Assembly: GCA_030668875.1 (NCBI GenBank)
Contig: DAOVER010000020.1
Span: forward strand, 1-32,000
From: Candidatus Heimdallarchaeota archaeon
Lineage (GTDB): Archaea > Asgardarchaeota > Heimdallarchaeia > Heimdallarchaeales > Heimdallarchaeaceae
Direction of reading: 5' to 3'
Length of the DNA: 32,000 nucleotides
This document shows, piece after piece, positions 1-32,000 of the stretch. The notes below the pieces were generated by a model. It was given only the letters and a program-made list of their open reading frames with translations, was not told where the DNA came from and did not search any database. Numbering within the stretch: position 1 is the stretch's first letter; each line of letters opens with the position of its first letter. Made by a program: the position numbers and the translations under genes.

Positions 1-108
1 ACTTTCCTATATAAACTCGTAGAAAAATGGAAGAAAATTGGAGAGGTATTAACCATCACCACCTCAACATGCAATGGGGGACAACTCAGAGACTTCTGGC
101 AAGATTGA
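1..108 (+). CDS. 3' end of a CDS running in from the left edge, function unknown
   Basis: Frame 1 is open from base 1 (TFLYKLVEKWKKIGEVLTITTSTCNGGQLRDFWQD) to TGA at 106-108. Too short to assign. Confidence 0.4.
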   Translation, partial: TFLYKLVEKWKKIGEVLTITTSTCNGGQLRDFWQD

Positions 109-461
109 ATAAGATTTTAATCATCTGTTGCTAACGGTCTCAATCTTTTTCACTAAGTAAAGCACACAATTCTTACTTTTACGTTTCGAAAATCAATTTT
201 TGTCTTTCTGCTTATCTTTTGACATGAATTAACACCTTTAATCACAGTGTTCAGTAGAACAGTAAATTAGAAAGACCTGTTCCAAACCGAAAAAAGAATT
301 CCAATCAACTTTCACACTTTATTTGGTTATTACCAAATGAACAATGCACAGCTTTATTCTCTATCAAGTCAGGCTTTTCATAATTGTGTCACTTTCAAAA
401 TCTGTGTTATTATCTGATGCAAGTAACTATAGTTAAAACTTCTTAAGATTTGTTGAAAAAT

Positions 462-492
462 GAAAAAAAGTGAGAGCATGAAACTCTCATGC
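462..492 (-). terminator. Hairpin plus oligo-T terminator downstream of the 515..1012 gene
   Basis: The minus strand reads GCATGAGAGTTTCATGCTCTCACTTTTTTTC. The TGAGAG/CTCTCA stem is directly followed by a T7 tract, about 25 nt past the stop codon. Confidence 0.45.
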
Positions 493-514
493 GATTATGT
501 CAATATTTGTCTTT

Positions 515-1012
515 TTAATTTGGTATCAGTAATGTTGCTTCGAAATAATTAACGATTACATTGCCATAGATTATACCATTAAGTTTCATGCCTTTGAAGT
601 CTTCAAAACCTTGTAGAGAATATTGGCCTGTAAGTTCCCCATTAATGACTCTAATGCTCTTTTTTCCATAAAAGTAGCCAGATAGTTCACCCCAGGTGAA
701 ATACATCCAGCTTTCTCCATTAACTATTACTTCTCCACATTGATCATCTTTTACGTGGAAAAGGGACTCAGTATAACCTGATATCTCCTCAGTTCCTATG
801 GTTCCTTCTAACCAATGAATATCATAGTAATCTTTTATGTGTACTATTCCATCTTCAATGTGGTCTATTGTATATTCAGGAGGTTGAGCTATCACTTCCA
901 TGGCATAGAACTCTAGTTTTTGTGCTGGCGCAGCATGGCTAAGTGTCGGTAATAGAAACGCACCAATTAATAAGGTTTAAGCAAAAACGATTGCTATTTT
1001 ACTTTTTCTCAT
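515..1012 (-). pseudogene. Secreted beta-rich hypothetical protein interrupted by an in-frame TAA in its signal peptide (pseudogene or sequencing error)
   Basis: GGTGA SD at 1017-1021, ATG at 1012, then MRKSKIAIVFA*TLLIGAFLLPTLSHA-APAQ, in frame with the 515..901 ORF of the track. The stop is at 977-979. Confidence 0.7.
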
Positions 1013-1249
1013 TTACTCACCTTTGTTTGTAACAACATTATTACAAATTATATGTACCATTACCGATACATATAACTCTTTTGCCTAATATGAACCCTGA
1101 AAGCACAAAATAACAAGAAATTCAGTAAAATATAATTCTGATCTCATTTTTTCAATAGAGAAATAACAGTCATCTAATAAGGTCCCTAGTATAAATCGTA
1201 ATGTAAGGCAAACAAATATCGATTTAAAGATTTCATTCGGTAAAATTGG

Positions 1250-1276
1250 TAGTAAGCCTTACTATTTATATTTAAA
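1250..1276. promoter_or_regulatory. Palindrome abutting a TATA-like element in the divergent intergenic region
   Basis: TAGTAAG-C-CTTACTA (1250-1264) is a perfect inverted repeat, immediately followed by TTTATATTTAAA (1265-1276), which is TATA-like on both strands. Confidence 0.4.
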
Positions 1277-1414
1277 GCCTCTCCCTTCTTGGATATGTCT
1301 CCTAACAAGAAGAAGACCTTCATAACAAGGTAAATTTTGAGTGCCTTTCCCTATTTTTATGAGAAAGTTAAAATGTTTGTTAAGATAATTGTATTATTGT
1401 ACTAGGTGATAATT

Positions 1415-3055
1415 ATGGGTAGAACAAAAGAATTGTATACTATTCTTCTTGCATTATTCTTGTTATATGCAATTACTACAACCTCATTTCAATCAAGTCT
1501 AACATTTTCATTTATAGACTCTAGTGATACAACTCATGAAATTATGGCAACTCCTGATTCTTATGAAGACGATAATGATTTTACTTCTGCAAAAAATATT
1601 TCATTAAATTCTCTTCAAGAAAGAAGTATTTCAACAATTGATGATGTTGATTATGTTATGTTTACTCTAGACAGTTTCTATAGTATAGAAATTGAAACAA
1701 CAGGTACTTCATACGATACAAGGTTATGGGTTTTTGATTACAAACATAATCAAATAGCCTTTGATGATGATGGGGGGACTAATAAATTTTCAAAACTCTC
1801 TTTTGATATCTTCAAAGCAGGTCATTATTTTATCAAAATTGATGAATTTGGAAACGATGATGAAATAGAAAATTATAATCTAACTTTGTCTGCAACACTT
1901 ATTGTTGATCCTTACGTTGATGATACACCATATGATAGCTATTTTATAATTCTCAATTATAATTATGAAAGAAGTTTGTACCCAGTTGGAGATCATGATT
2001 ATTTTACTTTTACAATTTTCATTGAGTATAACATCACTTTAGAAACTACTGGAACAAGTGGCGATACGGTAATGTCTCTATTTACTGATCCTGAAGACGA
2101 AGTGACTTCAGAGATTGCTTATAACGATGATGGAGGTGTTGATCAATTTTCTAAGATTATTCTAACCAATTTACCTCCGGGTGTTTATTACATAAAAATA
2201 TGGAAATTCCAAGACAATGACGTAGTACTTAATTACACATTACACACTACGGGAACAAGTGACTATGGTGTTGATTTAGAAGGTCCAGAGGTGAACGTAT
2301 TTGCTCCCTTCCCTTCCACATCCAGTTCCTCAGAAATTATCTTAACTGCCTCTGCTACAGATCCTTCTGGTATTGATTCAGTTCAGGTACACTATAAGCT
2401 CAATGATGCTTCTTGGAAAACTATTGACATGATTAACGATATGGTTGTATATTATGGGATATGCATAGGACCACTTGAAGTGGGAGATAATTATACTTAT
2501 TATGTTACAGCTTATGACAATTCAGCAGCTAATTTCTTGACAACAGAGGATAACTCTGGTCTTTACTATAATTTCATCGTAAGTTCTAAGGACATCTCTG
2601 ATCCGTTGGAAAAAGATGATTCTCTTAACTATGCTCGAAGTATCGATATTAATTCAACAATTGAGAGAAGAATTTTTCCAGTTGGTGAAGTAGATTATTG
2701 TACTTTTAATTTAGCAGAGGAGTACAACATTGTTATAGAAACTTCTGGGACAAGTGGTGATACTGTGCTATTTCTATATGATGAAAATCTTACTCTTATA
2801 GCTGTAAATGATAATAGTGGAGTGGATTCATTTTCAAAAATAATATTAACTCTAGAATCAGGTAATTACACTATTAGAATTGTGGAAAATGGAGACGATG
2901 ATGTTATCAACCATTATTCAATATCTTTGACTGTTTATGAAATCCCTGAAATCCACGAGTTTACTATACAATTGTCACTCTCTTTAATCTTGATTGTTAT
3001 TATTTCAACCTTCTTCATATTAAAGAATGATTGGAAAAGAAAAATGAAAAAATAG
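1415..3055 (+). CDS. Membrane-anchored surface protein with three PPC (pre-peptidase C-terminal)-like repeats and one Ig-like domain
   Basis: The GTG start in the track overlaps a GGTGA SD (1405-1409), so the ATG at 1415 is preferred. It has an N-terminal hydrophobic signal, three repeats of D(x)DY..F.....I.IET(T/S)GTS.DT.L.(L/V)(F/Y)D.....IA.(N/D)D..G...FSK, and a C-terminal IPE..EF motif followed by a TM helix and a basic tail. Confidence 0.85.
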   Translation: MGRTKELYTILLALFLLYAITTTSFQSSLTFSFIDSSDTTHEIMATPDSYEDDNDFTSAKNISLNSLQERSISTIDDVDYVMFTLDSFYSIEIETTGTSYDTRLWVFDYKHNQIAFDDDGGTNKFSKLSFDIFKAGHYFIKIDEFGNDDEIENYNLTLSATLIVDPYVDDTPYDSYFIILNYNYERSLYPVGDHDYFTFTIFIEYNITLETTGTSGDTVMSLFTDPEDEVTSEIAYNDDGGVDQFSKIILTNLPPGVYYIKIWKFQDNDVVLNYTLHTTGTSDYGVDLEGPEVNVFAPFPSTSSSSEIILTASATDPSGIDSVQVHYKLNDASWKTIDMINDMVVYYGICIGPLEVGDNYTYYVTAYDNSAANFLTTEDNSGLYYNFIVSSKDISDPLEKDDSLNYARSIDINSTIERRIFPVGEVDYCTFNLAEEYNIVIETSGTSGDTVLFLYDENLTLIAVNDNSGVDSFSKIILTLESGNYTIRIVENGDDDVINHYSISLTVYEIPEIHEFTIQLSLSLILIVIISTFFILKNDWKRKMKK

Positions 3056-3065
3056 AAGGAAGAAT

Positions 3066-4616
3066 TTAGAATCTTTTCTTCTTCCATTTTTTATTTACCA
3101 AAGTTAGAACTACTAGTATTGAAAATACTCCAAGTAATCCCATCATTCCATCAAATAAGAAAGAGGATTCAGTTACTTCTTCGATAGCATAAAAGAAGAA
3201 TGTTTGGTTATTATTTAGTTCTACAACCTCATCAATTTGGTTTTCAGTATCTAATATAACAGAACAAGCGTATGTTCCATAATCTGGTGCAGTCCATGAA
3301 AATGTATAATTGTATATTTCACCAACATTCAAAGCTGGAACGGTTATATCCCGATGAGTATTGTTAAAGGTTTCAATCCTTGCGCTTGTTTCTTCAGTGA
3401 TATCAACTTCTCCAACATTTGCAATTGTGATGGTAATATCTTTTGTCTCACTTTTATTAAAATCATAATTGATAGGTAGACTTTCTACTCGTAAATCAGG
3501 TTTGGATACTTTGTTTATGTAAAACTTATCAATCGCAGTGTAATCTCCTCGAAATGCATGAAAAGCTAATTGATTTTCATAAGTCTCAATATATGTGGCA
3601 TGATAAACTGATTCAGCGATAATTGATTCGTTAATGGAATATGCAGGAATAAGAGAATATAATGGCGCTCCTGATGACCCAGCTACTATATACGTAACAT
3701 TATTGCTTTCTAATCTCTCATACCAATGATCATGGCCAGCGATAACCATGTCAACACCATATTCTTCATAAATTGGCACCAAAGTAGTATGAAGATCCTC
3801 GTAATCTCCATTATAATATCTTATAGAGGATGAGTAAGGAGGCCTATGCTGTACAACAATCTTCCAGGGGTAGTCACTGTGAGCTTCTAAATCAGCTCTC
3901 AACCAGTCTGCTTGTTCATCAAGAGATCCACCATAATCCTCAACACAAGTGTGAAGTCCAACAAAGTGAACAGGCCCATAGTTGAATGAATAGAATTCTT
4001 CTCTTCCAGGAAGTGCAAATACCTTATAGAAATTCGAATGATTTTTTTCATGATTACCAAGAACTGGCATAAATGGATTATTCTGAATTGCTGGTCCAAA
4101 ATCACTTAACCATCTATACCATTGTATGGTTTCTCTCCCTGCTTCAACCATATCTCCATCAAAAACTGAGAAATCATAATTTATATTACTGACTGCTTCA
4201 ACAATTTTCTTTCTTTCATCTCTCTGTGTTCTAGAATCACCCCATGCCACAAACTGAGCACTTTCGCTGCTGCCAGTTTTGAAAACTAATTCTCTACTCC
4301 AAGTAACCCCATCACCCACTCTATACTTATAAATAGTATTGGATGTTAAATCTGTGAGTTCTACTACATGCCATAATGCAGTTTCTCCAGTCTCTTCATT
4401 TTCTAGTACATCTTGAATTCCATATTGAACAATGGAAGCTGTTTCTTCAGATGTTTTCCATGAAATAGTCATGGTTGTAAGAGTATCATTTTGCCATGAT
4501 AGATGAATATAAGCAGGTGGTATGTCATTTGCGTAGATGCTATTTATACCTCCTAATAATGGAGATATGATTAAAATAAGCGAGAAAAAGAACAATTGTA
4601 CCTTTTTAAGTTTCAT
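3066..4616 (-). CDS. Purple-acid-phosphatase-like metallophosphoesterase with FN3-like N-domain, CARDB-like domain and C-terminal membrane anchor
   Basis: Calcineurin-like motifs GDSR, GDMV, GNHE, QHRPPY and GHDHWYER. Also a signal peptide, PDLRV...N.G...D..N.IDEVVELNN (CARDB-like), and a TM helix followed by KKWKKKRF. Confidence 0.88.
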   Translation of the reverse strand: MKLKKVQLFFFSLILIISPLLGGINSIYANDIPPAYIHLSWQNDTLTTMTISWKTSEETASIVQYGIQDVLENEETGETALWHVVELTDLTSNTIYKYRVGDGVTWSRELVFKTGSSESAQFVAWGDSRTQRDERKKIVEAVSNINYDFSVFDGDMVEAGRETIQWYRWLSDFGPAIQNNPFMPVLGNHEKNHSNFYKVFALPGREEFYSFNYGPVHFVGLHTCVEDYGGSLDEQADWLRADLEAHSDYPWKIVVQHRPPYSSSIRYYNGDYEDLHTTLVPIYEEYGVDMVIAGHDHWYERLESNNVTYIVAGSSGAPLYSLIPAYSINESIIAESVYHATYIETYENQLAFHAFRGDYTAIDKFYINKVSKPDLRVESLPINYDFNKSETKDITITIANVGEVDITEETSARIETFNNTHRDITVPALNVGEIYNYTFSWTAPDYGTYACSVILDTENQIDEVVELNNNQTFFFYAIEEVTESSFLFDGMMGLLGVFSILVVLTLVNKKWKKKRF

Positions 4617-4741
4617 AATGGGACAATTGGCAATTTCATTTTAAATGTTATGTAGAATTTAAAGGAAAAATGAAGAGCTCAACTATCTTAACAAAAATTG
4701 TTGATATATAAAAGAATAGATAAAGGGAGAAAAGTTGATTA

Positions 4742-4906
4742 TTATTGCTCTCCAGCCATTTTAGCAGCTGCAAGTTTTCTTCTTATTCTTCTGCTTGAAA
4801 TAGATTGATTAATTGCTTTTATTCCCCAGAAAATAAGTCCAAAGACGAGAGTGAAAAATATTATTGAGAGGAAAACGCTAATGATAGAAGGAATAAATGT
4901 AACCAT
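4742..4906 (-). CDS. Small single-pass membrane protein, 54 aa (below the ORF-track cutoff)
   Basis: AGGTG SD at 4916-4920, ATG at 4906, MVTFIPSIISVFLSIIFFTLVFGLIFWGIKAINQSISSRRIRRKLAAAKMAGEQ, TAA at 4742-4744, followed by a T-rich tract. Confidence 0.7.
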   Translation of the reverse strand: MVTFIPSIISVFLSIIFFTLVFGLIFWGIKAINQSISSRRIRRKLAAAKMAGEQ

Positions 4907-4972
4907 TTTTTGTAACACCTACATCAAGAATTTATCACACATTTTTAAACTTTAGGTTTGATATTTAAAGCA

Positions 4973-5722
4973 CTAATCTCTCTCCAATATCATTTCACTA
5001 TCGTCTATGTGTAATTGCAAGCTATCCTCTTCTTTTTCTAGATGAAGCTTTCCTGAACTATTAATTCCTCGACAGAAATATTGATTGCCGTTTTTCAATT
5101 TGATTTCCTTATCAAAATAATTCAATCTGCTATTAAATAAATCAATGATGTTAGAAAAGCTGTTATTGGATATTTCTACAGCAAATCTGAGAAGAGTATC
5201 AGATAATTTAGAGATAAATTTGTCTATGGTTAGATTTTGCTTATTTTCCAATTGAAGACTAATTGAGTTGTTTTTGCATTCCTTTGCAATATCGTCTATT
5301 TTGGAAAATAGATTTACCCCGATCCCTATTAAAAGAAACAATTTATCTCCAGAAAGGTATTCAATAAGAATACCCCCAAGTTTTTTATTACGAAAATATA
5401 TGTCATTTGGCCATTTGGTTTTAATCTCTAATCTGGTCTCTATTTCCAATACTTGTTGTACTGCAACTGCTGCTGCATAATGCATGAACAGAATCTGTTG
5501 TTCCGTTGCCTGTTTTTCTAAAGGTAAAGCATATGTTCCATAGAACCCACCTTTTGGTGATGACCATGTATTCTCTCCTCGACCTTTGCCTGATTTTTGT
5601 TCATCAGCAACTACTAGAAAAGGCTGTTCCAATCCTTCTTTAACGAATAACAAAGCTTTGTCCATTGTTGAATTTAAAATAGGATAATGTATGATGTTTT
5701 TTATTTGAGTTATTGACACCAT
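4973..5722 (-). CDS. birA: Biotin--[acetyl-CoA carboxylase] ligase, no N-terminal HTH
   Basis: Motifs Q.SGKGRGENTWSSP, KWPND, KLGGILIE and GIGVN. Confidence 0.95.
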   Translation of the reverse strand: MVSITQIKNIIHYPILNSTMDKALLFVKEGLEQPFLVVADEQKSGKGRGENTWSSPKGGFYGTYALPLEKQATEQQILFMHYAAAVAVQQVLEIETRLEIKTKWPNDIYFRNKKLGGILIEYLSGDKLFLLIGIGVNLFSKIDDIAKECKNNSISLQLENKQNLTIDKFISKLSDTLLRFAVEISNNSFSNIIDLFNSRLNYFDKEIKLKNGNQYFCRGINSSGKLHLEKEEDSLQLHIDDSEMILERD

Positions 5723-5818
5723 TAACCGGCAGAATTAGAGGTTGGTTAAAAAACTTCCTTCCTTATATTCTCATAAAAGAAGATGGTTTTTTTATTTGAG
5801 TGAATACAATGAACTTTA

Positions 5819-7396
5819 ATGTATCAGAAACCTAAGAATATTAATTACAAAAGTAATGATAAGAAGTTTTCCAAGCTCAATGAATTACGTGAAAAAAGTC
5901 AAGAGGGCGGAGGACAAAAACGAGTAAAGAATCAACATCAAAAAGGCAAGTTAACTGCAAGAGAAAGAATAGAGTTGCTTGTCGATGAAGGTTCCTTTGT
6001 CGAAATCGATTCTTTCGTTACTCATCAAAATACTAAGTTCGAAATGTCCAAAACAAAACCATTGGGTGATGGCGTTGTTTCAGGATTTGCTACAGTCCAT
6101 GGACGTCCTATATATCTATACAGTCAAGATTTTACTGTTTTCGGAGGTAGTTTGGGTAAAGCACAAGCTAACAAGATATGTAAGATAATGGATCTTGCAA
6201 TTAAAACTGGAAACCCAATTATAGGTTTGTTAGATTCCGGTGGAGCAAGGATTCAAGAGGGAGTAGATTCCTTAGCAGGTTATGGAGACATTTTTTATCG
6301 TAACACTCAAGCATCAGGAGTCATTCCCCAAATATCAGTAATCTTGGGACCATGTGCGGGAGGGGCAGTTTATTCTCCAGCATTAACAGATTTCATTATA
6401 ATGAATAAAACCAATTCCTTCATGTTTGTGACTGGTCCTGAAGTAGTTAAAGAGGTAACAGGGGAGGAAGTATCATTTTATGATCTGGGAGGAAGTGAAA
6501 TTCATGGTCGTAAAACAGGTGTGAGTCATCTTGCAGGAGACAATGAAGAAGCTACATTAGAATTAACCAAGAAACTTCTTTCATATTTACCAGCTAACAA
6601 TCTAGATGACCCACCCTCAATTAATGTTGATCTAAAAGAATTAGAAGAGGTAAATTTGTCCAGTTATATTCCAGGGGAAGAGAATGAACCCTATAATATG
6701 AAATCTATCATAGACAAAGTCGTTGATCCTAATAGTTTTTTTGAGCTTTCACCAGAATGGTCTAAGAATATCATTATAGGTTTTGCACGATTTAATGGAA
6801 GTACAACAGGGATTATTGCAAACCAACCATTATTTCTAGGTGGAGCTATTGATTTTAATGCAGCGGATAAAGCTTCAAGATTCATAAGATTCTGTGATTC
6901 CTTTAACATTCCTATTATAACTTTTGTTGATGTTCCTGGTTTCCTTCCAGGAATTAAACAAGAACATGAAGGGATAATTAGGCACGGAGCTAAATTGCTT
7001 TATGCTTATTCTGAAGCAACTGTTCCTAAAATATCCATTATAGTAAGAAAAGCTTACGGTGGAGCATATATCGTAATGGGCTCCAAACATTTGGGAACAG
7101 ATATCAATTTAGCTTGGCCAACAGCTGAAATAGCTGTGATGGGTGCAGAAGCTGCATGTAGAATCATCTACCGTTCGAAGCTTAAAACTGTAGAAAATCC
7201 AGCTGAAACATTAAAGAAATTTACAAAAGATTTCAAGGAAGAATTTGCCAATCCATATCAAGCAGCAGAATTAGGGTATATCGATAGAGTGATTCTACCA
7301 GAAGAAACGAGGAAGGAAATTGTAAACGCTCTAAGCTTACTACATAACAAGAGAGAACAGACTCCAAAAAGAAAACATGGAATCCCTCCAGTTTGA
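5819..7396 (+). CDS. pccB: Acyl-CoA carboxylase carboxyltransferase subunit (PccB-type fused CT)
   Basis: Motifs GKLTARERI, GGARIQEG, GPCAGGAVY, DVPGFLPG..QE..GIIRHGAK, RKAYGGAY and KHG..P at the C-terminus. Confidence 0.95.
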   Translation: MYQKPKNINYKSNDKKFSKLNELREKSQEGGGQKRVKNQHQKGKLTARERIELLVDEGSFVEIDSFVTHQNTKFEMSKTKPLGDGVVSGFATVHGRPIYLYSQDFTVFGGSLGKAQANKICKIMDLAIKTGNPIIGLLDSGGARIQEGVDSLAGYGDIFYRNTQASGVIPQISVILGPCAGGAVYSPALTDFIIMNKTNSFMFVTGPEVVKEVTGEEVSFYDLGGSEIHGRKTGVSHLAGDNEEATLELTKKLLSYLPANNLDDPPSINVDLKELEEVNLSSYIPGEENEPYNMKSIIDKVVDPNSFFELSPEWSKNIIIGFARFNGSTTGIIANQPLFLGGAIDFNAADKASRFIRFCDSFNIPIITFVDVPGFLPGIKQEHEGIIRHGAKLLYAYSEATVPKISIIVRKAYGGAYIVMGSKHLGTDINLAWPTAEIAVMGAEAACRIIYRSKLKTVENPAETLKKFTKDFKEEFANPYQAAELGYIDRVILPEETRKEIVNALSLLHNKREQTPKRKHGIPPV

Positions 7397-7406
7397 AGGT
7401 GATAAA

Positions 7407-10400
7407 ATGAAAACAATTGAACAAATAAAGAAAGAACTTAAAGTACGATATCCCATTTTGGGATATTCACCTAGAGGAATAGAAGATCCAAGTTTATCAA
7501 TAGCCCTTTCATCGAATGGTGGAATAGGTTTAATTGATCTTGAAGGCTTAACAGAAACTAAAACTAAAAAAATTATTTTCAAATGTCTTAAGGAGATTCC
7601 AACAGATAAACAATGGGGAGTAAGAGTATCTAATGAAGAACAGCTGAAGTGGTTATTAGACTTTGATAGTATTCCAATTATCATTATCTCTTCTAGCTTT
7701 GAAAATTATTCAAGGATAGATGAAAAACCTAAATGTAATTGGAAAATCGCAGAAGTTAATAATCTCACTGAGGCACATGAAAAAGCATCACAAGTAGACT
7801 TCTTTCTAGTTAAAGGAATAGAAGCTGGCGGGAAAGTAGGAGAGAAATCCTCTTTCATATTAATTCAAGAATTTTATGATTCTGGTTATCCTTTTCTGAT
7901 TCAAGGTGGGTTAGGCTATTACAATTTAGTAGGAGCTTTTATTGGAGGTGCTATTGGTGTTGTTCTTGAAGGACAACTGTATCTTCTTCCTGAATGTCCA
8001 TTGGATGATCAAACAAAGAATTACCTCGCCAGTCTTGATGAAAATGATACGTATCTGGTTGGAGAGGAATTAGATTTCAAATATCGATTAGCGGGGAAAA
8101 TAGCTAACCAGTCTATTAGAAATTTAAAGAATCTATCTAAGCAATCTGAAAAAGCAGTTGACATTTTACAAACAGTGGAAAATCTAGCAAAAGAATCTTT
8201 ATTCTTTGCTGATGAAAGTGTTAAAAATACACTATTACCTTTAGGTGTTGATGTTTGTTTTGCCAAATTCATAAAATCAAAATTTACCAATTTAGCTTCA
8301 TTTCTGGAAGGTATATCAGTTCTTATGAGAGAACAATTGGATTCTATTTCAAAAGAGTGGCCATTTGCAGAAAATAGTGATTTTGCACGAAGTATAGGAG
8401 TTCAATATCCAATAATTCAAGGTCCTATGGCAAATATCACTGACTACCCGAGTTTTGGTAAGGAGGTTTTAGCAAAAGGAGCGTTACCAGTATTTGCACT
8501 TGGTGGATTACTGAAAGATGAAGCTGAAGCAATGTTCCAAGAAATCCAGAAAACTTTTGATTCGAAGGATGTTTATGGTGGAGGTATAATAGGTTTAGAG
8601 GTGATTAAGGAAAGAAGAGAGGATCATATCGCTTTACTTCAGGAATACAATTCTCCAATATGTTTACTTGCTGCTGGGTCAGTCCAGCTTGCTAAAAGAA
8701 TCCAATCACTTGGTTTCAAAACACTATTTCATGCACCAGCATTGGCTTTGTTTAAAGATGCAGTGGATAATGATATCGAATACCTAATACTGGAAGGAAA
8801 TGAATGTGGAGGTCATATTGGCAATCAAACTTCCTTTATCTTATGGGAGAGTATTCTTCAATATCTTGATTCCATCCGAGACAAAGTAACCAATAAAATA
8901 AATGTCATTTTTGCTGGAGGAATTGCAGATGAAGTTGCATCAGCCATGCTTTCAGGTATGATTGGTTCTCATCTATCAGTTATCTCTCCAGGTATTCAGA
9001 TGGGTACTGGATATTTGTTTACAGAAGAAATCGTAGAAACTCAGGCACTAACCCAATTCTATCAAGAAAAATTGCTCAATTCTACACAGACCAAAGTTAT
9101 AGGTTCAACTGTAAATTCACGTGCTCGAGCAGTACCTACAATGTTCGTTCAAACAACTTTAGAACATGAACAAGAAAGATTGAGGCAAGGATTACCAATT
9201 AGAGAAAGAAAAGAATTGTATGAGAAAGATAACTTAGGAGCTTTAAGAATAGCTGCAAAAGGAGAAATGTGGAACAATGATCATGTTCCAGATGGAGATA
9301 CAACACAATTTGTTCCAATTTCATCAGATGTTCAACTTGAATCTGGAGTCTTTATGACGGGTGAAATTATTGGGAGAAAAAGGAATGTTTACCGAATAGA
9401 GGATTTGCATTTTGATGTAATTCAAAATGGTGAGTCATTCTTAGAAAACCAAATACGAAAAATAGAAACACTGATTGCAACATCTACAGGAACAGATGAA
9501 AAATTGGTTGACAAGATTAAATTGTCTACTAAAAACAAAATTGCTATCATAGGATTAGGCTGTGTTTTCCCTGATGCCTTGAATATTGAACAATATTGGA
9601 AGAATATTTTGAATAAGAAATACTCAATAACTGAGGTTTCCAAAGATAGATGGGATTCAAAATTATACTTCGATTCTGATAAGAATATTGAAGGTAAAAC
9701 ATATTCCAAAATAGGTGCTTTTGTCAAAGATTATAAGTTTGATTCAATTAAATATCGAATTCCTCCTAAAATGGCAGATCAGATGGATGATGTTCAAAAA
9801 TGGTCTTTAGAGGCAACAAGGCAAGCTTTGGAAGATGCAGGTCTACCTACTGATGGAAAAACCAGAACAAATATGGTTATTATAATTGGTAATTCTTTAG
9901 GAGGAGAAATTCAAAGATATACAAATAGAAGAGTCTTTTTCCCTGAAATTGAAGAGGTAATTAAGAATAATGACATTTTCCAAAAGTTAACTGTTTCTGA
10001 ACAAAAAGAATTTATTCAAAATTTAACAGAATCATATTCTCACAGATATCCAGCTGTTACAGAAGATTCCATGCCTGGAGAATTATCAAATGTTATAGCA
10101 GGAAGAATTGCAAATGTTTTCAATTTAACAGGAAAATCGATGACTACTGATGCTGCATGTGCATCTAGTATTGCTGCATTGGATACAGCGATAGCATCTC
10201 TTAATTCTAAAGACTATGACATCGCTTTAGTTGGGGGAGCAGATCGTTCAATGGATGTTTCTACTTATGTGAAATTCTGTAAAATTGGTGCTCTATCTGG
10301 AGTTGGATCCAGACCGTTTGATGAGAAAGCAGATGGTTTTGTTATGGGTGAAGGTGCTGGATTTATCGTCATCAAACGTTTAGAAGATGCTATTCGAGAT

Positions 10401-13400
10401 GAAAATAGAATCTATGCAACAGTATCTTCTATAGGTTCATCCTCAGATGGTAAAGGAAAGGGAATAACTGCTCCAAATCCTGAAGGACCTAAACAAGCTA
10501 TCTCTATGGCTTTGAAAAAAGCAAACATAAATGTTGATGATGTCCAATATATAGAAGCTCATGGGACCTCGACCATTGTAGGTGATGCCATTGAACTGGA
10601 AGTTCTTGATGATGTTTTTAAAGATAGAAATCGAGACAAAAAACTTGCCGTTGGGTCAGTTAAAAGTCAAATTGGTCATCTTAAAAGTGCAGCTGGAATC
10701 GCATCTATAATCAAAACTTCACTCTCATTGTACAACAAATTATTACCCCCATCTGCAAATGTGGAAACACTGAATCCAAAGATAAACTGGGAACAGTCTT
10801 CAGTATATGTCAATACAGAGGCAAACGAATGGAAAGTTAGTAGGAATGAAGTTAGAAGAGCTGGTGTGTCTGCATTTGGTTTCGGAGGTACAAATTATCA
10901 TGCGATTATGGAGGAATATGATAAGGATAAGATAACATTTCTATCAGAAGCTCCAGTAGGGAAAATTGTGTTGACACCAACTTCTCTTCTTGATACTCAA
11001 GTGGGAAGGAAAGAGAAAGAACAGCAAATTTGTTTTATGTATACTGGGCAAGGGAGCCAATACATTGGTATGATGGAAGCTTTAAGCAAACACTCGAACA
11101 TAATAGCAGAAACTTTAGAAACAGCTGAAAAAGTTTGGGAACATTATTATTCAATCAGCTTTAAAGAAATTCTCTTTGGCTCCCCTAATTTAACAAAGGA
11201 AGCTAATAGTCAACGTTTGACAAACACCAAGTTTACTCAACCTGCACTGTTTATTGTGGAAATCGCTCTCACTAGATATCTAGAACAAAAGGGTATCAAA
11301 CCCGACTTCGTTGCTGGACACAGTTTAGGTGAATATTCAGCTTTAGTTACTGCTGGTGTCCTTTCCTTCAAAGACGGTTTCAAGGCAGTTATTGCTAGAG
11401 GAAAAGCCATGTGTAGTGCAAGTAGTAAAACGGAAGGTTCAATGGCAGCTGTACTTGCAACAAGACACAAGGTCAAGGATATTGTCAACCGTGTTAAGGA
11501 TCATTATGTCACTATTGCAAATATAAACTCTCTTTCTCAAACAGTTATATCAGGGGACAATAAGGGGGTTGATGAAGCTATTGAACTAGCAAAAGAAGAG
11601 GGAATAACTGCAAAGAAGCTTAGAGTATCTACAGCTTTCCACTCCAAAATTGTTGCAAGCGTTGAGAAAGAGTTGAGAAAAGTTTTAGCAAATCTAACAT
11701 ACAACAAACCACAAATCCCCGTATTTAGTAATGTTTCTGGAAACAAATATCCATCTGATCCTGCTAAGGTACAACAATTACTTCTAGACCAGATATGTTC
11801 ATCTGTTCAATGGGTAGACGAAATTAAGGAGATTTACAAAGCAGGTGGAAGAGTATTTGTTGAAGTTGGTCCAAAAAGAGCTCTCCATTCATTTGCAAAA
11901 GATATTTTAAAAGACAGAAATGATATTCAAGTTTTTACCACTTTAACTCCAAAAGATGACGAGATTGATAAAATAGGTAAAACAATTGAGAGTATAGAAA
12001 AGACTTCTCAAACTGCTATTGAAGAAACTACTCATGTTTCTGAGAAAACAGACAAACCAGCTGATGCATATCAATCTCCAACAATTACCAAACCATTAGG
12101 AATTGAGCAACTAAGTAAAGATCAAACTTTACATGATTATCTGAAGATGGGTTACGATCTTTATTCCAGATATTCAGGCAAAGGTTCTACAGAGGAAGCA
12201 AAACGTGTAGCGCCTATTCAAGAATCATTCACTTCTAAAATCAAAATCGGTGTTACTGGTGTTGGAATTGGCATGCCAGGAAAGAGTAGGAATGTCTTTG
12301 ATGATGCTAATATAGATGCTGTCCTTTTGGGTGAAAATTTCATAGATTCTGTAGCTGATGAGATAAAACAAGAGATGCTCAATAAGAACATAATCAGATT
12401 AATTAAATCAGCTGATGGTAATGCTTCATTTGTAAGTATCGATGATAAGTCACAAGTAATCAATTTAGCAGGACAGATAGGAGAATTTAATCCAGTTGAA
12501 GATTTTGGTTTAAAACCTAAACTTGTGAATGCTTTAGATAAGTCCTTTCAATTAGCAATCTGTGCAGGTTTAGAAGCTCTAAAAGATGCTGGAATACCTC
12601 TAGTTAAATCTGAATTCACAACAACTACAGGAAAAGTGTTAGAAGGAGAATGGGTTTTACCTGAACAGCTTCAAAATGAGACAGGAGTAATCTTTGCTTC
12701 AGCTTTCCCCGGTTACGATTATCTAGTTAAAGAAATCACTGAACATTTAGCAACTAATTCCAAGAAGAGTTTCAGTAGAGAATTTCTATTTAGAGTACTC
12801 TCAATGGGTCATTCACAGTTTGCTCAATTGATTAAAGCAAAAGGACCAAACACACAGATAAATGCTGCATGTGCTTCAACAACACAAGCGATCGGAATAG
12901 CAGAAGATTGGATAAGAACTGGTAGGTGTAATAGAGTAATTGTTATAGCTGGAGATGTTGCTTCCAGTGAGAACCTATTACCTTGGATTGGAGCAGGTTT
13001 CCTAGTTGCTGGTGGAGTAACAACAAAAGATAAGGTTGAGGAAGCTGCAATACCCTTTGGTAAGAATAGACATGGATTGATTATTGGTTCTGCAGCTGCA
13101 GGATTAGTGTTAGAAAATGAACAAACCTACACTGAACGTGGGGTTAAACCCATTGTTGACCTTATAGGGACATCTTTCTCAAACAGTGCTTTCCATGGTT
13201 CAAAAATAGATGTTAAACACATTAATAGGGTGTTTGAATCCTTCATCAAGGATATAGAATCACAGCACAAGATTACACGAAAAGAGTTAGCTTCTGAAGG
13301 GATGTTTGTTTCTCATGAAACTTATACTCCCGCAAGAGGAGGAAGTGCGGAATCTGAAGTTGAATCTTTAAGGCACATTTTTGGAACAAATGTAGCAGAT

Positions 13401-16400
13401 TTAGTTATTATGAATACTAAGGGTTTCACTGGTCATTCAATGGGAGCTGGAATTGAGGAATGTATTGCAATTAAATCAATGGAAAAAGGTATAATACCAC
13501 CTATTGCAAACTTAAACGAAATTGATCCTAATTTCAAAGATTTAAACTTCTCAAAAGGTATGAAGAGGAGAGCCAAATATGCTATAAGATTAGCGGCAGG
13601 ATTTGGTTCTCAAATCGCTTTTACAGCATTCAAACTTAATACTTATGAAGATAGATATGACATTGATTCTTATGAATCTTGGTTAGCAGAATTAGGTGGA
13701 AACATAGAAGGTTTCTTCTATGACGGGAGAGTATTGAAACTTCGAACTAGCAAGAAATTGAAAAAACAAAGAGAATTGAAACCTGTGGTGAAACTTGCTA
13801 AAGCTCCAACAGAAGTTTCAGAAATCTTAAGGGATATAATTCAAGTCATAGCTGAAAAAACTGGTTATGAACCCCAACTCATTGAAGCTGATATGCATCT
13901 GGAAGAAGACCTAGGTGTTGACACAGTTAAACAAGCGGAGATTTTTGGTACTGTCAGAGACAACTGGGATTTAGGTTTTGACGATACAGTAAACTTAGCA
14001 GACTTCTCTACTCCAAATTCCATTGCAGAGTATATCGGAAGAAATACATCAAAGGTAGTTCAAGCTGTTGAGGAGGTTACAAAATCTGCAATCGTTCAAG
14101 TAGAGAACTTACAATCTAAAGTGATCGCGATTGTAGCTTCAACAACTGGTTATGAACCAGATACTATAGAAAGCGATATGGATCTCGAAGAAGATTTGGG
14201 TATCGATACCATTAAACAAGCAGAAATATTTGGTGAATTAAGAGATGTTCTTGATTTACCAATCGATGATACAGTCAACCTTGCAGAACTTAGAACAATT
14301 AGTGATATCTGTGATTACCTCGCTTCTCAAACCAGTGGAGTTGAGAAAGAAACAATTAACATTGAACATCAAACAGAAACAAAACCTGTTGAAAAGAAGA
14401 AAAGAAAAGATGCTGTAAATGTTGAAAAACTAATAACTGCCCCTGTTCCTTTGAATAAACAAGAAGCCGAAAAAATAGATATGCTTCCAAGAAGCAATCT
14501 TCTTATTGATTTATCATCAAAAACAGCTCAAACTATAGTTAAAGCTTTTGAAAAGCAAGGTGTGAACTACAAACTTTTCAAACTTCTTGCTCAAGAACCA
14601 AATGAACTTGAAAATAAGAACTATGATTCAATAATTATCATTCTACCTGGATCTAAATCTGAGCCAGGTTATATTGATCAAGAGATATACGAGAAGCTTT
14701 TCCTCCTTTTCCAAGGCTTAGAATTGAATTCCAACCAGATTCTTATGGCAATATCCTCGGAGAATTATTTTGGATTTGATAAGGATTCTTGTCCTCTTTC
14801 AGGTGGTGTTTCTGGTTTTATCAAAACTTTGGGACATGAGTTTAACATGAAGATAAAGCATGTTTACTCTGAAAAAATAAGTGAAATTCTTCAAGAAATG
14901 GAATATTGGGATGATTATCTAGAAATATCTTTTCAAAACAATATGCGTTTCACTTTAGTTTCTGCAGATGTTGATGAAAACGATGTCCAGATGAGCTCAA
15001 TATCGGTTTCAGACAAAGACATTATTCTAGCCACTGGAGGTGGAAGAGGAATTACTTTCAAATGTCTAGAAGAGTTGTGTTCAAGATCTAAACCCAAGGT
15101 TGCAATTATAGGAATTGAAGATATATCAAATTATACAGTAGATATGCTTGATTATACAGAAGAACAGCTGAAAGAGAAACGTCAGAAGATGATTGAAAAC
15201 CTCAAAGAAAAAGAAGAGAAAGTAACTCCTGTAATGATAGAAAGAAATTGGAATCGTTTCCTATTCGATTTAGATGTCTTAAGAAATATCAAGCAGCTTG
15301 AGAGCCAAGGAATTGAAGCAATCTATTCCAAAGTTGATGTAACTGATAAAAAAGCTGTAAAACAAGCTATATCAAAGATTGAAGAACAACTACAATCAAA
15401 AGTCACTCATATTATTCATGGTGCGGGATTAGAGGAATCTAAACAATTTAAGAAGAAGAAGTTTGGTCTTTCAAAACTCATAGTATCAGTAAAAGTAGAA
15501 GGAATATGGAACATATTGAATGCTATCGACGAGAAGAAATTGAAGAGATTGATTTGCTTTACTTCTATAGCGGGTAGATATGGGAATATGGGACAAATTG
15601 ACTATTCATTTGCCAATGGTTATCTCTCCAGATTATGTTGGAAGCTAAATCAAGAAGGAATTTCATCTTTAGCTTGTGATTGGTCAGCCTGGGGTAATGT
15701 AGGGATGGCTACTCGGGGTTCAATAATGGATATACTTGAATCTCAAGGTATCTATCCAATTCCACTTGATAAAGGTACAACACTTTTTGGTGATTTATTC
15801 TTTAGTGGTACTCAACCAGAAGTTGTTGTTTCATGTGGATTAGGTCCATTTGAACAATTAAAGCGAACTTCAAGCAAAATTGAGATGAATACCTTACCAA
15901 TGATTCAGAACCTATCATACGAAGAGTCAGTTTTCAAAGGAGAGAAAATAATTTCTACACTTACAGATTTGTATATGAATGATCACCAGATCCAAAACGT
16001 CCCATTCTTCCCTGGGGTAATGGGTATTGAGATGTTTGCAGAGATGTATAAACTAACAACATCAAAAACAGCTGATGTGTTTAAAGATATTGAATTCAAA
16101 TCTCCCGTCAAATTACCAAATATTGATAGTAAGACTGTTTTTGTGAAATATGATGTAGTTTCCAAAACTCTTCAACTTAACTCTGTGTTTATTTCAAAGG
16201 CTGATAGTTCTAGAACAAGAGAAAATGAACATTTCTTTACAAGAATAGAAACAAATGCAAAGAAAATTAGAAGTAGGAAGACTAAACATATCATTACAGA
16301 TTCAAGAATTGAACTCTTATCAAAGAGCGACATCTATTCTGTGTTCTTCCATGGTCCAAGCTTTCAAGTATTAGAGAAACTAGTGGAATTATCTGATGAA

Positions 16401-21948: not shown

Positions 21949-23056
21949 ATAATTTCACCATCTTACTATATTCTCTTAGTGTTTCAATCTCAGACACTCT
22001 TCTTAGGTCTTCAAAAATTGTTGTTGGATTAAGTCCCAAACTATGTAGATTCCTTCCTTTTTCTCTAAAATCAACTTTCAACTCTTTTGATGCGACATTT
22101 ATCAACATGTCTATTTTCTTTGTTTCAACACCAACAGCTTTACCAAGCTCAGAAAAAGGAACAAGACCAGTAGGAATGTCTTCTGTTAAATACCTCATAT
22201 TGAGGGTTGTTGGAGCATCTAATCCTCTATAAAACGGATTGTTGTGTAAAGCATCATAAAGATTATCCTCTTGAAGACTATATCTCTCACATAACCATTC
22301 TCTTAATGAATAAACCTCTACACCAAATTTCCTTGCGATGTTTCTTCTTTCATCGTCAACTTGTTCCATTAACTCAACTACTTCTCTAGTAGCTCCTTCT
22401 CTATAGAAGTCAAATGATTCCTGCTTTTTTATTTTCTCCTTATTTAACAAAGCAATTGTTGGATGAAAAACCGCTCCAATGTTACCTAAACTGGTTATCA
22501 AAAAATTGTCTACAGCATAAAACTGTGGAAAATTCTCATTTAACATTGAAACTACATGGGATGTACGATGATAAGGCAAAACTGATACAGAAATAGAAGT
22601 TTTGATTCCTTTTATATCGCTTAAACCAGGATTTTTTATTCTTGTAGCATAAATCAAAGTATTAGCTTCTGCTACATTTATGTCTGAGTCTAGACCATTA
22701 GCTAATAAAGTATTCATAAATTCTAGACTACCAAAAGTCCTTCCTGGATTTAAGACAATTGTTTGACCTTCTTTAAGATGAGGTGCTAATAACTTAGCAA
22801 CATCATCATGTCCTGTAGCTGTAGTAACAACCATAATTAGTTTAGTTCCAGCTATAGCTTCATTGATATCAGTTGTTACGTGATGTAACTTTCCTTTTAC
22901 TTGTATTTCTCCTTGCAATTCAATGGTCATTTGATCCATTAAAGGAAGAACTCTTTCTGGAGATCTGTTAAATAAGTTTACCTTATTACCTTTACTTGCA
23001 AGAAAGCCTGCAATTGCTTGACCTCCACACCCTGCACCAATAACTGCTATATTCAC
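21917..23056 (-). CDS. NAD/NADP-dependent opine (octopine/nopaline) dehydrogenase family protein
   Basis: GTG start with a GGGTGA SD. Motifs IAVIGAGCGG, LNPGRTFG, N.GAVFHP and RYLTEDIPTGLVP. Its 3' end overlaps the downstream gene by 32 nt. Confidence 0.88.
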   Translation of the reverse strand: MNIAVIGAGCGGQAIAGFLASKGNKVNLFNRSPERVLPLMDQMTIELQGEIQVKGKLHHVTTDINEAIAGTKLIMVVTTATGHDDVAKLLAPHLKEGQTIVLNPGRTFGSLEFMNTLLANGLDSDINVAEANTLIYATRIKNPGLSDIKGIKTSISVSVLPYHRTSHVVSMLNENFPQFYAVDNFLITSLGNIGAVFHPTIALLNKEKIKKQESFDFYREGATREVVELMEQVDDERRNIARKFGVEVYSLREWLCERYSLQEDNLYDALHNNPFYRGLDAPTTLNMRYLTEDIPTGLVPFSELGKAVGVETKKIDMLINVASKELKVDFREKGRNLHSLGLNPTTIFEDLRRVSEIETLREYSKMVKLFEKNTWSLHW

Positions 23057-23060
23057 TTAA

Positions 23061-23132
23061 TCACCCTACTTAGATAAATTAAGTGGGGTGAATTACGACT
23101 GTTTTTCGTCGTAAAAGGGCTTATATTCCCTT
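23061..23132. promoter_or_regulatory. Three contiguous inverted repeats in the leader of the opine dehydrogenase operon; the first contains the SD
   Basis: TCACCCTACTTA-N7-TAAGTGGGGTGA (23061-23091), TTACGAC-N8-GTCGTAA (23093-23114) and AAGGG-N8-CCCTT (23115-23132). Confidence 0.6.
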
Positions 23133-23417
23133 CTAACTCATTTAGAGAATGAAGTAGCATGTTTTTACTCATCTTCCTCAATATCTGTTTACTTTTCTGG
23201 CTTGTTAAAACTTTCTCAACGCTTTATATACTGCATAATTTTAGTTTCTTTTTCACTGTTCTATGGAGTAATGGAGGCTCTACGTGCAATATTGGTTGTT
23301 TTTTTGTCTCTTTTTTTGATGTTTTTCAAGAACAATTGACCAGTTCTCTTCCAAAAAAAAGAGATTTCAATATATAAAACCAAAAAACACACTAAAATTA
23401 GAATAAACCCATAACTA

Positions 23418-24638
23418 CTATTTAATTGTTATAATGCTTTCATCAAAAACTGTTTTTTCAGCCCCTAACATCTGTTTCCACCTTTCTAATAAATCATAAA
23501 GTGCCTTATTTGATGAAGAATCAAATTCAAAACTCTCTTCTTTTTGAAAGTTAAAATAGCTTATTATCTTCTTTTTCTTATCAAATTTAGCTTCTAGTCT
23601 ACCAGTTAATTGATTTTGATAGAGAAGTGGATAAACATAGTAACCCCATTTCCTATCCTTAGGGATTTTATATACTTCCCATGTATAATTAAAACCAAAA
23701 ACATGATGAAGTAATTCCCTGTTCCAGATGAGAGGATCTAAAGGAGCAATAGCTCTCATCTCATTATCTATTTCGCTCTCCAACATTTCTTTCCAGTTTG
23801 CAGGAACAGCTATGCCTTTTTGACTATCCTCTAAAGATACAATTCTTGGAGCTGTTTCATCATCTTTCAGAAACCAATCTGTAGAGACGTTTTTTCGTTT
23901 TCCTATTGATAGTTTATTGCTTTTTGTTAGTTGAACCTTACCTAAATCAACTAAAGGATAAGATTTTTGTTTTGCAAGGAATTTGTGATAACTGATTTCA
24001 TCATCTGTTAGTTGAATTTCACTTCTAGTCGTTTCATCAAAATAATTCTCGGTAAGTCCATAGATTTTTCTCCAGTTACTATCTCTCTCAACGATAACAG
24101 CTCTTCCTAGCAGCCACAGCATTTCTAAAGACATCCCAGCTAAATTACTAGTTTTCCAGAAAGTGAATTCTGGCTTTACACTTGCCATTTCACCCAAGTC
24201 TGCGGATTTACAAGGACCGTTTGTTAGAATGAATTCTCTTGCTTCATTCAGTATTCCTTCATGTAGTTCCTCCATTTTTTCTAATCGAGATTGATAATAT
24301 TTTTGCATGAATTCCTTTTTCATTTGAGGTAAAAAAAGAGAAAAGTACTCTTTAGTGACTGCCATAAGATTAGGAAAATAAGTTTCGAAAACATCTTTGC
24401 AAGGATAAACAATTTTCTGAAAGTCATCAATTTGATAATCTTTAATTCTTGAAGAGAAAAAGATGTCATGATTACGACCAGCAGGATTTAGAGGATCAAG
24501 CTGAACCATTGCTTGCTGTTTAAAAACATCTAGAATATCCTGTTTGTTCTTACCTTGCCATTGATGAAGATGTGTACCTACGATAGCAAGTTTCCTTAAA
24601 TCGTCCTTAGAAATTTCATTAATTAGATTGTCAGTCAT
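23418..24638 (-). CDS. ycaQ: YcaQ/AlkZ-family (HTH_42) interstrand-crosslink repair DNA glycosylase
   Basis: VQLDP (QxD catalytic motif), PLDPLIWNR, WEVYKI..DRKWGYYVYPLL and GRLEAK. Confidence 0.85.
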   Translation of the reverse strand: MTDNLINEISKDDLRKLAIVGTHLHQWQGKNKQDILDVFKQQAMVQLDPLNPAGRNHDIFFSSRIKDYQIDDFQKIVYPCKDVFETYFPNLMAVTKEYFSLFLPQMKKEFMQKYYQSRLEKMEELHEGILNEAREFILTNGPCKSADLGEMASVKPEFTFWKTSNLAGMSLEMLWLLGRAVIVERDSNWRKIYGLTENYFDETTRSEIQLTDDEISYHKFLAKQKSYPLVDLGKVQLTKSNKLSIGKRKNVSTDWFLKDDETAPRIVSLEDSQKGIAVPANWKEMLESEIDNEMRAIAPLDPLIWNRELLHHVFGFNYTWEVYKIPKDRKWGYYVYPLLYQNQLTGRLEAKFDKKKKIISYFNFQKEESFEFDSSSNKALYDLLERWKQMLGAEKTVFDESIITIK

Positions 24639-24703
24639 TTGTAAGCAACAAACCTTGTGCGAATATTCTATTTTTAACTGTTATATTAAATTTTTTTTAA
24701 CTA

Positions 24704-24730
24704 TAAAAATAAGAAAAGAGAAAAAAAGAA
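24704..24730 (-). terminator. Oligo-T (archaeal-type) terminator after pmbA
   Basis: The minus strand reads TTCTTTTTTTCTCTTTTCTTATTTTTA directly after the stop at 24734. Confidence 0.5.
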
Positions 24731-24733
24731 GAT

Positions 24734-26119
24734 TTATTGTGTAGCTATGTTGACACCTTTAACTTTAATCAGAGGGGTTCTAAGATATCCGTTGACTAGC
24801 TGGACATCTTTTCCAATTCCAATGATATTCATTAGAGTTTCGAAGACATTTCCACCAATTGTCACATTTGTAACAGGAGTAGTTATCTCACCGTTCTTGA
24901 TGAGTTGAGCTCCTTTTGCTACACCACTGTAGATACCGTTTTCAGTTTGGAATGAACCAGAGAAGCGATCAAAGATTATGCCTTCTTTAACATCTTCAAT
25001 TAACTCTTCAGTACTCATATCACCAGGTTTGATGGAAGGAGCATTTGGAAAGATCATAGAAGGCGGACTTACATATCTTGTTCCTCCAAAACTTCTCCAG
25101 CAGTTACCTGTAGAAACTGCTCCAACTCTACTAGCTCTGAGCTCATCAAATAGAAAGTTTTCAAGTATACCATCCTTGATCATTGAATTAGCTGAAGTTG
25201 GTGTTCCTTCGTCATCAAAAGATCTAACATTTCCTCCTCCTTGAATATTAAGTGGATTATCTTCAATGCTTAAGGAATCTACAGCTACAGTATCTGCGAG
25301 TTTGTCTTTCCACATTGATCTGTTTTGTTGGACATTATCTGCACTTACTGAGCTTCCAACTACAATCATTAATGGGTTGAAAATCGCTCCTTCTTGGAAA
25401 ATGACTGTGTTTGAATCAATGGACTTTGGAACAATTGGGTCAATATTTCGTACTGCTTTCTTAATCAGTATGTCTGTAAATTCACTATAATCAATTGTTT
25501 TAGGATCTCTAGTAAAGAATGTTTCATAAACAAAAGAGCCAATTTTATCTCCATCTCTAGCTGCACAGAAGAAAACCCCTGAATAAGAATTAGATTTCTC
25601 GAAAGCATCAATACCGAGACTGTTAACAATACCTTGCCAATCCTCATCGACTCTAATATTGCTGAGATTGAGATTTATATCAACAGAAGCTTGTTTGATT
25701 GGCTCCAAAACTAGTTTAACGCTAGCTACTATCTCTTCTGTTCCCAAATTAGCTATCTCATTAGAATACAACCCTTCAATTACAGAATATTTGCTGGTTG
25801 ATGGAAATCTAATTCCTTCTTTCTTCGGTGCTATCTTAGCGATCCCTATAGCGTCGTCAACGCATTTAGTTAGAGAATCAAGTTCAATCTTATTAGTATA
25901 TGAGAAGCCTTCTGTTTGGTTCTTAAGCACTCTAATACCAAAACCTAATTCATCAACATCTCGTTCATTAGCTATAGATTTACCTTCAGCCATAATCTCG
26001 AGTTTTCTCATCTTGTGAAAGAAAACTTCAGAAGCATCAATATCTTTTGACATAGCATAATCATTAGTTTTATGAGCTAAGTCTAGAAGAAATTCTTTTG
26101 TAAGTTCTTGTTGAGTCAT
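24734..26119 (-). CDS. pmbA: PmbA/TldE family metalloprotease subunit
   Basis: Motifs FDDEGTPT, STGN, SGSFQTENG.YSG and GQLIKNGE-like segment. ATG 26119 has a GGAGG SD and lies 1 nt after the tldD stop, so the 26212 start in the track is an over-extension. Confidence 0.9.
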   Translation of the reverse strand: MTQQELTKEFLLDLAHKTNDYAMSKDIDASEVFFHKMRKLEIMAEGKSIANERDVDELGFGIRVLKNQTEGFSYTNKIELDSLTKCVDDAIGIAKIAPKKEGIRFPSTSKYSVIEGLYSNEIANLGTEEIVASVKLVLEPIKQASVDINLNLSNIRVDEDWQGIVNSLGIDAFEKSNSYSGVFFCAARDGDKIGSFVYETFFTRDPKTIDYSEFTDILIKKAVRNIDPIVPKSIDSNTVIFQEGAIFNPLMIVVGSSVSADNVQQNRSMWKDKLADTVAVDSLSIEDNPLNIQGGGNVRSFDDEGTPTSANSMIKDGILENFLFDELRASRVGAVSTGNCWRSFGGTRYVSPPSMIFPNAPSIKPGDMSTEELIEDVKEGIIFDRFSGSFQTENGIYSGVAKGAQLIKNGEITTPVTNVTIGGNVFETLMNIIGIGKDVQLVNGYLRTPLIKVKGVNIATQ

Positions 26120-26120
26120 T

Positions 26121-27527
26121 TTATTTTCCTCCTGCAAGCATCGCTTGTAAAGCAATATAAGGCCCACCAGCATCAACTTTAGCAGGTTGTTCTTTACCAC
26201 AGAAGCCAGCACCTAGATTAATTTCAAAATCTTTTCCAACACCAAGGATGTTGCTTAGAACTTCAAATGCATTTCCAGTAACAACAGGGTTTTGGAATAA
26301 TTCGTCTGTTAACTCACCGTCTTTTATAGTATAACCTTCTACAGCACCAAACATGAACTCACCGGAGCTGTCAGCTTGACCATTTTGAAGTGTTCCTAGA
26401 AGATATCCATCTCCAACAGATTCGTAAAGCTCATCCATACTTAGTTCTCCAGCTTCAATGTAGGTGTTTCTCATTCGAACTATTGGTTCATCACTGAATA
26501 AATAAGCTCGAGCATTACCAGTTGGTTCAATATCCAGTTCTGTTGCATAGGCACGGTTAGTCATATAACCTGTCATGATACCGTCTTTGATGATTTCAAC
26601 CCTAACCCCCTTAACTCCTTCATCATCATAAGGCAACCAACCTGCACCCATCCAATTTGATCCTTTTTCAAAAGGTGTATCTGTAAGAGAAATTTGTTCT
26701 GAGCATACTTTTTGTCCTATTTTTCCTTTTGTAAAGGAGCCCATTTGAACAAGATCAGCTTCAGCTGTATGCCCTACTGCTTCATGGGCTAAAACTCCGA
26801 CGAGCATAGGGTCAAGAAGAACATTAGCTAATCCACTGGGAATTAGCGGAGCATGTATAAGTTTGACAGCTTTTTCTAAGGCACCTCTAACAAGTTGATC
26901 AACAGGATGCAAGTCAAAGAATTCAGCTCCACAAGTGTGAGACCATGAAGTGTAACCTGAACCCATTTTACCTTGTTCAATAGCAACTGCATAAGCCATC
27001 ATGGTTGGTTTCATGTCTTCCCAACTCAACCTAGTTCCTTCGTTTGTTACAACAATTCGATGATCAACTACCTCATTAAAATTGATAGTCAAACTTTTAA
27101 CTAAACTGAAATCTTCTTGTTGTTTAGCAGCATCGATAATCATTTTGAGCTTTTCTTCTACAGAAAGATCTAACAGGTGTTTCTTTCTTGGGGATTGCAA
27201 TTTTTCTTTTACTATTTCTACGTCTGCAAGCTTAATCCTTTTCTCTTTATGTGACGAAGAAGTTTTTGAAAGAGAAACAGCTTTTACTACGGTTTCTAGT
27301 ATCTGCTCTTTACTCGTGAAGTTAGTTGATGCTAAACCCCAACTACCATCAGTGAGAGCTCTAACGCAAACACCCTGACGAGAACCAGTAGTACTATTTA
27401 AGTCACCGTTTTTATATTGAAAATTCGCCAGATACTTATCTTGATAACGAAGTTCAACATAATCAGCTCCGCTTTTCTCCCCCGCTTCTAAACCTTTTAT
27501 TAATAAATCTTTATCAAATGAATTCAT
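26121..27527 (-). CDS. tldD: TldD family metalloprotease catalytic subunit
   Basis: HEAVGH (HExxGH), YDDEG, RMRNTY and GFCGK. GGTGA SD at 27533-27537. Confidence 0.93.
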   Translation of the reverse strand: MNSFDKDLLIKGLEAGEKSGADYVELRYQDKYLANFQYKNGDLNSTTGSRQGVCVRALTDGSWGLASTNFTSKEQILETVVKAVSLSKTSSSHKEKRIKLADVEIVKEKLQSPRKKHLLDLSVEEKLKMIIDAAKQQEDFSLVKSLTINFNEVVDHRIVVTNEGTRLSWEDMKPTMMAYAVAIEQGKMGSGYTSWSHTCGAEFFDLHPVDQLVRGALEKAVKLIHAPLIPSGLANVLLDPMLVGVLAHEAVGHTAEADLVQMGSFTKGKIGQKVCSEQISLTDTPFEKGSNWMGAGWLPYDDEGVKGVRVEIIKDGIMTGYMTNRAYATELDIEPTGNARAYLFSDEPIVRMRNTYIEAGELSMDELYESVGDGYLLGTLQNGQADSSGEFMFGAVEGYTIKDGELTDELFQNPVVTGNAFEVLSNILGVGKDFEINLGAGFCGKEQPAKVDAGGPYIALQAMLAGGK

Positions 27528-27663
27528 TCATTCACCACATTTCTTACTGATTGGTTACTACTATTTAATATATTGGAAAAAAGTGACCATGTTCTTTCTC
27601 CAAATAAAATAATGATTGTACTAAAAAAATGATGATTTTATTCTTTTCTAAAATAACTTGAAG

Positions 27664-29670
27664 TTAAATAAATAACATTCCAACATGTGCAATAATTGAA
27701 GCTAGTACAATGCCATAAATTAATGTACCTAGAAATATAAGTATAACCTCTTTGATTTTATATTCTTTTAACATCATACCTAGCGCGATTATACATGGTA
27801 CTCCTGTGCAAGCTAAAATTCCAAAAGTAACTAATTTGAGGTTTGTCAAAGCTTGAACACCAGTTTGTCCTAATACAGTTAATAACATTGCACTAGTGAG
27901 ATCTTTTTGAATAAAACCAAATAATAATGGCACAATAAATTCTCCTTCAAGGTTGAATAAGAATCCCATTATATTGTCAAAAGGTTTGATAAAGAAACTT
28001 GTTACTCCTAATTGCTCAAGAATGGAAAATAATATCCCACCTATTACTAGCATGGGAATGACCACTTTAACAAAGTCTTTCATTCGTAACCAACTTTTTG
28101 CGAATACATTTTTCAGCATTGGTTTTCTATATGGTGGTAATTCTATTAATAGTGGTTCTGTATCTTCTCTTATTATATGCTTCAACACTACTGCCCACAA
28201 TAGCAAAGAGATAATTTCAACAGCAAAAACTAATAATGCTAACCAGAAGGAACCGTAAAATCCTACTATTCCTAAAATAATTCCTATTCTAGATGAACAT
28301 GGTATAAATGAGAATAGAAATGCTGTTTTAAGTCTGTCTTTTCTACGATTTATTATCCTTGTTGATGAATGAGCAGGAACTGTACATCCTAAACCCAACA
28401 TTATTGATATAAATGATTTAGATGGAAGACCAATGGAATCAAAGAATCGTTGAATTATCACTACAAATCTTGGTAACAATCCAACATCTTCTGTGAATCC
28501 GAGTATTAAGTAGAATATTAGAACATATGGAAGAGCAATTGCAACACCTGCAAAAAGCCCTGCTATGCCATCTCTAAATAAATTCAAGAAGGAAAAACTT
28601 CCTACTTGCCAGTAATTTTCTGGAATTAAATTGATAAACCAATTTCCTATCCATAAAAATAATTCTTGTATTGCTTGTCCAGCAAATATTAGTATTGAGA
28701 ACAAACAAACAAAAAAAATAATTGTGAGAATAGGTCCCCCTATTTTATGTAGAAGGAATTTGTCAGCAAATGAGACTTCATTTATTCTTGTTTTCTTAAG
28801 GGGTGTAATATGAGTTGTTTGCTCCGTGATAAATGAAGCAGTTCCATAACGTATTTTTGAAATATCTTCCTTAATGTTTTGATGTTTGTCAGAGATTTCT
28901 TCTTTCCTCTCCTCTAACTCGTTCTTTACATGGTCATTTATTTGTCCAGTAAAATCATCATCCTCTTCTAGTATTCTTAAGGCAACAAATCTAGTCGGTA
29001 ACTTGTCCTTAACATTTCTTTCAATAAAGGAAATAAGTTCTTCAATATGATCATCATATTCTGTGCAATAATTTTCAATGTTCGGATTACAAGCTTTTTC
29101 ACTAGCTGTTATAATTAAATTGTCAATATTTCCAGTTATTGGATTGAACGGAACTACTTCCACTTCAAGTACTTGTGAGAGTTTTTTTGTATTTACGCTT
29201 ATACCCTTCTTATACGCTTCTTCAAAGAAATTTAATCCAATTATGATATTTTTTCCCGCTTCCATTACTTGCAAAGCAAAATATAAACTCCTTTCAAGTG
29301 CCGCTGCATTTGCAATTAAGATTACAACATCGCTTTTTTCTGTTAAAATAGCTTTCTTAGTTATAGTCTCCTCTACACTTCTATCAGAAATAGAATAAAT
29401 TCCTGGTGTATCTTTAAAGATGTATTTTACCTCTTTTATAGTATTATCTTTTTTGTTAAAAATAGTAAAAATCTTTTCTGCGGAAGTAATTTCAACTGAA
29501 GTTCCTGGGAAATTTGAAACTTCTATTTTTGTTCCAACAAAGGCGTTTAATAGCGAACTTTTCCCTACGTTTGGTTGACCAAGTAAGAAAACGATTATCT
29601 CATCTTTCAAATTATCTGTACAAACAGAAAAATCATAATCCATTTTCTTTACTTTTTTGTTTTTTCTCAT
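27664..29670 (-). CDS. feoB: Ferrous iron transporter FeoB
   Basis: G1 GQPNVGKS, G2 NFPGTSVE, G3 DTPG, followed by a multi-TM domain with GLGCTVP and PCSSR. ATGA overlap with the upstream gene. Confidence 0.93.
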   Translation of the reverse strand: MRKNKKVKKMDYDFSVCTDNLKDEIIVFLLGQPNVGKSSLLNAFVGTKIEVSNFPGTSVEITSAEKIFTIFNKKDNTIKEVKYIFKDTPGIYSISDRSVEETITKKAILTEKSDVVILIANAAALERSLYFALQVMEAGKNIIIGLNFFEEAYKKGISVNTKKLSQVLEVEVVPFNPITGNIDNLIITASEKACNPNIENYCTEYDDHIEELISFIERNVKDKLPTRFVALRILEEDDDFTGQINDHVKNELEERKEEISDKHQNIKEDISKIRYGTASFITEQTTHITPLKKTRINEVSFADKFLLHKIGGPILTIIFFVCLFSILIFAGQAIQELFLWIGNWFINLIPENYWQVGSFSFLNLFRDGIAGLFAGVAIALPYVLIFYLILGFTEDVGLLPRFVVIIQRFFDSIGLPSKSFISIMLGLGCTVPAHSSTRIINRRKDRLKTAFLFSFIPCSSRIGIILGIVGFYGSFWLALLVFAVEIISLLLWAVVLKHIIREDTEPLLIELPPYRKPMLKNVFAKSWLRMKDFVKVVIPMLVIGGILFSILEQLGVTSFFIKPFDNIMGFLFNLEGEFIVPLLFGFIQKDLTSAMLLTVLGQTGVQALTNLKLVTFGILACTGVPCIIALGMMLKEYKIKEVILIFLGTLIYGIVLASIIAHVGMLFI

Positions 29671-30299
29671 ATCATTGCCACCATTATGCCCTTACAAAGA
29701 CTTTTATCGATTGCAAGATGAGTATGTCTCGATTTTACTATAAAACAATCACTTATTTTCGTTATAATCTTAAGACGTTGACCAGGACATAACCCCATAC
29801 TAATAATTCTTTCTAACATCCTTTTATCAGTGAAATTTAGTCCAGTAATGATTCCTTCATCTGAAGTGTATTGTGTTAACGGTTCTCCTGAATCCTCAAA
29901 TTCCATTATCCTTTTCAAATTTTTTTCTACTTCAAAAGAGATAAGGTGTTCAAGAATATGTGCATATCGATGAGCTGTCACGTTATCTAAATCTTTCAAA
30001 AAATAGTTTTCAATTATTTGATGAAAAGAAAGAATAGTATTTGCTTCTTCAAATCCTTTTTCTGTCATGTAGATTAGATCTTTTTCAAGTTTTACATAAC
30101 CTGATTCCGATAATTCCTGTAATCCTTCAGTAAAAAACTCATCAAGATCTGTACCAATATATTCTACGACTATAGGTTCCCTAGCTAAATTACGAATTTC
30201 TTCAAAAGAACCTTTATTGTCAAGTTTTTCTTCTTTCAAGACACGTAAAATATTTTCTTTTACCATTTTGACCCTTTTTTGCCTTGAACTAAATGCCAT
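29667..30299 (-). CDS. DtxR/MntR-family protein with a metal-binding dimerisation domain and C-terminal FeoA (SH3-like) domain
   Basis: Motifs T..G...A......HQIIE.Y, AHILEH.IS and LERIISMGLCPG. A GAGGA SD at 30305-30309 favours ATG 30299 over 30332. Confidence 0.8.
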   Translation of the reverse strand: MAFSSRQKRVKMVKENILRVLKEEKLDNKGSFEEIRNLAREPIVVEYIGTDLDEFFTEGLQELSESGYVKLEKDLIYMTEKGFEEANTILSFHQIIENYFLKDLDNVTAHRYAHILEHLISFEVEKNLKRIMEFEDSGEPLTQYTSDEGIITGLNFTDKRMLERIISMGLCPGQRLKIITKISDCFIVKSRHTHLAIDKSLCKGIMVAMI

Positions 30300-30333
30300 C
30301 TTTATCCTCATCGAATAGTATCGTGTGAGCATT

Positions 30334-30359
30334 TAAAGTTTCGGGTAACCGAAACTTTA
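30334..30359. promoter_or_regulatory. Palindromic operator, DtxR-family-like, upstream of the dtxR-feoA/feoB operon
   Basis: TAAAGTTTCGG-GTAA-CCGAAACTTTA has perfect 11-bp arms and overlaps TATA-like TTATAAAG and TTTAAA elements on the minus strand. Confidence 0.75.
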
Positions 30360-30421
30360 TAATCTGCTCGATATCACAAATAATTTTTTAAATCTTTCAT
30401 TTTTCATTTGTTTATTTTTAT

Positions 30422-30446
30422 AAAAGCTTAATGTATGAAGATATCT
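30422..30446 (-). repeat. Copy 1 of a ~25-bp direct repeat flanking nreA
   Basis: AAAAGCTTAATGTATGAAGATATCT. The 16-nt core ATGTATGAAGATATCT is identical to 31747-31762. Confidence 0.7.
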
Positions 30447-30458
30447 TTGACCTTAATA

Positions 30459-31706
30459 TTAGATATCAAAGAAATCATCAAGCTTTCTTTGAGTTTTTTT
30501 AAGTTCATATAGTCTAGACTTGTGTTTCCAGTAGTCAATAGGATATTTGAAGTAATTAGTAACAACTTCGAACGCTTTATCGATTGTATCTGCCTTGATG
30601 TATTTCTTCTTTAGAGCTGCCCTAGTGGCTACTCTAATAACCCAAACACCTAACGGGAATCTATACTCATCAGAGATTTCTCGTAGCACTATCACTTGAG
30701 CTTGTCGCTTAATTTTCAATAGATATTCTGTAGCTGCAAGTCTAGCTGAATAGTACGCTCCAGTAACATTAGAAGCATATGTGGTTCGACCAGAATAAGG
30801 TTCCCAATCGCCTAAACCAATGTCTTTACTACTAGGATTCATGAAAGCACCTCTGAACCAGGTTTCAACCATCTCAAATGCCCAGGAATCAGGAACGAAA
30901 ATTATCACAAATCTATTACCAAAGAAAGTATTTGTAAAAATTCTATACTCACCCAGTTCTTGGAATTTTTTAATCAAATCAACTTTTAGTTTTGATAGAA
31001 TGTCATCTGTAGCAGTGATTGACCATCTAGTTGGGACAAGTTTCCTATTTTTTTCTCTCCCTAACATTCCAGCTGAGAATATTCTGATAATGGTGCTAAC
31101 ATCAATCTTTTCTTTACCAAGATATTCTAAAGCATCAGCAGCTAATAAATCAGTATCATAATACGCTTTCTCTATCGAATTGATAGGAGATTGATTTTCA
31201 GTTATAACTAGTTTTCTAATCGGTGCTATTGGACCATGAGGATCTGATCGTTCATTAAGAGTAATCCTTGGGATAATATTTTTCTCTAATTCCACCTCAA
31301 CATCAACAGCTTTTCTTCCCAATAGAAGCTCCTGACTCTTTTGAATTATATCTGAATCCAGAGGGCGTTTAACATCGATCTTTGATCTTGTTCTAAGGAG
31401 AGAGATTCTCATCTTAACTATATCTTCTTGGGTTTTTGTTAGCCAATTATCGGAATTATCAATGACATTAGCTCCAATTCTATCTACTGTTAACATGGGT
31501 CCCGCATTAAGAGTTGGATATCCTGACCAACCTACAAAGAAAGAAGGAGGAGAAAAAGTATCGTCCAAGTTTGTTATTTTTGGTTTATCAATTGTATATT
31601 CATTGGACCACTTGTTAAGTAATGGACAAGTCTTCCTACCACAAAGCATTCTAGATGTTTTACAAACAACACAAAGGTCAAATTCTGTGGTAGAACTTGT
31701 TTCCAT
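30459..31706 (-). CDS. nreA: Archaeal DNA repair protein NreA (Nre family)
   Basis: N-terminal CxxC...LCGRKTCP, SPPSFFVG..GYP, LVPTRWSITATDD, and C-terminal PIP box QRKLDDFF (30468-30491). The start is ATG 31706 or TTG 31715. Confidence 0.92.
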   Translation of the reverse strand: METSSTTEFDLCVVCKTSRMLCGRKTCPLLNKWSNEYTIDKPKITNLDDTFSPPSFFVGWSGYPTLNAGPMLTVDRIGANVIDNSDNWLTKTQEDIVKMRISLLRTRSKIDVKRPLDSDIIQKSQELLLGRKAVDVEVELEKNIIPRITLNERSDPHGPIAPIRKLVITENQSPINSIEKAYYDTDLLAADALEYLGKEKIDVSTIIRIFSAGMLGREKNRKLVPTRWSITATDDILSKLKVDLIKKFQELGEYRIFTNTFFGNRFVIIFVPDSWAFEMVETWFRGAFMNPSSKDIGLGDWEPYSGRTTYASNVTGAYYSARLAATEYLLKIKRQAQVIVLREISDEYRFPLGVWVIRVATRAALKKKYIKADTIDKAFEVVTNYFKYPIDYWKHKSRLYELKKTQRKLDDFFDI

Positions 31707-31738
31707 TATAATCAAAAATAAAACAGTATTTTATTATT

Positions 31739-31762
31739 AAAAGCTGATGTATGAAGATATCT
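31739..31762 (-). repeat. Copy 2 of the direct repeat flanking nreA
   Basis: AAAAGCTGATGTATGAAGATATCT. On the minus strand it runs into TTTTAATA about 30 nt upstream of the nreA start. Confidence 0.7.
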
Positions 31763-31857
31763 ATTTTTGAAACACACTTCTTTTAGCAATTAATCTATTT
31801 TACCAATATTTTTTAGTCACTTGATAACACTAAAAAGGTGGAAAATTATTGTTTCTT

Positions 31858-32000
31858 ATGAAAAGTCCACCCTTATACCCCATTACATTCTTGAGAACAA
31901 ATAATATTAAGGAAACCAGACGTTTTTATGAGAACATCATGAACTTTCCAATAGCTTTAGAACAAAGTGGATGTTTTGTCTACAGAGTTGGAAATTACGG
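31858..32000 (+). CDS. VOC/glyoxalase family protein, 5' part (runs off the window)
   Basis: MKSPPLYPITFLRTNNIKETRRFYENIMNFPIALEQSGCFVYRVGNY matches the ITFL.T......FY...LG..L.L.Q..C..YR pattern. An in-frame TTG at 31849 with an AGGTG SD is an alternative start. Confidence 0.7.
   Translation, partial: MKSPPLYPITFLRTNNIKETRRFYENIMNFPIALEQSGCFVYRVGNY

Follow-up and report, generated by a model that had tools for sequence, protein, structure and literature searches.

Domain organization of the megasynthase

Does a protein that carries two ketosynthase (KS) domains use both of them to condense acyl units, and if so, how is the work shared? The question is raised by a Candidatus Heimdallarchaeota contig, of which we analysed the first 32,000 nucleotides (the window). 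A single open frame of 3362 aa encodes a megasynthase with the following parts:

7377..17465, + strand: megasynthase ORF, domain order ER-like, ER, KS1, AT, KS2, ACP, ACP, KR, DH, PPTase
8385..9260, + strand: FabK/NMO-type enoyl reductase (ER), aa 337-628 (TIGR03151, 110 bits; PF03060)
9534..10931, + strand: KS1, aa 720-1185, PfaA/type-I-like ketosynthase
11025..11942, + strand: single AT, aa 1217-1522, FabD-like malonyl transferase with a GHSLG motif
11943..12230, + strand: AT-KS2 linker, aa 1523-1618, no family match
12231..13646, + strand: KS2, aa 1619-2090, divergent FabF-fold ketosynthase with the hallmarks HETxTP, RGGS insert and GFGSQ
13821..14336, + strand: two tandem ACP domains, aa about 2149-2320
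15282..15695, + strand: KR domain core, aa 2636-2773
15945..16694, + strand: PKS-type dehydratase (DH), aa 2857-3106
16875..17444, + strand: fused Sfp-type phosphopantetheinyl transferase (PPTase), aa 3167-3356

A weaker first NMO-like region lies N-terminal to the ER domain. The sole AT (238.5 bits against a FabD cut-off of 260.9) is positioned between the two KS, which are thereby separated by a whole AT and about 430 residues. Both ACPs display D-T instead of D-S in the attachment motif. A domain search of the protein identified neither a thioesterase nor a Pks13-like architecture, and no FabA-type DH domains.

Active sites of the two ketosynthases

Two KS with full catalytic triads had been reported in the first-pass annotation of this DNA. 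All six residues named there are in frame, at codon phase 0 and at catalytic positions, and each KS additionally carries the catalytic Lys:

10158-10160 (C928), 10560-10562 (H1062), 10662-10664 (K1096), 10677-10679 (H1101), + strand: catalytic codons of KS1, with C928 in DAACASS, H1062 in EAHGTST and H1101 in GHLKS
12870-12872 (C1832), 13314-13316 (H1980), 13419-13421 (K2015), 13434-13436 (H2020), + strand: catalytic codons of KS2, with C1832 in NAACAST, H1980 in SHETYTP and H2020 in TKGFTGH

While these positions held, the domain limits needed a small correction: the start of KS2 lies near aa 1619 (nt 12231), and the end given earlier, 13637 (aa 2087), falls about three residues short. The catalytic residues of both domains align on Cys163, His303, Lys335 and His340 of FabF (E. 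coli and T. thermophilus references), and KS2 retains the gating Phe (F400 in FabF) of GFGG as GFGS. Among representatives clustered at 50% identity, the KS2 Cys is conserved in 130 of 131 sequences and His, Lys and His each in 131/131; in KS1 all four residues are present throughout (71/71). KS1 and KS2 both carry complete catalytic sets, and their retention is far beyond chance.

This conservation bears directly on the possibility that KS2 is a functional chain length factor (CLF), which would pair with KS1 and set chain length or only decarboxylate malonyl-ACP, its Cys being structural. The domain is a second KS fold in one chain with a PfaA-type KS, and its counterparts were annotated as CLF by Shulse & Allen 2011 (PMC3098273). 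However, C1832, H1980, K2015 and H2020 are all in place and (near-)invariant over 131 deeply diverged representatives, whereas a true CLF from canonical Pfa3 lacks both Cys and Lys at the catalytic columns (our PfaC references for KS and CLF were drawn from one genome only). Moreover, KS-CLF pairs are adjacent, but an entire AT parts KS2 from KS1, and the position of KS2 in the KS tree (see below) is away from CLF. Stand-alone KS2-type paralogues also retain Cys-His-Lys-His; the KS2 type can therefore exist without KS1 in cis. The surroundings of these paralogues, examined on a metagenome contig and in two Heimdall genomes, contained no lipid-related genes that might hint at their function. 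A CLF role for KS2 is hence highly improbable.

Ancestry and fold of KS2

The first-pass annotation had asked for a phylogenetic placement of each KS, regarding KS1 as PfaA-like and KS2 as strongly divergent from it, with a FabF-like motif. The tree bears this out: KS2 falls on the FabF/type-II side, and KS1 groups with PfaA, PfaC, enediyne PKSE and type I PKS, the split having a support of 100. Identity between the two domains is 21% (35 bits). KS2 forms a clade of its own, whose stem measures 3.98 substitutions per site, and branches with FabF, away from the CLF branch (6.6 substitutions per site); the KS1 family is a separate group within the type I side. A clade uniting KS2 with PfaC-KS was rejected on the basis of one PfaC reference (AU p = 0.018); KS2 and the PfaC-type KS_C lie on opposite sides of the tree, and no CLF follows KS2. 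Mean pairwise identities of 47.6% for KS2 and 50.1% for KS1 indicate about equally slow evolution, and their distance matrices are correlated (r = 0.57, Mantel 0/999). KS2 is thus separate in ancestry from KS1, PfaC-KS and CLF, and the two KS of the megasynthase are co-inherited.

These data also speak to the idea that KS1 and KS2 are redundant and act on the same substrates, the second copy serving throughput only. Tandem ACPs in related synthases raise flux, which is the one argument for it that we found. Yet the domains are no duplicates, given their low identity and their placement on opposite sides of the tree, and 62/62 long family members retain the pair despite deep divergence, which argues for non-overlapping roles; redundancy is scarcely credible.

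KS1 and its backbone score 866.4 bits (whole protein) against the omega-3 PfaA model TIGR02813, under the cut-off of 1010.1, with KS1 aligned to model positions 8-466. KS1 is PfaA-like but falls outside the subfamily of omega-3 PfaA.

The AF2 model of KS2 (pLDDT 90.9, pTM 0.92) resembles condensing enzymes of the FabF type: FabF and mitochondrial KAS account for all of the top 50 PDB matches, at target TM values of 0.83-0.90. KS2 has in common with FabF/KAS II its fold (target TM about 0.9), the Cys-His-His triad and Lys, the gating Phe of GFGG and the HxTxT Thr residues. In contrast to these features, the curated score stays low (fabF model TIGR03150, 150.4 bits under a cut-off of 493.75), identity to FabF is only 19-24%, and three or four inserts make KS2 longer by about 70 residues. 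It has HETxTP where FabF has HGTxT (His-Glu for His-Gly), GFGSQ instead of GFGGTN and an invariant RGGS insert, and it forms part of a megasynthase, unlike the FabF of type II fatty acid synthesis. Because His-Glu, the RGGS insert and the additional residues are invariant novelties, the chemistry of KS2 could differ from that of FabF.

One such difference would be a terminal condensation of two long chains, or of a long chain and a carboxylated acyl unit, in the manner of Pks13 or OleA, yielding a long ketone or branched lipid. The first-pass annotation had considered a chain-joining step of this kind. Apart from the very long stem of KS2 and its invariant novel residues, the adjacent carboxyltransferase, a single-chain PccB/AccD type, and the lack of a known product for the family can be quoted for it; the single-chain type includes long-chain acyl-CoA carboxylases. 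No positive support emerged, however. KS2 keeps the Lys, His, His and Phe of malonyl-decarboxylating elongating KS, the AT is FabD-like, and thioesterase and Pks13-like architecture are absent from the protein. OleA and its like are of the thiolase/KAS III type and do not share the FabF fold, whereas the structural matches of KS2 are exclusively FabF-type. Furthermore, KS2 directly precedes the ACPs in every member, as expected for an iterating domain. A terminal condensation is accordingly quite improbable.

Alternatively, KS2 might be a FabH/FabY-like initiator that forms the first C4 unit from acetyl-CoA or decarboxylated malonyl-ACP and leaves elongation to KS1, a special case of division of labour. 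A search with PF00109 found no third KS-fold domain in the megasynthase or the archaeal genome, KS1 and KS2 being the only KS; priming therefore falls to one of them, and the family-specific changes in KS2 adjoin the catalytic His. In PUFA synthases both KS domains take C2 and C4 substrates (Ogata et al. 2025, PMC11962503), so that priming can be shared. Against a dedicated initiator, KS2 has the Cys-His-His-Lys of elongating KS and not the Cys-His-Asn of FabH, and matches to FabH models are weak and span the Cys loop only. We consider this role unlikely.

Relationship to Type R and PUFA synthases

The arrangement KS-AT-KS-ACP-ACP, which the first-pass annotation set apart from the usual modular PKS, mammalian FAS and fungal FAS orders, is not unprecedented but that of the Type R 'secondary lipid synthase' catalogued by Shulse & Allen 2011 (PLoS One 6:e20146; PMC3098273), who ordered synthase types by KS phylogeny. 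Type R is written there as KS-MAT-CLF-ACP(3-6)-KR with a single pfaA homologue, its examples being Koribacter, Solibacter, Elusimicrobium and Roseiflexus; the clusters include an associated PPTase and, in some members, acetyl-CoA carboxylase genes, the product is given as unknown and the second KS-fold domain is labelled CLF (PMC3098273). The Heimdall protein displays the same succession (KS 720-1185, AT 1217-1522, second KS 1619-2090, two ACPs, KR), with the PPTase fused and carboxylase genes flanking. Its Chloroflexota relatives, at 46-48% identity, have exactly the same layout, followed by separate PPTase and carboxylase genes. On this architecture and these relatives we assign the Heimdall megasynthase to Type R. 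The layout is thus already known since 2011, but the CLF label does not fit KS2.

The order KS1-AT-KS2 is found in 62/62 long family members. Compared with the Type R description, the Heimdall copy resides in an archaeon, has two ACPs rather than 3-6, bears a complete and conserved Cys-His-Lys-His in the domain called CLF in 2011, and is fused to an ER at the N terminus and to a PPTase at the C terminus. Such fusions recur among the 62 long members (N-terminal ER in roughly 19, C-terminal PPTase in roughly 36). The KS2 family comprises 551 cluster representatives at E <= 1e-30 and extends over Chloroflexota, Actinomycetota, Myxococcota, Pseudomonadota and several archaeal groups. In a tree of the 80 nearest loci, which is unrooted and biased to near matches, Asgard and bacterial sequences are separated with two changes. 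Type R-bearing Chloroflexota and Actinomycete genomes encode 1-3 bona fide fabF above cut-off (5/5); the enzyme is therefore 'secondary' in these hosts, whose bulk lipids do not reveal what it makes.

In the literature that we searched, there were no biochemical data on any Type R enzyme and no follow-up work on Type R; nor did searches for a 'KS-AT-KS' architecture, or for Heimdallarchae* with acyl carrier protein and fatty acid biosynthesis, return anything. A PKS from a Heimdall MAG, with a KS described as 'distant, PUFA nearest' and nothing further, was mentioned by Chen et al. 2020 (PMC7472256).

The megasynthase resembles PUFA synthases (PfaA-D; Schizochytrium subunits A-C) in being iterative and highly reducing. 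Both have a PfaA-like backbone of KS-MAT...KR-DH, ACPs in tandem, an ER of the FMN type and a pair of active KS (predicted for the Heimdall enzyme). The first-pass annotation had described their second KS-fold domain as usually an inactive CLF, but two active KS (KS_A and KS_C/KS_B) occur in addition to a CLF (PMC11962503). The systems differ in that the second KS of PUFA synthases is of the type I side, is followed by a CLF and is placed on another subunit, whereas in the Heimdall protein it has the FabF fold, lacks a CLF and follows the AT in the same chain; PUFA synthases also have FabA-type DH domains, which the megasynthase does not. Enediyne PKSEs (KS-AT-ACP-KR-DH-PPTase) are likewise iterative, PfaA-related and fused to a C-terminal PPTase, and the PKSE KS in our tree shares its side with KS1. 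They have one KS, one ACP and no ER.

A proposed division of labour

Genes adjacent to the megasynthase suggest a supply of extender units and a means of release:

4973..5722, - strand: biotin-protein ligase family gene
5819..7396, + strand: acyl-CoA carboxylase carboxyltransferase subunit, its end overlapping the megasynthase start
17471..18226, + strand: alpha/beta hydrolase, candidate chain-release enzyme, starting 5 nt past the megasynthase stop
18229-18708, - strand: biotin carboxyl carrier protein
18731-20230, - strand: biotin carboxylase

Carboxylase genes neighbour the synthase both here and in Chloroflexota. We also suspected a wider conserved cluster, as the genes for a 509-aa B12-binding protein and a 379-aa opine dehydrogenase match in size two genes upstream of the Chloroflexota synthase; the latter encode a 4-alpha-glucanotransferase and a thiolase without similarity to them, and the idea was dropped.

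On balance, we find it reasonably probable that the protein is an iterative, PUFA-synthase-related Type R megasynthase in which both KS are working condensing enzymes that divide the acyl-ACP intermediates between them. KS1 would be of the PfaA/type-I type and KS2 a separate, anciently fused FabF-fold lineage rather than a chain length factor. Malonyl units would come from the neighbouring biotin carboxylase genes and be loaded by the single FabD-like AT onto the two ACPs, and each KS would perform decarboxylative Claisen condensations. KR, DH and ER presumably process the product of every round, and release probably falls to the downstream hydrolase. In PUFA synthases, experiments show that the two KS are used differentially according to chain length and structure and so split the elongation cycles (PMC11962503). 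By analogy, KS1 and KS2 may each take a different subset of the acyl-ACP intermediates as the chain grows, sorted by length or by the structure next to the thioester. The division of labour suggested in the first-pass annotation, for example between short-chain and long-chain elongation, is plausible on this analogy. We infer catalytic activity of both domains, a split of substrates, a homodimer of its own for each KS and a fatty-acyl or polyketide-like product. Any two thiolase-fold KS domains are usually docked as a canonical dimer in complex prediction.

A more far-reaching proposal, which we regard as doubtful, is that KS2 represents a third, previously unrecognised lineage of elongating KS, with the FabF fold and with invariant His-Glu and RGGS additions to its active site. 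Joined in ancient times to a PfaA-type KS, it would have given rise to a fatty acid synthase that is self-sufficient with its two KS. Acyl chains in Heimdallarchaeia would then come from this enzyme alone, no other KS having been found in the genome. KS1 and KS2 would take the place of the bacterial FabH/FabB/FabF specialisation in those archaea that are most closely related to eukaryotes.

A conserved, apparently active FabF-fold KS in place of the 'CLF' changes how this family has to be modelled and mined: tools that call the KS2 domain a CLF, or the enzyme a PUFA synthase, will mispredict Type R enzymes, a very large family across bacteria and archaea. Since only two KS were found in the Heimdall genome, the sharing of work between them also matters for the question of whether Asgard archaea make fatty-acyl chains, and by what means. 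As to the origin of the stretch, no RNA is listed among the data sets that carry it, and the DNA data sets are marine-sediment metagenomes of one study, which may be its source.

Domain organization of the megasynthase

The megasynthase is encoded in a single uninterrupted frame, and its domain order, as assigned with Pfam and NCBIfam, places one acyltransferase (AT) between two ketosynthase (KS) domains.

Megasynthase domains and neighbouring genes (nt, window positions; aa, megasynthase residues)
nt 5819-7396: PccB-type carboxyltransferase, overlapping the megasynthase start
nt 7377-17465, + strand: megasynthase, 3362 aa
aa 337-628 (best stretch): FabK/nitronate-monooxygenase (NMO)-type enoyl reductase (ER) region
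aa 720-1185: KS1
aa 1217-1522: single FabD-like AT
aa 1619 (approximate start, nt 12231) to about 2090: KS2
aa 2149-2320 (approximate): two acyl carrier proteins (ACPs)
between ACPs and PPTase: ketoreductase (KR), then PKS-type dehydratase (DH)
aa 3167-3356: Sfp-type phosphopantetheinyl transferase (PPTase)
5 nt downstream of the megasynthase: alpha/beta hydrolase
flanking the megasynthase: BCCP, biotin carboxylase and biotin ligase

The ~335 residues N-terminal to the FabK-like ER (7377-8384) contain only a weak second NMO/FabK stretch and could represent an additional, degenerate ER barrel. In translation, both ACP domains (13821-14336) read LEEDLG(V/I)DT(V/I)KQAEIF, with Thr replacing the Ser that usually bears the phosphopantetheine of carrier proteins.

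Both ketosynthases retain the catalytic residues

The first-pass annotation had described two intact KS domains flanking one AT. All six catalytic positions that it named are in codon phase and encode Cys928, His1062 and His1101 in KS1 and Cys1832, His1980 and His2020 in KS2; the catalytic lysine is present as well (Lys1096 and Lys2015), and the two domains share 21% identity, aligning with only 35 bits. The observation is thus confirmed in every detail and proved robust. Alignment with HMMER and MAFFT matches the KS2 residues to Cys163, His303, Lys335 and His340 of FabF, and the gating Phe of the FabF GFGG loop is retained in KS2 as GFGS.

Searched exhaustively, a set of 1.84 billion cluster representatives yielded 551 proteins matching KS2 at E <= 1e-30; in nearly all of them the match is internal, lying about 1000-2600 residues into a protein of 2000-4000 aa. 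Among 131 full-length representative domains, 36-73% identical to the KS2 of the window, all but one carry the Cys (130/131), and His, Lys and His are each invariant (131/131); KS1 preserves all four residues in 71 of 71. The single deviating KS2 copy has Trp at the active-site Cys together with the intact His, Lys and His, and could be either genuinely inactivated or a sequencing error. As a control, the chain length factor (CLF) of a canonical myxobacterial-type Pfa3 (KS-CLF-AT-DH-DH-AGPAT) from another genome displays SAGEDSG where the Cys would sit and lacks the Lys, which demonstrates that the residue comparison recognizes a CLF when one is present.

In 69 proteins that carry both domains, KS2 sequences average 47.6% pairwise identity and KS1 sequences 50.1%, so that KS2 is constrained about as strongly as a domain that is undoubtedly a KS. 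The KS1 and KS2 distance matrices correlate (r = 0.57; none of 999 permutations as high), indicating long co-inheritance of the two domains. Both KS domains of the megasynthase are very probably catalytic, and it is very unlikely that KS2 is a non-catalytic, CLF-like domain.

KS2 belongs to a separate FabF-fold lineage

An AlphaFold2 model of KS2 built on a 42-sequence alignment is confident (pLDDT 90.9, pTM 0.92) and places the Cys at a helix start, the position it occupies throughout the thiolase-fold enzymes. FabF and mitochondrial KAS account for all of the model's 50 best PDB matches (target TM 0.83-0.90, 19-24% identity), with no type I PKS KS or CLF among them. The best profile for KS2 is likewise fabF, at 150 bits far under the cut-off of 493.75; the PfaA profile does not match KS2, in contrast to KS1, which aligns at PfaA positions 8-466.

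We placed 23 KS1/KS2 pairs in a maximum-likelihood tree, using as references four FabF, two type II-like KS that both come from one Streptomyces plasmid locus (L095), the PfaA-KS, PfaC-KS and CLF of a single genome (locus L087), an enediyne PKSE KS, HMWP1 and two type I PKS KS. A split with support 100 separates the KS2 family, FabF and the type II-like KS from the KS1 family, PfaA-KS, PfaC-KS, PKSE, type I PKS KS and CLF, which bears out the earlier remark that KS2 is strongly divergent from KS1. All KS2 sequences form one clade, whose stem measures 3.98 substitutions per site. A topology constrained to unite KS2 with PfaC-KS, the latter represented by one genome, is worse by 37 log-likelihood units and is rejected (AU p = 0.018). 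KS2 thus represents neither a copy of KS1, nor the KS_C of a PUFA synthase, nor a CLF; on sequence and modelled structure, it is a distinct, highly divergent FabF-fold lineage. For two domains of such different placement, simple redundancy is the most improbable of the relationships considered. Invariant hallmarks of KS2 are HETxTP (its Glu being Glu1981) replacing HGTxT, a subsequent RGGS at aa 1987-1990 (three-residue insertion), GFGSQ and a conserved EDW; about 70 residues in total are added by three or four insertions.

Several Heimdall genomes that hold the megasynthase also encode stand-alone KS2-type proteins of 496-568 aa.

Stand-alone KS2-type proteins
L098 (comparison locus), 8566-10224, - strand: KS2-type protein
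L099 (comparison locus), 8452-9942, - strand: KS2-type protein
P0006: KS2-type comparison protein

They are 44-55% identical to KS2, retain Cys-His-Lys-His and GFGS, and lie next to unrelated genes (ABC transporter, aminotransferase, YhhN, kinase). Their intact catalytic set suggests that the KS2 type can function without KS1 in cis, and their existence indirectly favours a KS2 dimer of its own over a heterodimer of the KS/CLF kind.

Proposed division of labour

One chain combines two intact, conserved KS of different ancestry with a FabD-like AT, tandem ACPs, KR, DH, ER and PPTase, and has carboxylase genes adjacent and a hydrolase downstream. We propose that the megasynthase works iteratively, that the AT would load malonyl units, and that both KS domains would run decarboxylative condensations on different intermediates. 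PUFA synthases offer the best precedent: in them, the usage of two active KS differs with chain length and with the structure close to the thioester (Ogata et al. 2025, PMC11962503); the earlier premise that the second KS fold of such synthases is an inactive CLF was hence incomplete. By this analogy, the full scheme, with both domains catalytic and substrates split between KS1 and KS2, appears reasonably probable. A variant of the division of labour that confines KS2 to priming is doubtful, and a terminal chain-joining condensation by KS2 is less probable again. 

An archaeal member of the Type R synthases

The first-pass interpretation holds only in part, as the order KS-AT-KS-ACP is not unprecedented: Shulse & Allen (2011, PMC3098273) catalogued Type R clusters with one pfaA homologue, KS-MAT-CLF-ACP(3-6)-KR, plus a PPTase, in Koribacter, Solibacter, Elusimicrobium and Roseiflexus, with an acetyl-CoA carboxylase gene inside the Koribacter cluster and the product given as unknown. 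The megasynthase is a Type R member, an assignment based on architecture and taxonomy rather than on a tree shared with the named genomes; the layout is of a kind already catalogued, and the window adds a new archaeal representative. Unlike in the 2011 description, however, the domain labelled CLF has a full conserved catalytic set here: it is a FabF-fold KS, conserved across the family and marked by an active-site signature of its own.

KS1, AT and KS2 occur in that order in all 62 representatives of at least 2600 aa, with an N-terminal ER (about 19/62) and a C-terminal PPTase (about 36/62) as optional additions. A Chloroflexia relative shows KS-AT-KS2-ACPn-KR-DH followed by genes for PPTase, carboxyltransferase and biotin carboxylase. 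Among cultured bacteria, Nonomuraea gerenzanensis has a Type R orthologue. Absent from the Type R neighbourhood of the Chloroflexota relative are the overlapping B12-binding/MutE-like (509 aa) and opine-dehydrogenase-like (379 aa) genes that adjoin the carboxylase genes in the window (20419-23056, - strand). In the closed genome of Ca. Heimdallarchaeum aukensis (L011:3136-15676), the orthologue forms two ORFs, one of 1506 aa (ER-KS-partial AT) and one of 2653 aa (partial KS at the start, then AT-KS2-ACPx3-KR-DH-PPTase); this is either a tandem partial KS-AT duplication or an assembly/frameshift artefact.

The closest public sequences are Heimdallarchaeota MAGs (96, 93 and 90% identity), the window also encodes an archaeal Nre, and its DNA matches marine-sediment metagenomes. 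KS2-type matches (E <= 1e-40) occur in 50 of 300 sampled genomes of the phylum, concentrated in the window's own family (21/27) and three others (8/11, 2/3 and 9/11), with none in further families (0/21 and 0/76). When the 80 nearest loci are placed in a tree, the Asgard sequences fall into several deep branches that are mostly distinct from the bacterial ones; as this tree has no root and its sampling is biased to near hits, we claim no direction of transfer. Genuine fabF genes accompany the Type R gene in all five bacterial hosts examined, making Type R an additional system in these bacteria. In the Heimdall genome, by contrast, the megasynthase is the only KS-bearing system found: the Pfam ketoacyl-synthase model detects no KS domains besides KS1 and KS2 in this 92%-complete genome.

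A 2024 preprint describes archaea as seemingly devoid of type I FAS and of a complete type II FAS. Chen et al. (2020, PMC7472256) reported only a PKS in a Heimdall MAG, with 'distant' KS domains and PUFA as the nearest. We found no later literature on Type R, no use of the term 'KS-AT-KS' and no work that connects Heimdallarchaeia to ACP-dependent fatty acid synthesis.

The MAG containing locus L087 (G002:C49:12000-31500), labelled 'Enterobacterales', carries a Type R synthase together with a complete myxobacterial-type PUFA synthase (Pfa1 ER; Pfa2 KS-MAT-ACP-KR-DH; Pfa3 KS-CLF-AT-DH-DH-AGPAT). Its label looks doubtful, and its loci display many spurious long ORFs on both strands.
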